A stretch of 64,000 nucleotides of DNA. Source: a virus. Lineage: Duplodnaviria; Caudoviricetes. Positions 1 to 64,000 of this stretch are shown here, piece after piece. The stretch covers positions 128,001 through 192,000 of the IMG/VR virus record IMGVR_UViG_3300028603_000017; one strand, given 5' to 3'. Under the pieces are notes generated by a model, which worked only from the letters and a program-made list of their open reading frames with translations, had not been told where the DNA came from and made no database searches. The position numbers were made by a program, and so were the translations under genes. Every line of letters starts with the position of its first letter. Positions within the stretch are counted from its first letter, which is position 1.

Positions 1-707
1 TTATTTTCTTCTAATAGATCTAATTGAGCAAAATAAGAGCGATACTGTAATTCTAAAGATTTCTTTTGATAAGCTTGCGTTATCTTTTCTTGATAACTCA
101 CTAAACTATTGATACCTATCTTAATATCGTTAAATAAAGACTTATTGTCTTTATGTCTAACAATTTCAATAGATTCCTTAATAGCGTCTTTAGCATCTTG
201 CTCTTTTTTCTGTTCTTCTTGATTTTGAGCTAAGCTAGAGAAAACATCACCTACTTCAATAGCGATGTTTCTATTTCTAGTGGTTTCTTTGTCTTCTTGA
301 CTAAAACCTTTGAATTTATAACCTTCAGCCCATTCCTTGATAGATTTAAGGACATCTTTTGATCTCTTAAACTTCTGAGGAATGATATTATCGGTAGTTT
401 TTGCTATCTGAGCAATACTTGGTTTTATTTCCTGAACGGCTTTATTGTATAGCTGGCTGGTGTTATTTCCAACGACATTATACAGATCTTCTGCCTCTGC
501 ATAGACAGGCGGCATAGATTCTCTGATCAATCTTCTGATCAGACTAGTATTTCTAAAAGAAGAGCTTACACCTTCTTTAATACCTGATAGGATTTGTTGC
601 TCTGGCGTTCTATCTTTATTAGCATCACCAAAATCAAAATCAAAATCCGGCAAGTCTAATTCATTGTCCAGATCTATTTTGTCTGAACCAATTTTTTGCT
701 TGGCCAT
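1..707 (-). CDS. Partial (5' end only) large virion protein, probably phiKZ gp181-like tail tape-measure/structural lysin
   Basis: Not in the ORF track. ATG at 707 (minus) opens a frame running off the window edge: MAKQKIGSDKIDLDNELDLPDFDFDFGDANKDRTPEQQ... The acidic D/F-rich N-terminus and the divergent position next to the vRNAP beta' gene fit recalled phiKZ synteny. Confidence 0.55.
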   Translation of the reverse strand, partial: MAKQKIGSDKIDLDNELDLPDFDFDFGDANKDRTPEQQILSGIKEGVSSSFRNTSLIRRLIRESMPPVYAEAEDLYNVVGNNTSQLYNKAVQEIKPSIAQIAKTTDNIIPQKFKRSKDVLKSIKEWAEGYKFKGFSQEDKETTRNRNIAIEVGDVFSSLAQNQEEQKKEQDAKDAIKESIEIVRHKDNKSLFNDIKIGINSLVSYQEKITQAYQKKSLELQYRSYFAQLDLLEEN

Positions 708-776
708 ACTTAGATATACTTACGTTATAAAAATTAATAAACTTCACACAATTTCAGCTGATCCATTGGAACCACT

Positions 777-2835
777 ATGAGTGATTTCGCAGTTCCCTTT
801 AATATTTATCTACTAAACCTCACTCCTGATAAGTTAGCAGGTATGATACCTGTGACTTCTTTGGATATATTTGAGGGTATGTCCAGGAATTTACATAATG
901 ACGGTCTTTTCTCTATACCTATCTTTGGTAGAATCGGCTCTCCAGCTCGCACAAGCCGATATAGCTACATCGATATCAAGGTACCAATATTTCACCCAAC
1001 AATATATCGATCTTTGCTACAACTCAAGAGTCTTTATGGAGAAATCTTACAAGGCAAATCTTACGCTATTTGGAATGATGAAGTAAAAGACTTTGTTAAA
1101 TCATCTCAGTTAGATGGTGAAACAGGGTTTGAGTTCTTTGTTACGCATTGGAAAGATATCGTCTTTGAGTCTAGACCGAGTGACTTAAGAGCTAAAAATA
1201 TTGAGCTAATCGATAAGTACAAAGACATTGCTTTAATGGATAAAGTTATCGTAATGCCTGCTGGCTATAGAGATATTGAGATTGAAGACGATAGAATTAC
1301 CGTAAATGAAATCAACGATCTCTATAAAAAGCTCTTAAGAGTATCCAATACCATCTTACCTATTACAGTAAAAGACGATATTGAAATGCTCAATGGTGCT
1401 AGATACAGTATGCAAAATACATTCAATCAAATCTACGATATGATTGAGTCTATGATCAAAGGTAAGAAAAAGCTCATGATGGGTAAATGGGCTAGCCGTA
1501 AAATCTTTAACGGCACCAGAAACGTGATTACGTCTTCTGATATTCGCTCAGATGAATTAAATGCTCCCAATAACGTAGGTTTTAACGACACTATTTGTGG
1601 TCTATACCAATACATTAAAGCAACCCTGCCTTTAGCTATTGCTAAACTACGTACTGGTTTTCTAAGCAATGTCTTTGTATCTGCACAGTCACCTGCTTAC
1701 TTAACAGATAAAAAGACACTCAAGAAAGTAGAAGTTAAAATAGATAACGATGTCTTTGACAGATGGATGAGTGATGAAGGACTAGAAAAAGTCATTAGTC
1801 TATTTTCAGAAGAATCTATCAGACACGACTATTTAGAAGTCAATGATCACTATATTGGCTTAGTATATAAAGGACCTGGTGTCTTTAAATTCTTCCAAGA
1901 TATAGATGAGTTACCTGAAGAATATAGTAAGGACGATGTTTATCCGATTACTTTCACGGAACTCATTTACGGCTCTGTATACCATGACGCTCATTTATAC
2001 CCAGCTCTAGTGACACGGTATCCTGTCACTGGGTTTGGTAGTATCTATGTCTCTAATATCTATCTAAAGCCTACTCTTAAGGTAGAGAAAAGAGCTCCCT
2101 TAGGAGATGATTGGCAAATAGATCCCTATAAACCTATTGCTTATAACTTTCCTACTAAATCTGATTTCGTAAATGCGATGTCTCCTAGTCCGAGTAAATT
2201 ACAAAATCTCGGAGCTGATAATCGAATGGTATTTTCTTAATTTATTCATAGAACACTATGTTTAAAAGGTATGTTTACGTAAACATATTTGAAACTGTAG
2301 TGGGTTTCAAGAAAATCCAATCGTTTTGTCCTACCTTACAGTAATGTAAGGATAGAATCTCCTTTAATTGCTAGAAAGCCCTTAGAGCTTAACTACCACT
2401 GCGAGCAGTAATGCAAAGCGACAGCTCTACCTAATTGGTAAAGCCATGGTTTGAAAAGTGTTAAGATTGGGTAACCAGCAGCGAAGCTACCCTAATAGGT
2501 AGAACGTTCAACGATCAACCCTTTAGCAAGGTGTACACTCAAGTGAGTGGAAATGGGGAGCTACCTGTTATGCAGGTAGAAGATATGATCTACTCTATAT
2601 GGAAACATATAGCAGGCTATTGTGCCGGACTAAGATTAACGACCTTAGTTGAATACATAGGTTTGATGGAGATACTTGTTCACTAAATATTCTCTATTCT
2701 GATGAAAGTATAAGTGAGACTAGAAAATACATGCAATCTGCTAAGTATTACGTAGGCTCTAATGGTAAGATTAACTTTAGCGCTGAGACTGATACTACTA
2801 AATTCGTTTTACACAATCTAACATCGGATGTTTAA
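777..2835 (+). CDS. Virion RNA polymerase beta'-N subunit (RpoC-like, phiKZ gp180-like), spliced: exons 777-2219 and 2662-2835, 538 aa
   Basis: Motifs GLFSIPIFG, KGKKKLMMGKWASRKI and VTRYP. Exon 1 ends LGAD. Removing 2220-2661 joins FDGDTCSLNILYSDES...LTSDV*, restoring the catalytic ADFDGD in frame. Confidence 0.92.
2220..2661 (+). mobile_element. Group I intron 1 (442 nt, no homing endonuclease ORF)
   Basis: 5' exon ends in U (GAU) and the intron ends in G. Core elements: AATTGCTAGAAA (P), AACCAGCAG (Q), TTCAACGATCA (R), AAGATATGATC (S). Two hairpins between P7 and P3'. Excision restores DFDGD. Confidence 0.92.
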
Positions 2836-2836
2836 T

Positions 2837-5800
2837 ATGGCAGCTCCTGCTATACCCTTTGAGAGTTACTATAGAAAAAACGGCCTAAGATCTCCTCAGT
2901 ATCTGATGGCTCCTAGGATGCCTAGTATTGAAAGCTTCTTTTTCCCTAAAGACTCTATTCACCATTATGTTGTTTATGATGGTGTGTCTAAGCATCCTGC
3001 TAGTGATGAGTACTTTTACAGAGATATTCAAAAGAAGATCTTTGTACAACATATTCCTGATATCAAAGATAATAAAGGCTCTCCTAGAAAATTAGCTATT
3101 CCTGTGATGCCTATGATTAGGGAATTTCACATCAGGAATAAAAGGTTTAGATTACTAGAAAAGCTCTCTAGTGTCAAGGATGAAAATACTTTAGTTACAA
3201 TTAACTATGGTTTTGCTCCTGTAGGATACAAATACGTAAAGTCTTTTTATGCTAACTACTACAAGTGGTGGAATATTGAAAAGACACTTTGGAGTACTTT
3301 AGATAGCATTACCAAAGAAAGTAATCGACAAAACTTTATCTTTACCAACTTACCTAAGACTTTACCTAGTGTATCTCGTCTTAATATGTTTTCTGATACT
3401 TTTAATCAGGAGATGGTAAAGCGGTTTAATACACCCGAATCTCTATTTCTATTAGAGATGTGGAAGTGGCTATCTGCTGAGAATAGAGGTAATTCTATCA
3501 TTGGCAACATGGGTCATAACCAATTAAAGAAAATTAATATTGTCATACAAGAATCTGGACGATATATATTGGTTAATCTAGGTGAGTTAAATAGCTGGAG
3601 AGCAGAAACTACTGATGTACCAGAGCAAAAGATACGGATTGACTCTAGTGCTTTACAAAAGCGATTCCTAAGAATGTTGATGACATTAATGGAAAACCGC
3701 ACTGTAGTAGACGCTCAATTGGTAGATGATGAAGTAGATGGTAATATTCCAGATACACCTATCGATAGCGATCCAGACCTGAGTGATCTAGATAGTCTAG
3801 AAAAAGATACTACCACTCCCACATCTGCACCATATGTAGATACAGATGCAGATATGGTAGCTGGTAAAGGCGATTTTATCAATCTGGATGAGAAAGACAG
3901 TGAAGTTAAAGAATTAACCAAAGCTGAGAAAATCAATGAATTAATTGATAATCTGGATAATGACCTACAGGCATTAGAGATTATTGAAAATGAAAAAGAC
4001 AATATTCTACTGGATGAGGAAATAGAAGATAAGAAGATTTCTAAAGAAATCTCTATCAGTCATTCAGATAAAGCTATTGAATTTGATTTCTTTAATAAAG
4101 AACTCAATCCTGAAGACAGAATTGTTAATCTCTGTAATGAATTAGCTGACGATGGGTTAATGACAGCTAGTGAATATAGGCGTTTAACCAATAATGCTGA
4201 TAATTATAAACGCTTGCCTAGTCCGTACGATAGTGGAAAATCATTAGCTGAATTTGGTGAAATTAAACCAGAAGAGATAGCTATTACTGAATCTGCTAAA
4301 ACAGTAGACAGGAACACCATTATTGATAAGACCATGTTATCATCTAGTCTATTAGACTTTGATGAAAGATACATTAAAAATATCTTACCTAAAGATATTG
4401 TCAATATGGTAACAGCTGCCCAAAATGCTGGATTCATTATATCTAAATACGAAGTAGAGCCTATTGAAGATATTCTAGGTAAATACGAATCTCACACTGT
4501 TCGCATTGCTCCTATTCAAGGTCAACCTAGTACTCTACGATTTAAGATACCTAAGGTTGAGGAAGACGGTGTTTATGTTAGCTCAGGTATCCGCTATAGG
4601 CTTCGTAAACAGCGGTTTGACCTTCCTATTCGTAAGATATCTCCAGATCGTGTTGCTCTATCGTCCTACTATGGTAAAACTCTAGTTACTCGCAGCGATA
4701 AGAAAGTTAATGATTACGGAGCATGGCTATCTAAAAACATAATTGCCAAAGCTATTGATAATACTGATCCTAATGTGATCAACTTATCTGCTGGTGATGT
4801 ATTTGTTAACGATGTAAACTTACCTAGAAGTTATACAGCTATTTCAATGGCTATTAGAGGATTTACCTCTAATGGATTTAACTTTAACTTTGATTATAAT
4901 AATAGAGTTGAGTTCTTTGGTCAGGAAAACATTGACAAGTATGAAAAAAATGGCTATACATTAGTAGCAGATAATGCTACTAATGAGTTTTTGGTCATTG
5001 ATCAAAATAATGTTCTATATAAAGTAGCTAACGATACTTTAGATCCAGTAGGTTCTATTGAATCCTTTATTGGTTTAGATATTGCTAATGCTCCTGTAGA
5101 CTTTGCTCAAATTAAAGTATTTGGCAAAAATATACCTCTGGTATTAATATTGGGCTATATGTACGGATTAGAAAATCTAATCAATGTACTAAAAGCCGAT
5201 GTCCGTAGAGTCTCTAGTGGTCAAAGACAGAATCTGCAAGAACACGAATACGCTATTGCTTTCAGTGATGAAACTCTGATCTTTAGCAAAGATGACGAAT
5301 TAGCTGCTATGATATTCTCTGGTTTTAGAGAATATGCTAAACATATCAGAAATTATTCTGTTTATACTTTCGATAAACCTAACGTTTATTTGAATGTATT
5401 AGAATCTAATGGAATTGGTATTAGGTACTTAAGAGAAGTAGATTTAATGGACAAAATGTTCGTTGATCCTATTACTAAAGAAATTTTAGTAGAGATGAAA
5501 GAACCTACTACTTTCAGAGGCTTGATTGTCAGAGCTGCCCAGCTGCTACTCAAAGACGCTCATCCGGATGCTTTAGATATGCAGTTCATGCGTATTAAGG
5601 GCTATGAGAGATTTGCTGGTGCTATATATGCTGAGTTAGTTAATTCCGTTAGAGAACATAACTCTAAAGCTGGTAAAGCTAATCAACAGATTGAATTACA
5701 TCCTTATGCTGTTTGGAAGAGGATTACGGCAGATCCTAGTATTAACTTAGTATCTGATATCAATCCGATTGAAAACTTAAAACAACAAGAAGCAGTTACT

Positions 5801-7768
5801 TATTCTGGTACAGGCGGTAGAGTATCTCGCTCGATGACAAAATCTTCTAGAGCTTATCACCCTAACGATATGGGTGTAATCTCTGAAGCTACTGTTGATA
5901 GTTCCGACGTAGCTATTAATACCTATACTTCTGCTGATCCTCAATTCGTATCACTACGAGGTAGGGCTAAGAAATATAACTTTGATGAACAAAATCCTAC
6001 TGCTGTACTAAGCACTAGCGCTTTAACTGCTGTAGGTAGTGATAGTGACGACCCCAAGCGCGTATTGACTTGCGCATTCTTCTCTAATTGCTGGAAACCC
6101 CTAAAACTAGTTAAACTACTGCGAGCAGTAATGCAAAGCGAATGTTTAAAAATTAACTAGATGTTACAATGGGCAATCAGCAGCTAAGCTGGCTGTTTAA
6201 CAGGCAGAAAGTTCAACGACTAGTCGAAAGACGTACATTCAATCGAATGGAAATGGGAAGACTACTTATTTAAGTAGAAGATATAGTCTGGCCTATATGG
6301 AAACATATAGCTGCGCGTAATGGCGCGAAACTACGCAATTGTATTAAGTTAAGACATTTAATACATTAGATAACGTAGTTTGAACACTCGCAAAATTTTA
6401 TTAATATTCAGAATACTCATTCGACTGCTTGTAGTGGATATATGCAAGCTCCTGTGCGTACTGGATATGAATCAGTCTTGGGTCAAAGAACTTCTGATCT
6501 ATTTTGTTATTCTGCTAGACAGAAAGGCAAAGTTATATCTAAGAAAGATAATAGTATTCTAATCGAATACGAAGACGGCACTCAAAAAGGAATACAGTTA
6601 GGTAGACGCTTTGGCGCAGCAGCTGGTCTAACTATTGCTCACAATGTTGTTAGCGATATGAAAGTAGGTCAAGAATTCAATCGTGGCGATATCATTGCTT
6701 ATAACGACGGATTCTTTGAAAAGGATATACTCAATCCTGATAATGTTATTTTAAAAAATGCTGTTCTAGCTAAAACCGTTTTATGGGAGTCTACTCAGAC
6801 TCATGAGGACGCTAGCAGTATTTCTAGGAAACTAGCTGATAAGCTTAGTACTAAAATTACTAAGGTCAAACAAGTTGTTATTAGCTTTGAACAAGAAGTT
6901 AAAGATATCTTAAAGCCTGGTAGTGACGTAGAGCATCAAACAATTCTATGTACAATTGAAGATCCCTTGACTTCAGGTGCTGGACTATTTGATGAAAGTA
7001 CTTTATCTACATTAAAAATGTTTAGCAATCAAACACCTCAAGCTAAAACAAAAGGTGTGTTAGAGAAGATTGAAGTTTTCTATAATGGCGAAAAAGAAGA
7101 CATGAGTGACAGCTTAAGAGCATTGGCTGACGCTGGTGATAGAGCTTTGGCTAGTCAATTCAGGTCTTTGGGTAAGCGCCCAATGACAGGTCAGGTAGAT
7201 GAGGGTTACCGTATTGACGGAGATCCTTTACAGTTAGATCACTTAGTTATTAAGTTTTATCTAACGACTGATGTGTCAGCAGGTGTTGGTGATCGACTTG
7301 GTCCTATTTGTTAGTAATAGCAAAATAGATTTCTCCTTAATTGCTGGGAACTCCTACTTCAGTAGGACAATCAGCAGCCGAACTATCTACTTATAGATAG
7401 AGGGTTCAACGACTATCCCCTAACCAGGGAGTACACTCAAGTGAGTGGAAACAGGAGACTGCCTGTATAACAGGCAGAAGATATAGTCTGCTCTGTATAG
7501 TAATATACAGCAGTACCTTATGGTACGGATAAGGATTAACGACCCTTATTGAACACACAGGAAAGGCGTTTTCGCTAATCAAATGAAGACCGTATTCTCT
7601 GAAGTTATGGATTACGAGATGAGAACAGAGTCTGGTGAAGAGATCGATGCTGTTTTCGGACAGAAGTCTATTGATGATCGTATTGTGTTGTCTGCCTTAA
7701 CAATTGGTACAACAAATACACTGCTTGATGTGATTGCTAAAAAAGCAGTCAAGATTTACGAAAGCTAA
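2837..7768 (+). CDS. Virion RNA polymerase beta subunit (RpoB-like, phiKZ gp178-like), spliced: exons ~2837-6061, ~6391-7293, 7562-7768, about 1444 aa
   Basis: Three ORF-track fragments (2828-6160, 6442-7314, 7583-7768) join through introns 2 and 3 to give DDPKR-x-NFINIQ...APVRTGYE...THEDAS...GVGD|KGVFANQMKT...DAVFG, which are RpoB-like conserved blocks. Confidence 0.9.
6062..6390 (+). mobile_element. Group I intron 2 (329 nt, ORF-less; boundaries uncertain by 2 nt)
   Basis: AATTGCTGGAAA, AATCAGCAG, GTTCAACGACTA and AAGATATAGTC core. Interrupts DDPKR/NFINIQ. The frame-restoring junction is non-canonical (see findings). Confidence 0.88.
7294..7561 (+). mobile_element. Group I intron 3 (268 nt, ORF-less)
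   Basis: Exon ...GGT GAT | intron ... G | AAA GGC GTT restores GDK. The IGS GUC pairs with exon GAU (U.G). P/Q/R/S core present. Confidence 0.93.
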
Positions 7769-7770
7769 AT

Positions 7771-7965
7771 ATGAACGATAACCGTAAAATAACAGAAGCG
7801 TCTGTTTGCACCTTAGGGAATGCAGCAGATGTGGTTGCTAGAGTGATTCTTAATATTGCTGGTAATGATATTTCTACTAAACTCAGTGGAACTAACATGA
7901 CCATGAATTCTGTTAAGGAGCTGGCTTTGGCTAGATTTAATCTTAACCTGAGTAAGAAAGCGTAA
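7771..7965 (+). CDS. Small hypothetical protein (64 aa)
   Basis: Tightly packed in the operon, 2 nt after the beta stop and 2 nt before the next ATG. Confidence 0.7.
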   Translation: MNDNRKITEASVCTLGNAADVVARVILNIAGNDISTKLSGTNMTMNSVKELALARFNLNLSKKA

Positions 7966-7967
7966 AA

Positions 7968-9395
7968 ATGATTGATAAAAGCTCTTTTGAAAAAGCACTA
8001 GGTGTAGCTAACATCTTTGCAGCTAAGGGCTTGGCAATCGTGCCAGAGGAGGGAACTCCTCTGGCTCAACTGGTTGGTACTACCAATCTGGTTGGTCAAT
8101 TGCCAACATATAGCTCTGAAACAGAATTTGTAGCTGAGGACAGCATTATTCTGTCTATGGTATCTGAGAACGAAACCCATGATGCTTTGTATGACGATTA
8201 CGTCAATGCTCTATCAACTGGTTTATCGTTTCAAATCAATAATGCTAGGAATATTATCAATCCTATCATCAACGAAGCTGTTGAAGCTATCAAAAAGTAT
8301 GTCGCTGAAAACAATACTAGCGCTTATTCTTTTGAATTGATTCAAAAAGATATTCCTACTCCTTTACAAAACGACAGCTTTGTACAAGAAGTCACTAAAA
8401 ATGATGGTGGCAGTTTTGTACAGCCTCGTGGTCGTATTACTATTCGTGATGTAAGCGATATTGCAGGTATTACTGAAAAGCTAGTGACTGGCTCTGAAAT
8501 CTTTGACAGCTCTGTCAAGGAGTGGATCGATAATAAGGGTGAAGCCTTTATTGTAGATCTATGGAAAAAGACATTTGCTTCCGTACATGAAGGTCCGTAT
8601 CAAACTCTACCTGAGTTAATGGATATCTTTAAGGGTCCTGATGCTTTAGATAACGCTTTGTTTGTTTATCTAGTATCTAGAAAACTCATGGATGATGCTC
8701 CTGAATACGCTAACATGTCGTTAGCTAATTGGAGAGAGACTGTTAGAGATTATATCAATAACAGTGCTAAAACCATTACGCGTGAGATTTCCATGGGTCA
8801 AACCATGACCAGTAATAAGACTTTAGTGACTAGAGTTGATTTCAATAACAAAGTTGTTATTGTAAACGGTCCTGTGTATCGGGATTATATTGCTACTGGT
8901 GGTAAGAACGAAATCATCTTTGGCGCTATTGTAAGTGATGAAGTTCCTTATAGCTTAGGTGTTATTCTGGCTAATCCTGAAAAGTATCAAAAGGCTTGGG
9001 ATAGCTACGCCAGCATCAATAAAGCGTCTCTGAGAGCTAAAGCTTTTGCTAGCTTTAAAGAAGCTTGTGAATTTGTACTGGTAGGACAACTCAATTCTCT
9101 GGCTGAATTTGAACAAGAAAAATTCAACGAAAACTCTGCCTTTAGAGACACTATTGTCGCTAGCTATAAAAACCTGATCAAACACCTGTATATTGAAGAT
9201 ATGAACAATATCTACCATACAGTGATGAAATTGGTTTGTAACGGTAGATTTCCTTATACAGACGCGTATCGTTTCTTAGACGCTATGAACGATATTGCTA
9301 AGGATAATCCTGAGCTAGATCCTAGAGAAGCCGCTACTGTAGCGACTATTGAATATATTAGCGATCACATGGCTGATCAAATGAAGCTGGTATGA
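7968..9395 (+). CDS. Conserved virion-associated protein (phiKZ gp177-like)
   Basis: 475-aa ORF; assignment from synteny between vRNAP beta and the protease. Confidence 0.6.
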   Translation: MIDKSSFEKALGVANIFAAKGLAIVPEEGTPLAQLVGTTNLVGQLPTYSSETEFVAEDSIILSMVSENETHDALYDDYVNALSTGLSFQINNARNIINPIINEAVEAIKKYVAENNTSAYSFELIQKDIPTPLQNDSFVQEVTKNDGGSFVQPRGRITIRDVSDIAGITEKLVTGSEIFDSSVKEWIDNKGEAFIVDLWKKTFASVHEGPYQTLPELMDIFKGPDALDNALFVYLVSRKLMDDAPEYANMSLANWRETVRDYINNSAKTITREISMGQTMTSNKTLVTRVDFNNKVVIVNGPVYRDYIATGGKNEIIFGAIVSDEVPYSLGVILANPEKYQKAWDSYASINKASLRAKAFASFKEACEFVLVGQLNSLAEFEQEKFNENSAFRDTIVASYKNLIKHLYIEDMNNIYHTVMKLVCNGRFPYTDAYRFLDAMNDIAKDNPELDPREAATVATIEYISDHMADQMKLV

Positions 9396-10117
9396 ATATA
9401 AAATCTCTTGTTAGGGATAGTGCTAAAGTATTTGCTGCCTTGCAAGAAATGAATGATGGTAAAGTAGTAGCGAAGCAGGATTGTAAGATTTATATTCCTG
9501 CTCGCTTTACTGAAAGAGGCTTAGCAGAACTAGGAGCTACAGATACTTACATCGTAGGTATCTGTAGCATCGTAGTCGATAGCTTTTATGCCGTCATGAA
9601 TGTTTGTGCTATGGTACGTATTGAGCCAGACGATATCAATCGTATCAAAATACAAGGTGACGAATACATTGAGTTTACTTTCTCTAAAGGCTCAACGATT
9701 ATAACGACTTTAGATCTGGTTAAGAATGACCAATTGGTTTATCGTATTTACGATGAAATCATATCTAAGGGTAGAGTGCCTTGGTACATGAGTTACAATG
9801 ACTTAGGTCATATCTTTGATACAGCCAAACATCACGCTGGTGCTAATATTGGTGAAAACCCTGAAGTCACTAAACTGATTGTTTCTATGATTGCTAGAGA
9901 TAGAAACGATAAATCTAAATATTATCGCACAGTAGCTCAAGAGCCTGATGTATTAAAGAAATATCCTCCTACCTTTATTGCTTTGAAGTCTGTGATTTAT
10001 GCTGCTACCAACACTTTGAATAAGTTAGCTGGCAGTTACTTCTCTACAGGCGTAGTATCTGCATTAGTAGAGCCAACTACTCGCAGTGAGCGAATTGACA
10101 CCATATTGAGAAGGTGA
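9392..10117 (+). CDS. Conserved protein (phiKZ gp176-like)
   Basis: 241-aa ORF with ATGA overlap; synteny. Confidence 0.6.
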   Translation: MNIKSLVRDSAKVFAALQEMNDGKVVAKQDCKIYIPARFTERGLAELGATDTYIVGICSIVVDSFYAVMNVCAMVRIEPDDINRIKIQGDEYIEFTFSKGSTIITTLDLVKNDQLVYRIYDEIISKGRVPWYMSYNDLGHIFDTAKHHAGANIGENPEVTKLIVSMIARDRNDKSKYYRTVAQEPDVLKKYPPTFIALKSVIYAATNTLNKLAGSYFSTGVVSALVEPTTRSERIDTILRR

Positions 10118-10158
10118 TAAAATGTTATGAATAAATTCAATAACAAAGGCTAAGTGTC

Positions 10159-10923
10159 ATGAATGTTAAATTTGCTTGTACGCAATTAGCATCCAGTGGT
10201 AAGAAAGGTATTTTAGTACCGGATGAAAACGGTTATTACACAATGCCTGTTGGAGGCTTAAATGTCTTCAATAGTGCAGGTATGTATTATACTGCTGTCG
10301 GTGCTAAAGAGTTATTTGAAGGATCTAGCCAACTTATGCGTCGTGTTAAGCGCGGTGCATTAAGAGGTGAAGTAGGTCATCCTCAAAAACAACCTCGCCA
10401 ATCGGATGATGATTATTTAATGAGAATTCTAACCATTGACGAAAAGAATGTGTGTGCGCACTTTTCTGAATTGTGGTTAGACTTTGATAACTATAAAGAT
10501 ATCGATGGTAAACCCATGATTGCCATTATGGGTAAAGTTGCTCCCAGTGGTCCCTTTGGTGCAATGCTAAAGGCTTCTTTTGATAATCCCAAAGAAAACG
10601 TTTGTTTCTCTATCCGTAGTTTAACGGAAGATGTGTATAAGCGTGGTATTTGGGAGAGGACTTTAAGAAACGTAGTCACGTTCGACTATGTTAATGAGCC
10701 TGGTATTCATATTGCTGAAAAATATAAATCCACAGCCCTAGAAGGTTTTGGTGTGGAAACTCTGGTAGAAAAACCCATTACCAGAAACCAGCTAAAAAGA
10801 GCTATCACATCAGGTAGTGCTTCAACAGCTGCTTTGGAGAGTATTTCGCTTACCCCTGCGGAACTCTTCAGATCCTTAGGATGGTCGCTAGAAAGCGATA
10901 CTCCTTTCTCCTCAAAATGGTGA
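10159..10923 (+). CDS. Prohead maturation protease (phiKZ gp175 / T4 gp21-like)
   Basis: Catalytic motifs GEVGHP, FSIRS and TFDYVNEPG; ALE/SLE sites in its own C-terminal tail. Confidence 0.88.
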   Translation: MNVKFACTQLASSGKKGILVPDENGYYTMPVGGLNVFNSAGMYYTAVGAKELFEGSSQLMRRVKRGALRGEVGHPQKQPRQSDDDYLMRILTIDEKNVCAHFSELWLDFDNYKDIDGKPMIAIMGKVAPSGPFGAMLKASFDNPKENVCFSIRSLTEDVYKRGIWERTLRNVVTFDYVNEPGIHIAEKYKSTALEGFGVETLVEKPITRNQLKRAITSGSASTAALESISLTPAELFRSLGWSLESDTPFSSKW

Positions 10924-10965
10924 CATATTGGCTATAGGGTTCACAAGACCCTATAGCTTTTATGT
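10923..10965 (+). terminator. Stem-loop terminator with CATA...TATG flanks
   Basis: GCTATAGGGT / ACCCTATAGC inverted repeat right after the protease stop. Confidence 0.75.
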
Positions 10966-10992
10966 TGATTTGATTTCAAATTAATATAAACT

Positions 10993-11000
10993 CATATTAC
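10993..11000 (+). promoter_or_regulatory. Putative early (vRNAP) promoter core CATATTAC
   Basis: Resembles the phiKZ early consensus TATATTAC and recurs upstream of several early genes. Confidence 0.55.
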
Positions 11001-11094
11001 AATACTGGAATGTAATTACAATATTCGTGTAAAAATTACTTTACCTAACCATTATTGTGTAATATTCATTTTCTTTAAAGGACATTTTAAATTC

Positions 11095-11691
11095 ATGGAA
11101 TCCGTTTCCCTTAACGGCAAAGTTTACGGTCTAGACAAAGTTCTGGCTCTGGTTTCTCAATCTGCCAAAACGAATTATAATAAAGAACAGATTGCTGAAC
11201 TCAAGTCACTTGATACAGCTGTAATCAGTGACAAAACCAAACATCTAATCATTACGCCATTTGAAGGCGTAAATGTCGTCCTAGTCAAACCTAGCAATTA
11301 CGAAGAACAAATTGCTAAGGATAATGTGTCTGTTGCGTTTTACAGTAAGTTTCTGATAAAGAAACTCAATACTGAAAACGTGATTATCGATACAGCTCCT
11401 ATTGACAATCGTCCTCGATACGATAATCGAGATCGTTATGATCGCAATGATCGTCCTCGTACATATGAGCGCAGAGATGGTTATAGATCTGATAATCGAA
11501 ATGACACTAGGAATGACTCTAGGAGCTTTGATAGGAATCCTCGTCCTGCCATGAATCGCAGCTACGACAGCAGAGCGCCACAAAGCTCTGCTCCTAACAA
11601 TGGATTCAATAACAGCTCAAGACCACCACAAAGACCAAGACTATTTGATACTCCTCGCCCGAGTGTCAACCGAGAATCTCGTCAGCAATGA
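11095..11691 (+). CDS. Hypothetical protein with R/D/N-rich disordered C-terminal half
   Basis: 198 aa; AAGGA RBS; tail DNRPRYDNRDRYDRNDRPR... Confidence 0.8.
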   Translation: MESVSLNGKVYGLDKVLALVSQSAKTNYNKEQIAELKSLDTAVISDKTKHLIITPFEGVNVVLVKPSNYEEQIAKDNVSVAFYSKFLIKKLNTENVIIDTAPIDNRPRYDNRDRYDRNDRPRTYERRDGYRSDNRNDTRNDSRSFDRNPRPAMNRSYDSRAPQSSAPNNGFNNSSRPPQRPRLFDTPRPSVNRESRQQ

Positions 11692-11795
11692 CTAGATAAA
11701 GACTACATACCTTAGTTCGCTATAGAGTCCTAGGGTGTGTAGTTTACTAACCAGGTAGAGATACCTATTTCAATTGAAACAAGGAAAGTTATATA

Positions 11796-12257
11796 ATGAG
11801 CAAGATCAAAGACGAAGTTAGCAGCCTGGCAGAAAAGCTCGGTAAGTCCTTTACCATTGACAAGAGCTCTGGCAAAGCAGAAGTCTCTGGTGATCCCTTC
11901 AAGGAGAACATGCCTGAAGGTATTACAGAAGAGCAAATCAAGTCGGTTGACGATTATCGCTATACTTTCATTGCAGCTACTGGCAAAGCTGTTGGTGAAG
12001 CTGCGGTGGCAGCAATGGCTAGCAATAAAAAGCTAGAAGCTGTTGAAGCTGCCTTCGGTATTGGCAACAAAGCAGAAGTCACTCACGAAGTACTTCGCAC
12101 AAAGACGGTATTTAACCCGTCTACCAAAGAAGAAACCACTAAGTATGGTGCTATGACCACCAAGGTCAAGACCGTACTGGACAATCAAAAGACGGGCCAA
12201 ATTGGTGCTGTTCGTGCATCAATTGGTGAGCTGGCTGTCTCCAAGCTGGCTAAGTAA
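11796..12257 (+). CDS. Hypothetical, probably abundant protein (153 aa)
   Basis: AAGGA RBS, biased codons (CTG, AAG), followed by a strong hairpin. Confidence 0.8.
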   Translation: MSKIKDEVSSLAEKLGKSFTIDKSSGKAEVSGDPFKENMPEGITEEQIKSVDDYRYTFIAATGKAVGEAAVAAMASNKKLEAVEAAFGIGNKAEVTHEVLRTKTVFNPSTKEETTKYGAMTTKVKTVLDNQKTGQIGAVRASIGELAVSKLAK

Positions 12258-12269
12258 GTCTTAAAGCCA

Positions 12270-12314
12270 CATAGGCTACAGTCATGATACCATTACGGTA
12301 TCATGACTGCTATG
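12270..12314 (+). terminator. Stem-loop terminator
   Basis: 13-bp stem CAGTCATGATACC / GGTATCATGACTG with CATA/TATG flanks. Confidence 0.75.
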
Positions 12315-12358
12315 CTGGTAAAACAAATCATTTGAGAGCATAGGGCTCTACTTTTGTC

Positions 12359-12919
12359 TTGTCTTTTATTTTTGTGGTAATGTCCAATATATTAAACGAA
12401 TTACAAAACCCATCCGCTAGGATACCCAATAGCGAGATGATTGACATCAAAAAGGTAAAGGAAGAAATCTTTTTGATAAAGAAGAACTTTGATCAATACC
12501 ACAATAAAGCTTCTGTAGTTAAAACAGCTAGAGAATTCTTTATCGGAACGATTGATAAATATGACTGCAAAGACAGTCATTTAAAGGGACATAGGAATCC
12601 CAATCAAGTTGTAGAACAATATCATTTAAAGCATAAAAACTTTGATGTTGCTCTAACCATTAAAACTTATACACCTGCATCTGTTATCAGTGCTGATGTC
12701 ATGAATGTTAAAAGCATTCAGCAACTCAATCAGTTCATTGAAAAAGCAAAACCTTATTTCGGTCAAGAGTTTATGATTTATATCAGGAACTTTTGCCATA
12801 GCCTTATTACTTCAGCAGTAGACCATAAGTTTGACTGTTATACTGAAGAAGGTGAATTTTCATTTAGGTTTAGCGTACCTACTGCTAAACTCAATGTTGA
12901 GCTACTATTACTCAATTGA
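12359..12919 (+). CDS. Hypothetical protein (likely start ATG 12380)
   Basis: 186-aa ORF ending at a convergent terminator. Confidence 0.7.
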   Translation: MSFIFVVMSNILNELQNPSARIPNSEMIDIKKVKEEIFLIKKNFDQYHNKASVVKTAREFFIGTIDKYDCKDSHLKGHRNPNQVVEQYHLKHKNFDVALTIKTYTPASVISADVMNVKSIQQLNQFIEKAKPYFGQEFMIYIRNFCHSLITSAVDHKFDCYTEEGEFSFRFSVPTAKLNVELLLLN

Positions 12920-12926
12920 CAACATA

Positions 12927-12962
12927 CTCCCACTAGCCATTAGGCTAGTGGGAGCTATGCTG
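12927..12962. repeat. Bidirectional terminator, 36-nt identical copy of 59940-59975
   Basis: CTCCCACTAGCCATTAGGCTAGTGGGAGCTATGCTG occurs at both loci, each between convergent genes. Confidence 0.9.
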
Positions 12963-12974
12963 CTTATTTATTTT

Positions 12975-14654
12975 TTATGCTTCGTAAATAGGCATACCAG
13001 AAGTACCTAGGAGGACATCACCTGCTGGTGTTCTTTGAATCCACTCAATGAATAGAGTATCGTTGATAGTAAGACCGCTAGCAATAGTCAATAAGTCATT
13101 CCAAGCAGATACTGGGAATTCATAGCGAGCACTACCTACCACAATAGCAAAGAAGTTAGGCGTAGGTGCCTTGATTTCTCGCTTATTGTCGTATAGAGGT
13201 TTGGTATTGAAATACAGACGCTCTAACCACTCGTTAAGAGAAGTAGCACCTGTTCTTAAATTAATACGTGTAGCAGTAGCTGATAAGAGAGTTACTCTAG
13301 CAGCAATGTCTACACCATACGGATTAACTTGTGTAGGATCAAATTTAATGGTCCAGTTAGTAGTTCTAGCAGTACCAGGCTCTTTAAGCAATACATCCAC
13401 ATTCTGAATATAGATATATGAGCTAAAGGACGGAGATACATCTCTTAGATTGACTCTAACACTCAGAGGCTGTGTAACACCTAAGGTAGTGCCATTAAAG
13501 GACTGAGATGGTGAATTGTAAGAAATGAACGGAGTTACATCAAAAGATATATCTCTATCCAGATTATACATAAACCAACGCAGAGAATATCCTGTTACTT
13601 CATCTACCCATTCAGGATAACAGAACAGCTTAACAGAGAAAGCACCTACTTGGTTGGTAGTCACTAGTTTATAGGGAGCTACAACAAACTTACCATCACC
13701 AGATACAGCACCATAAGCTGTTTCATTAGAATCTAGCGTATAAGATAAGACCAAATTAACTTGCTGACCTACTACGGTAGCTACATATCTTTCTAAACCT
13801 AAGATCTTAAACTTAGAATTATCTACAGGCATCTCTAGTTTAGTGCCATCAGAGTAATGGACTACACCTGTCATATTAAACGCTTGTAGCGGAATATTGA
13901 TAGGATACTCTAGGGTATTAGAATCAGTTTGTGACAGGAATGGTGACTTCAGAGAAATATGGGAAACATATTTCTGAGAAACATTGACACTCCTGATGAA
14001 AGAGGTATTTTCTACCAATAGTTGTTGTTTAGAGACAACATGTCCTTCATCATCATAAATAACTGCTGTAACAACTTCGTTGTCTGGTAGTTGTTGGTTG
14101 GTATAAGCTACCGACACTGTCTTGATAGAGTAGTTCGTATGTGAATCTATGGCTACTAACTCTAGTGGAATATTCTGAGTTAAGAATGTACCATTTTGAT
14201 CATATAAGAACGCAATGACTTCACCAGCTGTAGATAAAGTAGAGCCTCTGAAGATCTTACAGTAACTAGCCATTGTACCAGCTACTCTTAGACGTGTGTC
14301 TACAGCCAACACATGAGGCGTTACAGAAGTATCTAGATAGATACGGTAAGTATCGGCTTGTGTGCCAGGTCCTACACCTACGAGTCTGTCAGTAATAGAA
14401 ATATTACCGGATGATCCAGGCCTGGTAATAGGCAGCAGCGTAGGTATTAGTGTAACTTCATCTATTGCTGAAACAATATAAGTAATGAAATCTTCTGTAT
14501 CTTCTACGTAATCGCCTATCTTAGGAACATACCTTTTGTAGCCTACCGTACCGTCATAAATTTCTTTAAGATTCCACCAGCACCATCTGGCTGTTGGATC
14601 ATATACTGGAACTATGCCGTCGGTTCCAGTAATACCTGCTGTTGATATTGGCAT
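12975..14654 (-). CDS. Virion structural (baseplate/tail) protein, phiKZ gp26-like
   Basis: 559-aa beta-rich ORF in the operon divergent from the sheath gene. Confidence 0.65.
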   Translation of the reverse strand: MPISTAGITGTDGIVPVYDPTARWCWWNLKEIYDGTVGYKRYVPKIGDYVEDTEDFITYIVSAIDEVTLIPTLLPITRPGSSGNISITDRLVGVGPGTQADTYRIYLDTSVTPHVLAVDTRLRVAGTMASYCKIFRGSTLSTAGEVIAFLYDQNGTFLTQNIPLELVAIDSHTNYSIKTVSVAYTNQQLPDNEVVTAVIYDDEGHVVSKQQLLVENTSFIRSVNVSQKYVSHISLKSPFLSQTDSNTLEYPINIPLQAFNMTGVVHYSDGTKLEMPVDNSKFKILGLERYVATVVGQQVNLVLSYTLDSNETAYGAVSGDGKFVVAPYKLVTTNQVGAFSVKLFCYPEWVDEVTGYSLRWFMYNLDRDISFDVTPFISYNSPSQSFNGTTLGVTQPLSVRVNLRDVSPSFSSYIYIQNVDVLLKEPGTARTTNWTIKFDPTQVNPYGVDIAARVTLLSATATRINLRTGATSLNEWLERLYFNTKPLYDNKREIKAPTPNFFAIVVGSARYEFPVSAWNDLLTIASGLTINDTLFIEWIQRTPAGDVLLGTSGMPIYEA

Positions 14655-14667
14655 TTTATTTCCCGAA

Positions 14668-17250
14668 TTAAGCTATTATGAGAAATGGTGATAGCGATAC
14701 CAGTCCTCTGGTATAAGTTCTATTGATCAAATCAATAAACCGATACGTATTAAGAGGAACACCTAATACCACGCTATACGCATGTGGATGAATGATCACA
14801 TAACGATCATCTACTGCTTGTTCTTCCTGAGTAGGATCAAACTTAAGCAGATATTCATATTGTTTACAGATTCTAAGTGCTTCAGCTTTATTGTGGATTT
14901 TATCCTCAATAATCAATACTGAGTTGACTAAATCGTGCAATATCTTAGCTATAAAAGGAGAATAGATAGGGTATCTATTTTCAATAGCTGTAGGAGCAGG
15001 TCTGGGAGGCTGAGGTATTTTCTTAGATAAATAATCCGATACGATATTATCAATCTCTACAGACTTATTCCTAAGTGTATAAGTATCATCTACAGCAATG
15101 CCTCTTAGAGGAACAACAATGTCCTTAATCTGATAAGGTTTACCATTTAGAGGATCTAATGTTGATACACCAGAGTGAAATTCAGAAAAAACTAAATCAT
15201 CTCTGGTCTTTAAATCACCATCCATTGTAATTCTAAGCACCTTATCATCTCTGATGTTGTATCTGTAGTTATTTGATAAAACACCATGCTCCACAAAACC
15301 TACATCATTGATTTCATTGAGCTGTAGCTCTTTAGTACAAAAACCAGTAAACCTGACATGAACATCCTGAGCTTCATTCAAAGGATCAATAAGGTATTCT
15401 TTATTATTGATAATGATTTCAGGAAACTGTAGTACATAGTCGAGATTTCTGATCAGAGACTTACCATTAAGAAACACATCTATTTCTCCCATAGGCACTT
15501 GCATGACCCAGTTCGATATAGTGTTATTTCTATTTTGTAAATGATTGAGCGTTAGTTTTAATTGACCGCCTTCAAAAGATACTTGAGTATCATAAGCTAG
15601 AAAATGGGAATTAAATCTAACCATTGGATAATTGGTAGGATTTTCATCTAACCAATGAATTCTACCATTATCTAAAGAATACTTGCCTTCAGCTTCAGTA
15701 ATATCAATGAAGTTATTATCAGGAGAGCCAGCTACTCTTTTGCACTGATATACTCTAAAGTCATATTCTCTCACATAAGGTGTTGATGTAAAGCCGTATG
15801 TCTCATTGAGAATATTTCCACCTTTACCACCAATGAATTCAACCAAGGCAGCATCTTGGCTAGCGCACATGTATCTAGTGCCGTGTGAGTGAAAGTGCCA
15901 TCCAATCATCTTACCATTGGTGTCATACTCGTAAGCTGTACATCCCTTTTGCAACACATATGGAACATTAGCTGCTTTTAAGCCTGAAAAGATGTAAGTT
16001 TCACTAGGTGTATTACCAGAGATAAAACTAATACCATTATACCCGTAACCGTCTTGCACCATTGTTCTGGTAATACTGTTAGAGGTAGAACGCATGATTC
16101 TGGTATAGTCTGAATTCTCTAGAACCTCAGCTCTCCAGTTAGATACAGTCGAGTCAATACCTAACATAGCTTTGGCTATGTCTTCATCTTGCATTCTATA
16201 CAGTTCATGAATTCTATTATTCTCGTAAATCAAAGACCTTTGATAGCCTGATTTACGGATATGTAGTCTTAAATAAATCTGATCAGATGTAATAACTTCA
16301 CCAGCTTGAGCTAAAGACTGAAGTTTAGACATATATCTAACCACATATTGAACTACAGCAGAGTAGTCTCTATGGGTTAAATTCCTAAAAGAATCTGCAT
16401 TGTTCTTATGATAGAATAATCCTGAGTGTCTATCAGAGCCTTCATCTTTTAATACAAAGACATCGATATCGTCTTGATAATCAATAGTTCCATTATCCTC
16501 ACCAGCATAATGGAGCATGTATTTTCTTTTAGCGTCTAAGATAGATTCAAAGGTTAAAAGATCGGATACTAAGAAATCAACAACTTTATAAATAGATGAA
16601 TCATAAACAAATTCAGCTGTATCACCAACAGCAACATTAACCAGATCAATCTTATCGACTTTTAGTCCATTTACAAAAGCATAAGTCTGACCTTCTAGTG
16701 CTGTGTAGTCATCATAATCTGATTGTAAATCCAATATGTCTTGGGTAGAAGTTATTTTTGTACCTTTGACAAATATAAAGTCATCTGTATTATGAGCTCT
16801 TTCAGTGACGAAATATTCATTAGAATAAAGTCTTAAATAAATATTATCTTCGTTAAACCTAAAAGGTATATTGTCGTTTCTTTTGATAGCTACCAATAGG
16901 TTTCTATTTTGAGTATAGCAATAAAAAGATTCAAAGCGAGGTAGCTGAACACCATCTACATTGTAAATATCACAAACAAGCTTTTGGATATTGCAAGCTG
17001 ACTCAAAACTCATCCATTCACCAACCTTAGGATAAAGTCCTAAAATGAGAGGATGGATCTGACCTATTTGAAATAAATGCCAAGTAGAGTTTTGGTCTGG
17101 TAAAGCCATATAGTTCCAAAGAACCTTAAATTGTTTCTTGGCTCCACCGTATGGTGTTATCTTAGCTAACTCAAATATAGCTTGAGTATCTTGATCAGGT
17201 GTGCACCAAACATTTTTTAGTGCGTGATCTCGTAAAAAATCATAGGCCAC
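14668..17250 (-). CDS. Virion structural protein, phiKZ gp27-like
   Basis: 860 aa, N-terminus ...ALKNVWCTPDQD; synteny. Confidence 0.65.
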   Translation of the reverse strand: MAYDFLRDHALKNVWCTPDQDTQAIFELAKITPYGGAKKQFKVLWNYMALPDQNSTWHLFQIGQIHPLILGLYPKVGEWMSFESACNIQKLVCDIYNVDGVQLPRFESFYCYTQNRNLLVAIKRNDNIPFRFNEDNIYLRLYSNEYFVTERAHNTDDFIFVKGTKITSTQDILDLQSDYDDYTALEGQTYAFVNGLKVDKIDLVNVAVGDTAEFVYDSSIYKVVDFLVSDLLTFESILDAKRKYMLHYAGEDNGTIDYQDDIDVFVLKDEGSDRHSGLFYHKNNADSFRNLTHRDYSAVVQYVVRYMSKLQSLAQAGEVITSDQIYLRLHIRKSGYQRSLIYENNRIHELYRMQDEDIAKAMLGIDSTVSNWRAEVLENSDYTRIMRSTSNSITRTMVQDGYGYNGISFISGNTPSETYIFSGLKAANVPYVLQKGCTAYEYDTNGKMIGWHFHSHGTRYMCASQDAALVEFIGGKGGNILNETYGFTSTPYVREYDFRVYQCKRVAGSPDNNFIDITEAEGKYSLDNGRIHWLDENPTNYPMVRFNSHFLAYDTQVSFEGGQLKLTLNHLQNRNNTISNWVMQVPMGEIDVFLNGKSLIRNLDYVLQFPEIIINNKEYLIDPLNEAQDVHVRFTGFCTKELQLNEINDVGFVEHGVLSNNYRYNIRDDKVLRITMDGDLKTRDDLVFSEFHSGVSTLDPLNGKPYQIKDIVVPLRGIAVDDTYTLRNKSVEIDNIVSDYLSKKIPQPPRPAPTAIENRYPIYSPFIAKILHDLVNSVLIIEDKIHNKAEALRICKQYEYLLKFDPTQEEQAVDDRYVIIHPHAYSVVLGVPLNTYRFIDLINRTYTRGLVSLSPFLIIA

Positions 17251-17256
17251 AGCTTA

Positions 17257-18213
17257 TCAGTCCTCGTTAATTAGTGATACCAAAGATCTGACAAAATCGT
17301 TTTCTCCCTTAGAACCTAGGTATCTGTAGGCTATTTTAGAGATAACAGTATTTTTGTAAGACTTCTCAGTAAATGCAGCATATACCAAAGCTATCCAGGT
17401 AGGAGGATGCTCCAGAGCAACGGCGATCATCTCTCTAGCATTAGTACCAAACCAACTGGCAATTAGCAAGTTAACCAAAATACCTTCTTCGAAAGCTTGT
17501 AGTCTGTTGTTCTCAGTAATTTCTTTAACTTGAGCACAAAAGTCTTTAATACCAGTCATAGGAGCTATTTTAGAAAAGACTTCTTCTACCAATATAGCTG
17601 GAAATCTTAAAGACTTCATGGTTGAGGCTGTTAGTCTATTAACCTCACCACTATCGAGTTCCTCTCTAGGAATAAATAAAGAATAGTAGTAATAGCAAGC
17701 TATAATAGCAATAATGGCTTGATCTCTAGCAGATAGTCCAAAGCGTTTAGAGACAGATTCAGATATCCAATGAGCAAATACTGCCATAGGTACAAATGAA
17801 ATCTCTCTTAGAGTTAAAGGATTTTTATCAATCCAAATAAGATTGGTAGCCATTCTAAGCTTGGCTAGAGATAGCTCCATCCTGTTTCTGATCCTAAGAG
17901 CTTCATCTGTGATATCTTGATTCATCGCATTTTTATTATAAATGGCGAACGGTCTAATATCTATACATAAAGCTTTTTCATCCCTTTCAGCCAAATCTAC
18001 TAAAATAGGATGATTGAAAAAAGGTATCTGAGCTTCTGAATCAGTCTGACCTGCTACAAACCAAGGAATGGTTTTATAATCATTTTCTTGAATAAGACCA
18101 TAAGTGTGGTGAAAAGCTCCATCTCTGATAGCAGATTCTTGGATAGCTTTGATCACTTTATGCATCTGAAAAGACTTACCTACGGTAGTATCGTACGCTG
18201 TGCGGTAGAACAT
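17257..18213 (-). CDS. Virion structural protein, phiKZ gp28-like
   Basis: 318 aa, MFYRTAYDTT...ALEHPPTW; synteny. Confidence 0.62.
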   Translation of the reverse strand: MFYRTAYDTTVGKSFQMHKVIKAIQESAIRDGAFHHTYGLIQENDYKTIPWFVAGQTDSEAQIPFFNHPILVDLAERDEKALCIDIRPFAIYNKNAMNQDITDEALRIRNRMELSLAKLRMATNLIWIDKNPLTLREISFVPMAVFAHWISESVSKRFGLSARDQAIIAIIACYYYYSLFIPREELDSGEVNRLTASTMKSLRFPAILVEEVFSKIAPMTGIKDFCAQVKEITENNRLQAFEEGILVNLLIASWFGTNAREMIAVALEHPPTWIALVYAAFTEKSYKNTVISKIAYRYLGSKGENDFVRSLVSLINED

Positions 18214-18548
18214 TAGTATTTCTCTTTTCTTAAAATTACAAAAAATATTTACAGTTTTAATGATATTTAATGGCTGAATTCTTATTCTATGTTATCTTAT
18301 AAGACTTCAAAGGTGACACTTTTATTATTCATGTCTTAAAAGTAAACTGTAAATTTATATAGAGAGTTATTTGCTCTTATTAACAATATCTAGTGATATA
18401 AGCAAAAACTAATCACATAATTTTGTTAAATCTATTCGAATACTAGTTTTCTAGGGATTTGAGTCAAGATAATAAGGCAAGCAAATAATTGCTCTGATAT
18501 GGATGACTCAGATCCTGGACTTCATTTCTTTTATTGCAAGGAAATAAC

Positions 18549-20672
18549 ATGACCGCGACTACAATCGTTAATGCGGCTCCGATGATTATTCAAAGAGGTA
18601 CTCAGGATCTGAGTACGCGGCAAGTATCACGAGAGCCTGAAGCGATCCCTACTCACCTACCTAAAGCTTATATCTATGCCCAAAAGGGTCTGACTACTCC
18701 TCAGCTGGTGGTCGGTGGTTCTCTGGTTTCTATGTATGGTGCTGATACTTTTGACGAACGTCTTCAGTATGCAAACCATGCGACTGTGATGGTTAATATC
18801 ATCAACGCTGAAGGCAATGCTCAAATGGTAGAACGTATTGTACCTGCGGATGCAAATCCCGCAGCCAATATGCTGCTATCTCTGGATATCCTGCCTACCA
18901 AGGTAATTGATTATCAGCGTAACTCGGACGGCAGTATTGCTACTGACGTTAATGGTGATCCTATTCCTCTGTTAGATGGAAATGATGATCCTATTGAGAT
19001 AGACGGCTACAAGATGAAGTGGGTAGTTTCTAACTACTCCGACCAAACCGGTGAAGACAACTTTGGTCTAATGACCGTTGTAGCTGGTGATCAAAGTGAT
19101 GGTGGCACTCAATCTCAACGCTATCCTATCCTACAGTTTAAAGCCAGCTCTCAAGGCGCTTGGGGTAATAACGTAGGTTTCCGTATGTGGGCTCCTACCA
19201 AGCAAACTGGTTTTGGTATCTCAGATCGTCTGCTGGCTGAAGAGAAGGTTTATCCTTATCGCGTCTCTGTGATTACTCGCACTAATGAATTCACGACTCC
19301 TAAGGTTGTCGAAAACCTCTATGGCGAGCAATCTGTTGAAGTTGCTCTAAAGAGTGGCGTTATTGATCCTGCTACTGATAAGGAGCTGTTCATTGGTGAG
19401 CACTTCCTGTCTTACTACCAGAACTTTACGGATGTGAACTATCCTCCTCTGGTTGGTGATATCGGTGAGATCTACGTTTACGAAAACAATATTGCTACTG
19501 TTCAAGCGATGCTGTATGCTGCTGAATGGGATTATATTGAAGCTAGCTCTACACCTGGTGATATCCAAGAAGACTTCACAGGTGCTGATGATGAAGAGTA
19601 TCTTTACAACATCGTCTCTGGTGTAGCCAGCTCTGGCTATCCTTACCATACTCTGGCGTGGGACACTACTGCTGGCGCTGTGGCTATGGGTGTGAGTACC
19701 AACATATTCCTCAATGGTGGCTCTGATGGTACCATGAACGATACTGACTTTGCTGCTTCTGTATCTGAGCGTGTTGCTGAATATAATAATGTTAACAGCG
19801 AGTTGCTTGATATTGCTCAGAATGTGGAATCTGTGATCTATGACTCTGGCTTCCCGCTAGAGACTAAGTACGATCTACTGAACTTCATCGCTATCCGTAA
19901 AGACACTTTCGTCAACCTAGGTACACACACGGTTGGTGAACGTCAGATGACCGCCAGTGAAGAAAACGCTACTGCTATTGCTTTACGTACTCGCGCACAG
20001 CTGTTCCCAGAATCTGATTACTTCGGCACGCCTGTTTGCCGAGCTATGATCATGGGTCGCAGTGGTGTACTGCGTAGTCGTCAGTACAAGCAGCGTGTTC
20101 CTGCTACCTTTGAGATTGCTCAAAAGTCAGCTCGCTACATGGGTGCTGGTAATGGTCGCTGGAAGAATGGTTTTAACTTTGATGGTGGTCCTGGTCACAT
20201 CGTTGAATCTCTAAAGGACATCAACGTGGTTTATACACCTGCTGCTGCACGTAACCGTGATTGGGATGCAGGTCTGAACTGGATTATCCGTTATGACCGC
20301 TCTAGCCTGTGCATTCCTAGTCTACAGACTGTTTACAGCAATGATACTTCAGTGCTGAATAACTATCTGACTGCTATGGCTATTTGTGAGATCAATAAGG
20401 TAACGGATCGTGCATGGCGTTACTTCACAGGTGTCTCTAACCTGACCAACGCACAGTTGGCTGAGCGTGTAGATAACTTCATCTTAGAGCGTCTGAATGG
20501 TCGCTTTGATGGTCGGTTCATCTTTGACTCTGTCACTTCGTTCACTCAAGCTGACCTTGAGCGCGGTTACAGCTGGACTACCGCTGTTAAGATCTGGGCA
20601 GCGAATATGAAGACTGTAATGACCACGTACGTTCAATCTTACCGTCTGGACGACTACGAGGCAACCGCTTAA
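18549..20672 (+). CDS. Contractile tail sheath protein (phiKZ gp29-like)
   Basis: About 707 aa from the ATG after an AAGGA RBS; PTHLP, FLNGGSDG, YDSGF and PESDYFGTPVCRA; followed by the tube gene. Confidence 0.88.
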   Translation: MTATTIVNAAPMIIQRGTQDLSTRQVSREPEAIPTHLPKAYIYAQKGLTTPQLVVGGSLVSMYGADTFDERLQYANHATVMVNIINAEGNAQMVERIVPADANPAANMLLSLDILPTKVIDYQRNSDGSIATDVNGDPIPLLDGNDDPIEIDGYKMKWVVSNYSDQTGEDNFGLMTVVAGDQSDGGTQSQRYPILQFKASSQGAWGNNVGFRMWAPTKQTGFGISDRLLAEEKVYPYRVSVITRTNEFTTPKVVENLYGEQSVEVALKSGVIDPATDKELFIGEHFLSYYQNFTDVNYPPLVGDIGEIYVYENNIATVQAMLYAAEWDYIEASSTPGDIQEDFTGADDEEYLYNIVSGVASSGYPYHTLAWDTTAGAVAMGVSTNIFLNGGSDGTMNDTDFAASVSERVAEYNNVNSELLDIAQNVESVIYDSGFPLETKYDLLNFIAIRKDTFVNLGTHTVGERQMTASEENATAIALRTRAQLFPESDYFGTPVCRAMIMGRSGVLRSRQYKQRVPATFEIAQKSARYMGAGNGRWKNGFNFDGGPGHIVESLKDINVVYTPAAARNRDWDAGLNWIIRYDRSSLCIPSLQTVYSNDTSVLNNYLTAMAICEINKVTDRAWRYFTGVSNLTNAQLAERVDNFILERLNGRFDGRFIFDSVTSFTQADLERGYSWTTAVKIWAANMKTVMTTYVQSYRLDDYEATA

Positions 20673-20733
20673 TTAATGACTAGGGACTACGGTCCCTGGT
20701 CTAATGATTAATTTTCTCAAGGATATAACAATC

Positions 20734-21609
20734 ATGGCTACACGCGTCACCGAAGCACTGCTAGAAGGTCGTGCATTTTCTCGTGGCACCACACAACCTA
20801 TGCTGGACCCCTCATATGGTGGTCAGATGGGTTACTCTCCTGATCTGAGAGAATGGGTGTCTAACGCCAATTACGTTCGTCGTAACGTATTTGGTCTACT
20901 GCTAGAAGCTCCTAAGGCTTTTAGTCGTCTAACTGATAAGAACCCTGATATCTGGGTACGCGCTTTGCGAGCTCTCGTAGAGCTGCATCCCCGCAGTATC
21001 GAGGGTCTGAACGCAGGTCTGACTGTTGAGACCGCTGAAACCCCTGTGGGTGGTGGTGGTGAGCAACAAGAAGAATTCGTTAACGTTACTCGTGCTCGCT
21101 CTACGCCTACTTTTACGTGGGATGAGAAGTACGGTATGCCTATCCAGACGTTCCTCTATAACTGGATTACTTACGCACTGATGGATCCTGAATCTAAGGT
21201 GGCTAACGTAGGTACTCTAGCGAGCGGTTGGCCTGACGATATGCTACCGGACCAGTACGCAATGACGATGATCTTCATTGAACCTGATCCTACACACCGT
21301 AAGGTTGTTAAGAGTTGGCTATGCACCAATATGTTCCCTAAGGGTACTGGTGATATCATTGGATCGCGTGATCTGACTTCTGCTTTGAATCTGCAACAGA
21401 TCAATGTGGAATTCACCGCTCTGACTCAGTTTGGTCTGGGTGTTAACCAGCTGGCTCAACGTCTGTTGGATCAAATTAACATCACCAATGCTAACCCCTA
21501 CTTCCGTCCTGCTTTCGCTCAAGAAATCAGTGCAGACGTGGCTGCTGCTACCGCTACCGGCTACGAAGCAAAGGTGGAAGACCTGGGCAATACTGCTATT
21601 TCTGCTTAA
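20734..21609 (+). CDS. Tail tube protein (phiKZ gp30-like)
   Basis: About 291 aa immediately after the sheath; EPDPTHRKVVKSWLCTNMFPK. Confidence 0.82.
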   Translation: MATRVTEALLEGRAFSRGTTQPMLDPSYGGQMGYSPDLREWVSNANYVRRNVFGLLLEAPKAFSRLTDKNPDIWVRALRALVELHPRSIEGLNAGLTVETAETPVGGGGEQQEEFVNVTRARSTPTFTWDEKYGMPIQTFLYNWITYALMDPESKVANVGTLASGWPDDMLPDQYAMTMIFIEPDPTHRKVVKSWLCTNMFPKGTGDIIGSRDLTSALNLQQINVEFTALTQFGLGVNQLAQRLLDQINITNANPYFRPAFAQEISADVAAATATGYEAKVEDLGNTAISA

Positions 21610-21615
21610 ATAGTA

Positions 21616-21665
21616 GACATATCCTATACTCTAGAGTATTATCTCTAGAGTATAGGACTTATGTC
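21616..21665 (+). terminator. Stem-loop terminator
   Basis: GACATA-TCCTATACTCTAGAG...CTCTAGAGTATAGGA-CT-TATGTC. Confidence 0.75.
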
Positions 21666-21738
21666 GTTATATTTAAAAAAGTATATTAAATAAATATAAT
21701 ATTGATATTACATATTTTTGTAAATAAGGAAAATTACA

Positions 21739-23946
21739 ATGATATTATTCTTAGATGATTGGAAGAAGTATCCGTCAGCTATTATTAATCTAGAGACAAC
21801 TAATGATAGCTGGATTAAGATTGTTAGTATCTATAAAGAGATGGGAATTAAAAACCATGCTTTTCCACTGGCTTTGGTAGATAGATCTTTGGTAGGTATA
21901 GATCCTTTTGATCCTGAGATTAGTTTAGAAAACCAAATTAGAGTAGCAGCTGAATGTAAAATCAATCCATGGTTTTACTTTAGAGAAATAGCTAGAGTAG
22001 GTGGTAGCGATGATGTTGTGGCAAATAAGTTCCAAGCCAATAGAGGTAACGTTTCTTTATTTTGGTCTTTTTTTAACCACATTACCTATATGCTTATTCA
22101 AATTCGTCAAACAGGTAAATCGTTTTCTACAGATACCTTAATGACTTATTTGTTAAATATTCGCTGTGTCAATACTCAAATTAACTTATTGACAAAAGAC
22201 GATACCCTCAGAAGTGAGAACTTAAACAGACTAAGAGATATTGCTGATGAATTACCTTTTTATTTAAAACAAAGAGGAAAAGGTGATATTAGCAATACTG
22301 AAGAATTATCAATTAAGTCTTTAGGTAATAAGTACCGTGGTCATTTACCGCAGAAATCTCCTAAAATGGCTTTGAACGTAGGTCGTGGTTTAACTTCACC
22401 TATCTTCCAAATTGATGAAGCACCATTCCAGCCTAATATCGAAATATCGATGCCTGCTGCTTTGGCAGGCGGCACTGCTGCTAGAGATAGAGCAGAAAAA
22501 AATGGAGACCCATGGGGCACTATTGTCACCACAACAGCTGGTAAACGAGACGATAGAGACGGTAAGTATATTTATAACTGGATGCTAGAGGCTGCTGAAT
22601 GGACTGAAAGGTTTCTAGATTGTAAAGATAGAAATGAACTAGAAGAGATGGTTAGAAGACATTCTCGCTCTGGTACTCTACGGATTAATGGTACGTTTAA
22701 TCATTTACAGTTAGGTAAAGATGATAAGTGGCTTAAAAAGGCTCTTGAGGATGCTGGTGCTACGGGTGAGGCTGCTGATAGAGACTTTTTCAATATTTGG
22801 ACAGCAGGCACGCAACTGTCTCCACTATCGACTGATGTGTTAGAGATGATCAGAAAGAGCTATATTGCACCACTGTACAACAGTATTTCTAAAATAGGTG
22901 GATACATCACCAGATGGTATATTCCTGAAAATCAGATAGAAACCATCATGAGAACTAGAAAGACTATAGCAACACTAGATACCAGTGACGCCAGTGGTGG
23001 TGATGATATTTCTCTGATTATTGAAGATGTAGAATCTGGCGAAGTATTAGCAGCAGGTACATTTAATGAAACTAATCTTATTAAGTTTGCACAATGGTTG
23101 GCATTTGAGTGGATTGTTAAGTATGAAAACTTAACAATGATTATTGAGCGCAGATCCTCAGGTGTGGCTATACTCGATTATTTGCTCTATATTTTACCTA
23201 ATGAAAATATAGATCCCTTTAAAAGATTATTTAATACCATTGTTCAAAACGCTGGTGAGGATCCACAAAGATACAATGAAATCTGTCAACCTCTATTTAG
23301 AAGAAGTTCAGATATTTATGAAAAATATAAAAAGAGTTTTGGCTTTGCTACTAGTGGCTCTGGTATGACTAGTAGAACAGAACTATATTCTTCCATATTA
23401 AGAGGTATGGCTAACAACGTTGGTGACAGAATTAGAGACTTAACCACAATTAACCAGATTACTGGTCTAGTTATTAGAAATGGTAGAGTTGATCACCAAG
23501 AAGGTGAGCACGACGATATGGTTGTTGCACGTCTTCTTGGTTATTGGTTCCTTACAATGGGTAAAAACTTACACCATTATGGTATTAATAGTAAACTTAT
23601 TTACACACACCTTAATACCAATAATAATGTTAAGCTCAATCCTTACGAAGAATATCAAATGGCTCAACAGCAATCTATTCGTTTACAAATGGATCAATTA
23701 CTAAATGAATTAAAAACTGTAAAAGATGAGTTTATTGCTGCTAAAATAGAAAAACAAATCAGAGCTTTAAATAATAATATTATCTTACAGGAAAATGAAA
23801 AGTTTTCTGTAGATGAGCTCATTAATTCCATTAGAGATAGTAAAAGAGATAGAGTAGTTAGAAACTATTTTAACAGAAGCTCAGACGCATACACTCAAAT
23901 GTCTGGTATAGCAGCTCCTGTAGATCCTACTAGAATATTCTTTTAA
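21739..23946 (+). CDS. terL: Terminase large subunit (phiKZ gp25-like)
   Basis: Walker A IRQTGKS, Walker B FQIDE, TTTAG coupling motif, nuclease acidic motifs DTSD and HDDMV. Confidence 0.9.
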   Translation: MILFLDDWKKYPSAIINLETTNDSWIKIVSIYKEMGIKNHAFPLALVDRSLVGIDPFDPEISLENQIRVAAECKINPWFYFREIARVGGSDDVVANKFQANRGNVSLFWSFFNHITYMLIQIRQTGKSFSTDTLMTYLLNIRCVNTQINLLTKDDTLRSENLNRLRDIADELPFYLKQRGKGDISNTEELSIKSLGNKYRGHLPQKSPKMALNVGRGLTSPIFQIDEAPFQPNIEISMPAALAGGTAARDRAEKNGDPWGTIVTTTAGKRDDRDGKYIYNWMLEAAEWTERFLDCKDRNELEEMVRRHSRSGTLRINGTFNHLQLGKDDKWLKKALEDAGATGEAADRDFFNIWTAGTQLSPLSTDVLEMIRKSYIAPLYNSISKIGGYITRWYIPENQIETIMRTRKTIATLDTSDASGGDDISLIIEDVESGEVLAAGTFNETNLIKFAQWLAFEWIVKYENLTMIIERRSSGVAILDYLLYILPNENIDPFKRLFNTIVQNAGEDPQRYNEICQPLFRRSSDIYEKYKKSFGFATSGSGMTSRTELYSSILRGMANNVGDRIRDLTTINQITGLVIRNGRVDHQEGEHDDMVVARLLGYWFLTMGKNLHHYGINSKLIYTHLNTNNNVKLNPYEEYQMAQQQSIRLQMDQLLNELKTVKDEFIAAKIEKQIRALNNNIILQENEKFSVDELINSIRDSKRDRVVRNYFNRSSDAYTQMSGIAAPVDPTRIFF

Positions 23947-23954
23947 CTAAGCAT

Positions 23955-23993
23955 CATAGCTCCAGGTAGGGATTACCCTACCTGGAGCGTATG
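23955..23993. terminator. Bidirectional stem-loop terminator
   Basis: GCTCCAGGTAGGG / CCCTACCTGGAGC between convergent genes; the stem is related to 28278-28315. Confidence 0.78.
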
Positions 23994-24002
23994 TCGTTTA
24001 AT

Positions 24003-24392
24003 TTAAGCAGTATCCAAATCAGCATTGAGCAAATCAATGTAGGCTTCAATAAAAAACTCTCGCCTGCTACTTTCTTTCATGAAAATAGGAAAGAGTTTAG
24101 GAAAAAAGACTACTTTCTTTAAACTGTCTTTGAGTTTATCGGTAGCTAAATCATTATTAGCTGAATATAGCTGATAAACAGAAAACTCATAATTAGGTAC
24201 TAGTTTATGATGATTAACAATCAAATAGTTTTTCTTCTTACAATAAAAGTGAATTTCAACACCTTTAACAGTCCTAGCTACCATAGTAGATAAATCTGAA
24301 TCTGTGTAAGTAACTTCTTTGACTGAATGATTTTTATAAGTACCGAATAAAAAGTAATAAACAATAGATAAGAATCTAATAATTATTGCCAT
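24003..24392 (-). CDS. Hypothetical protein with hydrophobic N-terminus
   Basis: 129 aa, MAIIIRFLSIVYYFLFG. Confidence 0.7.
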   Translation of the reverse strand: MAIIIRFLSIVYYFLFGTYKNHSVKEVTYTDSDLSTMVARTVKGVEIHFYCKKKNYLIVNHHKLVPNYEFSVYQLYSANNDLATDKLKDSLKKVVFFPKLFPIFMKESSRREFFIEAYIDLLNADLDTA

Positions 24393-24396
24393 ATTC

Positions 24397-25632
24397 TTAC
24401 CTAGAATAATAGTTCATTGTCATAGCTCGTATGACAATATACAAAAGAAGTCCAGTCTTTAAACTGGCAATCATATTTTCATTTTTAGTAGAAGTAGCTT
24501 TTCTAACGATATTTTGAGCAAAGTCTCTAATCCTCAAGAGATTGACATCTGTTGATTTAGAGGACATATAGATACCTTTGAGTCTAGCTATTAAACTAGC
24601 AATATCTGTTGATTCTTTATAAACTGTTCTGCTATTGCTAAGATAAGCAAAAGCATGTGTTAAAGTCTCTTCTACTAAAATATCTACTTCCTTAGAAGAT
24701 AGATATTTAGAATTAACGGAACACCAAGACAGAGTCTCTAAAAATAACTTAGGGCTCATGGTGTGCATAATTTTGACAACCACATCCACCAAGTCTTGTT
24801 TGATAAAAGAGTTTTTATCAATAATGACAGAATTAAGGTAAGTAATGTATTTGGATAGATTTCTAGTAGAATCCTTTAAAGATTCCTCTCCATCAAAATC
24901 CATGACTGAAGACGTTGATTTAATTCTACCGCCCAAAGCTTTGACTTTCATCAACTCTCCCGTGATATTCTTGATCATATCACGAATTCTGCCTTGAGCA
25001 TCATTGATCATGTAAATAATCGCATTATCATCGGTAAAGTACTTAAACGTATTACCATGCAATTGATCGTCTGCAATCAAGTCTTTAACTCTGGCTTCTA
25101 GCGTAGCATACCAAGATCCATAACGCTTTATAGCATACTTCTTAGACAGTTGAGCATAAGTAGCTTCTGCTAAAGACTTTTCTACTGGATACCTATAATA
25201 CCTAAACAAAAGCGAAGTCACAAACTTATAATAAAGAATCAAACCACAATCGATCATGGCTTTTTCTTTTTGCTTTTGATTTAGGTAAGGTGAATTCCTA
25301 AACGAGTGTATTAACCACATGCAAATATGGTTAAAGATAGATGTCGATACATGAAACTTTGGATTGATGATAGGTATCTTTAAAAGCTCTTCTTCTAAAT
25401 ATACATCATCAGCTTCTAGTATGTCTGTAAACCACCTGTCCTCATCTTGGGAGGTAAACCTGACAATATGTACACCTGTCAGGTTACCACCGAAGAAAGC
25501 TAAATGATCTTCATTCTTATTGACAAAACTCGTTTGAAAGTCGTGAATCTTTTTTGCTAATTTTTCATCAAACTTTAAGTGTGATAAGTTATTATCAAAC
25601 AAAGCTTTGATTGCACCAGCCCCACGACTCAT
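24397..25632 (-). CDS. Conserved virion protein (phiKZ gp32-like)
   Basis: 411 aa, NEDHLAFFGGNLTGVH; synteny. Confidence 0.62.
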   Translation of the reverse strand: MSRGAGAIKALFDNNLSHLKFDEKLAKKIHDFQTSFVNKNEDHLAFFGGNLTGVHIVRFTSQDEDRWFTDILEADDVYLEEELLKIPIINPKFHVSTSIFNHICMWLIHSFRNSPYLNQKQKEKAMIDCGLILYYKFVTSLLFRYYRYPVEKSLAEATYAQLSKKYAIKRYGSWYATLEARVKDLIADDQLHGNTFKYFTDDNAIIYMINDAQGRIRDMIKNITGELMKVKALGGRIKSTSSVMDFDGEESLKDSTRNLSKYITYLNSVIIDKNSFIKQDLVDVVVKIMHTMSPKLFLETLSWCSVNSKYLSSKEVDILVEETLTHAFAYLSNSRTVYKESTDIASLIARLKGIYMSSKSTDVNLLRIRDFAQNIVRKATSTKNENMIASLKTGLLLYIVIRAMTMNYYSR

Positions 25633-25634
25633 TA

Positions 25635-26327
25635 TTATTCCCCTTTAGAGCGCTTTTTAAGCCATTGTACGAGGTTTTCAAACCCAATGACTACTGGGAT
25701 ACCCCTGACCTCAAAATAACTCTCTGTGGCTCTAGAAAACTTATCAGAGATATTGTACGCATTGATCTTAGAGACATTGCTAAAATCAATATATTCCATA
25801 ATCGGGCCGACTTGTCCATCAGCACCTAGCTCAGGTCCTACAAAGACTATAAACTCTTTACCAGCATTTTTAACTCTTTCATGAGAAGCTTCAATGACTT
25901 CTATTTCAGAATCAATTACGCTATCTTTGCCCATTACAGAATAAATGACTGCTTTAGGTGACTGTACGATATCCATATTGGCAGGCACTATTCTTAAGCC
26001 TGAGATATCTATCGTATCATCATTTTCTTTATTTTCAATAGCTGCTAGCTGAGTCGCTAGTATAGAGTCAATAGCAGCAGACTCAAAAGCTTTAGATAAA
26101 CTATTGAACTCATCGTCTTCAATAGGCTTTTTAGCAAAATACACATTCAAAGCCTGTGTATATATATTGGACAAAGGTCCATCCATGACAATAGTGTCTT
26201 TAACACCTTGTCCTTCATCATAAGTAAATTCAATCTGGTCATCGCTAGAATTAGCTACTGCTGCATTAGATCCTGCTGATCCAGAGCAAGTAGCACATTC
26301 TTCTAAACCAATACCGAGCAGTTTCAT
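25635..26327 (-). CDS. Putative head/virion protein (likely start ATG 26327)
   Basis: Acidic ORF with GLE/AFE/ATE motifs resembling S/A/G-x-E protease sites. Confidence 0.6.
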   Translation of the reverse strand: MKLLGIGLEECATCSGSAGSNAAVANSSDDQIEFTYDEGQGVKDTIVMDGPLSNIYTQALNVYFAKKPIEDDEFNSLSKAFESAAIDSILATQLAAIENKENDDTIDISGLRIVPANMDIVQSPKAVIYSVMGKDSVIDSEIEVIEASHERVKNAGKEFIVFVGPELGADGQVGPIMEYIDFSNVSKINAYNISDKFSRATESYFEVRGIPVVIGFENLVQWLKKRSKGE

Positions 26328-26463
26328 GGTTTGGTTATCCTTACTTAGTAAAATATAGTGTCCAGTATATCTACCAAACACTATGTTAAGAATTTTGTTG
26401 ATAGCTATTATAATTAGTGAATAATACCATCACAAATAATTTCAGCTAAAATACTTTTAACCA

Positions 26464-26471
26464 CATATTAC
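26464..26471 (+). promoter_or_regulatory. Putative early promoter core CATATTAC
   Basis: Same octamer as 10993, 60 nt upstream of ORF 26531. Confidence 0.55.
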
Positions 26472-26530
26472 CAAAGCGATATCATTTCAAGCATGATTAA
26501 ATTCACTTGTATTTCTAAAGGAAGAAATTT

Positions 26531-26863
26531 ATGTGGTTGATTATCAAGCAAACTGAACTAGATAGTGAGATCTTTACAATTCTAAGATCTGATATTGCTG
26601 ATAAGTATATCAAAATCCTAATCAGAGACTTACAAGCTAATCCTAAACTCAAGTTTGATAACAAACCTATTGGTGTAGGAAAATTCGTAGCACTAAAAGT
26701 CAATAACTCGGCAGATGATCTCATAACACAATGCTCTGACCTAGATCATAATTCTAACGCCGTAATAGAATTTACTGAACAAATAATCAAACGTATTCAT
26801 AACGAAACTATAGCTAAAGATCTCACATCCTCTCTTATCTCTAAACTCAAAGCTAAAGCCTAA
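26531..26863 (+). CDS. Hypothetical protein (110 aa)
   Basis: AAGGA RBS and ATG. Confidence 0.75.
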   Translation: MWLIIKQTELDSEIFTILRSDIADKYIKILIRDLQANPKLKFDNKPIGVGKFVALKVNNSADDLITQCSDLDHNSNAVIEFTEQIIKRIHNETIAKDLTSSLISKLKAKA

Positions 26864-26865
26864 TT

Positions 26866-27249
26866 ATGTTCAGTATTGCTTACAAAATCCAAGAATATGG
26901 TGAAGTCGTCTTTTGTGACAATAGTGACAATATTGTTGTTCTTATCCTAACTCAACTTGAACACTATCTCAAAGGAGAGTATTTTAACCCTCCTATCAAA
27001 CCTATCAAGCAATTTCATATCGGTTGGAGTAAAACCAATACAATCGATATTGTCTTTCAATTCAATACCGACCTCATTGAATCACCTGCTAAGTTAATCC
27101 CAGCCATTAAACAACAGCTAGAGCTTTATCACAAAACACCAGTATCTGACGCGCAACCTTACACATATCCTGGAACAGATAAAGTTAGTCCATCAGCTTT
27201 TACTTTTTCATTCCCAATTAGAGTAAATACCTCTAATTGTTCAGACTAA
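26866..27249 (+). CDS. Hypothetical protein (127 aa)
   Basis: Coupled to the previous ORF and followed by a hairpin at ~27272-27300. Confidence 0.72.
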   Translation: MFSIAYKIQEYGEVVFCDNSDNIVVLILTQLEHYLKGEYFNPPIKPIKQFHIGWSKTNTIDIVFQFNTDLIESPAKLIPAIKQQLELYHKTPVSDAQPYTYPGTDKVSPSAFTFSFPIRVNTSNCSD

Positions 27250-27905
27250 TTAAGAATTAAACTGTCATACTCTCCTACTACCTCAACAAGGTAGTAGGAG
27301 TAATCTATTCTTTTGTTTTTTGATTTAAACTAGATTTAAGAGCTTTAAATGATAAACCTATACCTATTCATCAATTGTAATAGTTTTAGTCTTTATAATC
27401 CTTCTAATCGATTTTAAAATAGGTTTTATGAGTTCAGTAGACTAAATTCTTAGATTCTTTAATAATATCTATTAGCCTAACCTACCTACTAGTCTTTACC
27501 AGTAGAGTTTTACTAATCTCTTTATTTTTTCATCTAGATCTTCTTTTAATCTCTTAATCTGTTTTAGCATCATAATAGCTAGGTAGTACATACTACCTAG
27601 CTTTATACTCTATTTTATTAATCAAGAATAGTATTGATAGTTAATATATTTTTTTCCGTCTATAGTAGGGGCTGCGCCCCTACGACAGCGCTATTAATGC
27701 GTTCTTATTAGTTATTCAGTTTATATACAATGTTTATTGGCATTATAGATATACAGATATAACTTAGCTTCGCACAACCATAGGGTAGGTAGGACAACTG
27801 GGGAAAAAGTTTTTGACAACATGGTCGAGATGTAAGCCCAGTCAGATCCTACACTCACTAACTTTTTCCATAACATATATAGTTAATAAAATAATTACTT
27901 ACTAT

Positions 27906-28262
27906 CTAACAATAACTCCTACTCTTACTCCTGTTATAGACTCTTCTCTCAAACCTATCTTTACAATAACTCTTATTACAGGACTTAATCTCATTAGGTA
28001 ACCATTGAAGATTACCAATATTGTCACATCCTCCACAAGCTAGAGGTATGACATGATCAATAGCAAATCCAGGACAGCTAACAGAGTGCTTACCTGTACT
28101 AGGGCAGGGATAGAGTTTAACAAAGTCTCTTAACACTTTAGTATCTCTTAATATCCTACCTCTATCATCTCTTTGGATATTGTTACATATCCTAGGATCT
28201 ATTATATCTTGAGCTTCTGTAGATATTGGTAATAACAGTAATATCAATAGCAAATACTTCAT
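27906..28262 (-). CDS. HNH-motif protein with N-terminal signal peptide (118 aa from ATG 28262)
   Basis: MKYLLLILLLLPISTEA|QD signal; CPSTG...CPGFAIDHVIPLACGGCDNIGNLQWL HNH motif. Confidence 0.8.
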   Translation of the reverse strand: MKYLLLILLLLPISTEAQDIIDPRICNNIQRDDRGRILRDTKVLRDFVKLYPCPSTGKHSVSCPGFAIDHVIPLACGGCDNIGNLQWLPNEIKSCNKSYCKDRFERRVYNRSKSRSYC

Positions 28263-28277
28263 AGTCACTTTCACTAA

Positions 28278-28315
28278 CATATACTCCAGGTAGCTTATCA
28301 CTACCTGGAGCTATG
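28278..28315. terminator. Stem-loop terminator after helicase
   Basis: CTCCAGGTAG / CTACCTGGAG with CATA/TATG flanks. Confidence 0.7.
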
Positions 28316-28321
28316 ATGGTT

Positions 28322-30388
28322 TTAGATAATATATTCTTTTTCAACTAACTCTTCAAAAGAGATATGGAATTCATTATTAGGATCTAGATTAGAGATATGA
28401 ATATCTTCTACTCCTATAGCTTCATTGGCTATAGCTCCAGACTCCTCAATCACAAAGGGAGACTCTATTCCCATAATACTGGATACCTGAGATTGAGACC
28501 ACTTTAGAATATCTACAGTCCTGGTAGATAGATTAGGTTTAGATCCAGTATCTAGCATAGCGATATAAACATAAGGCTGAGTCGTCTGACCTAATCTATT
28601 AATTCTAGATATAGCTTGCTGCAATACATAATCCCTAAAGGGTGTATTAATCAGTATCATAGTGTCTGCCATAACCAAAGGTACAGCAGTAGATAAACTA
28701 GGATACGTAGCTATTAGAGGATTGATATTCTTATCCTTTTCAAAGCTAGAGATAATGCTAGGCAATTTAGCATTGGTCTTAGCATAGACTACAGCAGGTT
28801 GTAATTCTAGTTTAGTTGTAATCTCTTTAGCTTTTTCTACGACTTCTACATAGCTAGTAAATACGACTGTCTTTTTAGTAGTAGATTCTATTATTTTGAT
28901 ATAGTCAATATTCTCAGCAACAGCTTTAGCACATTCCATACGTTTTTTACCTAGTATTCTGCCTAGGCATTCACCTTGTACTTTTAAGTGCATGTATTTA
29001 ACGACAGATTTACTGGCATCAAACTTGGCTCTGGTTTCTTTATCTAGTGTAGGATTGATGTATTGCTTTTCAAACTTATTACAATAAGCTGTATCTTGGA
29101 TATCGTATTGAATACCAGGGTTCTTATTGAAAAACTTTACTAAGTCTAGGTATCTTTTGAATTCTCTTTCTTCAGTTGTAGACCTAATAGTCTTTTCATA
29201 GACCTTTAAAGCATCGTAATAGTCTGTTTCAAAGGCTTTGTAGTTAGACTTGTAGTATTTGATACGCTCTTCAATAAAAGCTACCATATCAGCTTTTACA
29301 GCGTCTAAGGTGTATTGATCAGAATCTTTAGCTTGTACTAAGATATTCTCCATAATAGGAGGATCTAGATTTAAAGCTTTCTTTTCTACTTTATGAGTAA
29401 CGATATTGAGTCTATTAGATAGAATATCTAAAGCTTTCTTAGCATCTTTACCATAAAGCTTTTTATACTTCTCTATTAAAGAATTATTGAAGTTCTTATC
29501 AATAGTCCTAAATAGAGGAATAGTCTCAGATCCCATAGCCTTAATAGGTGTACCACTCATCCAGAGAATATGCTCAGACTTAGTAGCGTCTGTTAGGTCA
29601 ATAAAGTACCTGGTGCGTTGAGAAGTGATTTCATTGAGGTTATGGCATTCATCTAGGATAATACCTATCTTCTTATTAGGTAGCTTTTTAGCTAGCTCTA
29701 GAGCTTTGTATAAAGCCTCGTAGTGGAAAATTAGGTATTTCTGATTACCATAGGGACTACCAGAGCTAGATACCCAGCAAGTCTCAGGCTTTTTGAATTC
29801 ACCCTTATCCGGACTAGCAATTGTTTTATACCAGACATCCCATACAGCGTTATTGGGACATATAACAAAAACAGTGTCTACCTCTAGCATTTCCATCAAA
29901 GCAACAGCAGTTAGAGTCTTTCCCCCACCAGCAGCAGCTGCAAGCAAATATCCTTTTAGATCGTATTTAGGTACAATCTGATCATATTTAGCGAAGAAAT
30001 CATTTTGATGAGGTAGTGGAGTCTTCCAGAACTTATTTAACTTAGAGTAGTTTAAGATAGGATTGTGTTCCTGATCTATATTAGACAGAAACGTACTTTC
30101 CTTTAAAGCATCAATGATGGATTGAGCAGTCTTCTTACTAGTACCTAGTCTTTTCTTAGAGTTAATAATAGTCTCTAGAGTATATAGTAAGTCTATAGCA
30201 AAGAAAGTAGGTATACTAAAGGAGTGTCTCGTTATCTTGTTGAACATGAAGTTCGAGATACGGTTAGTTCTCCAGATATTATTAATATCGTTTTGGATAA
30301 AGTAACCAGGCACACCAGATACAATAATCTCATCAAGTGTTTGCTCAGCCTTTATATTACCAAATAGTCTACGTACAGCGGAAAACAT
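28322..30388 (-). CDS. SF2 (SNF2/DEAD-like) helicase
   Basis: Walker A AGGGKT, DECH, SGTP and QAISRINRLGQ. Confidence 0.88.
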   Translation of the reverse strand: MFSAVRRLFGNIKAEQTLDEIIVSGVPGYFIQNDINNIWRTNRISNFMFNKITRHSFSIPTFFAIDLLYTLETIINSKKRLGTSKKTAQSIIDALKESTFLSNIDQEHNPILNYSKLNKFWKTPLPHQNDFFAKYDQIVPKYDLKGYLLAAAAGGGKTLTAVALMEMLEVDTVFVICPNNAVWDVWYKTIASPDKGEFKKPETCWVSSSGSPYGNQKYLIFHYEALYKALELAKKLPNKKIGIILDECHNLNEITSQRTRYFIDLTDATKSEHILWMSGTPIKAMGSETIPLFRTIDKNFNNSLIEKYKKLYGKDAKKALDILSNRLNIVTHKVEKKALNLDPPIMENILVQAKDSDQYTLDAVKADMVAFIEERIKYYKSNYKAFETDYYDALKVYEKTIRSTTEEREFKRYLDLVKFFNKNPGIQYDIQDTAYCNKFEKQYINPTLDKETRAKFDASKSVVKYMHLKVQGECLGRILGKKRMECAKAVAENIDYIKIIESTTKKTVVFTSYVEVVEKAKEITTKLELQPAVVYAKTNAKLPSIISSFEKDKNINPLIATYPSLSTAVPLVMADTMILINTPFRDYVLQQAISRINRLGQTTQPYVYIAMLDTGSKPNLSTRTVDILKWSQSQVSSIMGIESPFVIEESGAIANEAIGVEDIHISNLDPNNEFHISFEELVEKEYII

Positions 30389-30392
30389 TTAA

Positions 30393-31205
30393 TTACCTCA
30401 TACCACCAATATTGAGCTTTAGAAATCTCTCAAAAGTTTCTCTATCATTCATGAATGCTACCTTGGTCCACTTTTCTGTTAGGAAAGTACGGTATAATTC
30501 ATTAGCGTCAGAATAGCCTTCTATGATCTGTCTGACCACACCTATTTCTTGACCACCATAGAGCTGACCTTTATCTAGTGTTACTATGTATTCATTATAG
30601 ATATAAGCTTTTACAGCCAATACACACATATCACAAAAGACAGGTATGCTCCTGAGCTGTAAATGAGATAAAGCCTCGTCATTACTTAAAATACATCTTA
30701 AGTAACCAAAACCTATAGGAGGAGCTGTATCTCTTACCATAATGGTATTTTCACCAATAAGTTGTACCTTAGCTGTACTTACTGGTGGTATAGGCATATG
30801 GCTATTCATCATAGCTTGACCTAATTGTAGGGAAGGTGTGACGCTACAAACATCATAGCCAGTATTACCAGCAATAGCTAAAGCAGCAGCTGAAGTAATA
30901 TAACTCACTGCAATAGCTGCTGTAATGGTTCTGTTTTGTGTTCTTTCTTTAGGGATATAATACACTGTAGTGTATGTATTGGTCATCTCCTGAGGAACAC
31001 CACTTAAGTCAATAAATACTTCATCCCCACCTACTAAGTCACAATCGACCATGACTCTGGCTCTAATGACTTTATTGGTGATTTGCTCTTCTAAAGATAC
31101 TGGAGTATTTCTCCAGCTATGTGTTGTGTTATGAAAGACTAGATTCAGCACTTCTCTAGGGATACTGTACCTAATCTCATCAATAGCCTTTTTAATGGGA
31201 TTCAT
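30393..31205 (-). CDS. Conserved virion protein (phiKZ gp42-like)
   Basis: 270 aa, MNPIKKAIDEIRYSIPREVL; synteny. Confidence 0.55.
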   Translation of the reverse strand: MNPIKKAIDEIRYSIPREVLNLVFHNTTHSWRNTPVSLEEQITNKVIRARVMVDCDLVGGDEVFIDLSGVPQEMTNTYTTVYYIPKERTQNRTITAAIAVSYITSAAALAIAGNTGYDVCSVTPSLQLGQAMMNSHMPIPPVSTAKVQLIGENTIMVRDTAPPIGFGYLRCILSNDEALSHLQLRSIPVFCDMCVLAVKAYIYNEYIVTLDKGQLYGGQEIGVVRQIIEGYSDANELYRTFLTEKWTKVAFMNDRETFERFLKLNIGGMR

Positions 31206-31299
31206 GGTTCTAAATGCTAATTAAAAAACTATCAGTCATACATTATAGCTCTGACTACATGGAGTCAAAGACTAACTTTTAACTAATTTGAGGACAATA

Positions 31300-31914
31300 A
31301 TGTTGCGTTTTATTCTTCTTTCACTCATGTCATTTCTGATGGCTATTCCTGCAATCGCTAGGGATAAAGACCCTATTGCTGAAATGATTGCTGTTATTCA
31401 TGAAAAACAAGCTGTGGCTGAGTGGATTATTCAAAGAACAAGAAATAAAGTCGATTATAATTACGCTATCGGTATTGTCGATACTGTTTATGACAAAGCC
31501 TATAAACAAGGCGTAGATCCCCTAGTCGTTATTGGGATGATTTCTAAGGAATCTATGTTCAGACCTAAAGCTAAGTCTGGATATGGAGCTGTTGGCTTGA
31601 TGCAAGTCGTTCCTAGGTTTCACCAAGACAAGATCAAAAAGCGCAATATTTACAATAAGGAAGTTAATATTGAGGTAGGTGTCAAAGTGCTCTTTGATTG
31701 TCTTAAGAATAGAAAAACAGTCAAAGGAGCACTGAATTGCTATTCTGGTGGCGCCAGAGGCTATGCTGAATACGTGCAAGCCAGGCATAAAGAAATTAAG
31801 CAGGCCATTATTTTGAATCTGTTTAACAACAATCAAAAGATCAATGTGGATTATGCTTACCACAAACCTCTTAGAGAGCCTAGGACTACAAGTCCCCTGT
31901 ATGCTGGGATTTAA
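31300..31914 (+). CDS. SLT-family lytic transglycosylase with signal peptide/anchor (candidate endolysin)
   Basis: Motifs KES, GAVGLMQV, NIEVG and ALNCYSGG; hydrophobic N-terminus ending AIA. Confidence 0.85.
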   Translation: MLRFILLSLMSFLMAIPAIARDKDPIAEMIAVIHEKQAVAEWIIQRTRNKVDYNYAIGIVDTVYDKAYKQGVDPLVVIGMISKESMFRPKAKSGYGAVGLMQVVPRFHQDKIKKRNIYNKEVNIEVGVKVLFDCLKNRKTVKGALNCYSGGARGYAEYVQARHKEIKQAIILNLFNNNQKINVDYAYHKPLREPRTTSPLYAGI

Positions 31915-31969
31915 ATACGTAAGCTACTAATTTATAGGTAGCTAATAAATCAAAGCTATCTTTGACTCC

Positions 31970-32380
31970 ATGAAAAGATATTCCAAGGTTATGATTGTGG
32001 ACGCTGGCTATTACATTGATAGGATAGAGCCTATTGTAGTAGACCTAGCTCACTCTCACTATAGACTCCAACAAGAGTTTAAATTGCTCAATGCTTTAGA
32101 CTATAAAGACAGAATCATAGCCAACTGCATGATCAAGTCTGTAGCTGAAGTATTTTGTCTACCAGTTATATATCCCAGACACAACATCATTAAAAACGAT
32201 ATTTCTGAATTTGATCAGTATTTCTACAATAAAGTCAAAACACTATCTGATTTCTTGGTTTTTCAACATGTAGATCGTCAAAGCTTATCTATGTTCAATG
32301 GAGACGAAGTGCTTTGTATATTGCACAATAGAGAGCTAATCCTTTTAAACCACAATGAGTCAATTCACCAGTCTGTCTGA
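31970..32380 (+). CDS. Hypothetical protein (small-ORF array member)
   Basis: 136-aa ORF. Confidence 0.75.
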   Translation: MKRYSKVMIVDAGYYIDRIEPIVVDLAHSHYRLQQEFKLLNALDYKDRIIANCMIKSVAEVFCLPVIYPRHNIIKNDISEFDQYFYNKVKTLSDFLVFQHVDRQSLSMFNGDEVLCILHNRELILLNHNESIHQSV

Positions 32381-33029
32381 TATCTTAGTTGCCAATAGTC
32401 ACATCATCCTGTCTTTAGGAGAAGTAGCTAGTTTCATAGAGAGAAAATATGCTAAGGTAATAAAACCTTATGCCAAAGGTATTTATAAGATCGGTGAGAG
32501 ATATCCGTCTGTGGTCAGCGATGTAACTTATTTTGTTAAGGATACGCAAGATCATAATAAAGTTGAACAATTAACAGATATATCCAGTTTAACGGATACT
32601 AGTTATATTGTTGATGAAAATAACTCTGTCGTTATAGATAATTTCTATATTAAGAACAGAGACTCAGCTTTATCTATGTCTCCATCTTTACCTATTCATG
32701 GGTATGAAATAGCCAAACAAGCTATTGCTCACTACATAGGAAAAAGAAATCCCTATACAAGAGATGCTAGTACAGCTTTAAACCATATTAGCAAACTCCT
32801 GATAGATGGCATCGACCATCAAGATGCTATTACCTTTATTCTAGACGAATGTGTATTTACGCCTGTGTATATGCAGATCGATAGTTTTATAGGTAAAGAT
32901 ATCTATCATGTGTATTTTTATAAAACAGTTAGTATTTGCGATTTGGTCATTGAAAAAACCATTGACTGGAGAGCATACCAATGGCACTTAAACCAACAAG
33001 ATCAAGACAGTGAGCATCATTATCCTTGA
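32355..33029 (+). CDS. Hypothetical protein
   Basis: 224 aa, ends ...IEKTIDWRAYQW. Confidence 0.75.
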   Translation: MSQFTSLSDILVANSHIILSLGEVASFIERKYAKVIKPYAKGIYKIGERYPSVVSDVTYFVKDTQDHNKVEQLTDISSLTDTSYIVDENNSVVIDNFYIKNRDSALSMSPSLPIHGYEIAKQAIAHYIGKRNPYTRDASTALNHISKLLIDGIDHQDAITFILDECVFTPVYMQIDSFIGKDIYHVYFYKTVSICDLVIEKTIDWRAYQWHLNQQDQDSEHHYP

Positions 33030-33462
33030 ACTTGAAAATTGTAGATCCAGATTTGAGAGCATAGTGAGGTCTTTAATTCAAGCAAAGGGTCTACAGTTTT
33101 CTGTAATTGATACATCTAAGATAGATTTAATTTACAATGAGATAGCACAACTGCTTACTAACAATATCTTAGAATCAATTAAAAATAAGAGTCTTAGCTA
33201 CACGATGCTAGACTCTGCCACAGCCAGTATTGACATTACATCTGTTGTCGATAGATTTAACTACCATTTGTTTAGTGAGTATTCGATAGATATCTCATTT
33301 GACTCTTTGTATCAGATGGTGTCAAATATTGAGATGTCTGTGATAAATGATATTGTTTATCATTTACCCAATATCGATAATAATGATTTAGAGATCGTAT
33401 CTCACCACTTTGAGCCTATTAACAACTTAGTAATTGAATACAATAATGTTGTTACTGCTTGA
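33010..33462 (+). CDS. Hypothetical protein (small-ORF array member)
   Basis: 150 aa, overlaps its neighbours. Confidence 0.72.
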   Translation: MSIIILELENCRSRFESIVRSLIQAKGLQFSVIDTSKIDLIYNEIAQLLTNNILESIKNKSLSYTMLDSATASIDITSVVDRFNYHLFSEYSIDISFDSLYQMVSNIEMSVINDIVYHLPNIDNNDLEIVSHHFEPINNLVIEYNNVVTA

Positions 33463-33802
33463 CTATAATGAACTCAGATACAATTTCATGGCCTGTAAGC
33501 CTTTGTCAGACCATGTTGAGTTATCTGAGTTCATTGATATCCTACTTAAAAATAGTCCAGATCAAAGCGATAGGTATTTAAAAGCCAATCTTTGGCAAGC
33601 CATAGAGTCATCGACTGCATTTAGCAGCGATGATTTTATTATGTCTGTCAATGACGACTATTTAACAGCTATCGATGTATTGATAGAGACTTATGGTGAT
33701 TTTCTTTTTAACTTCATTAAGCAAAAGTCTGGAATTGATATCTTTGAAAAAAATATTAAAGGTATTCAATTCAATAGCGATAGCTTGATTATTCAACTAT
33801 GA
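33434..33802 (+). CDS. Hypothetical protein (small-ORF array member; likely ATG 33446)
   Basis: About 120-aa acidic ORF. Confidence 0.72.
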   Translation: MNTIMLLLLDYNELRYNFMACKPLSDHVELSEFIDILLKNSPDQSDRYLKANLWQAIESSTAFSSDDFIMSVNDDYLTAIDVLIETYGDFLFNFIKQKSGIDIFEKNIKGIQFNSDSLIIQL

Positions 33803-34209
33803 CAAATGAATTACCTTATCAATATATCGTCGTCAATATTGATAAGTCTTATTCTAAACTCAAGAACTATCTAGAAGTATCTTGGCTACCCACTATTGAT
33901 ATAGAAGCGCTGCTCTCTATTATCTTTACTGTTTTTAGCAGAGTCTCTGAAGTAGAAACAACAACAGACAGAACTATTCAGGAACTACTGCTAGAAACCT
34001 TTGAATTCAAAGACAGCACTTTAGTCACTAACGTAGCATTTTCTCAATATATGACTAAAGTGCTGCAAGATGTTGTGCAAGATATTTATGATGAACTCCT
34101 GCATCAAGGATTCTTAATTTACGAAACATTTCCTTATGAATACCGACGCTCGCTACCAGACGGAAGCGTGGTGCTCGCCAAGATTGTTGATACTGGATCT
34201 ACAGTATGA
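33799..34209 (+). CDS. Hypothetical protein (small-ORF array member)
   Basis: 136 aa, ATGA overlap. Confidence 0.75.
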   Translation: MTNELPYQYIVVNIDKSYSKLKNYLEVSWLPTIDIEALLSIIFTVFSRVSEVETTTDRTIQELLLETFEFKDSTLVTNVAFSQYMTKVLQDVVQDIYDELLHQGFLIYETFPYEYRRSLPDGSVVLAKIVDTGSTV

Positions 34210-34597
34210 TCATATATTGGTAGAGACTCTTCTAAATACCATAAATCCAGACGTTAAGCAAGAAGATATTCTTCTGACTATCTTTGCTGAACTATTATCT
34301 AAAAACAAAGACAAAATAGTAGATACTTATGCTTTTGCTGAATTTGTGGTAGCAATATGTGTAGATTCTCTAGAAATGATGGAGACTTATAAAGAAGAAG
34401 TCTTTATTCTACAAACGATCTTTGCCAATTGTGTTGAAGCTGTTGAGGACACTATATTCCCTTTTAATTTAACGGACTACCAAATGTTTGTAGACTGGGA
34501 TATTGGTCAGATCATGTTAATTCATCCTGAAGCAATAGATCAAATTCAAGAATGTTTTAATAATGCAAGCTACCAACCCATTGTTTCAGCCCAATAA
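34136..34597 (+). CDS. Hypothetical protein (small-ORF array member)
   Basis: 153-aa acidic ORF. Confidence 0.72.
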   Translation: MNTDARYQTEAWCSPRLLILDLQYDHILVETLLNTINPDVKQEDILLTIFAELLSKNKDKIVDTYAFAEFVVAICVDSLEMMETYKEEVFILQTIFANCVEAVEDTIFPFNLTDYQMFVDWDIGQIMLIHPEAIDQIQECFNNASYQPIVSAQ

Positions 34598-34994
34598 ACT
34601 ACCTTTGTCTGAAATTGTTATTATTGAATCCTACGATATCTTTGAGTTATTCAATGCTTTAGAGTTTGAAGTATCTTGGAACTCACAACAAGAAATACTC
34701 AGACAAGCTTTTAAAGTGCTGGATGATCCTCAGCTAAAGTTAGGTACTCCTATTACAACAATAACAATGTCAGCTGGTATTGTTACTCGTTATTTGGTAG
34801 AGGAGTTTTCTATCAATCAAATGGTAGTGCTTAATGATCTGTTTAGGAAAATAATTTTAACGATCTACTTCAGATGTTATGAAAACAAATTGTTTGTAGG
34901 ATCAAATTATCCAACAGTACCAGCTTTTCCTTATTTCCTAGAGAATATAGATTTAGCTGGTTGTGTTCTTAGGTTGGATAGAACATATTTTTAG
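34563..34994 (+). CDS. Hypothetical protein (small-ORF array member)
   Basis: 143-aa ORF. Confidence 0.72.
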   Translation: MQATNPLFQPNKLPLSEIVIIESYDIFELFNALEFEVSWNSQQEILRQAFKVLDDPQLKLGTPITTITMSAGIVTRYLVEEFSINQMVVLNDLFRKIILTIYFRCYENKLFVGSNYPTVPAFPYFLENIDLAGCVLRLDRTYF

Positions 34995-35005
34995 GTTTGA
35001 CATAA

Positions 35006-35392
35006 ATGCTATCCATCAATTCCTATTATTCCTTTAATACCAAGGTACCAGGTATTTTAGGAGAATCATTTAATAATTTAAAATTGGTATCTGTTATGAC
35101 GTATGAGTTAGCTTCTAACTACATCAACGTTGTTTCAATGCATGCCAATATTTATCCAGCTTTACCGCAAGGTATTCCAGATAATCCTGAGAGTTATACT
35201 TATTATCTATTCAAAACAGAATCCAACACCAACGTGGTTTTGGCTGATGTGTGGATTGATGATAATACTATTACAGAAAAAGGCTCTCAATCGATGGTCG
35301 TTGAGATTCCTAGAGTAACCAACTCTGATATTGTCAGACTCAATACTGTTTTGAGAACAATGGGATTTAACTACACTTCTCGTGTGGTGTAA
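35006..35392 (+). CDS. Conserved hypothetical protein (phiKZ gp49-like)
   Basis: 128 aa, HANIYPALPQGIPDNP; precedes the DNA polymerase. Confidence 0.6.
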   Translation: MLSINSYYSFNTKVPGILGESFNNLKLVSVMTYELASNYINVVSMHANIYPALPQGIPDNPESYTYYLFKTESNTNVVLADVWIDDNTITEKGSQSMVVEIPRVTNSDIVRLNTVLRTMGFNYTSRVV

Positions 35393-35414
35393 TAATTTAT
35401 TACTGTATATATTC

Positions 35415-35950
35415 TATGTGAAGTAATCACGAATAACAAAGATGTATCTAAATAACTAGGCTGGAGTAGTGAATAACACTCTGATCTGGTTATTGGATGT
35501 ATCTTTATGCGGTTATTTCCGTCGTTGTTGTGTTGTGAAGAGTCGAACCCTGTGAGTAATAGCGCTTACAGCCATAAATCTCCTTGTGCTTGATGCTTAC
35601 AAGGCTGTAATTGATTGCTATTTACTCACAGGGCTAGACCTAAAAGGTTTCGTAGTGTTGAAGTCGCTGAACCCACATACCTTAGAGCGAGCCCTACTCG
35701 GACTCTATTAATACTTCAACACGTTTTAGGGAGTGAGCAAAGCCGAGGGCGTCGGTTTCAAAGAAAAGTAAATGTTTGACAAAACTCTTTTTCTTTCCTT
35801 TTTCAGGTTTTGTCAAATGGTTCGGGCCATTGGTTGTGGAAGTCAGTGAAGTGATGGTGCTTTTCTTGTTGTTCACGAAACGAAACTAGGTATGTGGTGT
35901 TCTATACAAGCTGGTAGCTATTTCTGTCCAATTGGACAGAAATAGCTACT
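35415..35950 (+). ncRNA. Candidate large structured non-coding RNA
   Basis: 620-nt gap without a credible ORF; many long helices, including G.U pairs on the + strand and crossing (pseudoknot) pairings. See findings. Confidence 0.6.
35914..35949 (+). terminator. Perfect 36-nt palindrome/terminator
   Basis: GTAGCTATTTCTGTCCAATTGGACAGAAATAGCTAC followed by TATG. Confidence 0.75.
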
Positions 35951-36011
35951 ATGCTGCTAATTTTATTTTTTCACCATTATGTTGTGTTAATAGGTAGAAT
36001 TTAAAAAAGTA

Positions 36012-38141
36012 ATGCAAAACCCATTTATTCTCCCAGCAGAGCAATATAAAAGAACAATTGATCCTTTAGGAGACTATTTGAATCAAACAGCACATTACCT
36101 GAATATTTCTACAGGTAAAGCTTTTGATGAATGCAAAGAGTTTGTTAAAAAGAAACTCAAAGACGGCACTTTTCAAATAAAGATTCCACAAGTACAATAC
36201 ATGGAACGTCAAGAAAATGGCGACCGTGTATTGCTCAGAGGATCTTTATTAGGCTATATTCAGCAAACTGTTAAAAATGGTGATGTGATAGCTCCGTCTT
36301 TTACAACATATAAACATGCTGATAAATATGAATCTTTACTAGCTAGCTTCATTGATGGTAACGTAGCCGGTAGATCTAAAGCTAAAAAAGAAGAGTTTGC
36401 TGCTAAAGCTGCTGGTAAAAAAGACTTAGCACAATATAAAAACCTAGAGCAAACAGGCAGAAAGCTATCCAATAATGCTATTTCTGGTGCTCACGTATCA
36501 ACCAGTACGCCATTGGTCAATAAAACAGCTCATTCGTCTTTGACCAGTACATGTAGGGCAACATCTGGATACGGTAATGCCAATAACGAAAAACTCATGA
36601 CTGGCAATAGACATTACTGGAATCCTAATGTTACTTTAAACAATATAGTTTCTATCGTTACCCATACAGACTATGAGCTCTTACAATCTGTCGTAACAAA
36701 ATACAATATCCATCTTCCTACTGTGGAGGATACGATGGATTGTATTCAGTATTCTTCAGATATATATTGGAAAAATGAAGTAGCTATGAACCATATTTAT
36801 GAACTCGTAGCAAAACTCACTCCACTACAAAGAGCTGCTTTTGTTTATACAGGCGATCTTTATCATTTAAGAAAACACAACGATCAGCTCTTAAGAGTAT
36901 TCTTATCTCAGTTATCATCTAAGCACTACGAGATTGATGTAGAAGATACTTTTGATTTTGTTAAGAACTCTAGAGAAGATTATCTTAATTTAGCTCATCA
37001 GATATGTTCTGATGAAATGAGATCCAAAGGTAAAGATTATGTTGCTTTAAAAGGTACTACCAATTTAAAGACACTAGCTGCTACTACCAGAAATATTGAT
37101 TCAGTATTAACCAATTATGCTGATTTAATTAAAGCTATAATGGTTACTGAGAATATGCCTGCATCAGTAGCATATTTTCCTGAATCTGTCAGACGAGCTG
37201 CTCTGATGTCAGATACAGACTCTACTATCTTTACTGTAGAGGAGTGGGTACAATGGTATTGTGGTGATATTGGTTTTAAGCAAGAACATATGTCAATAGC
37301 AGCAAGCTGTATCTTTTTAGCAGCTCAAGCTATCACACATATTCTGGCTATGATGTCAGCTAACTTTAACGTACAGAAAAAACGTCTTTATCAAATTGCG
37401 ATGAAGAACGAATTCAAGTTTGATGTATTTGTACCAACCAATGTAGCCAAACATTATTTTGCCAGTATATCTTGCCAGGAAGGCAATATCTTAGCTGAAT
37501 CTGATGTAGAAATCAAAGGTGTTCACTTAAAGAACTCTAATTCTCCAAAATTCATTACGAGCAAAGCTTCAAAGATGATGGAAGAGATTATGAATACTAT
37601 TATGGATACAGGTAAGATATCTATTCTTAAGTATCTGAAAGAGATTGCTGATATTGAAAGAACTGTTTTTGATTCTATTAAAAATGGTAAACTGGAGTTC
37701 TTTAGATTAGGAGAAATCAAGCAGCCTCAAGCTTATGTCAGAAAACCTGAGGAATCTCCATATGTTTACAATATGCTTTGGGAACAAGTCTTTGCTCCTA
37801 AATATGGTCCAGCTCCTGCATTACCCTATCAAACATTAAGAGTAGCTACTACGATTGATAATCCTACAAAGACCAAGAAGTGGTTAGAGAGTATGGAAGA
37901 TAGAGAATTAGCTGAACGTATGAGAAACTGGTTAGGTGGATTAGGTAAAGTCAATTTACCGAGTTTAATGCTACCGGCAGAGATTACAACAACTAATGGT
38001 ATTCCTAAAGAGATTTTAGATATTATTGATACTAGAAAGATTGTGTATAATTTATGCAAGATTTTCTATTTGATATTAGAGACATTAGGTTTTTATATTT
38101 GTAATGATAATATTACTCGACTAGTATCTGACCAATATTGA
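36012..38141 (+). CDS. Family B DNA polymerase, polymerase-domain subunit (phiKZ gp50-like)
   Basis: KLSNNAISG (motif B-like), SDTDST (motif C), MKNEF, AKHYFA and EIKGVHLK. Confidence 0.88.
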   Translation: MQNPFILPAEQYKRTIDPLGDYLNQTAHYLNISTGKAFDECKEFVKKKLKDGTFQIKIPQVQYMERQENGDRVLLRGSLLGYIQQTVKNGDVIAPSFTTYKHADKYESLLASFIDGNVAGRSKAKKEEFAAKAAGKKDLAQYKNLEQTGRKLSNNAISGAHVSTSTPLVNKTAHSSLTSTCRATSGYGNANNEKLMTGNRHYWNPNVTLNNIVSIVTHTDYELLQSVVTKYNIHLPTVEDTMDCIQYSSDIYWKNEVAMNHIYELVAKLTPLQRAAFVYTGDLYHLRKHNDQLLRVFLSQLSSKHYEIDVEDTFDFVKNSREDYLNLAHQICSDEMRSKGKDYVALKGTTNLKTLAATTRNIDSVLTNYADLIKAIMVTENMPASVAYFPESVRRAALMSDTDSTIFTVEEWVQWYCGDIGFKQEHMSIAASCIFLAAQAITHILAMMSANFNVQKKRLYQIAMKNEFKFDVFVPTNVAKHYFASISCQEGNILAESDVEIKGVHLKNSNSPKFITSKASKMMEEIMNTIMDTGKISILKYLKEIADIERTVFDSIKNGKLEFFRLGEIKQPQAYVRKPEESPYVYNMLWEQVFAPKYGPAPALPYQTLRVATTIDNPTKTKKWLESMEDRELAERMRNWLGGLGKVNLPSLMLPAEITTTNGIPKEILDIIDTRKIVYNLCKIFYLILETLGFYICNDNITRLVSDQY

Positions 38142-38142
38142 T

Positions 38143-38186
38143 GACATATGTAGCTATAGGAGCAATAAGCTCCTATAGCTACTATG
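38143..38186. terminator. Bidirectional terminator
   Basis: GTAGCTATAGGAGC / GCTCCTATAGCTAC with GACATA...TATG flanks, between convergent genes. Confidence 0.8.
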
Positions 38187-39276
38187 ACGCAATTGTACTG
38201 AGAATCTCTTGTATTAAGAGCTTATTTTGTAATTGTGATCTAGAAGATAGAATCATATCCAAAGCTCTATCATTTTCATACAGCTTGAAATACCTCATGA
38301 TCATATTGTTGTTTGTCTTATCTAGCCTATTACCATGATCTTTAGCTATTTTAACTAAAAAGTCTAAAGCTGTTAATCTAGCGACTACGTTAGTCCAAAT
38401 AGATTGTTTGGTAGGAGCGTTATCTGGTAAAACTAAAGCTTTAGCAAAATCTCCAGCAGACGGTACTGGAAATCCTTGTAATATAGCTGAATACTTTCTA
38501 TCAGAGCCTTTATAGTAAGCGATAATGTTAGAATAGATATCGTCTATTCTAGAGCTATAATCTGTTATATGAAATACATGCTTTTTATAACTCAAACCCA
38601 TAGGTGAGTTATTTAAGAGATTATAAGCTCTGTTGAATAAAGCAATGTCCAAATGAGAATCTAACATATTAGGCAATACATACATGTGTATAAATTGCGC
38701 TACTGATTTAGGAGACTCTCCTTTTTCTAATACCTTTAGCTCTTCAAATAAAAAAGATCTAAACTGAACTGCTAATAAAGCAATATTAAGACCTATAACA
38801 GCTGTGCCTGATTCATTACCAATATATTTACCATTAGGCAATAATAGACTTAAATCTGATTTAGGATGGTATATGACTTTAACAGCTGAGAGAGTTTTCC
38901 AATTCTTTTGAGCTTCATATACATCAAAATAATCATCCATAGCCACAATAATCTCATCAATATCTCCACCATAAAAGATATCTCTGAATATATTGCCTCT
39001 ATAAATAGGAGAGGATATTTTTAGACCCATAGCCAAATGAAAGGCTTTGGCATCTATAATGTCTGCAAATCGTTCTAGGTTATAATTAAAAGGAACACCT
39101 AAGTTATTCAGTAGCCTAATGAGTAAATGATTAGACTTTACTGCAAAGGGTCTATCGTAGAAATAGTTCTTTACTTGTTCTAGATTTCTTTTTAAACCAT
39201 TTTCTACGTAAGGCCATCCAGCTGGACTTAGTGCTCCTTGAGTATAACCAATAGGAGAGTTAAATAATTCAATCAT
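38182..39276 (-). CDS. Conserved virion protein (phiKZ gp52-like)
   Basis: 364 aa, between DNA polymerase and chimallin on the opposite strand. Confidence 0.6.
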   Translation of the reverse strand: MIELFNSPIGYTQGALSPAGWPYVENGLKRNLEQVKNYFYDRPFAVKSNHLLIRLLNNLGVPFNYNLERFADIIDAKAFHLAMGLKISSPIYRGNIFRDIFYGGDIDEIIVAMDDYFDVYEAQKNWKTLSAVKVIYHPKSDLSLLLPNGKYIGNESGTAVIGLNIALLAVQFRSFLFEELKVLEKGESPKSVAQFIHMYVLPNMLDSHLDIALFNRAYNLLNNSPMGLSYKKHVFHITDYSSRIDDIYSNIIAYYKGSDRKYSAILQGFPVPSAGDFAKALVLPDNAPTKQSIWTNVVARLTALDFLVKIAKDHGNRLDKTNNNMIMRYFKLYENDRALDMILSSRSQLQNKLLIQEILSTIAS

Positions 39277-39479
39277 AATTAGTTATTTATGTATAACATA
39301 GAATAATCGCTTTATATAAAAGCTAAAAGTAAAAATTTATTTTATATTGCCTATGATATAGATAAAGATCTACGCTTCAATCTTACTCATTAGTGGGTAA
39401 GAGCGTAGAACTTATATCACGGACCTTTGATTTTGTAATGTTAATAAAAACTGTGTTTCAAAAAATCACAGTCACTTAT

Positions 39480-39487
39480 TATATTAC
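39480..39487 (+). promoter_or_regulatory. Putative early promoter TATATTAC upstream of chimallin
   Basis: Exact phiKZ early consensus 67 nt before the ATG. Confidence 0.55.
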
Positions 39488-39553
39488 TGAATCGAAAGCA
39501 ATCGATTCATCAAAGCTTTGATAAACGCAATATTGTAATAAAGGAAACATAGC

Positions 39554-41440
39554 ATGGCTATTCATGACGGCACTTCACAACAAGCCGCACAACCTCAAGC
39601 AGCTACCCAAGCCGCATTTGATGCTCCTCTAGCAGCTACTGCAGCTGCACCTCAATCGCAAGCACAACAACAAAAAATGAACCAAACTTTCTCCTTTCAC
39701 TCCAACAGCGGTATCTTCGGCACGCCTATCGGTCGCACACCTGGCACGGAAGTGCTGGTGAGCCTGCAAGAAAAGCTCACCGAAATCTACAAGCAAGCCA
39801 AGGACAGTTCTTTTGAGTTTGCGCTCTTTCCTCTGGACAAGAACAACGAACAACAGCTGTATTTCTCAGCTCTGGTTGTTCTGGGTTTTGTACGTGGCGA
39901 TCGCAAGAACGCTGCCTACCACACCCTGATTCTGGAAGCTTCCAACGACGATCCAGGCTCTATCCATCAGCAAGTCCAAAACGACATGATCGAAGTGATT
40001 CGTGTTGCTTCGGATGCTTCGGATAACGAACTCAACAAGATCGCTGTGGAAAAGCTGACTCAAGCTTTCCCTGGCGTGCAGCTGTTTAACGCTGACTCTA
40101 TGGTTGTTCCTCGAAAGTTCAACCTGGAAGACAAGACAGCGGTGCACAATTTGGCACTGAACGCTGCTATGGCCAGTACCACGGAGCTGCGCAAGCGCAC
40201 TCCTGGTTATAGCGATCTGAATATGGCTGGCTTTGCTCGTGACTCTAGCCTGGTGGTAACACCTCGCTTTGAAACCAGCACTGTCAAGAACATTGATGAG
40301 CTGCCTCGTCGTCAAGACGTCAAGATCGTGTTTGGCTCTCAACAAGTCAAGCAACAAAACAACCAGTCTCTGAATTCAGGTGATCGTTCTGCTGCTCTGG
40401 CAGAGATCTCTGGCTATATTGACCTGCTGTGGGCTCCGGTTAATCCCGTGGCTCAATACGGTATGATGCCTGTGCCTGGCTATCAGATGCCTGCTCAAAA
40501 GTATGCAGCTAACCTGATCATTACCAACTTCTTCAGCCCTCGCCTGTCGACTCTGGCCGGTGTTCTGCTGGCTCTGACCACCGTCAAGGCTTTCTCCGAT
40601 CAGAACAACTGGTACGGTGCTTTCCGATCCAACGGCGTGCGTAGCAATATGCGCGATATTGGTTATCTGAACATCGAAGCCAATCTGGGTGGTGACCCGA
40701 ACCAGCCTGGCTCTCCTGTGGAAATCTCTATGGATTCCTACGGTGCGGCAGATCTGTATCGTTATCTGAACCAGCTGATCCGTCCGGGTCTGGCTATTTC
40801 GATTGACGTGCCTGAGTCTGGTCCTGAGTCCTGGCTGCTCTCAGTTCTGAGCGTAGCTGCCTCTGGCAGTGAGCACTCTGGTGATGCACAGCGCATGATC
40901 TTCAACGCTGCTCAAACGCTAACCAACGGTAACTTTGCGAATTTCTTCCCGCAAGGTGCATCCATGTTCGACAACGTTGGTAACCCTGTACATCTTGGTT
41001 ACTACGAGTCCGACAAGGATACCTACCGTGATATCCGTGATATCGACTACGTGGCTGTCGCTGCTCTGAGTCGTGATCTGGATAGCATCAAGCGCTGGTC
41101 TGATACCTGGACGGCTACGTCTGTTCCTCTGGGCAAGCGCATGGATACCCGTCAGCGCTTCATCCGTGATCTGACTGGTGGTAAGGCTGTGTTTACTGGT
41201 AAGGCTAACCGCGTTACCTTTAGCGCTGCTTTCATCGATGCTCTGGTCAAGGGCTGCGCGGCTGTGGGTGTTACGCCTCGTCTGGACGCCAATGGTCTGG
41301 GTAATGTGGTGGTGGATCGCGGCACCGCGTCCTTCATCGATCAAGCTCTGGTGGGTCCTGCACCTACTAACTTCTTCAGCTCCGGTATTGTGGGTGGCTA
41401 TACCAATAGCTATGCTCCCAACAACTTCCGTACCTGGTAA
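39554..41440 (+). CDS. chmA: Chimallin, major phage nuclear shell protein (phiKZ gp54-like)
   Basis: 628 aa with an A/Q-rich disordered N-terminus and strongly biased codons; YRDIRDIDY and TGKANRVTF; located between DNA polymerase and nvRNAP beta'-N. Confidence 0.85.
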   Translation: MAIHDGTSQQAAQPQAATQAAFDAPLAATAAAPQSQAQQQKMNQTFSFHSNSGIFGTPIGRTPGTEVLVSLQEKLTEIYKQAKDSSFEFALFPLDKNNEQQLYFSALVVLGFVRGDRKNAAYHTLILEASNDDPGSIHQQVQNDMIEVIRVASDASDNELNKIAVEKLTQAFPGVQLFNADSMVVPRKFNLEDKTAVHNLALNAAMASTTELRKRTPGYSDLNMAGFARDSSLVVTPRFETSTVKNIDELPRRQDVKIVFGSQQVKQQNNQSLNSGDRSAALAEISGYIDLLWAPVNPVAQYGMMPVPGYQMPAQKYAANLIITNFFSPRLSTLAGVLLALTTVKAFSDQNNWYGAFRSNGVRSNMRDIGYLNIEANLGGDPNQPGSPVEISMDSYGAADLYRYLNQLIRPGLAISIDVPESGPESWLLSVLSVAASGSEHSGDAQRMIFNAAQTLTNGNFANFFPQGASMFDNVGNPVHLGYYESDKDTYRDIRDIDYVAVAALSRDLDSIKRWSDTWTATSVPLGKRMDTRQRFIRDLTGGKAVFTGKANRVTFSAAFIDALVKGCAAVGVTPRLDANGLGNVVVDRGTASFIDQALVGPAPTNFFSSGIVGGYTNSYAPNNFRTW

Positions 41441-41470
41441 GTCAATAAAGCTCTCGTAGCTAACTAATAG

Positions 41471-41506
41471 TAATTCCCAGGAGTGTAAAAGCTCCTGGGA
41501 ATTATG
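41471..41506 (+). terminator. Terminator after chimallin
   Basis: TAATTCCCAGGAG / CTCCTGGGAATTA, then TG TCC and a T-tract. Confidence 0.82.
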
Positions 41507-41532
41507 TCCTCTTTTCTTTTATTTGATTAATT

Positions 41533-42012
41533 ATGATTGAAATAGAACAAAAATACTTAGACGCTATCAATCAAGACACTAAATCTGAATTTACATTACA
41601 AACAGCCGTAAAGTTGTTTGTAAGACTAATGTCTTTAGAAAATTCACACTATGTTGTTCCTGTAGCTAGAATAAATACTCAACTAAAACTAAGTAATGAA
41701 GAAATAGCTTATGTTTTGGAAGTATCTGAGAAAGTAGAAGAACACAATTTGTTTGCTTACTATATAGCCAATGAATTTGAATTTGATAATCCTGGTATTA
41801 TAGAAAAATTAATTATCAATACTTTTAAACATAAAGAAGATAATAAACAAATAAAGAGCTTTTTACAATTTATCTTTACTTTGTTTTGCTTAGGTATTTA
41901 TCAGATTCCTGGTAAGGATATAGATGCTGTATTTAAAGAATATAAGATTTGGATCCTAAGACAACTCGGTATGACTGAAGAAGTATCGCCTAAGATTATC
42001 TTACCTAACTGA
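41533..42012 (+). CDS. Hypothetical protein (159 aa)
   Basis: AT-rich ORF between chimallin and nvRNAP beta'-N. Confidence 0.72.
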   Translation: MIEIEQKYLDAINQDTKSEFTLQTAVKLFVRLMSLENSHYVVPVARINTQLKLSNEEIAYVLEVSEKVEEHNLFAYYIANEFEFDNPGIIEKLIINTFKHKEDNKQIKSFLQFIFTLFCLGIYQIPGKDIDAVFKEYKIWILRQLGMTEEVSPKIILPN

Positions 42013-42086
42013 AATAATTACAGCAACATATAATCCATATAGAGCCTAATCCTGGGCTCTGAAATAAGGAAAAAAGGATAAAAGAA

Positions 42087-44045
42087 GTGGCTGTATCTGA
42101 AGAGTTAGTTAATTTCAACCAGCTATTTAATCAGCTAAAGCAACCTCCCTTGATTATCAACGATATTGTTGAGACATCAGCAGAGGAAAAAGATACACTG
42201 AAGAATCTGATATTTACTAAGTATGATTCTGATGTGATGAAAAACGTACCTAGCTGTGACTGTGGTAGTATCACAGGTGAATACAATATCGGTGTTCTAT
42301 GTAAAAACTGTGATACCGAAGTTGTATCAGCTGTAGATAAAGAGCTAGAGCCTATTCTTTGGGTAAGAGCGCCTAAGAATATTCATGCATTAATTAATCC
42401 TACTGTTTGGACTCAGTTATCTCTGAGATTCAAGAAGAGTAATTTTGATACTATTCGCTGGATTTGTGATACAACTTATAGAGTAGGACCTAATGATGGA
42501 GCTATTGTAGCTGAGCTGCAAGAAGCTGGTATTACCAGAGGTTACAATAACTTTATTGAAAACTTTTACGATATCATCAATCGCTTATTTGAGATGAGGA
42601 GTTTTTCCTCTAAATCAAGAGTGACTTATGATCTACTACCACAATTGCTGGTAGAAAATAAAGATTCAATATTCTCTCAATATCTACCACTGGTTAACAG
42701 AACCATGCTAGTAATTGAGTCTACGACTGTTGGTACATATGTCGATCCATTTGTACCTACTGCTATTGATGCTATTTTAACAGTAGCATCAATTGATGTG
42801 GATGAATCTAGGTTTTCTATTAGGACAAAGGAAAACAGAGTTGCTAAGTTCCTATCTGGAATCAGTAGTTATTACTATAACTTTGCGAAAAACAATCTAG
42901 GTAGAAAGTCAGGCACCTATAGGCAACACGTTTATGGATCACGATCTCACTTCTCATTTAGAGCGGTGGTGTCGTCTTTAACGGACGCTCACCAGTATGA
43001 TGAGATTCATATTCCGTGGGGTATCGGAATTACTATATTTCGATATCACATCATCAATAAACTCATTCGACGAGGATATACCGTCAATCAAGCGATATAT
43101 CTGATTAATGCACACGCAAAGGTATTTCATCCACTCATTAACGAGATCTTTAAAGAACTCATTGATGAATCACCTCGTAAAGGTGTCGATGTAACTATTA
43201 ATCGAAATCCCTCTTTGGTACGTGGATCTATTCAAAGAGTGAGGATTACTAAAGTCAAAGAAGATACCTCAATCAATACTGTTTCATTCAGCATTTTGAT
43301 TGTAGGTCCCATGAACGCTAAAGATTGGTGTTCTAAAAGCTCCTTAATTGCTGGGAACTCCTGTAAAGGACAATCAGCAGCTGATCCTAGATACATATCT
43401 AGGCGAGTTCAACGACTAGTCGAAAGACGTACAGCCAAGCGGCTGGAAACAGGAGCCAGTCTCTGAATAAGAGATGGAAGATATAGTCTGAACATCTGTG
43501 GTAACACAGAGCTGGATTCACTATCCGGGTAATGCGTAGCGAACATTGCTGAACATATTTGGATTTTGACGGTGGAAGCATTGCCGTCTCGAAAGCTTTT
43601 GAATTGCTGGGAACTCTCACACCGAGACAATCAGCAGCCAAGATCTTATTTGCTTACCGGTAAATAGGATAAGGTTCAACGACTATCCCGAAAGGGAGTA
43701 CAGCCAAGCGGCTGGAAGCGGAAGCCACCAAACCAGGTGAAGATATAGTCTGAACATCTATGGTGACATAGAGCGAAGCAGGTAATGCTGCGGGTTAGGA
43801 AATAGCGAGCCTAGCTGAACAATACGGATGCCCTTAATTTCACTTTGACTTTAGATAACGATTTGTCTGAAGAGCTCAAGCATCTTGATCCACATAAGAG
43901 CTGTTTTGAACTCGATGAACCTAGAACCATCTCTGGCAATCTCTCGATTCCCAAGACAGTTGTAGGCACAATTAGTAATTGGTTACATTTTGAAGAACCT
44001 GATAACACACCCACGGACTTTATGAAGTCTATTGCAATAGGTTAA
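42087..44045 (+). CDS. Non-virion RNAP beta'-N subunit (RpoC-like, phiKZ gp55/56.1-like), spliced: exons 42087-43319, 43562-43573, 43827-44045, 487 aa
   Basis: Zn finger CDCG...CKNC, GSRSHFSFRAV and NRNPSL. Splicing gives GPMNA|DFDG|DALNFTL, i.e. NADFDGD. Confidence 0.93.
43320..43561 (+). mobile_element. Group I intron 4 (242 nt, ORF-less)
   Basis: P1: exon AACGCU pairs with IGS GGUGUU (U.G at the splice site). P10: AAGAUU pairs with exon GAUUUU. P/Q/R/S core; terminal G. Confidence 0.93.
43574..43826 (+). mobile_element. Group I intron 5 (253 nt, ORF-less)
   Basis: P1: exon GACGGU pairs with IGS GCCGUC. P10: GCAUU pairs with exon GAUGC. P/Q/R/S core; terminal G. Confidence 0.93.
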
Positions 44046-44050
44046 TTAGC

Positions 44051-44662
44051 ATGAGAGTAGTCTCTGGCGGTACTGCTGCCTGGAATGCGATAGCATACGG
44101 ACAGCAAAACCCTCTTAATCTTGGGTATTTTAAAAGTCAACTAGAGAACATTGGACAAAACCTGAATGAACAAGCCAAAATCTTTTATCAGGATGTCCAA
44201 AGTCTTTACGATAAGTTCAACAGCTCTGAGGCAATGCGCTTGATGCGCTCAGCCATGAAGTCTGCTGCATCACTGTTTAATGATAATATCATTAGACCAC
44301 TGACATCAACAGATGAGCTACAAAACGCATCTATACAAATGCAAAGATGGGTAATGGCTAATCCCGTTATTCGTCAGATGTACCACAATCAGGAATGTGA
44401 CGGGTATTCTGATACATATGTGGATATGGAGCCTGGCAAAATAGGTGAAGCTCATTACGACTATCGCAGGGTGATGGACGGCATTGTGGTGTGTGATGAG
44501 GATCAAGAGTCCTTTACACAGTACTTTGAAGATCTGCATGAAGGTGATAGAGATTTGATTCTCAGTGAGCAAAGCGATATTTTGACAACATGGTCTTTCA
44601 TGGAAGCTATGGTCAAAGCACTCAAAGATGATCCAACGTCTCAATATGGTGGTCAGCTTTAA
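44051..44662 (+). CDS. Conserved hypothetical protein (phiKZ gp59-region)
   Basis: 203 aa, MQRWVMANP...HYDYRRVMDG. Confidence 0.7.
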   Translation: MRVVSGGTAAWNAIAYGQQNPLNLGYFKSQLENIGQNLNEQAKIFYQDVQSLYDKFNSSEAMRLMRSAMKSAASLFNDNIIRPLTSTDELQNASIQMQRWVMANPVIRQMYHNQECDGYSDTYVDMEPGKIGEAHYDYRRVMDGIVVCDEDQESFTQYFEDLHEGDRDLILSEQSDILTTWSFMEAMVKALKDDPTSQYGGQL

Positions 44663-44668
44663 TTAACA

Positions 44669-44712
44669 GCATAGATGGATTGGAGCTCACCAGGCTCCAA
44701 TCCATCTTATGT
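44669..44712 (+). terminator. Stem-loop terminator
   Basis: AGATGGATTGGAGC / GCTCCAATCCATCT with CATA/TATG flanks. Confidence 0.75.
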
Positions 44713-44736
44713 AATGTATAATTTTCTTTGAACACA

Positions 44737-45150
44737 ATGAATAAAATCCCTGTTCCTACTATGTCTAGCGATGGTTGGGTCTTCGAATCCCTACATATGG
44801 CTGACTACTTAATGAGTGATTTCTTTTTATCAGAATATAGTCAAACTGCACTATATCCTAATACAATCACTTCTTTGCCATACATTATTGAAGCCAATAA
44901 AGAGTCTCCTGAGCGTATAGCTGAGAAGATGCAAGATGGTTTAGAAGTTTACTTTAGCAGATATTTTAATAACGTCATTGTACAAGCCAGTTATAGAGAT
45001 GATCCTGCATCAGGCTCTAAAGCTATCGTAGATGTTTTTATTGAATACGTAGATTCTGAAGGCAAAACACATTCTTTTGCTAAAGGAGCAGAAATCATTG
45101 ATGGTAAGTTTAACAAAATTGTTGAAATCAATAACTATTTAGGTGAATAA
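44737..45150 (+). CDS. Conserved hypothetical protein
   Basis: About 137 aa, VPTMSSDGWV...SEYSQT. Confidence 0.7.
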   Translation: MNKIPVPTMSSDGWVFESLHMADYLMSDFFLSEYSQTALYPNTITSLPYIIEANKESPERIAEKMQDGLEVYFSRYFNNVIVQASYRDDPASGSKAIVDVFIEYVDSEGKTHSFAKGAEIIDGKFNKIVEINNYLGE

Positions 45151-45152
45151 AT

Positions 45153-45692
45153 ATGTTCCAACCTGAAGGTCCAATGACTGAGGATATGCTAAACGGTATT
45201 ATTAACAGTCATGCCCAATTGCCAGAAACTATCTTTGTTAGAGATTTTCTACCTATATTTGCTGGTAAAGTCCCATTAGAAAAAGTAAAAGACTTTGTTC
45301 AAGTATGGATATCTATTTCTGGCTCTCCTACAGCAGCAGTTGATATTATTGATAGAAAAGGCAATACTTTATTTACTGTACCTGGTTTATTTGATACCAA
45401 TTTTATTGATCCATCTAAAAAAGATGGTTCTATGAATTTTGCTGAGATTGTTAGTTTTGCTAAACTACATAACGCTATTAGTCCAGAACTAGAAAAAAGA
45501 GTATTTGTAGAAAATGTACAAAAGAAACTAGACGTGATTCAAAAGAAATCACCTAGTTTTATCAAGAACGTACAAATATGGCAGGATATTTTCCAGCGTT
45601 ACGGAATTACTGATGAAAAGGAAGAAAAAACTACTGTATCTAATTCTACAGTAAAACAAACCAGTAATGTAACGGATGACGATTTCGAATGA
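45153..45692 (+). CDS. Conserved hypothetical protein
   Basis: 179 aa, LPETIFVRDFLPIF...LFTVPGL. Confidence 0.72.
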   Translation: MFQPEGPMTEDMLNGIINSHAQLPETIFVRDFLPIFAGKVPLEKVKDFVQVWISISGSPTAAVDIIDRKGNTLFTVPGLFDTNFIDPSKKDGSMNFAEIVSFAKLHNAISPELEKRVFVENVQKKLDVIQKKSPSFIKNVQIWQDIFQRYGITDEKEEKTTVSNSTVKQTSNVTDDDFE

Positions 45693-46812
45693 TTTCGTAA
45701 ATATTGCTGTTATATCTGATATTCATTTAGGTCATAAAAACACCAAGACATTATCTATCATTAAAAATCTAGAAGATTTAATCTTTAAGGACCACTCTAA
45801 TAAAGATTTAGATATTCTATTTTTAGCTGGAGATGTATTTGATGGATTACTAGAGCTAAATGATGAAGATATAACGTATATTGATTTTTTTATTGAAGCA
45901 CTGCTTAGGTATTGTTATAAGAATGAAATAGCTTTAAGAATACTAGAGGGTACTCCCAGTCACGACTGGACTCAATCTATTCGTTTTATAACAATAGCTC
46001 AAATGCTAGAGTTAAAAGACTTAGATATTAAATACATTGATAATATTCATATTGAAATCAACGAAAAATTCAATATGAGTATTTTATATGTACCTGATGA
46101 AATACAGCCTACTACAGATAAGACTTTAAAATTAGTCAAACAAGCTATCTACGATGCAGGTTTAGATCAGGTAGATATTGCTATTATGCATGGACAGTTT
46201 GAGTATCAGCTGCCAGCAGGTATTAAAAATATTCCTAGACACTCTAGTGAGGAATATTTAAAGATAGTCAAAAAGCTAATAGCTATAGGGCATGTGCACA
46301 CGCATTCTTATTTAGATAGAATTGTAGCACAAGGATCTTTTGATCGTTTAAAACACGGTGAAGAAGAACCTAAAGGCTATATTAAAGCTAAAATATATAA
46401 AGATAGCTTCACTTTTGATTTTATAGAGAACAAAAACGCACAGATCTATAAGACAATAGAAATTAGTGACTTATCTTTAGAAGACACATTTAGGTATTTG
46501 GATGAAGTTACCAATACATATCCTAATTCTTTCATTAGATTAAAAGCTACTTATAATCACCCTATATTCGCTAATATGGGTGAAGTAGTGGCAAAATATC
46601 CTGGTATTACGTTTAGCAGATTGATCAAGGACAAGTCCGCTAATATAGATGAGCAGTATTCTGATCTAGAAATAGACACATCTGAATATACGCCAATTAC
46701 TTTAACAAAAGATAATATTCCTGACTTATTGAAACCTAAACTAATAATTAGGTTTGATAATAATGAGAGATTATTAAACAAGAGCTTAAACTTATTAGAG
46801 GAATGTCTATAA
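45676..46812 (+). CDS. sbcD: SbcD/Mre11-like metallophosphoesterase nuclease
   Basis: Motifs SDIHLG, AGDVFD, GTPSHD, MHG and GHVH. Confidence 0.9.
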   Translation: MTISNDFVNIAVISDIHLGHKNTKTLSIIKNLEDLIFKDHSNKDLDILFLAGDVFDGLLELNDEDITYIDFFIEALLRYCYKNEIALRILEGTPSHDWTQSIRFITIAQMLELKDLDIKYIDNIHIEINEKFNMSILYVPDEIQPTTDKTLKLVKQAIYDAGLDQVDIAIMHGQFEYQLPAGIKNIPRHSSEEYLKIVKKLIAIGHVHTHSYLDRIVAQGSFDRLKHGEEEPKGYIKAKIYKDSFTFDFIENKNAQIYKTIEISDLSLEDTFRYLDEVTNTYPNSFIRLKATYNHPIFANMGEVVAKYPGITFSRLIKDKSANIDEQYSDLEIDTSEYTPITLTKDNIPDLLKPKLIIRFDNNERLLNKSLNLLEECL

Positions 46813-47673
46813 ATGTTTAGCATTATATCAGGCAGAGCTACCTCTGCCTTTCCTATTAGTGTTGGAACATCGCTGGCTTTTGAGTCAGCGATTGTTTCTA
46901 ACCAACCCTCTATAGATCCTGATCGTGTTATACCACAAAAGATCAATTTGAACGACTATGATGAAATCTGGATTAATATATCAACTTTATTTAGAAACTT
47001 AGTAGGCTCACTCACCAAGGATGACTCGCAAAGAGTTCATCCTGGTGAGTTGGCTGTTGGGTTGATGAATGAAATAGATATTATCAAAGAAATTGTCAAA
47101 GCTGATACATTAGATAAAGTAAAGGTGGTTTTCTACGTTTGTGACCATAGAGACTTAACCAAATCAAAATATCCATACGCTTTATTTAGAGTAGATTCTA
47201 CGCCAAAGCAGTTGTTGTACCGCTCTAATCACGATAAAGCGATTGCTGAGGTATTAAAGCAAAGATCTGTAGTGGATTCTATTAGAGTCTTTAATGGCTC
47301 TGAGATTACGTCTCCTAATTATAGAAACATTATTATCATTACACACATTGCTTTAGATCTGTGTAGTCAAAAGAATTTCAATAGATTTGATCTATTAGAA
47401 TCTCATACAGGTGTATTGAAAAAACCTCATCAATTCAATACCAAATACTTAGATGGTAAGAAGTATCCAATGCTACCCTTTAATAAAGGATTATTACAAA
47501 TCTTTGGAGATTCTGAGCATTTTAGACCTTACCCTATTAAAACTAGGGAAAATGTATTAGCTGTTGCTGAAAAATACAAATGGACACCAGCTACGACCAG
47601 AGATAAAATAAAGTATTCCATATCTAATATACCAGCAGCTTATGATAGGGAAATTTTACTGGGCTTAGTATAG
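46813..47673 (+). CDS. Conserved protein (phiKZ gp66-like; possibly nuclease-fold)
   Basis: 286 aa, WINISTLFRN...LLESHTG; synteny. Confidence 0.6.
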   Translation: MFSIISGRATSAFPISVGTSLAFESAIVSNQPSIDPDRVIPQKINLNDYDEIWINISTLFRNLVGSLTKDDSQRVHPGELAVGLMNEIDIIKEIVKADTLDKVKVVFYVCDHRDLTKSKYPYALFRVDSTPKQLLYRSNHDKAIAEVLKQRSVVDSIRVFNGSEITSPNYRNIIIITHIALDLCSQKNFNRFDLLESHTGVLKKPHQFNTKYLDGKKYPMLPFNKGLLQIFGDSEHFRPYPIKTRENVLAVAEKYKWTPATTRDKIKYSISNIPAAYDREILLGLV

Positions 47674-47767
47674 CTGCTATTTGCTAAATTTACGTAGTAT
47701 ATCAATAATTTGTAAAACGCCTAATCTTTTAATCTTTGTTTAAATCCGACTTTCACTAGGAACTATC

Positions 47768-48478
47768 ATGGCTGACTTCCAAGCGCAACCCAGAAAAAAA
47801 ATCGCACTGGACAACTCTAAGCTTTCACTGCGTGCACCTAGCACAGCAGAAGGCAAGACCGCATCTTTGATCTGGATGCTTTATAAGAATAATCCCCGTA
47901 TTGTTGTTTGGACTCGTGATCCTCAAGATGAGACTGAGCGTAATAAGGGTGGTAAGATTCAAGCTGAGCTGAATTTGCCTATTATGTTCAGTATCCTTGA
48001 GAATCTGAACTTTGCTATTACTGCTGAGCCTGGCTGGCGAGCAAAGCTAGAAAACAAAAACTATACTTTCTTTGGTGGTAAGAAGTCTGACCAACCACAA
48101 GTCCTTACTGAAATTTGGGTAGGTAAAGATAAAGAAGGTTTTGTTTATATTTCTGTTACAGCACCTAACCGTCCGATTATTAAGTTCCGTATCCAGCCTG
48201 ATGATTTCCATTGCTGGTACGACGCTGATGGTCAAAAGACTGATCCTGCACGCCTGTCTGCTATTTACGTTAAAGGCTATGTAGATATTCTCAAAAGTAT
48301 TTACAGCCATCTAGCTATTACTGAATTCGTAGACATAGCTGCTGAGATGCGTGAAAAAGACAATAAGCGCCAAGGCGGTGGTGGTTGGAACAACAACCGT
48401 GGTGGTAATCAAGGTGGCGGTGGATACCAAAAGTCCAATGATTCCGGCTTTGGTGGTGGTGATGATCTACCCTTTTAA
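47768..48478 (+). CDS. chmC: ChmC-like nucleic-acid-binding protein with G/N/R-rich tail
   Basis: 236 aa ending RQGGGGWNNNRGGNQGGGGY...DDLPF; lies directly upstream of the gp68-like gene. Confidence 0.6.
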   Translation: MADFQAQPRKKIALDNSKLSLRAPSTAEGKTASLIWMLYKNNPRIVVWTRDPQDETERNKGGKIQAELNLPIMFSILENLNFAITAEPGWRAKLENKNYTFFGGKKSDQPQVLTEIWVGKDKEGFVYISVTAPNRPIIKFRIQPDDFHCWYDADGQKTDPARLSAIYVKGYVDILKSIYSHLAITEFVDIAAEMREKDNKRQGGGGWNNNRGGNQGGGGYQKSNDSGFGGGDDLPF

Positions 48479-48625
48479 TTAAATAATAAGATATGTCAGA
48501 GGTGAGTAGGCTAATGCCTACCATCTCTGGCTATCCACTCTAATTGCATTAGTGATGCAAAGATTTTTAGAAATATATCATAATGGTGAGGTTAGTTTCG
48601 TTAGGTCTGTAAACAAGGAAACGCA

Positions 48626-50155
48626 GTGAGAATAGAATTACTGGCAGACGGTATTTCAAAACCCAAAGTCCATATCTCTCATGGAGATGAGATTTTGGTT
48701 TGGGATGTGAGTATATTCGATAAGTCCAACTTTGCTGGACCCTTCGATATGTATCACTATAACAATCAGTTTTTGGCTAAGAAAACTGCTGAGGAGCAGC
48801 AACAGATATTCAATATTTTCAAGAGCATCAGAATTGCTTTTGATGAAATCAATGAATGGAAGCAACTATCAAAGACTTTACAGCCTTTGATTCATGATCT
48901 GTTTACTTATCACGAAATCAACACTGTTAAGAAATGGATCTTGTACCATTCAGATATTCAGTTTCCAACAGATTTGAAAGCTGAATATATTCAAAGCAAT
49001 GACAAAACTGGCTCTCGTGAGCAAACTTACATTATCTCAGACTATCAAAAGCTGATTGCTCTGACGTTCTGTTTAAGACTCATGATTCCTATTTGGGGTG
49101 AGTTTATTGCTCAGACCAGACGAGACACAGGCACTAGCTTTAAGGAGTATTATGCTTTCTTGCTGTTAGCCAAAACAGACTTGTTTGCATCAGAAGCTAT
49201 GGAAAAGTTAACTACCTATGTTAGCTACTCTATGCCTGATGAGAGATCTAATGCTACGGTGCTAGGCGGTATCAGCTCTGAAGACTATCCTTTATGGATC
49301 TTGTCTTTGGTAGTGATTCGCTGTATTTGTACCAAAGATATATCTGGTCATCAGCCAGATTTCTCACTTATCCCTTATATTTACAATCATGTAAAAGAAA
49401 GAGTAAAAAGATCAGACACATCTTTTGATGGTTTGGTCAAAGAAAAACGCATCAATGAAAATAGCTCTGACTCAGATGGTAGAACGTCTGGATTAGAAGA
49501 ATACAAGATTCGACAAGAAAACACCCCTGGTGATGTGGTCTTGGTCAATCATGCTATGCAGGATATTTTAGCAGCCACACTAAAAATTTATCCTGATATC
49601 GACCTTAACCTGTTTCACAACGCCATTGAAACAGCTAAAGCATTAGAAACAAGGAAAATCGAAGATCCACAGATTACTCTGGTTAAATGGATTTTCAAAC
49701 CATATATCTCTACTAGAGGTATCGATATGCTCAGCAAACCAACCATGGTTTGTGCTTTGGGAGCTACTCAAGCGATTCTTTGGCATAGACAGCACTATGT
49801 CCTATCTGCTTTATCGACAGCTATTGTAGCCAACGATGCAGACTATGGTGTTAGCTCCATTGAATCCAGAGCACGTATTCCTAAGCAGTATATCGAGGAA
49901 ATTCAAAAATACTACCCTTACACACAACGCACTCCCATTCGCCAAAGAAACGCAAAACCAACCAATTTGTGTTTACAAGCTATTGACAACATATGTGATG
50001 AATTCAGCTCTTATAACTGGATTGTCAGTATGGACAGAGAATTTTTAAAATATGTAACAGGCTCAGACGCTAACAGAACTCTAGTTATTCCTCACGATAT
50101 CAGGATCAGAGTCGCTCAACTGGTCTTAGATTTAGTTAACCGAGTGAACATTTAA
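48626..50155 (+). CDS. nvRNAP promoter-specificity subunit (phiKZ gp68-like)
   Basis: 509 aa, QTYIISDY...LRLMIPIWGEF; synteny. Confidence 0.72.
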   Translation: MRIELLADGISKPKVHISHGDEILVWDVSIFDKSNFAGPFDMYHYNNQFLAKKTAEEQQQIFNIFKSIRIAFDEINEWKQLSKTLQPLIHDLFTYHEINTVKKWILYHSDIQFPTDLKAEYIQSNDKTGSREQTYIISDYQKLIALTFCLRLMIPIWGEFIAQTRRDTGTSFKEYYAFLLLAKTDLFASEAMEKLTTYVSYSMPDERSNATVLGGISSEDYPLWILSLVVIRCICTKDISGHQPDFSLIPYIYNHVKERVKRSDTSFDGLVKEKRINENSSDSDGRTSGLEEYKIRQENTPGDVVLVNHAMQDILAATLKIYPDIDLNLFHNAIETAKALETRKIEDPQITLVKWIFKPYISTRGIDMLSKPTMVCALGATQAILWHRQHYVLSALSTAIVANDADYGVSSIESRARIPKQYIEEIQKYYPYTQRTPIRQRNAKPTNLCLQAIDNICDEFSSYNWIVSMDREFLKYVTGSDANRTLVIPHDIRIRVAQLVLDLVNRVNI

Positions 50156-50166
50156 AGATTAAAGCA

Positions 50167-51690
50167 ATGATTCCTTTCGATACCTCGAACTCTCTGAGTG
50201 ATTCTGCGCATTTTCACAGACTCAGTGATTTTCGTGTGGAGAGTTTGCTGATTCAAAATACAGGGACGTTTAATCAACAGTTCCTAAGACCTTATGTGAC
50301 GAATTCGCATTTGAATAATAATGAGCTAACCACTATTGCGACCAGCATTATGGATAAAGTCCATCAAGGCAATATTGATGGACTGACTATTGCTGGTGTA
50401 GGTAATTCATTTTTGACCAGGTCTTCAGAGCCAGATGCCAGTGTCTTGATTCCTAATGGTTGGGATGTTCCTAGAGCACAATTCATCATGAAAATCGTGA
50501 TGACAAACTCTTTGGGACTATCCAATCCTTGTTTTGTGACAGGATATACAGACCACGCTGGCATTAATCCTGCTACAGGCACTATTGATCCTCGTATGAT
50601 CTTTATTGTCAACAGCATTACGCAGGCCAGGACTGTACAAATGAGGTCACCTGTAGGTGTTTCTCAAATGATCTCTCCGATTGGTACTCAGCAAATCATG
50701 GTGGATTTTTCTAACTCCAACATGCAGCCGACTTTTAACCACCAATACCAATACATGATGAAGCCTGACGATATCTTCAGGACCATCAATAACTCACCCA
50801 TGTATCGCAATGCTGATGATCCTACCGATCATAACTTTGTCAACGATACGACTATCAGGCTGGATGCCAGAGGAAAGTCTGGTTCTAAGCGGATCAATAA
50901 TCCCAATAACTATATTGCTGATGTCGTTAACTCGTGGGTAAATTCACCAGCCGATGAAGGCAGTACTCCTATTCAAAATGCTTTAAAGTATTACCGAAAT
51001 GTCAATACTTTTGAGAAAACAGATATTTGGAAGAATGAATTCTTCCAAGTCATCAACAGCAGAAGAACAGGATACTCCACATTTGGCAATAGCTTTACTT
51101 TCAAGGAACTATCTGATATTGACCCTAGTGTAATGAATGTCATTACGTTTGTGGACACACATTCTCACGAATTGCACCACACAGGTCAAACCATGCATTG
51201 GGGTGGGACAGATCTCAATACTGTTGCTGCTTCTATGCTAGCTAGTAGCGTGCCAGCACTGATGACTGAGCAGATGATTGCACAAATCGTCTTTAAGTCA
51301 ACCAACAACACTATCCATGGTCAGCCACAAACTGATATCATTGCTGGTGGTGGTTTTGACTCCAGTGTAGATATGCGACAAAACTATGAGAATTTCAAGC
51401 GTTTGTTTGAAATCATGGTCTTAAATGACATTACTTTCAATAACCAGATGGCTTACTTTCTGGAGATGAGGGTAGATATTTCTGGAGAATCTTGGATCAA
51501 AATCAAAATTGATAATGAACCTCTGATTGATTACGTTACACCAACTTTCTGTGATTCACTATTCTCACCTGTCATTACCACTCGAAAGACAAACCTGTTT
51601 CAAGTAACCAACGATATCGAATCCTTGATAGGATATGTAGATATGGCAAAGGAAGAGTCTAAATCTCATTACGGCAGCGCTGCCATTTAA
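50167..51690 (+). CDS. picA: PicA/Imp1 nuclear import factor (phiKZ gp69-like)
   Basis: 507 aa, QFLRPY, IPNGW, VTGYTD and PTFCDSLFSPV; follows the gp68-like gene. Confidence 0.65.
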   Translation: MIPFDTSNSLSDSAHFHRLSDFRVESLLIQNTGTFNQQFLRPYVTNSHLNNNELTTIATSIMDKVHQGNIDGLTIAGVGNSFLTRSSEPDASVLIPNGWDVPRAQFIMKIVMTNSLGLSNPCFVTGYTDHAGINPATGTIDPRMIFIVNSITQARTVQMRSPVGVSQMISPIGTQQIMVDFSNSNMQPTFNHQYQYMMKPDDIFRTINNSPMYRNADDPTDHNFVNDTTIRLDARGKSGSKRINNPNNYIADVVNSWVNSPADEGSTPIQNALKYYRNVNTFEKTDIWKNEFFQVINSRRTGYSTFGNSFTFKELSDIDPSVMNVITFVDTHSHELHHTGQTMHWGGTDLNTVAASMLASSVPALMTEQMIAQIVFKSTNNTIHGQPQTDIIAGGGFDSSVDMRQNYENFKRLFEIMVLNDITFNNQMAYFLEMRVDISGESWIKIKIDNEPLIDYVTPTFCDSLFSPVITTRKTNLFQVTNDIESLIGYVDMAKEESKSHYGSAAI

Positions 51691-51693
51691 CAA

Positions 51694-53136
51694 ATGACAC
51701 TCATTGAACTTTATACATCCATGCTAGCGGCTGCTGGCTTAACCGTAGACGATAACGGCTACGTTTCTGTCAATAACTCTTTATTCACAGGATCCAATAA
51801 AAATGAACCTGTTCTCGTAGACGGTAAGCGCTTAGTATTACCTACGCGAGAGCAATTGACAGATCCTGATCGAGAATCCAAGATTATCTTTCATCCATTG
51901 AGTGAAAATATCTTAAGAGGTGAATCGATTGTGGTGGCTAAGCTGCGCAGCATGTACGGTATTAGACTGAACTTTGCTGTAGCTGCTATTGTCTCTGGTC
52001 TGCTGGATCTGTGTGCCTCAGTAAATAAACATAAGCTACTCACACCAGATCAATCAGCGGTTCTTTCTGTAGCACCAAACTGCGATGAAACGACTGTTCG
52101 TGTATTTGCCAGTTTGATCAATAAAGTATTTGCTGATGAAAGTACATTCGTAAAACTGTATCTGCGCAGATCTGGCACTATCAAAGGTGTTAAATATTCC
52201 AGAGCAGGTATTATCAGCTTTCCGTTCTTTGAAGCGCTACAAGAAGCCAAAGATACTCTTTTTGGTGTAAAGCTGCGTAAAAAGGACAAGGAAGCCTTAC
52301 TGGCTATCTTTGAGTTTATTCTACCAAAAATAGGAGAAGCTGAAAGTTATAACCAAGGATCTGATTCAACAATAGCTCCGTTTACGGACGCTTTGATGAA
52401 AGCATTCATGGGAGTAGCAGGTAAACTCAATGATATCATCGATTTGTACAAAGACAAAATCGATGAGCTAGAAAAGCTCACCTTCGATGCTGATTGGGTA
52501 GATGCTTTCGAAGATCTGTCTGTAATGACATCTGAAATCCGTAGAGTACCTGCTCAAGCCGGTAATGAAGGAGAAGGAAAGAAAACAGACAGTATCCAGC
52601 AAGCTACTACACCCGTTACTAACTTGCAATACACACCACCGACAAACACTGCTCAATCTACTGCTTTGGCTCCCAATCCCGTAGCAGTACCTCAATATCA
52701 ACCACAGTATACACAAATGCCTGTGACTAATATTCCTCAAACTACTACAGCTCCTGTGCAAACTAAGACCTCTGAAGGCAAAGTTAAGCTGGGTGATTTG
52801 ATGAGCAAAACTGTCGCTATGCCTGCTGGTCCTATTCCTCCATCATTGATGGGAGAGATGAATCCTCAACTGGCTCAACAAATGGCTTATCAGCAGCAAA
52901 TGCAGCAGATGGCCATGATGCAGCAAGGTATGGTGCCTGGGATGCACCCAGGCTATCAAATGCCAATGGGTTACCCACAACAGATGCCTATGGGTTATCC
53001 TCAGCAAATGATGAACCAGCCTGGTATGCCTCGCTCAGCAGGCTCTGTCATGCCTAATAATCCAGTAGGTATGCCAAACCAAATGGGTTATCCCATGCAG
53101 CCTGGTATGATGCCTATGGGGTATCGACCTTTCTAA
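51694..53136 (+). CDS. phiKZ gp70-like protein with long Q/M/P/G low-complexity tail
   Basis: 480 aa, KRLVLPT and FHPLSEN; about 190-aa disordered C-terminus. Confidence 0.7.
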   Translation: MTLIELYTSMLAAAGLTVDDNGYVSVNNSLFTGSNKNEPVLVDGKRLVLPTREQLTDPDRESKIIFHPLSENILRGESIVVAKLRSMYGIRLNFAVAAIVSGLLDLCASVNKHKLLTPDQSAVLSVAPNCDETTVRVFASLINKVFADESTFVKLYLRRSGTIKGVKYSRAGIISFPFFEALQEAKDTLFGVKLRKKDKEALLAIFEFILPKIGEAESYNQGSDSTIAPFTDALMKAFMGVAGKLNDIIDLYKDKIDELEKLTFDADWVDAFEDLSVMTSEIRRVPAQAGNEGEGKKTDSIQQATTPVTNLQYTPPTNTAQSTALAPNPVAVPQYQPQYTQMPVTNIPQTTTAPVQTKTSEGKVKLGDLMSKTVAMPAGPIPPSLMGEMNPQLAQQMAYQQQMQQMAMMQQGMVPGMHPGYQMPMGYPQQMPMGYPQQMMNQPGMPRSAGSVMPNNPVGMPNQMGYPMQPGMMPMGYRPF

Positions 53137-53137
53137 C

Positions 53138-53182
53138 GACATAAGTGCTACTAGGGACGAAAAGTCCCTAGTAGCCAATGTC
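53138..53182. terminator. Bidirectional terminator
   Basis: GCTACTAGGGAC-GAAAA-GTCCCTAGTAGC between convergent genes. Confidence 0.8.
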
Positions 53183-53518
53183 TTAGGTTTTGTTTTTGGT
53201 TCTGTAAGCAGATAAGATTCTTTCTATCTCATTACCACCAGGTATTAATATATTCATCATCTCATGAGTATATTCTAAAGGCGATGACATATTGTTCATT
53301 CGCATAACGATATAATGATGATCTGCTCTGACATTCATAGCGGTTAGCAGTCCAAAGAAATCTCCTTCGTATTTATAAGCCAAACCCATATTAACAGGCA
53401 CTGATTGAGTGCTAGGTAGATTCTTTAAATACGTCATATGATCTTCTAATACGATCCTGAACTTAGAATCATAATAGAACTTTATACCAGGATTTAGTAA
53501 TAGTTCGTCAATTTTCAT
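53183..53518 (-). CDS. Small conserved protein, possibly LysM/tail-X-like
   Basis: 111 aa, YEGDFFGLL...IVMRMNNMSSP...ILIP. Confidence 0.55.
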   Translation of the reverse strand: MKIDELLLNPGIKFYYDSKFRIVLEDHMTYLKNLPSTQSVPVNMGLAYKYEGDFFGLLTAMNVRADHHYIVMRMNNMSSPLEYTHEMMNILIPGGNEIERILSAYRTKNKT

Positions 53519-53542
53519 TGTTAAATCAAAACTCTTTAGTTA

Positions 53543-53550
53543 CATATTAT
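53543..53550 (+). promoter_or_regulatory. Putative early promoter core CATATTAT
   Basis: TTTAGTTACATATTATCTTACTGAG upstream of nvRNAP beta-C. Confidence 0.5.
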
Positions 53551-53594
53551 CTTACTGAGTTGGTTTTTAAATGTTTGAATAAAGGAAAGCAAAC

Positions 53595-55709
53595 ATGAAT
53601 ATTCCTAGTCAGCTGCGTAGAGATCTATTATCTACTCTGGGTCTTAATCCATTTGTAGGCCATAACTCGTCTCCTCGCGCTCAAATGGATGCATCTCACC
53701 TAGGACAAAAGCTGGTCATAGCTAATCCTAGCCGTAAACGTATTAAGACAGGAATGGAGTATGAATTCGGAAAATACACATTCAGTGTCAAAACCGATAC
53801 TGATATCAATATTATCAAAACTATTCCCAGGTATCGACAAACTCTGGACAAAGATTCAATCAAGGACAACCCTGAGACGTTAGTTATCTACGAGGAAAAA
53901 AACTCTAACCGTATTGGAGTACTGAATCTCAAGAAGTATTGCTCTTATCACCAACACTTTGGCTTTGAATACAAAGAAAAAGATACGGTAGCTAAACTGT
54001 ATCGTGGTGCAGATATTCCTAAAGATACTATCCTGTTAGACTCTCCTGCTGTCACTGATGATGGTGACTATATGTATGGCAGAGAGCTTAATATAGCTTA
54101 CATGTCTCATCCTTCAGTATCTGAAGATGGGATTATGATCTGTGAGGATGTATTACCGTTCTTTAGATTCAAGACTTATGAAACCCGTGTCGTAGAGTGG
54201 GGAAATAAAAAGTTTCCTCTGAATCTATACGGTACTCATGAGGAATACAAAGCATTTCCTGATATTGGTGAGTATGTAAGAGACGATAATCTACTGATGG
54301 TAACCAGAACGTATGAAGACAATCTCGCTCCTGTTGAGATGAGTATTTATGACGTGATGATTCCTGACTTCATTGGAGATAAATGTGTTTATGCCAATGG
54401 TAAAGGTGGAAAGGTTATTGATATCAAGGTTTATACCTCTGATGCTACCTTGTTTGAAAACCATTCAAATATGGATACTCAGGTACAGAAATATTTGCAT
54501 GCTACCAAGAAGTTTCACCAAACCGTAGTACAGGAGTGGGAAAGGTTAAAGAAAGAAAGAGGTGCTAGTCTACAACTGACTCCTCGCTTTCAAAGACAAA
54601 TCGTAGAATCTTTAGCTTATATTGACTACGAATCTCCCTTTAGTAGAGGTAATGATGGTAAATCTAACCCTAGGATTACCAAGGAATACAGGAAGTCTCC
54701 TATCGATCACTACCGAGTAGAATTTGTGATTGAGTACGAGACAGAACCGGCCGATGGTTACAAATACACCGATCAACACGGAGGAAAAGGTGTAATTGTC
54801 CATATCGGTAAGCCTGAAGAATTTCCAGTAGATGCTGATGGAAACAGAGCAGATATCGTAATGGATGGTTATGCTACTGTTAACCGAATGAATACAGGTC
54901 GGATTTATGAGCAATATTTGAACGCTGCTTCTAGAGATGTAACAAAAAGAATACGTTCAATGATCGGTGTTGGAGAACACGACCCACATACTCAAGTCCA
55001 TATTGAGAATCTATTCCATACAGATCAGATAAAATTTGATCAAACTTATCGATATTTGATGGGATATTACGAGATTGTATCTCCACAAATGTTTAGATGG
55101 TTTGGGCAAGAAGCTGGTGTCGAGGAAAAGATCAATCACTTAGCTGCTGTGGTTTATGATGGTATCTATTTGTATTGCCCACCTGAGACGACAGTAGATT
55201 ATGCTACTGTCGTTAAGGAGTTAGAAAAACACTACAAACCAACTTATGGTCCAGTAACTTATAAAGGTTATTCTGGAAGAACAGTAACCACTAAAGAACC
55301 TGTCAGAATTGGTAGCGTCTACATGATGTTATTAGAAAAGACTGGTGATGATTGGGCTGCTGTATCTTCAGGAAAACTTCAACACTTTGGTATTTTGTCT
55401 CAAATTACCAGGAGTGATAAATATTCTAGTCCTACTAGAAACCAACCTGTGAGAGCTTGGGGTGAGTCTGAAGGTCGCATTATTGCTAGCTATGCTGGTG
55501 AAAAAGCGATTGCTGAGTTGATGGATAGGAATAACAATCCTCATACACACAAGCAAATTGTCTCATCTATTCTCTCAGCTGATAAACCTACCAATATTGA
55601 CCATGTTGTGGATAGGAGCAAATTGCACTATGGTGGCTCTAAACCACTGATTATTGCAAAACACGTATTGGAATGTGCTGGAATTCGATTTGTTTACCAT
55701 AAGACCTGA
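53595..55709 (+). CDS. Non-virion RNAP beta-C subunit (RpoB-like, phiKZ gp71/73-like), uninterrupted
   Basis: Motifs NSSPRAQM, SEDG, KYTDQHGGKG, NRMNTG, YMMLLEK and RAWGESE. Confidence 0.9.
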   Translation: MNIPSQLRRDLLSTLGLNPFVGHNSSPRAQMDASHLGQKLVIANPSRKRIKTGMEYEFGKYTFSVKTDTDINIIKTIPRYRQTLDKDSIKDNPETLVIYEEKNSNRIGVLNLKKYCSYHQHFGFEYKEKDTVAKLYRGADIPKDTILLDSPAVTDDGDYMYGRELNIAYMSHPSVSEDGIMICEDVLPFFRFKTYETRVVEWGNKKFPLNLYGTHEEYKAFPDIGEYVRDDNLLMVTRTYEDNLAPVEMSIYDVMIPDFIGDKCVYANGKGGKVIDIKVYTSDATLFENHSNMDTQVQKYLHATKKFHQTVVQEWERLKKERGASLQLTPRFQRQIVESLAYIDYESPFSRGNDGKSNPRITKEYRKSPIDHYRVEFVIEYETEPADGYKYTDQHGGKGVIVHIGKPEEFPVDADGNRADIVMDGYATVNRMNTGRIYEQYLNAASRDVTKRIRSMIGVGEHDPHTQVHIENLFHTDQIKFDQTYRYLMGYYEIVSPQMFRWFGQEAGVEEKINHLAAVVYDGIYLYCPPETTVDYATVVKELEKHYKPTYGPVTYKGYSGRTVTTKEPVRIGSVYMMLLEKTGDDWAAVSSGKLQHFGILSQITRSDKYSSPTRNQPVRAWGESEGRIIASYAGEKAIAELMDRNNNPHTHKQIVSSILSADKPTNIDHVVDRSKLHYGGSKPLIIAKHVLECAGIRFVYHKT

Positions 55710-55711
55710 TT

Positions 55712-57712
55712 GTGAAAATACTAGCAAAGACTCTTAATCAATATACAACAGACCAGTTATGGGATAATCTAAGAGGTAACTTTACGTTGGTATTTGATGA
55801 TGGAGAAATCCAAACCAATGCCAAGATGACTATATACTCCCACTATGCGTGGGAGTTTCACCGCAGGTATAGTCAAGTACCTTTGCTGGTAAGCCATCAC
55901 GTACAGTCTATCTTAAAAGGATCTACTCTAGGAGCTAAAACCCATATTAGCTTATTAGAGAGGATTCTTTGGGATACCTTTGATAAATATCCCAATGCTA
56001 ATAAAGTACAGTTTGTGGATGAATTGGCTAAACTAGCTTATTTCATTACAAACCAATACTACTATAACGAATTAACATATAGAACAGAACCTTATGTTAA
56101 TTCGTTGGATATCGTTGACTTTATTGAAGTCATGGACAATAAAGACGTAAAGTCTGTCTTGTCTTCAGTAGAGGCTACAGAATACGGTATTTCACAAGCT
56201 TATAATGCTATTAGTTATGCATTAAAGAAAGAGCCTACATTAGCTAATAATCCCTTGTCAAAAGGGATGAGATCAAAGTTGGTTAAAGAAGGACAAGTAT
56301 TACAATGTTTAGGTCCTAGAGGTAAAGTCACAGATATTGACTCTAACTATTTTAACAAACCTATTATGGTTGGTTATGTAGGAGGATTTAAGAACCTATA
56401 TGACTCCATGATTGAGTCTAGATCAGCAGCTAAAGCTCTTTACTTTTCTAAGAAAGAATTGCAAGACGCTGAATATTTCTCAAGAAAGCTGCAACTGCTT
56501 TGTCAAACAGTTAAGAACTTACATCACGGAGATTGTGGTAGTAAGAACTATTTGAGCTGGCATGTTAAGCCTCCTATCATTGAAAATGGTGAAATAGTAT
56601 CTGGTGGGGACCTACAGTACCTGATAGGCAAATACTATTTAGATACTGAAACCAATAAACTAAAGATTATTACTAAGGATGATAAACATCTAGAAGATAA
56701 AACCATTAAAATCAGATCTGTAGTAGCAGGCTGTAATCATCCAGATCCATATGGAATATGCTCTGTATGTTTTGGACAAATGGCTGATGTGATTCCTGAG
56801 AGAACCAATATTGGTCAATACACCTCTACCACACTGACACAAAAGTCTTCACAATCAATTCTATCGACTAAGCACCATGATGGCTCTAGCTCTTCTGAAT
56901 CTATTCAACTAACGCCTGAAGAAAAGAAGTTCTTTAAGACAGCTTCAGATGGAGTTAGTTATCTCCTATCTGAAAATCTTAAAGGAAAGAAAGTCAAAGT
57001 CATTATAGCTAGTCATGAAGCTCAAGGTTTAACGGATATTACTTTCGTAGATGATGTCCATAAACTAGCTATGACTCGGGTATCTGAAATTACAGATATG
57101 GGCTTTGTAGTAGAACACAGGGATATTGAAAAGACAGATTATTTCACCGTTAGTCGTGGAAAGCGATACGCTAGTCTGACATACGCAGCCCTTGACTATA
57201 TCCGTAAACACGGATGGACAGTTGATGATAAACGAAATTTTATCATTGATTTAGGTCAATGGAACTTCTCTGAAAAGTTCTTATCTATTCCAGCCAGACA
57301 TTTCAATATGTCTGATGTGACGCAATCCATTGCTCAAATGCTGGAATCTAATATGAAGGAGATCAAAAATGCTGAGGAGATGAAAGATCCTGAAGCTATA
57401 CTCGTTGAGTTATTTGATCTGGTAACGAAACACCTGAGCATCAATATCTGTGTACTAGAAGTCACCTTACTAGGCGCTATGGTGATCAGTAACTCAGGTA
57501 GAGACTTTCGTATTCCTAAGGCTTACACCACCAGAGAGATGGGAGCTAGTAAACAAACTATTCCTAATCGCTCTATGGGCGCAGCTATGGCGTACGAGTA
57601 TCATGTTAATACGATCTTCGATCCTGCTAGCTTCTTTAAGGCCAACAGACCAGATCATCAGTTTGATGTAATGCTCTGTCCTCAAGAAGTTTTACAAGGA
57701 ACACAACGCTAA
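55712..57712 (+). CDS. Non-virion RNAP beta'-C subunit (RpoC-like, phiKZ gp74-like)
   Basis: ESRSAAKAL...EYFSRKL, GDCGS, CSVCFG and QSILSTKH. Confidence 0.88.
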   Translation: MKILAKTLNQYTTDQLWDNLRGNFTLVFDDGEIQTNAKMTIYSHYAWEFHRRYSQVPLLVSHHVQSILKGSTLGAKTHISLLERILWDTFDKYPNANKVQFVDELAKLAYFITNQYYYNELTYRTEPYVNSLDIVDFIEVMDNKDVKSVLSSVEATEYGISQAYNAISYALKKEPTLANNPLSKGMRSKLVKEGQVLQCLGPRGKVTDIDSNYFNKPIMVGYVGGFKNLYDSMIESRSAAKALYFSKKELQDAEYFSRKLQLLCQTVKNLHHGDCGSKNYLSWHVKPPIIENGEIVSGGDLQYLIGKYYLDTETNKLKIITKDDKHLEDKTIKIRSVVAGCNHPDPYGICSVCFGQMADVIPERTNIGQYTSTTLTQKSSQSILSTKHHDGSSSSESIQLTPEEKKFFKTASDGVSYLLSENLKGKKVKVIIASHEAQGLTDITFVDDVHKLAMTRVSEITDMGFVVEHRDIEKTDYFTVSRGKRYASLTYAALDYIRKHGWTVDDKRNFIIDLGQWNFSEKFLSIPARHFNMSDVTQSIAQMLESNMKEIKNAEEMKDPEAILVELFDLVTKHLSINICVLEVTLLGAMVISNSGRDFRIPKAYTTREMGASKQTIPNRSMGAAMAYEYHVNTIFDPASFFKANRPDHQFDVMLCPQEVLQGTQR

Positions 57713-57812
57713 TTAAATAGAGACTACGGCATAAACTCCGTAGTCTCTATATCTAAGGAGCTATGATGCTAAACCCTTTAGATATAGAGACTACAACAAA
57801 TAAGGTTGTACA

Positions 57813-59363
57813 ATGAATGAGTATTTGATGACGATTACCAAAGGTAGTCATTTCTTTAAAATAAATAATTTTGATGAACGTATTAAAGGAATTATCTTTA
57901 AATTCCTACATAAAAACATTAGATATGGGTTAGAAAAGATTCCAGGTAGCAATAGATACAGGAAAGTCGCTACAGGTATATTTGCTGCAGCTACTAAAGA
58001 TCGCAGTGAAATCCGTATCCATATTAACCAATGGGACGACTTTATTCGTCACTTAGGTTTAGAGTTTGTAGATCTTAAAAGAGTATTGATTCAAGAGCTA
58101 GAGCCTTATGAGCCACTACCTTTAGGAACTATTCTTAAAGATGAATGGATAGATGCTGAAAGAGATAACCAAAAACCTGTAATTGAGTATTTAGATGATG
58201 AAACTAATACTCAACGTAAGTTTATAGGTATGGCAACAGGCTTCGGAAAAGGCATGACTTGTATGGTGGGAGCATCCCATTATGGAAAACGTCTTGCTCT
58301 TGTGTTAAGACCTATGTTTATCCATAAGTGGATTGAAGATTTACAAAAGTATCTAAAGATCACACCTGAAGAGATTATGGTCATTCAGGGTAACGCTCAT
58401 TTAAAGATGCTTTTAGAGCAACAAAGACAAGGACTGCTATCAGATATCAAAGCTTTTATATTCAGTAATAAAACCTTACAAATGTGGTTTAAAGAATATA
58501 CTGAATATAAAGAAGATATCAGAGATATGGGTTATGGAATTACTCCTGAAGAGTTATTTCCATTTTTAAAAATAGGTCTTAGGATTATTGATGAAGTCCA
58601 TATGGATTTTCACCTTAACTTTAAGATAGATCTATTTACACATGTACCTAAAGCTATTTCGTTATCTGCGACATTAGAGAACAATGATCCGTTCCTAATG
58701 CAGATGTATGATATTGCGTACCCTATTAGAGATAGATATAAGTCTCCTCCTCCAGATAAGTACTCTGTAGCCAGATGTGTCCTGTACCATATAAAGGGGG
58801 CTCCTTATGTCAAAATTAAAACAACTGAGTATGGAGCTAAAAACTATTCTCATAACGCCTTTGAGGACTTTATATTCAAAAATGAAAACAGACTAGACAA
58901 TTACTTAAGACTCATTAAGTATTCTGTTGATGTTGGTTTCATGAATGATTATAAACCAGGTGAAAAGCTGGTCATATTTGCTTTTAAGAAAGAGATGTGT
59001 ACTAGAATAGTAGAGTATCTATTAGAATGGTATCCTCGTCTTGATATACGCAGGTATGTCTCTGAAGATCCTCCTGAGAATATGTACGAGCCTGTCATAC
59101 GGGTAACTACGTTAGGTTCTGGCTCTACTGCTCACGATATAGCTAGATTGAAAACAGCTATTATGACAGTTAACGTCGAGAGCTTACAAGCTAATGTACA
59201 GGCTTTTGGACGCTTGAGAAAGATACCTGATTTACAAACCAGGTTCTACTACTTTATCTGTGCCGATGTAGATAAACACATGAGATACCATAAAGCCAAA
59301 ATGGAACTTTTATCCAATAGAGCTACTAATTTTAATATTATTCACGCACCTTTTGCAGTCTAG
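57813..59363 (+). CDS. SF2 helicase (phiKZ gp75-like)
   Basis: Motifs TGFGKG, DEVH, SAT and QAFGRLR. Confidence 0.88.
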   Translation: MNEYLMTITKGSHFFKINNFDERIKGIIFKFLHKNIRYGLEKIPGSNRYRKVATGIFAAATKDRSEIRIHINQWDDFIRHLGLEFVDLKRVLIQELEPYEPLPLGTILKDEWIDAERDNQKPVIEYLDDETNTQRKFIGMATGFGKGMTCMVGASHYGKRLALVLRPMFIHKWIEDLQKYLKITPEEIMVIQGNAHLKMLLEQQRQGLLSDIKAFIFSNKTLQMWFKEYTEYKEDIRDMGYGITPEELFPFLKIGLRIIDEVHMDFHLNFKIDLFTHVPKAISLSATLENNDPFLMQMYDIAYPIRDRYKSPPPDKYSVARCVLYHIKGAPYVKIKTTEYGAKNYSHNAFEDFIFKNENRLDNYLRLIKYSVDVGFMNDYKPGEKLVIFAFKKEMCTRIVEYLLEWYPRLDIRRYVSEDPPENMYEPVIRVTTLGSGSTAHDIARLKTAIMTVNVESLQANVQAFGRLRKIPDLQTRFYYFICADVDKHMRYHKAKMELLSNRATNFNIIHAPFAV

Positions 59364-59376
59364 TTATTAAAATATC

Positions 59377-59631
59377 ATGATTATTCCTGAATCAAGAATA
59401 CAGCGCATAGCTTCGAAGATAGCAATCGCCATGATAGCTACGGCTGCTGGCTTACTATTATTCTTTGTTGTTCTTTACATTTTTGTTTCGCCTGTGACTA
59501 TCATATTTCCTGCTTTTATACCAATTTATGAATTCGTATTAGCTTATAGTTTCTTTGGTGCTTTTGTAATATCTATCTCAAGTTTGATTCCATTAACAGT
59601 TTCTATAGCTGCATGTAAAGGCACAGTATAA
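59377..59631 (+). CDS. Small membrane protein (2 TM)
   Basis: 84 aa, two hydrophobic segments. Confidence 0.62.
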   Translation: MIIPESRIQRIASKIAIAMIATAAGLLLFFVVLYIFVSPVTIIFPAFIPIYEFVLAYSFFGAFVISISSLIPLTVSIAACKGTV

Positions 59632-59700
59632 CTACGAATATCAATATAAAGAAATACATACAAAAATCAACTAATTTTGATTTAGCAATTCAGATAAATA

Positions 59701-59925
59701 ATGAAGACAATTAAATATCTCCTGATTACCGCTTTTGTTTGTTTTATTGGAGCTTGTTATTTAATGACAACTAACATATCTCCAATTCTCTCAGTAGCTG
59801 TTGGAGTATTGGCTATGTGTTTTGTAGGCACAGCTTGCCATATATACGAGCAAAACATATCAACCAGATATCACAGTACCAGTCATTCCGTTAATAAACA
59901 CGGAATGGTTGAAGGCTTTAGATAA
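59701..59925 (+). CDS. Small membrane protein (2 TM)
   Basis: 74 aa, two hydrophobic segments. Confidence 0.62.
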   Translation: MKTIKYLLITAFVCFIGACYLMTTNISPILSVAVGVLAMCFVGTACHIYEQNISTRYHSTSHSVNKHGMVEGFR

Positions 59926-59939
59926 AACGACATACATAG

Positions 59940-59975
59940 CTCCCACTAGCCATTAGGCTAGTGGGAGCTATGCTG
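59940..59975. repeat. Bidirectional terminator, identical copy of 12927-12962
   Basis: 36-nt exact match. Confidence 0.9.
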
Positions 59976-59980
59976 TTTAT

Positions 59981-60496
59981 TTATTTTTTTGTAGCTGAAT
60001 TGATTTGATTTGTAATTTCTTGAGCTTTCTTAGCTTCCTTATGTAGTATATTTTCTATTTTCTCAAAGATAATAGTAATATACTCTCTAGGATATGCTAA
60101 GAATTCATGGAGTTTTAAACCCGTGTGTTTAAATACTTCTTTTTCAAAATAGTGATCTATTGTAAAATATAAATCACTACTCTTACAAATATCTTCTGCC
60201 TCGTGCAGAGCTACCGCTGCCAATGGTCTGGATTTGTCTCCAGAGCTCACTCCACTTAAATGATCATAAATACCAAAGTAGGTTTCATAAATATCAGTTA
60301 AAGCTATTTTAATATCAATATAACTGGTTTTAGGTAATTTCTCAGCTAACCTAGATATCTCTTCACTGATATTAATAAACTCTTTGGTAATTCCAGCATC
60401 AGTTTTTATAGACTGAATACCAAATTCATGATCATTTATATGTTTTTTTAGCGGTTTGTTATCTTGATGACGCGCTGCACGAGAGGGATAAAAAAA
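59981..60496 (-). CDS. Start-less frame (phiKZ gp76-region), probably entered by -1 frameshift from the upstream gene
   Basis: The frame is open about 85 codons upstream of the track's GTG (60250) with no ATG/GTG/TTG, reaching back across the T7 run at 60490-60496. Confidence 0.65.
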   Translation of the reverse strand, partial: FFYPSRAARHQDNKPLKKHINDHEFGIQSIKTDAGITKEFINISEEISRLAEKLPKTSYIDIKIALTDIYETYFGIYDHLSGVSSGDKSRPLAAVALHEAEDICKSSDLYFTIDHYFEKEVFKHTGLKLHEFLAYPREYITIIFEKIENILHKEAKKAQEITNQINSATKK

Positions 60497-61977
60497 GTAT
60501 TGTAAACATCAATTGGAATAATGTTTACAAATTTAGGTAGAGTATTACCAGCTTCATCTTGAGGTTTACCACAAGACGGACAATCGTAGCTAGGCACACC
60601 AATTAAGCTGATGACAGTATCATCAATATAGTCACGAATCTTTTTGATGAATTCTTCACGCACATAATCATCAGAAGACAAAGAACCGATAATAGCTTCA
60701 ATGGTTTCTTTCTTCTTAACTGTGTTGGTATCTATCTCGACTTCTTCTACCCAATGAGAGTATTGCTGTAAAGCTGAAGCTTTAGCGCTATTGAGAATAT
60801 GTCTATTTCTCTCATTGATATTGGTAGACTCACTAAAGCTGGCAGTAATTGTTTCAACAATACTATTAATCCAGCTAGTGCCTTCATTAATCCATTCTAG
60901 TGCAGTAGGTACTTTGAGTTTAAATGAGATTTCACTCTCATCCTTTTTGATCTTAACCAGACGAGGTTGGTTATTGAGCAGCTCTTTACGATATCTAATA
61001 ACGTCTTCTTCAGTTACAGAGCTGGCTGATCGATTGAGCATCAAAGATTTTTGCCAAGCATTTAAAGGCACTTTATTGATCCATAAAAGCTTGGATAGAT
61101 TAATAAGTTCAGTAGCAATATGGTTGCATTCGCCAGGATTATGCACACAAGCTCTAGAATATTTAAATCCATTAGGCCAAATAGCGCAAGCTATACCCCA
61201 AATTAAGATAGGCACATCATGAGAATAGATAAACTCACGGATGTCTTTATTGGTTTTGATGCTATAACTGTGAATATTGTTTAAAGCAAAATCTAATAGA
61301 CGATTGACAAAGAAAACAACTTGGTTACTGAAAGCCAAACCATAAGTAGCTCTGCCTAATTCTATCTTGTCTTGTGTAATTTGTCTATGTAGCTCTAGAA
61401 TTTCATTTTCACTAGGAGCTTTTAGTGTAACCCAAAAACCTGAGTGAAATAAAGGAATCTGAACATAACCGCCTAGACCAAAAGCTGCTTTGACCATCAT
61501 CAAAGCTTTTTCACCTTCAATTTCTTGATTAGAAACTGACTTTAGTCTAGAAGGACGAATACCTAGTTTATCACCATTGACTTCCAGATGTTGAACAAAG
61601 TCAGCATCTGGATCAGATAGCGGTTTGGTAAATTGAGAATCATAACTAGCAGTTTGTGCACCATGAGAAACGGTTTGTGCCCATTCTACAGTATCGTCTT
61701 CGTTATTGAGGACCTTACCTTCTAGTCTAGGAGGAATATTGTCATTGTAGTCAGATGGACCAATAACTGTTTCTAGTAATTCATGTTTAGATTCATCTAC
61801 GCTAGAGAAGATTTGTTCTTCTTGAGCAAACTTCTTGGTTTTAATAGGTAGGTCTAAAGGTTTAGACTCATTAACAGGTTGTTCTACAGGCGTAGATTCT
61901 TTAGATTCATATTGAATCTCATCTACTGGATCTGGAATAATGTCTTTATTTTCTTCACTCATTGGTTTGGCTTTCAA
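60448..61977 (-). CDS. phiKZ gp77-like protein, candidate tail/baseplate assembly chaperone
   Basis: 509 aa with CVHNPGEC and CPSC Zn motifs, ending ...IPIDVYNTFFIPL... Confidence 0.7.
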   Translation of the reverse strand: MKAKPMSEENKDIIPDPVDEIQYESKESTPVEQPVNESKPLDLPIKTKKFAQEEQIFSSVDESKHELLETVIGPSDYNDNIPPRLEGKVLNNEDDTVEWAQTVSHGAQTASYDSQFTKPLSDPDADFVQHLEVNGDKLGIRPSRLKSVSNQEIEGEKALMMVKAAFGLGGYVQIPLFHSGFWVTLKAPSENEILELHRQITQDKIELGRATYGLAFSNQVVFFVNRLLDFALNNIHSYSIKTNKDIREFIYSHDVPILIWGIACAIWPNGFKYSRACVHNPGECNHIATELINLSKLLWINKVPLNAWQKSLMLNRSASSVTEEDVIRYRKELLNNQPRLVKIKKDESEISFKLKVPTALEWINEGTSWINSIVETITASFSESTNINERNRHILNSAKASALQQYSHWVEEVEIDTNTVKKKETIEAIIGSLSSDDYVREEFIKKIRDYIDDTVISLIGVPSYDCPSCGKPQDEAGNTLPKFVNIIPIDVYNTFFIPLVQRVIKITNR

Positions 61978-62518
61978 CAGTTATTTCTATAGCTTGTTCG
62001 GGTTGCTCTATAATAACTGCGTCAGATACAACATTAGGATCAGTAATACTTTCTTTGTTTTGTTCAGCCTGCACAATCTCTTGCACTTTAGCAACAGCTT
62101 GATCGTAGTGCTGTGTAATGGTTTGGACATTAGGCAGGATAACGCCTTCGAACTTTACCTTAAAAGAATTATAAGCTTCAATAAAGGTAAGAGATTGGAT
62201 AAAGTCATCGTCATCTACAGCTTTGCCAGACCTGTGTTTATGACCAGCAGCAATTTCTTCTAGCTCTTGATTCATTTGAGCAATATCTGCTTGCATACAC
62301 CGAATCAAATCAGCTGTTAGCTTAGGATTTTCCATGAAGTTACCTATCTTCTCTACTGAGAATAAATAAAGTATTTGTGCAGGTACTTCTTGGAGCATTG
62401 CTTTATTAGCACGATAAACATCCATGAGATCATCCCATGGATTAGCTTCTCTTTTAAATTGTTCTAATTCTTTTTTGGCTTCGTCTCTAGCAAGACGGGC
62501 AGCAGATTTTTTCGTCAT
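61955..62518 (-). CDS. Hypothetical helical protein (187 aa)
   Basis: AGGA RBS; coupled to the next gene. Confidence 0.75.
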   Translation of the reverse strand: MTKKSAARLARDEAKKELEQFKREANPWDDLMDVYRANKAMLQEVPAQILYLFSVEKIGNFMENPKLTADLIRCMQADIAQMNQELEEIAAGHKHRSGKAVDDDDFIQSLTFIEAYNSFKVKFEGVILPNVQTITQHYDQAVAKVQEIVQAEQNKESITDPNVVSDAVIIEQPEQAIEITVESQTNE

Positions 62519-62644
62519 TGAGGTTGTCCTGAGCTTAAATCATTTGAATAAATAAAAATAAGACTATTTATAATTAGTTGTAAATGGTCCTACACAATAA
62601 AAACAGGCTATATTTTTTTACTCTATTTACTGGGATAATTCATA

Positions 62645-63730
62645 ATGCGTGAAGAATTGGCAATGTTTGTCAACGATAATTATCCACCTGTTAAAGTAAT
62701 TGAATTTAACAGAGCTTTTGAGATATTTGACGACTACGGAATTGAAGACTATGATACGCCTTTCATGGATATGTTAGGTGTATTTGATAATTCAGACTAT
62801 TCTAGCTTTATTTCAGAATTTGAATCTAAGATATCTAATACCTTATTGTCTATCATAAAAGACCACGGCATTACTTTAGTAGAAGATATCCGTATTGATC
62901 AAATTAACAATATTGCTCAAGCTTTACTAGATATCCAATATTACGAAGATAAAGACTCTATTGCTAGAATACTAGAGACTCACTACGATGATGATCATGA
63001 AAAACTAGCTGAGTTATTAAATTTAGCAGTACCTGGCGATATCCAGTCTACTGCTATTTTGATTGAAGAGATGAATGATAATCTTTTTAATAAGCTAGAA
63101 CTCTATATATCTGATGCAACAACAGATTCATCTGAAGCTATAGAGTCGTCTGATTCTGACAAACTGATTATAGCTAACTTAAAGAACTACAGAAGCTTTA
63201 TTAATAGAGATGAAAAACTAATTGTCTTTAAAGTTATTGAAATGGGCTTTACTGTAGGTCTAGATTTTGATGTCTACGGCAGATATCTTAAGAGATATGT
63301 TCAAGATTTCTCAGATATCAGAAAAGCAGCTGAAGAATACTTTGCAACATTATTGGCTGCAAAACAAAGCCATAACTCTCCACTTAATTACTATAGAAAA
63401 ATTAGCTCTGAATATATTGATGATTTAGAGATAATCTCTAAAATGGATGTAGAGCTATCTAAAATCTATAATGAGTTTGATAAATTCAAAACCAAAATGA
63501 TTGAATTATCAGCTAATGTTAAAGAGTATTACTATTATGGGCCTACAGCTACTGGTGTGCCTGCTGGTCAATATGAGGGTAAAGCCTCAGGCTATGATGT
63601 GGTATTTAGATACAACGGTCAAGACTATGTGATCTCTAGCAACGAAAGAGGTGTTAAGGGTAAGGATATAGCTTGTACTGTCAAAAAGCATCCATCAGGC
63701 TACTTTACTGTGGAGTTCAATCGTGCATAA
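62645..63730 (+). CDS. Conserved acidic protein (phiKZ gp79-like) with a beta-rich C-terminal extension
   Basis: 361 aa; synteny before the gp80-like gene. Confidence 0.6.
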   Translation: MREELAMFVNDNYPPVKVIEFNRAFEIFDDYGIEDYDTPFMDMLGVFDNSDYSSFISEFESKISNTLLSIIKDHGITLVEDIRIDQINNIAQALLDIQYYEDKDSIARILETHYDDDHEKLAELLNLAVPGDIQSTAILIEEMNDNLFNKLELYISDATTDSSEAIESSDSDKLIIANLKNYRSFINRDEKLIVFKVIEMGFTVGLDFDVYGRYLKRYVQDFSDIRKAAEEYFATLLAAKQSHNSPLNYYRKISSEYIDDLEIISKMDVELSKIYNEFDKFKTKMIELSANVKEYYYYGPTATGVPAGQYEGKASGYDVVFRYNGQDYVISSNERGVKGKDIACTVKKHPSGYFTVEFNRA

Positions 63731-64000
63731 GTTAGAATACTTTATAAAAGCTATTAAAGCAAAGGCTTTTATTAAAAACCATTGGGTATTTACTTGTTTT
63801 TCTATTACGCATGAAAATGCTGATGATTACAAAAAAGATCCTTATCCTTACAGGCTAATACAAACACCTACTGGTTTTTTGTTTATTGATCCTGAAAACA
63901 ATAACGACTTAACACCAATAGAAGGTATTGTCAAAGGCTCTCCTGCTTTTACATTTCAAGACAGAATAGAGTTAAAAGCAAAAGATATTGATAATTTAGA
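63723..64000 (+). CDS. Partial gene, probably virion RNAP beta'-C subunit (phiKZ gp80-like)
   Basis: Not in the ORF track. GTG 63723 opens MHKLEYFIKAIKAKAFIKNHWVFTCFSITHEN..., open to the window edge. Identity from synteny and recalled N-terminus. Confidence 0.6.
   Translation, partial: MHKLEYFIKAIKAKAFIKNHWVFTCFSITHENADDYKKDPYPYRLIQTPTGFLFIDPENNNDLTPIEGIVKGSPAFTFQDRIELKAKDIDNL

Follow-up and report, generated by a model that had tools for sequence, protein, structure and literature searches.

An intergenic gap of 620 bases (35393-36011 of the window, i.e., of the whole 64-kb stretch of DNA that was analysed) separates the SH3DP gene from the divergent family-B DNA polymerase gene in the 261-kb genome of an uncultured, phiKZ-like, chimallin-encoding (nucleus-forming) jumbo phage. 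Within it lies an element of ~540 bases on the + strand, bounded roughly by 35420 and 35955-60, which a preliminary description had proposed to be a stand-alone structured RNA. The flanking genes and the features at the ends of the gap are the following:

35006-35392, + strand: SH3DP gene (PF20287, by Pfam profile), with its stop codon at 35390-92
35395-35418, + strand: promoter-like box right after the SH3DP stop codon, an A/T-rich run and then TATATATTCTATG
35909-35961, + strand: terminator, a palindromic hairpin of 17-18 bp (35909-35950) followed by TATGCTGCTAA (hairpin + TATGYYG)
35962-35986, + strand: T-run (TTTTATTTTTT) and TTATGTTGTG box, 25 nt 5′ of the polymerase ATG
36012-38141, + strand: divergent family-B DNA polymerase gene (PF20286, Pfam profile match from position 2)

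The family comprises 12 distinct loci (the window, L004-L008, L010, L173-L175, L182 and L183), and the polymerase identity of the 11 relatives to the window locus ranges from 90 to 56%. In all 12, with polymerases 56-100% identical, the gap measures 357-620 nt, and without exception the element shares the strand of the polymerase gene and stands immediately 5′ of it. No conserved ORF exists in the gap: ORFs of at least 25 aa vary in position among the members, and two members have no + strand ORF of this length. In the 261-kb genome the element is single-copy, and it occupies one syntenic site without flanking repeats.

An Rfam/Infernal scan, one of the checks suggested in the preliminary description, places the element in no family of Rfam 15. 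At gathering thresholds, cmscan of the window gave no match to it, and at E up to 10 the region 35300-36100 returned no relevant family, the chance matches being of microRNA type, located on the terminal palindrome and scoring at most 22.7 bits. GOLLD, ROOL, HEARO, OLE, raiA and the other large Rfam RNAs gave no covariance-model match at gathering thresholds or at E up to 10, riboswitch families none in cmscan, and group II, HDV, twister and other ribozymes none in 35300-36100 at E up to 10. The lack of a group I core and of tRNA or tmRNA ends, already remarked upon from the letters of the sequence, agrees with these scans: RF00028 has no hit in 35300-36100 with E relaxed to 10, ARAGORN detects no tRNA or tmRNA in the window, and there is no Rfam tmRNA match. 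An intron interrupting a frame was considered and rejected, SH3DP having its own stop codon and the polymerase matching its profile from position 2. Elsewhere in the 64-kb window there are five group I introns, with 60-94 bits each under the Rfam models.

Folding against shuffled controls gave, on the + strand, an MFE of -181.9 kcal/mol vs -136.8 +/- 5.8 for the shuffles (z -7.85), with 0/100 shuffles as good; this comparison had been named as one that could refute the proposal, which withstood it. The - strand (-153.7) likewise folds better than its shuffles, with a z of -7.39. The + strand is favoured because of the free energies (-181.9 vs -153.7) and because G.U is frequent among the conserved pairs and would turn into A.C on the opposite strand or in DNA cruciforms. 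Every helix listed in the preliminary description was located where it had been placed, and the MFE includes the hairpins 35438-35506, 35548-35633 and 35775-35817, the closing helix 35761-70/35858-67 and the 3′ palindrome. The parts of the fold are, from 5′ to 3′:

35427-35538, + strand: hairpin A, long and irregular, in the MFE, spanning the hairpin first seen at 35438-35506
35548-35633, + strand: hairpin B, the long arm, closed by CCCTGTGAGTAA/TTACTCACAGGG
35647-35653, + strand: 5′ strand of Pc (GTTTCGT), partner 35880-35886
35655-35664, + strand: 5′ strand of Pa (GTGTTGAAGT), partner 35713-35722
35669-35682, + strand: 5′ strand of Pb (GAAC-CCACATACCT), within the Pa loop, partner 35888-35902
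35683-35707, + strand: H1, a two-part hairpin inside the Pa loop, with a 2-nt 3′ bulge (GA in most members)
35713-35722, + strand: 3′ strand of Pa (ACTTCAACAC), with an invariant G directly after it
35743-35755, + strand: H2, a local hairpin of 4-5 bp (CCGA-GGGCG-TCGG), its stems altered from the window through L173
35761-35770, + strand: 5′ strand of Pd (AAGAAAAGTA), pairing with 35858-35867 and closing the 3′ multibranch
35773-35819, + strand: H3, a 14-bp covarying stem with a 19-nt pyrimidine loop at 35787-35805 (CUUUUUCUUUCCUUUUUCA)
35858-35867, + strand: 3′ strand of Pd (TGCTTTTCTT), pairing with 35761-35770
35880-35902, + strand: 3′ strands of Pc (35880-35886) and Pb (35888-35902), contiguous on one strand

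The family shares an architecture in which a long arm accompanies a core of crossing helices (Pa, Pb, Pc), together with H1, H2, the closing helix Pd and H3, and this architecture is kept while the stem sequences drift among the relatives through compensatory changes. Such changes, found across the gaps of the 11 relatives, are what the preliminary description had asked of homologues. In an unfitted MAFFT alignment, 67% is paired vs 59.6% when shuffled, a level that 0/500 shuffles reach, and sliding the partners lowers pairing to 39-47%.

Pa, one of the nested helices first paired by hand, is the firmest part of the core: in the model-fitted alignment A9, 100% of its cells are paired in 10/10 sequences and nine of its ten pairs carry compensatory double changes, and the helix is also found in L182 and L183. 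The segment UGAAGUCG in Pa had been likened to what we take to be the decoding-site strand of 16S rRNA; this likeness was dropped, since Pa covaries freely and the sequence is not conserved. Pb, which crosses both Pa and Pc, forms a helix of 9-15 bp at a homologous place in all 12 loci (per-locus shuffle p 0.000-0.035). Its anchored 9 bp are 100% paired, with a score reached by 0/500 shuffles, although full pairing in Pb and Pc is partly by construction, because the helix positions were chosen for best complementarity within narrow windows. Pc appears in 8/12 loci as helices of 6-9 bp situated 0-2 nt away from Pa and Pb, with double changes in 6/6 anchored pairs and an observed score that 0/500 partner shuffles reach; in these eight loci the 3′ strands of Pc and Pb are spaced by 0-2 nt, and in L174, L175, L182 and L183 Pc is weak or absent.

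Two of the three crossing pairings originally described, now Pb and Pc, are thus kept in the relatives, but the third, GCCC..TCGG with CCGAGGGC, is not conserved; it competes with the local hairpins H1 and H2, which are conserved in its place. The nested pairing of CCTAAAA with TTTTAGG (35639-45/35724-30) is confined to the window, other loci giving p > 0.1. The shape of H1 recurs in 10/10 sequences despite altered stems (p 0.000-0.065), and Pd, the closing helix 35761-70/35858-67, is clear in 7/10, and its counterparts in the relatives, 10-16 bp long, are unrelated in sequence (for instance AACTCTTATAA/TTATAAGAGTT in L007). The hairpin described at 35775-35817 corresponds to H3, which is found in all members. 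Regarding the 5′ arms, hairpin B is kept in 10/10 members folded, with closing stems that differ widely among them (TCTTCTATTAGAT.., GCCCTGGTTTGC.., CTCCCTCTGTC..). The hairpin 35438-35506 stands in the MFE of the window but is restricted to the closer half of the family: hairpin A is present in the window, L004, L005, L006 and L007, and absent from L008, L010, L173, L174 and L175.

Taken as sequence comparisons, these data support the + strand element being a real, complex, pseudoknotted RNA structure, and a functional structured RNA is, in our view, very probable. At all 12 loci it adjoins the polymerase gene after SH3DP and shows Pa with H1 in its loop, the Pb pseudoknot and the UUCCUUUU of H3, and the covariance models R1 and iterated R2 score all 12 with 46-91 bits. 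Where polymerase identity is at or below 55% (about 120 loci), the same models recover no member; a blastn search of 50,697 phage records with the gap as query gives no match, and nhmmer with the family profile recovers close relatives only. That the element represents a new RNA family of one clade of uncultured chimallin-encoding phages is well supported, and we found no published description of this RNA in the literature.

The ends of the element point to a transcription unit. At its 5′ edge the gap has a single conserved block, the 35395-35418 box; the version of this box in the relatives is a T-run + TATAT(N3-4)TAT(G/A), and a box of the same type precedes the chimallin gene, at 39343. The 35962-35986 box is kept in the relatives as TTTTATTTTT..TATAnTGTG. 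Both boxes are conserved across relatives and fit the verbal description of phiKZ early promoters, in which a T-rich motif upstream of -19 accompanies an extended -10 (PMC8244752). Motif searches derived no recurrent promoter motif in this genome, where the 35962-35986 box is not recurrent either, a sigma-70 and classical terminator scan gave nothing meaningful, and the promoter assignments are based solely on conservation across phages. In these terms, we infer that the 35395-35418 box is a promoter, and the 35962-35986 box may be the polymerase's own.

At the 3′ end, the hairpin 35909-35950 with TATGCTGCT corresponds to an intrinsic terminator of phiKZ type, that is, TTAT(G/T)YYGT directly after a stable hairpin, as in the reported phiKZ motif of hairpin + TTATKYYGT (PMC10914365). 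This hairpin is a self-contained palindrome outside the conserved long-range helices, and together with its TATG it is kept in all relatives, the stems covarying. Across the genome, TATG follows 119/565 (21%) of the hairpins with stems of at least 10 bp, against a background of 3.3%, and the post-hairpin consensus reads TATG-YYG-YT. The TATG at 35415 and the palindrome at 35909-35950 are both where the preliminary description had them; its reading of TATG as a late promoter fares less well, the motif being in this genome chiefly the one that comes after terminator hairpins. No terminator was found between the upstream SH3DP gene and the element. Nonetheless, the element is probably a discrete transcript, because it ends in the phage's own type of terminator and begins at a conserved promoter-like box.

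Particular attention is due to the loop of H3; no other hairpin of this type in the 261-kb genome has a long stem. In this loop UUCCUUUU is invariant at 12/12 loci, while the stem covaries. The hexamers most enriched upstream of start codons in the phage genome are AAGGAA and AAAGGA, and the loop segment CUUUCCUUU is complementary to the enriched AAAGGAA(A/G); the match to AAAGGAA, the ribosome-binding-site consensus of this phage, is exact. The loop pairs better with windows preceding start codons than with coding interiors (p 1e-5, with crude start-codon calls), and composition-matched shuffled loops pair equally well with the start-codon windows (-4.80 +/- 0.31 vs -4.52 kcal/mol for the real loop), so that nothing more than a pyrimidine-rich loop facing purine-rich sites may underlie the complementarity. 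No extended specific target of the loop was found in the genome beyond ordinary ribosome-binding sites. Since such a loop would match every ribosome-binding site, it offers no evident means of telling host from phage mRNAs.

At least 10 further chimallivirus lineages have similar pyrimidine-loop hairpins 5′ of their polymerase gene. In pre-polymerase gaps, the sense strand carries hairpins with UCCU, CCUU or CUCC in a pyrimidine loop at a density of 0.82 per kb vs 0.01-0.06 per kb in controls. Culturable carriers include Burkholderia phage FLC9 and Ralstonia phage RP12, the comparable hairpin of the latter being located upstream of an SH3DP-like gene and not adjoining the polymerase. The gap between SH3DP and the polymerase measures 101-247 nt in RP12, pVa-21, Xoo-sp14, pEa_SNUABM_54, BUCT660, PhiPA3 and phiKZ, and that of FLC9, with 536 nt, is the sole comparable one among the cultured phages checked; in phiKZ (201 nt) the gap carries a pyrimidine tract without comparable structure. 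A descriptor search for distant homologues of Pa/Pb/Pc returned seven forward vs two reverse-complement matches, which fell in A/T-rich or terminator sequences and were discarded as chance-like.

How such a molecule would work can be outlined as follows. Transcription would start from the conserved box right after SH3DP and end at the phage-type terminator, giving a discrete RNA. Its fold, supported by the comparisons above, consists of one or two long arms at the 5′ side and a compact core, in which Pb, joined by Pc in most members, ties the Pa hairpin with its loop of 45-65 nt to the distal 3′ segment as a long-range pseudoknot; this encloses H1, H2 and the Pd multibranch, from which H3 projects. 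The folded body could be seen as a scaffold displaying a single-stranded pyrimidine loop, and the loop would pair in trans with the purine-rich Shine-Dalgarno regions of mRNAs, tuning or blocking their translation in the manner of the C/U-rich loops of Staphylococcus RNAIII, to which it is unrelated by descent. As a single statement, a ~540-nt + strand ncRNA gene acting by this mechanism receives from us a probability of about 0.35; the anti-Shine-Dalgarno-like scaffold as such is our leading, though tentative, proposal. Its extension to chimalliviruses in general, which would encode a fast-evolving early pre-polymerase RNA whose hairpin mimics the anti-Shine-Dalgarno tail of 16S rRNA and competes with ribosomes, is speculative and appears quite improbable. 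If true, an "rRNA-tail decoy" of this kind would reprogramme translation during take-over, a mode of translational control undescribed for any phage.

Instead of mRNAs, the partners of the displayed loop could be proteins. S1 and Hfq prefer U-rich or pyrimidine-rich single strands, and UUCCUUUU, perhaps with the conserved AGUCGC and the H1 bulge, could be a recognition site for ribosomal protein S1, Hfq, a cold-shock protein or a phage RNA-binding protein, the RNA being a scaffold or decoy that operates as a ribonucleoprotein or titrator. This would account for a loop kept in its sequence, beyond its composition, as the stems drift, and for a real order of loop bases with no pairing advantage over shuffled ones; furthermore, a large, rigid, pseudoknotted body is typical of particle-acting RNAs. 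However, no gene tracks the RNA in its presence or absence (SH3DP and the polymerase occur in phages that lack it as well), and we regard protein binding as a minority possibility. About as doubtful is a cis-acting leader or attenuator of the polymerase mRNA: transcripts begun after SH3DP, or continuing from it, would mostly end at the 35909-35961 terminator, polymerase levels would be set by regulated read-through, and the short RNA would be a by-product. The element indeed lies on the polymerase strand and directly upstream throughout the family, no terminator isolates it from SH3DP, the box downstream of its own terminator is not a recurrent promoter motif in the genome, and ONT-cappable-seq has revealed 17 phiKZ RNAs derived from 5′UTRs by premature termination (PMC10914365). 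Yet the terminator belongs to an ordinary genome-wide class, no alternative anti-terminator pairing was seen and no riboswitch family matches, while a conserved T-run with a -10-like box, as in phiKZ early promoters, stands between the terminator and the start codon. Moreover, ~500 nt of covarying pseudoknotted structure far exceed the needs of known attenuators, and the comparable hairpin of RP12 precedes an SH3DP-like gene, away from the polymerase.

The constant place beside the polymerase gene in many chimallivirus lineages is the sole support for a replication-linked RNA (an origin transcript, a primer, an R-loop former or a polymerase cofactor), for which the size would be comparable to that of ColE1 RNA II. 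We know of no established origin or priming mechanism in chimalliviruses. This role seems very unlikely, given that the whole region is syntenic anyway, that the invariant loop is pyrimidine-rich and not a G-rich hybrid-forming tract, and that phiKZ and PhiPA3 replicate without a gap this large. Still less credible is that there is no RNA gene at all, and that the signals come from inverted repeats acting at the DNA level (in packaging, recombination or protein binding) or from a decayed mobile element or ribozyme. The - strand, as expected of any inverted repeats, also beats its shuffles (z -7.39), and the 64-kb window is rich in group I introns; but conserved G.U pairs would become A.C on the other strand or in cruciforms, and crossing helices with long-range compensatory changes fit a single-stranded fold only. 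A single copy at one syntenic site without flanking repeats, and no ribozyme match in 35300-36100 at E up to 10, also count against this reading.

Large conserved pseudoknotted RNAs are rare, and those that are understood (ribozymes, RNase P, tmRNA and riboswitch classes) are central machines. In chimalliviruses, transcription takes place inside a protein "nucleus", apart from translation, and we know of no structured RNA that has been tied to such biology. The element contributes a well-supported new family whose alignment is clear and whose loop can be put to the test, and the pyrimidine-loop hairpins in the FLC9 and RP12 lineages point to a wider, bench-accessible class. Should the loop act on ribosome-binding sites, viruses would be credited with a new route to translational control; otherwise, the RNA still makes a good candidate for structure determination.

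Among known systems, RNAIII is a ~500-nt multi-hairpin ncRNA with a pyrimidine-rich loop directed against Shine-Dalgarno sequences. The element resembles RNAIII (RF00503) and the RsaE/RoxS type in having a pyrimidine-rich hairpin loop with predicted complementarity to Shine-Dalgarno sequences, and it is close to RNAIII in size. However, it has no Rfam match, and its loop is U-rich (UUCCUUUU) where that of RNAIII is UCCC; furthermore, RNAIII is a string of independent hairpins, whereas the element is a phage-encoded long-range pseudoknot whose loop pairing is predicted. With GOLLD, ROOL and other "ornate" RNAs it has in common being large, elaborate, phage-borne and found by comparative sequence analysis, but it does not match their covariance models, is not near tRNA genes, and occupies in chimalliviruses a fixed place before the DNA polymerase gene. 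The phiKZ ncRNA candidates come from the same virus group, have the same type of terminator and are noncoding sequences upstream of genes; they come from Grad-seq, dRNA-seq and ONT-cappable-seq, are 89-210 nt long and include none reported at the polymerase gene (PMC8545117, PMC8244752, PMC10914365).

Finally, the gene 43 operator of T4 and RB69 is, like the element, an RNA that precedes the gene of a phage family-B DNA polymerase. The T4 translational operator is a hairpin of roughly 36 nt that overlaps the ribosome-binding site and serves the autoregulation of the polymerase, whereas the element extends over ~500 nt and ends 60 nt 5′ of the start codon, where the terminator follows.

Judging from its genes for chimallin, a family-B DNA polymerase (PF20286) and the SH3DP protein (PF20287), the source of the virus record (261 kb, about 95% complete; the window spans its bases 128001-192000) is a phiKZ-like, nucleus-forming jumbo phage. 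Its cultured relatives are only distant, the best polymerase match (51%) being to Burkholderia phage FLC9. The element, a candidate RNA, fills the entire 619-nt gap between the SH3DP and polymerase genes (35393-36011), whose sequence is single-copy in the 261-kb genome and gave no match in a blastn search of 50,697 phage records. Its core (35639-35902) has a G+C content of 43%, compared with 36.5% for the genome.

Genes and introns in the window
35006-35392, + strand: SH3DP protein gene (PF20287), just upstream of the polymerase gene
36012-38141, + strand: divergent family-B DNA polymerase gene (PF20286)
39554-41440: chimallin gene, annotation taken from relatives
2285-2612, 6007-6310, 7247-7510, 43309-43511, 43541-43773: five group I introns (Rfam scan, scores 60-94 bits), those at 43309-43773 forming a tandem pair 30 nt apart

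All the complementary segments that the preliminary description had paired by hand are present where it had placed them. The + strand of the gap reaches a folding energy of -181.9 kcal/mol, where dinucleotide shuffles give -136.8 +/- 5.8 (z -7.85). Rfam 15 assigned no family to the gap at curated thresholds; relaxing the cutoff to E 10 added only microRNA-type matches to the terminal palindrome, attributable to chance, and ARAGORN found nothing. Furthermore, ORFs of at least 25 aa hold no conserved position in the gap among family members, and the + strand of two members has none.

A polymerase protein search yielded a graded series of uncultured phages, and the DNA around 11 further distinct relatives (polymerase 90-56% identical) formed the comparison set. 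In all of them, as in the window, the gene order is SH3DP, a gap of 357-620 nt, and polymerase, and the gaps can be aligned in blocks. When ten sequences are aligned with MAFFT alone, the structure first proposed, pseudoknot brackets included, gives 67.2% paired cells, compared with 59.6 +/- 1.1 for partner shuffles (0/500 as high) and 39-47% for slid partners. Helix Pa was aligned in ten sequences with R1, a covariance model of the 5′ core; Pb, Pc, Pd and the stem of hairpin H3 were sought by searching narrow homologous stretches for helices, with a shuffle control each time.

Helices and hairpins of the element
35655-64/35713-22, + strand: core helix Pa, 100% pairing in 10/10 sequences, compensatory double changes in 9/10 pairs
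35669-82/35888-902, + strand: core helix Pb, 12/12 loci
35647-53/35880-86, + strand: core helix Pc, 8/12 loci, distance to Pa and Pb always 0-2 nt
35761-70/35858-67, + strand: Pd, closing helix of the 3′ multibranch, clear in 7/10, sequences unrelated
35683-35707, + strand: hairpin H1, common two-part shape in 10/10, 2-nt bulge on the 3′ side (mostly GA among members)
35743-55, + strand: H2, local hairpin in most members
35548-35633, + strand: hairpin B, a long arm in all ten members folded, closing sequences differing

The H3 stem was found in all loci. The positions of Pb and Pc were picked by best complementarity, so that the perfect pairing of these two helices is in part a product of that choice; fairer measures are the per-locus shuffle p-values (0.000-0.075 over the loci counted) and the unfitted MAFFT alignment. 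The pseudoknot originally claimed holds, since Pa, Pb and Pc are mutually crossing and Pb joins part of the Pa loop to a segment ~200 nt downstream; where Pc exists, its 3′ strand adjoins that of Pb. Many of the conserved pairs are G.U, and the + strand is therefore the folded one. The hairpin at 35438-35506 exists in the more closely related half of the family but not outside it. Two of the proposed pairings must be given up: CCTAAAA/TTTTAGG occurs in the window only, and GCCC..TCGG/CCGAGGGC gives way to H1 and H2, local hairpins that are conserved. The internal loop of hairpin B (35571-35581, AUAAAUCUCC) exposes a second CUCC-type stretch, shared by the closest relative (L004) only and thus probably not a family feature.

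Altogether, we consider it well supported, with a probability of about 0.9, that the element functions as a structured RNA of the + strand. The - strand of the gap folds to -153.7 kcal/mol (z -7.39); that the element acts at the DNA level, or has decayed, is nevertheless the reading to which we give least credence.

As to its limits, the 3′ palindrome, followed by TATGCTGCTAA, is of the ordinary terminator type of this phage, because TATG lies at the stem end of 119/565 hairpins genome-wide (stems of at least 10 bp; 21% vs a background of 3.3%), with the consensus TATG-YYG-YT after these hairpins, matching the phiKZ terminator motif of a hairpin plus TTATKYYGT (PMC10914365). The relatives retain the hairpin and TATG, their stems covarying. 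Many gene ends of the phage genome carry a recurring terminator cassette, frequently of the form GCTCCAGGTAGG-N7/8-CCTACCTGGAGC and then (G/C)TATGYYG, which is palindromic and so can be read as a terminator on both strands.

Examples in the window
10930, 12927, 23959, 28284, 38150: terminator cassette

At the 5′ edge, conservation is limited to a single block, in which TATAT(N3-4)TAT(G/A) comes after a T/A-run. The interval from the terminator to the polymerase start holds a conserved T-run and a TATAnTGTG-like box, a layout that agrees with phiKZ early promoters as described in words (PMC8244752). No recurrent promoter motif could be derived in this genome, and so the promoters at the 5′ edge and before the polymerase start are ones that we infer. 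A box before the chimallin gene (39330-39355, a T-run and then TATATTGCCTATG) resembles that at 35406-35418; this may be an early promoter type of the phage.

Given its terminator and the box conserved at its 5′ edge, the element is likely to be a discrete transcript. No terminator lies between SH3DP and the element, so that a 3′-UTR origin, or a place in the leader of the polymerase mRNA, is possible; that it acts in cis on the polymerase gene, as a leader or attenuator, seems to us rather unlikely. The 19-nt pyrimidine loop of H3 contains an 8-mer, UUCCUUUU, invariant in 12/12 loci on a freely changing stem. Its exact complement appears in AAGGAA and AAAGGA, the hexamers with the strongest enrichment ahead of start codons in this genome, and the loop pairs there with a mean of -4.52, vs -3.35 kcal/mol in coding interiors (p 1e-5). 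Composition-matched shuffled loops pair equally well before start codons (-4.80 +/- 0.31) and the genome holds no extended specific target; hence the data allow an anti-Shine-Dalgarno reading of the loop without lending it specific support, and a protein-binding role is equally open.

Ranked first, if tentatively, is a trans-acting scaffold that would offer this anti-Shine-Dalgarno-like loop to mRNAs. A particle or decoy that binds protein, to which the invariance of the loop is likewise relevant, is doubtful, and an RNA linked to replication is distinctly improbable. In function, the nearest analogue of the element is Staphylococcus RNAIII, similar in its pyrimidine-rich loops; GOLLD and ROOL, large ornate phage RNAs, are the closest in kind. 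By the Rfam 15 scan it belongs to none of these three families, and no published description of this RNA was found in the literature.

R1 and the iterated core model R2 recognise 12/12 loci at 46-91 bits (R1 alone: L183 15.6 bits, L182 11.9 bits) and 0 of about 120 loci with a polymerase at most 55% identical; defined by its core, the family is clade-specific. Of the chimallivirus loci further removed, half likewise have gaps of 250-650 nt before the polymerase gene. Hairpins with a stem of at least 7 bp and a loop of 11-26 nt, at least 85% pyrimidine and containing UCCU, CCUU or CUCC, occur in 24/66 distinct pre-polymerase gaps (0.82 per kb, against 0.03 on the antisense strand and 0.01-0.06 in the polymerase coding region), and in at least 10 lineages outside the 12-locus family. 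One of these lineages, a separate chimallivirus clade (L036, L046, L047, L048), carries before its polymerase gene (about 1100-1430 per locus) a conserved RNA of ~330 nt that shows covariation of its own and a pair of pyrimidine loops, CAUUCCUUCUUCA and UUUCCCCCUCUUUC. A descriptor search for Pa/Pb/Pc in distant gaps gave chance-like matches only; common descent of the pre-polymerase RNAs is no more than plausible.

Among cultured phages, phiKZ, PhiPA3 and five others have just 101-247 nt at this position. Within the 201-nt gp49-gp50 gap of phiKZ (L172, 16378-16578), a terminator comes first, next a T-run and a GGGTACCC palindrome, and last UUCUUUCCUUUUCUUUUUU; this pyrimidine tract resembles the H3 loop but lies outside any hairpin loop. 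The best cultured model for such an element is FLC9, whose G+C-rich pre-polymerase gap (L171, 1953-2488, 536 nt; z -4.25 vs shuffles) shows the pyrimidine loops UUCCUCCUCCC and UUUCUUCCUUGUUU, the latter as GGG-UUUCUUCCUUGUUU-CCC, and a terminator followed by CCTTTTTATGCCGTC. In Ralstonia phage RP12 (L176), a hairpin of 11 bp whose pyrimidine loop is GUUUCUUUCCUUUAA (hairpin at 459-495) lies not in the SH3DP-polymerase gap but one gene further upstream, in a 437-nt gap before the SH3DP-like ORF004, where an analogous element seems to have been displaced by one gene.

Follow-up and report, generated by a model that had tools for sequence, protein, structure and literature searches.

The stretch of DNA analysed here (the window; 64,000 nucleotides, with positions counted from its first letter) corresponds to positions 128001-192000 in an IMG/VR virus record of 261 kb, which is 95% complete by estimate. 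The phage is a nucleus-forming jumbo phage (chimallivirus), its chimallin (PHROG 4795) being encoded at 39554-41440. The second gene after chimallin, beginning at 42087, is a homologue of phiKZ gp55 and encodes the N-terminal part of nvRNAP beta' (PHROG 2987, E 3e-137); it is called beta'N below. A tblastn search with beta'N gave matches in 304 phage records, PHIKZ055 being among the best, and the nearest GenBank relative of the protein was found in Burkholderia phage FLC9, at merely 48% identity. Searching the region by megablast against GenBank phages matched only short intron cores of unrelated phages. The coding sequence is divided into three exons by two group I introns, numbered 4 and 5 by their order in the window:

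42087-43319, + strand: exon 1 of the nvRNAP beta' N-terminal subunit gene, 411 codons, ending ...PMNA (PHROG 2987 positions 1-417)
43320-43561, + strand: intron 4, ORF-less group I intron of IA2 type, 242 nt, at NA|D (RF00028, 78.9 bits)
43321-43333, + strand: internal guide sequence of intron 4, 43321-43326 pairing with GAUUUU (P10) and 43327-43333 with GAACGCU (P1)
43562-43573, + strand: micro-exon GATTTTGACGGT, 12 nt, encoding the DFDG of the NADFDGD Mg-binding loop
43574-43826, + strand: intron 5, ORF-less group I intron of IA2 type, 253 nt, at G|D (RF00028, 93.7 bits)
43578-43588, + strand: internal guide sequence of intron 5, 43578-43582 pairing with GAUGC of exon 3 (P10) and 43583-43588 with GACGGU of the micro-exon (P1)
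43827-44045, + strand: exon 3, beginning GATGCC (DALNFTL...) and ending at the stop codon (PHROG 2987 positions 422-475)

Joining the three exons, as predicted for splicing, gives a protein of 487 aa. The parts of the PHROG 2987 profile matched by exons 1 and 3 are separated by a gap of exactly 4 positions, which the DFDG of the micro-exon fills, and the joined product could be aligned without gaps to the intron-less FLC9 and FLC4-3B proteins through NADFDGD(A/Q)LNF. Rpb1 domain 2 and the NADFDGD Mg-binding loop are both present, as in RNAP beta' subunits; the product of an intron-less allele matched PF00623 (Rpb1 domain 2) with 37.9 bits, relative to a cutoff of 25.3. The assignment to nvRNAP beta' in the original prediction was thus upheld by the homology to phiKZ gp55 and by the gapless alignment. 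An intact copy of the subunit elsewhere, which could have done its job, was also looked for, and no second beta'N gene was present in the 261-kb genome (95% complete by estimate). Gene callers give 412-459 aa, instead of 487, in every intron-bearing allele of this essential gene, which is an issue for annotation.

Structure of introns 4 and 5 and of the exon between them

Rfam model RF00028 gave two separate full-length matches in this region, each covering model positions 1-253 and exceeding the gathering score of 50 bits (43309-43511, 78.9 bits, E 2e-18, for intron 4; 43541-43773, 93.7 bits, E 8e-23, for intron 5), and no single match in the window covered both introns. Each intron had the core helices of a group I intron, a U.G pair in P1, a terminal G (43561 and 43826, respectively) and a P10 with its 3' exon, while exon 1 (43319) and the micro-exon both ended in T. 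P1 of intron 4 is formed by GAACGCU/GGUGUUC (7 bp, terminal U.G, pairing string ||||:|:) and its P10 by GAUUUU/AAGAUU (6 bp, :||:||); for intron 5 the corresponding helices are GACGGU/GCCGUC (6 bp, terminal U.G, |||||:) and GAUGC/GCAUU (5 bp, :||||). Two complete ORF-less group I introns, with the boundaries given exactly as above, had been predicted at the outset together with the use of all 12 micro-exon bases in splice-site helices, and both claims held, since a base-by-base check of the pairings placed 12 of the 12 bases in either P10 or P1. The claimed status of the 12 nt as an exon encoding DFDG was likewise confirmed, by the 4-position PHROG gap and by exactly GATTTTGACGGT being found in the intron-less alleles described below.

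The minimum free energy (MFE) of both introns was low relative to shuffled controls (z-scores of -3.65 for intron 4 and -4.53 for intron 5), and the MFE structures contained the core helices and two extra hairpins 3' of the 5' strand of P7. These hairpins correspond to P7.1 and P7.2, which in IA2 introns separate the 5' strand of P7 from the 3' strand of P3, and the insert that forms them follows GACUA; the IA2 assignment was made by inspection of the Rfam alignment and the MFE folds, rather than with a subgroup-specific model. Introns 4 and 5 were 76% identical, and each was the closest relative of the other. No ORF of at least 40 aa was present on the + strand within either intron, so that the encoded endonuclease ORF of a homing intron is missing from both; an 80-aa ORF on the minus strand of the intron region had no Pfam match.

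We infer self-splicing of introns 4 and 5, and its order. The 5' splice site of intron 4 would be chosen by pairing with GAACGCU, and the first six bases of the micro-exon would be aligned as P10; for intron 5, the last six bases of the micro-exon would serve in P1, with exon 3 aligned as P10. A beta' fragment whose Mg-binding loop is intact would require self-splicing of both introns. Either order of splicing is possible in principle, and splicing would probably be sequential, as no more than 12 nt separate the two reactive phosphates. Omission of the micro-exon keeps the reading frame and gives NADALNF, the in-frame skipped product anticipated by the original prediction. When spliced RNA was looked for in the contigs of X13 (a metatranscriptome) and X10 (labelled as RNA-Seq), none was found and the introns were retained: a 26-kb contig of X13 carried a different allele, with its 1474-nt intron still unspliced, and the contig of X10 carried both introns.

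Rfam identified five group I introns in the window, all ORF-less and all in RNAP genes. Intron 1 (2220-2661; RF00028, 60.1 bits) is located in the paralogue that encodes vRNAP beta' (PHROG 2986), at GAD|FDGD, the first exon ending in ...LGAD and the next beginning with FDGDTCS, so that both polymerases of the phage have an intron in the Mg-binding loop. Introns 2 and 3 (6007-6310 and 7247-7510, with approximate boundaries) are in a vRNAP beta-like gene (PHROG 3148), whose exons were placed at 2828-6160 and 6442-7314 (also approximate).

Alleles and insertion sites at the NADFDGD motif

Closely related strains were identified through the downstream gene in public assemblies from other metagenomes, their flanks being 98.5-100% identical to those of the window. 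Four alleles were distinguished in these strains, on metagenome contigs that came from few samples:

No intron (L033, L032, L035): exactly the 12 nt of the micro-exon between the flanking exons, with a 487-aa product
Intron 5 only (L028, L031): intron of 252 nt, 99% identical to the copy in the window
Introns 4 and 5 (the window, L029, L034)
One 1474-nt intron inside the micro-exon, at GAT|TTT (NAD|FDG) (L030): carries a 356-aa HNH/NUMOD1 ORF of I-HmuI type, located at 2862-3932 of L030

Intron 4 was thus missing from L028, L031, L033, L032 and L035, while the L030 strain was about 99.4% identical to that of the window. The exon junctions were identical between alleles, giving the presence/absence polymorphism at a precise site in close relatives that is expected of a homing intron. 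An allele with intron 4 only was not found in the context look-ups of public assemblies, and none joined the HNH-bearing intron of L030 with introns 4 and 5 among the very few contigs examined. In run X5, the intron-less form was present at a contig depth of 9.3, and a 151-nt contig at a depth of 2.4 spanned intron 4, the micro-exon and intron 5 without mismatches; in runs X4 and X10 both introns were found on single, independent contigs. The run shares of 0.60-0.72 are compatible with forms that have neither of the two introns, and with simple divergence as well.

Some further differences were seen between contigs. The contigs of L005, L081 and L082, from two assemblies (L005 and L081 being the same JGI contig), stop exactly after the GGT of the micro-exon, probably because the assembly graph branches there when alleles are mixed in one sample, and the beta'N gene is reported as truncated where contigs end in this way. 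Intron 5 starts with GGAAGCATT in the double-intron allele and with AAAGCATT, 1 nt shorter, when alone (43574-43575 relative to position 4025 of L028). Strains also differ at 43764, in the P9 loop of intron 5, where either T or C is found. In L030, a 125-aa gene was called on the minus strand at 4081-4458, across the ribozyme core of the HNH-bearing intron; it is probably spurious.

When relatives and the window were considered together, five consecutive codon junctions of the motif AAT GCT GAT TTT GAT GGT GAT were found to be used as intron sites, the insertions following a T in most of the cases checked:

N|A: phiKZ (with gp56), L009
A|D: intron 4 of the window; also the first intron (intron A) of the tandem pairs in L041 and L057
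D|F: L015; also L030 (allele of the window species)
DFD|G: L014, L017
DFDG|D: L006, L022; also intron 5 of the window

HNH ORFs are carried by the related alleles or lineages L030, L057, L041, L006 and phiKZ, and those at four of the five sites were homologous (L030, L057, phiKZ gp56 and L006), with identities to the L030 ORF of 31% (L057), 28% (phiKZ gp56) and about 20% (L006). Another group I intron was observed near residue 375-380 of the beta'N gene, at 8580-8894 in L041 and at 2640-2889 in the cultured Pseudomonas phage Bobae (L078), and this position, some 35 codons upstream of the motif, is possibly a further insertion site common to both.

Tandem introns in other phages and in known systems

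The IMG/VR sequences were scanned with a pattern that places P4 (5' strand) of a second intron 95-125 nt downstream of P7 (3' strand) of an IA2 intron, which returned 37 viral contigs (L036-L072) with two IA2-type cores in close tandem. Three of the 37 were in beta'N genes, 35-43% identical to that of the window, and each of the three had two adjacent full-length Rfam matches:

L057: NA, 1428-nt HNH-bearing intron, micro-exon GATTTTGACGGT, 316-nt intron, DQMN
L041: NA, 343-nt intron, micro-exon GATTTCGACGGT, HNH-bearing intron
L044: NAD, 345-nt intron, micro-exon TTCGACGGT (9 nt), 391-nt intron, DALN

In all three, P1 of the second intron takes the last six bases of the micro-exon. Tandem pairs with a 12-nt or 9-nt micro-exon therefore recur in at least two other chimallivirus lineages. 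Orthology of the pairs was considered and rejected: introns 4 and 5 resemble each other (76%) and not the introns of L041, L057 or L044, which argues that tandem pairs were assembled more than once. Among the remaining contigs of the scan, L047 and L050 also had adjacent full-length Rfam matches, that of L050 being in a vRNAP beta-like gene, and one 125-nt inter-core sequence was present, exactly or with few changes, in about a dozen of the 37. Six cultured phages were sampled in addition. A single RF00028 match near the motif was found in Serratia phage 2050HW, Photobacterium phage PDCC-1, Aeromonas phage CF8 and Vibrio phage Yong MS31, and none near the motif in Vibrio phage C-ZP2022; Pseudomonas phage Bobae had two matches about 270 nt apart. 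The same tandem micro-exon was not present in any of these six, which are a sample and no survey.

The arrangement had been treated as unique in the original prediction, a view that does not stand, given its recurrence in L041, L057 and L044 and the published precedents in Twort and the Bastillevirinae. In the Twort orf142 gene, introns 2 and 3 (Landthaler & Shub 1999) enclose a 23-nt exon, the skipping of which was detected by RT-PCR, according to PMC10136302. The likeness is close: two highly similar IA2 introns (76% identical in the window) surround a very short exon (12 nt), and both splicings are needed for the full product. The Twort exon belongs to a structural gene, whereas the exon in the window is 12 nt long (9 nt in L044), encodes the catalytic DFDG of an RNAP and has all its bases engaged in P10 or P1. 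A small exon enclosed by neighbouring group I introns is also described for the Bastillevirinae (PMC11878797) and for the 23S rRNA of Coxiella (PMC10136302), and skipping was seen in phage SIOphi (PMC11878797) and for a 34-nt exon in Coxiella (PMC10136302). The genes are different, however (ribonucleotide reductase, polymerase or terminase, and rRNA), the exons are larger or of unstated size, and allelic series are not described there. Organellar micro-exons of 1-18 nt between self-splicing introns, in tandem modules, are similar in layout, but are found in fungal and placozoan mitochondrial genes, where many of the introns are group II or composite and may be spliced as one unit (PMC12308204, PMC5436844).

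Among chimalliviruses, an intron of phiKZ gp55/gp56 was predicted by Mesyanzhinov 2002, as cited in PMC10914365 and PMC11512511. The same gene and motif are split by a group I intron in phiKZ (L002; RF00028, 75.6 bits) and in the window, and a single endonuclease-bearing intron, as stated for phiKZ-like phages in the original prediction, was indeed found near the motif of phiKZ, at N|A and with the HNH gene gp56. In the window, by contrast, A|D and G|D are each occupied by an ORF-less intron. Spliced reads of the phiKZ intron were not found under the conditions of PMC10914365. PhiPA3 gp210 is likewise a chimallivirus RNAP gene with a group I intron at conserved residues of the catalytic region, and has served as a model of intron-based competition between related phages (PMC11620839). 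Unlike the introns of the window, which lack an endonuclease, that of gp210 (vRNAP beta) is a single HNH-bearing intron whose endonuclease nicks the intron-less allele of a rival (PMC11620839).

Origin and meaning of the double insertion

The pair is probably, and in our view with good confidence, the result of independent selfish invasions of one hotspot by group I introns, each splicing through its own guide, rather than a built-in regulator. The motif would have been invaded repeatedly, often by introns with homologous I-HmuI-like HNH endonucleases. Intron 4 would probably be of the same lineage as intron 5, to which it is most similar, retargeted 12 nt upstream; we infer the order of intron gain or loss, because an allele with intron 4 alone was not seen. 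That strains more than 98.5% identical lack one or both introns indicates that the pair is dispensable and polymorphic, as expected of selfish insertions. The polymorphism shows dispensability, with which a conditional benefit may be compatible.

A regulatory role had been proposed originally, in which the level of active nvRNAP would be adjusted, and middle and late transcription thereby gated, through the order or efficiency of splicing or through skipping of the micro-exon, which would give a catalytically dead delta-DFDG subunit. Skipping would keep the reading frame, the 76% identity between the introns makes a hybrid ribozyme conceivable, and exon skipping is documented around the 23-nt Twort exon and in the Bastillevirinae (PMC10136302 and PMC11878797). 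Near-identical strains nevertheless live without either intron or with one only (at about 99% identity), so that the pair is not needed for the programme of the phage, which argues against gating. The guides of introns 4 and 5 also differ and their cross pairings are poor, the guide of intron 4 pairing with exon 3 at only 3 of 6 bases and that of intron 5 with the end of exon 1 at 4 of 6 bases (two mismatches). Differing guide sequences of this kind are reported to favour exon inclusion (PMC10136302), and the combination found here should therefore favour inclusion of the micro-exon. Gating of transcription by splicing thus found no support, strains more than 98.5% identical either lacking both introns or carrying intron 5 only, and we regard such a device as very unlikely. 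An artefact, either an assembly chimera of two alleles or a composite intron (twintron) that is spliced as a unit around a 12-nt pseudo-exon, is extremely unlikely. The breaks after GGT in L005, L081 and L082 do indicate branching of the assembly graph at this point, and tandem group I modules are spliced as one unit in fungal mitochondria (PMC12308204). Both introns were nevertheless present on one contig in independent assemblies from different studies (X4, X10, L029, L034), and the 151-nt contig of X5 covered the whole junction without a mismatch. The 12 nt are real coding sequence, present in the intron-less alleles and needed by the protein alignment; intron 5 has the same boundaries when alone, and P1, P10, a terminal G and a full core are present separately in each intron. 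Twintron and chimera were both rejected for these reasons.

It is possible, if rather unlikely, that double occupancy has been kept as protection: two introns 12 nt apart would break the target of rival HNH endonucleases homing to the NADFDGD codons, so that the locus would be safe from cutting or conversion by co-infecting relatives. In a strain about 99.4% identical (L030), the micro-exon does hold a rival intron with an HNH ORF, at GAT|TTT. This intron was not combined with introns 4 and 5 in any of the contigs seen, homologous HNH genes are present in introns at four of the five motif sites, and the window's five introns are without exception ORF-less and in RNAP genes. An intron-encoded HNH endonuclease also acts as a weapon between chimalliviruses (PMC11620839). 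Against protection, intron-less alleles persist, being at a depth of 9.3 in run X5 relative to 2.4 for the double allele, and the apparent mutual exclusion of the HNH-bearing intron and introns 4 and 5 is based on very few contigs. Nickases of the I-HmuI type can rely for recognition largely on the exon sequence of one side, and are able to cut DNA in which the intron is present, which also counts against a protective effect. A more elaborate version is speculative and unlikely: in a three-way contest between introns, the ORF-less introns at A|D and G|D would bracket and destroy the D|F homing site, acting as heritable armour of the active-site codons, and the recurrence of 9- to 12-nt micro-exons would reflect selection for this armour and not chance stacking.

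Similar IA2 introns around a short exon have precedents (Twort, 23 nt; Bastillevirinae), and it is the allelic series that is unusually informative here. A partial literature search did not find a paper combining NADFDGD, a group I intron and a phage. As predicted, the catalytic Mg-binding loop of the sole nvRNAP beta' gene would hang on two ribozyme reactions 12 nt apart, a spacing tighter than in the phage cases found described (23 nt in Twort). The near-identical phages provide a natural series of four alleles, all within 12 nt. The locus is therefore a compact system for asking whether endonuclease-free introns shield a site from homing endonucleases, a question raised by the work on PhiPA3 and phiKZ, and would also allow one to examine by what means exon skipping is avoided when group I introns are adjacent.

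Follow-up and report, generated by a model that had tools for sequence, protein, structure and literature searches.

The locus examined here raises the question of whether a minus-strand gene homologous to phiKZ gp77, and the reading frame that overlaps its 3′ end and begins without a start codon, encode two separate proteins or a short and a long product that part at a run of T. The preliminary description of this DNA had proposed a programmed -1 frameshift and had typed the products as a tail assembly chaperone pair of the G/GT kind. The window, that is, the whole 64,000-nucleotide stretch of DNA from an uncultured giant phage of the nucleus-forming kind, was analysed together with homologous loci, and the mechanism and the function of the predicted products are considered separately below.

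Gene, heptamer and overlapping frame in the window

The features on which the argument turns are the following, with the source of each in brackets.

60448..61977, minus strand: frame-0 gene, homologue of phiKZ gp77 (ORF list, translation, tblastn, phrog_4585, phiKZ synteny)
60490..60496, minus strand: slippery heptamer T_TTT_TTT, U UUU UUU in the mRNA (sequence; frame-0 register)
60448..60489, minus strand: overlap zone, the last 13 frame-0 codons and the stop (translations)
59981..60490, minus strand: -1 frame extension, 169 codons and TAA (translation, phrog_12109, tblastn)
59939..59968, no strand assigned: GC-rich hairpin with a 13-bp stem and a 4-nt loop (sequence)

The frame-0 ORF has 509 aa when counted from a TTG, and the database copy of 504 aa begins five codons further in at the ATG at 61962, which is the more likely start. 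Its translated C-terminus, NTFFIPLVQRVIKITNR followed by the stop, is laid out as a CPxCG zinc ribbon, the stretch IPIDV..FF and a terminal helix, and the AF2 model of the protein has a pLDDT of 87.5. The two Phe codons of the heptamer (residues 495-496) stand in the context ACT TTT TTT ATC, the T7 run at 60496..60490 being read as A7 on the plus strand. The -1 frame is closed by a TGA at 60509-60511, four codons upstream of the TTT pair; its translation then runs YPSRAARHQDNKPLKKHINDHEFG and onwards, 169 codons in all, as far as the TAA at 59981-59983. The earliest ATG, GTG or TTG in it is the GTG at 60250, which is codon 81 and lies downstream of the conserved YETYFGIYDH motif, and a near-cognate ATA is found at codon 18. 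The overlap zone encodes IPLVQRVIKITNR and the stop in frame 0 and YPSRAARHQDNKPL in the -1 frame. The 509-aa ORF, the in-register A7, the upstream TGA, the 169-codon frame and the lack of a start in its first ~80 codons had all been read correctly in the preliminary description. Among the 50 in-frame X_XXY_YYZ heptamers within long ORFs of the window, that of the gp77-like gene is the only one where frame 0 soon comes to a stop and the -1 frame continues for at least 100 codons past it, and the arrangement thus exceeds chance.

The gene is surrounded by a gp75-like helicase gene, small membrane ORFs, and gp78- and gp79-like genes, and the earlier identification of the locus with gp77/gp76 was right by phiKZ synteny. 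The hairpin lies 13 nt past the stop of the -1 ORF, between convergent genes, and is likely a bidirectional terminator that closes a gp78-gp77-extension transcription unit. Independent assemblies break at this hairpin and run into different flanks, which indicates that it is repeated elsewhere in the genome.

Homopolymers are prone to error, and a miscounted T, or a recent frameshift mutation, might have split one gene or beheaded the downstream one; on reading the sequence, an extra T in AATTTGG at ~60423 would bring an ATG in frame. Contigs that span 60354-60700, assembled from one run in each of four studies (landfill, wastewater and sludge), nevertheless agree base for base with 0 indels, and the T7 run is therefore no assembly artefact, nor was the homopolymer read error allowed for earlier seen. 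The candidate T3 to T4 error at ~60423, which would make an ATG-started ORF, was likewise ruled out by the four assemblies together with conservation. Contigs from RNA libraries also have T7 and no length variant, as far as assembled contigs, from which minor variants drop out, can tell. Four substitutions were found within the -1 ORF among the assemblies; three are synonymous in the -1 frame, and one of these, at codon 47, precedes every start codon of that frame. Furthermore, the same frame arrangement is repeated in 137 divergent loci, finished isolate genomes included, and a naturally in-frame fused homologue was found in none of 103 gp77 relatives of 463-593 aa, nor among longer extension-domain proteins, where its absence is weak evidence. 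BFVD matches of 686-687 aa that were considered as fusions proved to be N-terminal expansions, as verified for phiEaH2 gp222 only. An origin of the locus in artefact or decay is thus effectively refuted and keeps next to no probability.

Conservation of the slippery site and of the -1 frame

The locus was compared with 137 distinct homologous loci (83 + 54) of 30-62% GC, including those of phiKZ, PhiPA3, 201phi2-1, RAY, Goslar, SPN3US-like, Vibrio, Ralstonia and Bacillus phages and metagenomes. They were gathered by alignment-based scans, a single-protein query having returned none; the nearest relatives compared are ~43% identical, the closest protein relatives (83-48% identity) were left out, and the counts given here are of loci that are not phylogenetically independent. 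A megablast of the region against phages gave zero matches. The gp77-like protein has tblastn matches in 230 phage records and matches phrog_4585 with E = 6e-110, and no Pfam family was found for it (none at E <= 1) or for the extension.

When the homologues were aligned, as the preliminary description had suggested, an in-register T_TTT_TTY/A heptamer was found at the conserved Phe-Phe in 120 of the 137 loci, with a T-run of 7-8 in 104 of the 120. In the first set, the 83 upstream ORFs together contain only four other runs of at least six T's. The Phe codons elsewhere in the gene are TTC rather than TTT by 504 to 107 in 41 GC-rich loci, and 82 of 83 loci have TTT as the first Phe codon of the slippery site. 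Position X, the base that precedes this codon, is T in 76/83 loci and the residue it belongs to varies (T, L, V, I, A or N); at position Z, T and C are used freely. A constrained X with a free Z agrees more closely with a ribosomal heptamer than with a mere requirement for run length. The site of phiKZ reads TCA ACT TTT TTT ACT, with a -1 stop three codons upstream of the run and a -1 ORF of ~165 codons, the annotated portion of which (gp76.4) is the last 80 codons only. The full heptamer is missing in 17/137 loci, which have G_TTT_TTT, G_TTT_TTC or only T5. Most of these also have no start codon, and another route into the -1 frame must therefore operate there; in a hand count too small to establish that loss of the heptamer goes with gain of a start, a start codon is present in 5/9 heptamer-less and 16/55 heptamer-bearing loci.

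The -1 frame extends beyond the frame-0 stop in all 137 loci, against a proportion of 0.35 expected from the same genes (0.09 in AT-rich ones), and the +1 frame does so in 52. No ATG, GTG or TTG precedes a near-invariant Phe of the extension in 43 of 64 aligned loci, and in one locus (L104) the whole -1 ORF has none. Independent starts in homologues, which would speak against the earlier proposal, are found in a part of the loci: RP31, RSF1 and LucasX have plausible ones, FBKp24 uses its own ATG, and the 43 have none before the conserved Phe. The overlap is also constrained in a frame-specific manner. With loci taken as they stand, without phylogenetic correction, C occupies the frame-0 third positions +1 and +3 after the heptamer in 78% and 71% of cases versus a background of 26%, and in AT-rich loci in 79% and 60% versus 15%. 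These sites are synonymous in frame 0 and encode Pro (91/119) and Arg (60/119) in the -1 frame. The architecture, its conservation and these constraints were observed directly in the sequences.

The bases 3′ of the slip site had been described as unusually GC-rich. The ~25 bases next to the T7 run do exceed the window average (37% GC), but the hint of a stimulator was not sustained, as a stable RNA fold 3′ of the run is absent in the window (MFE -6.1 kcal/mol, z = +0.95), and the GC-richness is better accounted for by double coding. No trend to RNA structure 3′ of the heptamer was found in 83 loci (mean z = +0.46), and upstream Shine-Dalgarno-like 4-mers occur in 8/83 of them versus 16% of control windows, which is no enrichment.

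The extension itself is a recognisable domain. Its homologues are phiKZ gp76.4, PhiPA3 gp073, 201phi2-1 gp135, RAY gp266 and Goslar gp82, and annotated lengths in BFVD run from 74 to 182 aa. The annotation of PhiPA3 gp073 seems to begin within a conserved motif, and that of RAY gp266 reaches 135 nt back into gp267. Residues 15-169 match phrog_12109, and tblastn alignments to FLC9, RP12 and others start from residue 1 and cross the upstream stop. Homology that begins only at 60250 had been named as an outcome contrary to frameshifting; it sets in at about residue 15-23, and the near-invariant Phe at residue 23 is present in 62/64 aligned sequences. The AF2 model of the extension (pLDDT 87.3) predicts a beta-hairpin (residues 25-38), a helical domain and a long C-terminal helix (residues 135-168). 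The hairpin, which is encoded upstream of any start codon, has a pLDDT of about 90, and residues 1-20 have 50-68, the overlap-encoded stretch of the fusion being predicted from the model to be a flexible linker. The PDB fold search with the extension gave no usable match, the best Z being 5.2, for the terminal helix only.

Probable ribosomal frameshifting and its alternatives

On the strength of these sequence features, the gp77-like core gene probably carries a programmed -1 ribosomal frameshift site. Most ribosomes would translate ACU UUU UUU AUC in frame 0 and stop 13 codons on, which would give the ~500-aa protein. A minority, with P and A sites both occupied by tRNA-Phe, would slip one base back on U_UUU_UUU, read UAU CCC UCU CGU onwards, bypass the frame-0 stop and append 169 residues. 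The long product of ~660 aa would have the junction NTFF|YPSR and the N-terminus of the short one; in place of the final 13 residues of the gp77 terminal helix, it would have a ~20-residue linker and a folded domain of beta-hairpin and helical type with a long helix at its end. A slip of low efficiency would fix the ratio of short to long product. No conserved 3′ RNA structure and no 5′ Shine-Dalgarno-like stimulator was found, and an efficiency of a few per cent is therefore expected; it could be very low. The two products with a common N-terminus that had been postulated for this locus are strongly supported, from the comparative side, by the heptamer, the open -1 frame, the missing starts and the synonymous-site constraint. 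That slippage takes place, and that it is probably ribosomal, is what we infer.

The same fusion with the same NTFFYPSR junction would arise by ordinary translation if a phage (non-virion) or host RNA polymerase added one U on T7-T9 in some transcripts. Tracts in the 7-9 length range are prone to such slippage, as in Thermus dnaX (A9), Shigella mxiE (T9), IS elements, and paramyxovirus and Ebola editing sites, and a pure homopolymer of 7-9 T's is present in 108/137 loci. The lack of a ribosomal stimulator in the window and in 83 loci is in keeping with transcriptional slippage, the conservation of the -1 frame and the missing start codons fit it equally well, and an unusual multisubunit RNA polymerase transcribes most genes of these phages. 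However, the run ends in C (T_TTT_TTC) in 46/137 loci, and 11 of these 46 have only six T's and still keep a perfect in-register X_XXY_YYZ; the T5-T6 tracts of 27 loci are short for polymerase stuttering. The selection found on the base 5′ of the Phe codons, and not on the 3′ base, is an asymmetry that selection on run length alone would not produce. Transcriptional slippage is therefore ranked as less likely than ribosomal -1 frameshifting, and we regard it as unlikely but worth keeping in mind.

The remaining alternative dispenses with a fusion, and supposes that the downstream ORF is translated separately, by termination-reinitiation or from a non-canonical start (ATA, ATT or CTG) near the frame-0 stop, the T-run being retained for a structural need for Phe-Phe or as a polymerase pause. 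Annotated starts at or adjoining the upstream stop do exist in RP31, RSF1, LucasX and 201phi2-1, and those of RP31 (an ATG within TGATG) and of RSF1 and LucasX (GTG) are plausible as independent starts. In Klebsiella phage FBKp24, the T-run is lost and the extension is a free-standing gene with its own ATG, so that the domain can function as a free protein; in addition, the phrog_12109 profile (147 positions) begins about at the frame-0 stop, and near-cognate codons are available, as the ATA in the window. Separate translation nevertheless gives no account of a -1 frame that, in every locus, is free of stops between the T-run and the end of frame 0, where 35% would be expected, and is closed directly upstream of the run in AT-rich genomes. 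It also leaves unexplained why TTT stands at the site in genomes that otherwise prefer TTC 5:1, why 92% of loci have T as the wobble base ahead of the Phe codons and why frame-0 synonymous sites after the run spell Pro and Arg in the -1 frame; moreover, in none of the loci does the downstream gene use the +1 frame or lie beyond a gap. We therefore consider separate translation improbable.

Candidate function and comparison with known systems

The gp77 gene is cg18, one of the 72 core genes of Chimalliviridae, where it is listed as a hypothetical protein (PMC10299810). In the openly accessible literature, neither phiKZ gp77 nor any homologue was found to be mentioned in connection with frameshifting, slippage or recoding; mentions of "gp77" follow the numbering of other phages. 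With the frameshift, cg18 would gain a second, unannotated predicted product and a candidate role in baseplate-hub or tail assembly, and the annotation of the region would be corrected in model phages, where the downstream part is a small gene or blank. Gene callers and core-genome analyses miss the extension, which makes the locus a useful example where jumbo-phage metagenomes are to be annotated with recoding in view.

As to function, gp77 looks like a remote and enlarged relative of the T4 hub-assembly chaperones gp26 and gp51 (PF12322), as judged from sequence and model comparisons. The BFVD fold matches (rows 19-46) include T4-like "baseplate hub subunit/assembly" proteins with E of 6e-5 to 4e-2 and a TM of about 0.5 of target. 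In the ESM Atlas, 24/30 gp77 matches fall in one cluster set, and PF12322 is present on 24% of the members of the best cluster. Three of 51 gp77 relatives match PF12322 below threshold (best E = 0.0058) and the window protein does not, the scores of T4 gp26 and gp51 themselves being 216 and 178 bits. An hhalign comparison of the gp77 alignment with T4 gp26 aligned 27 columns around VP.CPxCG at a probability of only 21%. Searches of the PDB with the gp77 fold gave nothing usable, either by Foldseek or in the VIA wide search (best Z of 5.6 over 44-50 residues), and no solved structure of the gp77 family was found in them. For chaperones of the G/GT type, the best PDB row in Foldseek was HK97 2ob9 (E = 0.2, prob 0.33), and Phage_TAC_12 was matched by 1/51 gp77 relatives (E = 0.05).

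T4 gp26 and gp51 are listed as hub-assembly chaperones, gp51 being needed for assembly and absent from the particle (PMC3004832). In the annotation notes of 201phi2-1, gp136 and gp135 are without the mark "identified using mass spectrometry", which gp138 and gp139 have, and the cryo-EM paper on the Goslar virion makes no mention of gp81 or gp82. From these comparisons we infer that the short and long forms of gp77 most likely act in baseplate-hub or tail assembly. A more specific reading is that, in all jumbo phages that form a nucleus, and in one or more Bacillus jumbo phages as well, cg18 makes a hub/tail chaperone pair in a fixed ratio by an ancient -1 frameshift, and that the pair is of the gp26/gp51 lineage and not of G/GT; this we hold tentatively, at a little short of an even chance. 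If it is true, tailed phages have come to set chaperone stoichiometry by frameshifting on two or more independent occasions, and the "missing" frameshifted chaperone of giant myoviruses with T4-like baseplates has been lying in an unannotated gap of phiKZ since 2002. The rule of a conserved frameshift in a tail-assembly gene would then reach these giant phages through a different protein family.

Xu, Hendrix and Duda, writing in 2004 on lambda gpG/gpGT, reportedly found the frameshift of tail-assembly chaperones to be conserved in long-tailed phages, and a functional analogy of gp77 to G/GT is plausible. In both, an X_XXY_YYZ -1 shift lies near the 3′ end of a tail-morphogenesis gene, in gp77 as judged from the genes alone, and a short major and a C-terminally extended minor product share the N-terminus, in gp77 as predicted from gene architecture. 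Both do without a strong RNA stimulator, both keep the feature across divergent phages despite sequence divergence, and in both the two products are probably absent from the virion. However, G has about 140 aa and gp77 about 500, the lambda heptamer is G_GGA_AAG and that of gp77 U_UUU_UUY, and G/GT lies between the tube and tape-measure genes, whereas gp77 lies in a block of gp75 helicase, gp78, gp79 and virion RNA polymerase. The G/GT-type label given in the preliminary description was therefore abandoned, for reasons of size, of position and of the absence of significant sequence or fold similarity.

T4 gp26 shares with gp77 a C-terminal zinc-ribbon stretch, VP.CPxCG, with a hydrophobic strand ahead of it, and gene 26 has two annotated products, 26 and the nested 26′, as two are predicted for gp77. 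In contrast, gp77 is twice as long as gp26 or gp51, and the second product of gene 26 comes from internal initiation in the same frame, where a frameshift is predicted for gp77; we know of no frameshift in T4 gp26 or gp51. The tau/gamma shift of E. coli dnaX and those of IS transposases resemble the gp77 site in being -1 shifts on a homopolymeric-like heptamer, on which the P- and A-site tRNAs slip together. To be highly efficient, those sites need an SD-like element upstream and a hairpin downstream; at the gp77 site neither is present or conserved, and the dnaX shift truncates its protein, whereas that of gp77 would extend it. Thermus dnaX, Shigella mxiE and potyvirus P3N-PIPO have, like gp77, a homopolymer of 7-9 at the junction of overlapping frames, and the protein outcome would be identical. 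In comparison with these slippage sites, gp77 keeps the register and the 5′ base and has T or C as the 3′ base, and several of its relatives keep the heptamer with only six T's, unlike the sites of transcriptional slippage.

Arrangement of the gp77-like locus

The proposed frameshift lies where a minus-strand homologue of phiKZ gp77 (frame 0) is overlapped by a -1 open reading frame homologous to phiKZ gp76.4, called here the extension. The features of the locus are as follows.

61977 to 60448, minus strand: gp77-like ORF, 509 aa counted from TTG
60496-60490, minus strand: run of seven T's (T7), in register as the heptamer T_TTT_TTT, codons ACT TTT TTT ATC
60490 to the TAA at 59981-59983, minus strand: -1 ORF of 169 codons, reading YPSRAARHQDNKPLKKHINDHEFG...
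59939-59968, 3' of the -1 ORF stop and between convergent gene ends: perfect 13-bp GC-rich hairpin with loop TAAT

Translation of the window gave a gp77-like protein ending in ...CPSCGKPQ...IIPIDVYNTFFIPLVQRVIKITNR*, and the -1 frame is closed by a TGA at 60509-60511, four codons ahead of the two TTT codons. The earliest ATG, GTG or TTG of the -1 ORF is the GTG at 60250 (codon 81), which is not a credible start because GGAG abuts it with zero spacer. The preliminary description was thus correct in every statement it made from the sequence on the ORF, the heptamer, the -1 TGA, the 169-codon frame and its first start codon. The TTG at 61977 is the gp77-like gene start in the ORF list; the database copy of the protein (504 aa, identical over 99% of the query) starts instead at an ATG five codons in, at 61962. 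The upstream gp78-like gene (61955..62518) ends 8 nt inside the coding sequence that begins at this ATG, an overlap that suggests translational coupling of the two genes. Independent assemblies stop exactly at the hairpin and then enter at least two different flanks; therefore, the hairpin is a repeated element with several copies across this phage genome, and it is probably a terminator.

The possibility that T7 is a homopolymer sequencing error was checked in other assemblies. The stretch was found in metagenomes from 12 studies, sampling landfill, wastewater, sludge and compost, and contigs assembled from four runs, belonging to four studies, spanned 60354-60700 with zero inserted or deleted bases. 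The assemblies differed by four substitutions in the -1 ORF, three of them third-position and synonymous in the -1 frame, and one -1-synonymous substitution fell at codon 47, long before the first start codon. Among 50 in-frame X_XXY_YYZ heptamers within long ORFs of the 64-kb window, only at the T7 site did frame 0 stop soon afterwards and the -1 frame continue for at least 100 codons beyond that stop.

Conservation of the T-run and the -1 frame

By tblastn, the gp77-like protein matched 230 phage records, every one below 60% identity, including phiKZ-like phages, PhiPA3, 201phi2-1, RAY, Ea35-70, Goslar, SPN3US-like phages, jumbo phages of Vibrio, Ralstonia, Xanthomonas and Burkholderia, and one Bacillus phage. 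The phiKZ homologue is PHIKZ077, in a conserved block (gp75 helicase, small ORFs, gp76.4, gp77, gp78, gp79, gp80) whose gene order is identical in the window. gp77 is the Chimalliviridae core gene cg18, a hypothetical protein in the supplement table (PMC10299810).

Homologous loci were pooled from annotated phage genomes, IMG/VR and metagenome contigs, as a first set of 83 distinct loci and a replication set of 54 more (GC 29-62%); their counts are phylogenetically non-independent, but protein identities of 20-43% and hosts from many phyla are represented. The T-run lies on a conserved Phe-Phe, 10-23 codons ahead of the frame-0 stop, and its length over the 137 loci was 7 (76 loci), 8 (28), 9 (6), 6 (17) or 5 (10). 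The slippery heptamer expected in homologues was present in register (T_TTT_TTT, T_TTT_TTC or T_TTT_TTA) in 120/137 loci, and the predicted -1 overlap held throughout, this frame being open past the frame-0 stop in 137/137 loci and the +1 frame in 52/137. Sites in named phages read as follows.

phiKZ: TCA ACT TTT TTT ACT
201phi2-1 and Miami: T7 run
RAY and Goslar: T8 run
SPN3US-like phages: GTT TTT TTC
Vibrio pir03: TAT TTT TTC
Bacillus phage AgentSmith: GTT TTT TTA
PhiPA3 and FLC9: only G_TTT_TTT

The same arrangement, with a -1 ORF of ~165 codons, was seen in AgentSmith, a 200-kb Bacillus phage (L002, MW749006, locus 2761-4913) whose downstream annotation is only a short ORF at 4680-4913; therefore, the site also occurs outside the phages of Gram-negative bacteria.

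The T-run is under selection at the nucleotide level. Off-site Phe codons of the same gene, in 41 loci with GC of at least 0.5, were 504 TTC to 107 TTT, and the first Phe codon of the site was TTT in 82/83 loci. Only four other runs of at least six T's were found across all 83 upstream ORFs. The base preceding the Phe codons was T in 76/83 loci, the residue there being variable (T, L, V, I, A, N), and the final heptamer base varied freely between T and C.

At every locus the downstream ORF was in the -1 frame, with 147-181 codons counted from the run; in equal-length windows elsewhere in the same genes, the probability of -1 openness was 0.35, and 0.09 in AT-rich loci. In an alignment of 64 extensions, the Phe at window residue 23 was kept in 62, and 43 had no ATG, GTG or TTG from the upstream -1 stop to this Phe. 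In the replication set, one locus (L104) had zero canonical starts in the whole -1 ORF and another (L155) had its earliest at codon 137. Third-position C in the first and third codons 3' of the heptamer reached 78% and 71% against a background of 26% (79% and 60% against 15% in AT-rich loci), and these C's encode -1-frame Pro (91/119) and Arg (60/119). Frame-0 synonymous sites directly 3' of the heptamer are thus constrained, so that the -1 frame is informative as soon as the run ends.

The profile phrog_12109 covers residues 15-169 of the -1 ORF product, and tblastn matches of this ORF fall downstream of gp77 homologues. Homology of the downstream frame did not begin only at 60250: the FLC9, RP12, RP31 and FLC1-1B alignments begin at residue 1 and continue through the stop codon of the upstream gene and the so-called intergenic gap. 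Annotators clearly struggled with the extension gene. In phiKZ (L088, NC_004629 71442-71903), the gp76.4 annotation holds the last 80 codons only, leaving a 218-nt unannotated gap to gp77; read in the -1 frame, this gap is coding, and the conserved GH...FG and EAY...Y motifs lie within it. The PhiPA3 gp073 start appears to be a Met internal to the conserved H...FG motif, the RAY gp266 annotation is stretched 135 nt backwards into gp267, and the extension's homologues in BFVD have lengths anywhere between 74 and 182 aa.

The full heptamer was absent from 17/137 loci, most of which also had no start codon. Two clades have T5 only (L054, L062, L064, L068 and L069 from IMG/VR, ~42% GC; L115 and L144 from metagenomes), with sites reading CTT TTT ATT ATC or GTT TTT ACA. 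The -1 ORF is still long in these clades, and in the aligned L054, L062 and L068 it lacks a canonical start ahead of the conserved Phe. Klebsiella phage FBKp24 (L096, MW394391, locus 2800-3335) has lost the Phe-Phe and T-run from its gp77 homologue and is the only checked relative without both; the gene downstream begins at an ATG of its own, and the N-terminal hairpin part is missing. FBKp24 is a natural "unfused" variant, and the extension domain can therefore work as a free protein too.

Proposed slippage and the predicted fusion

No stable RNA structure was predicted 3' of the site in the window (z = +0.95), no structural trend was found there across the 83 loci (mean z = +0.46), and no SD-like element was found 5' of the site. 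Because of this, the shift would be expected to be unstimulated and of low efficiency, resembling the lambda G/GT shift, which is itself unstimulated and of low efficiency. Polymerase stuttering at the T-run would give the same protein as ribosomal slippage; however, conservation extends to the heptamer register and the 5' base but not to the 3' base, and eleven loci keep a perfect heptamer on only six T's, and for these reasons the comparison of loci leads us to favour ribosomal slippage.

The AF2 models of gp77 (pLDDT 87.5, pTM 0.86) and of the extension (pLDDT 87.3) were confident. The slip site falls within the terminal helix 491-508 of gp77. In the extension, the overlap (residues 1-20) has little predicted order. 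After it come a beta-hairpin at residues 25-38 (pLDDT ~90), encoded upstream of any start codon, then a helical domain and lastly a terminal helix of 34 residues. On these models, the fusion would be gp77 less its last 13 residues, to which a flexible linker and then an additional domain are joined.

Function of gp77 and comparison with known systems

Neither the gp77-like protein nor the extension matched Pfam, and PDB fold searches gave no significant match for either. In the BFVD search, the top matches were gp77 homologues, followed by proteins bearing the name T4-like baseplate hub subunit or assembly protein (E 6e-5 to 4e-2, TM ~0.5 of target). PF12322 (T4_baseplate), to which T4 gp26 and gp51 both belong, gave a sub-threshold match in 3/51 relatives; hhalign aligned the gp77 ...VP.CPxCG ribbon with the T4 gp26 ribbon with a probability of only 21%; and 24/30 ESM Atlas feature matches fell in one cluster set, in whose best cluster 24% of members have PF12322. 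PMC3004832 counts both gp26 and gp51 among the hub-assembly chaperones and gives gp51 as absent from the particle. The notes for 201phi2-1 gp136 and gp135 are without the virion mass-spectrometry mark borne by their neighbours, and the Goslar virion cryo-EM paper makes no mention of gp81 and gp82. From these lines together, we infer that gp77 is probably an assembly factor of the gp26/gp51 type, enlarged and remotely related.

No report of a frameshift site in gp77 was found in the literature covered, including the Chimalliviridae core-genome paper (PMC10299810), the Goslar structure preprint, the 2025 Annual Review and a 2026 jumbo-phage review. The site matters for two reasons: the gene belongs to the core set of phages widely used as models, and data already available can test the proposal.

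The mechanism class, -1 frameshifting, is well known, and among known systems the nearest in function is the G/GT frameshift conserved in tail assembly chaperones, which yields a short and a C-terminally extended product. The earlier label of a G/GT-type tail assembly chaperone pair could not be retained, as the locus departs from G/GT in size and position and has no significant similarity to that family; it appears to fit, remotely only, the gp26/gp51-type family. The annotation of T4 gene 26 lists a second, nested product, 26', besides 26 itself, a candidate parallel to a two-product gp77. T4 (L092, NC_000866 112677-117228) has the order uvsW helicase, small ORFs, genes 25, 26 (nested 26') and 51, compared with gp75 helicase, small ORFs, gp76.4, gp77 and gp78 in the jumbo phages, and the two orders may reflect an old shared neighbourhood around a PF12322-type gene.
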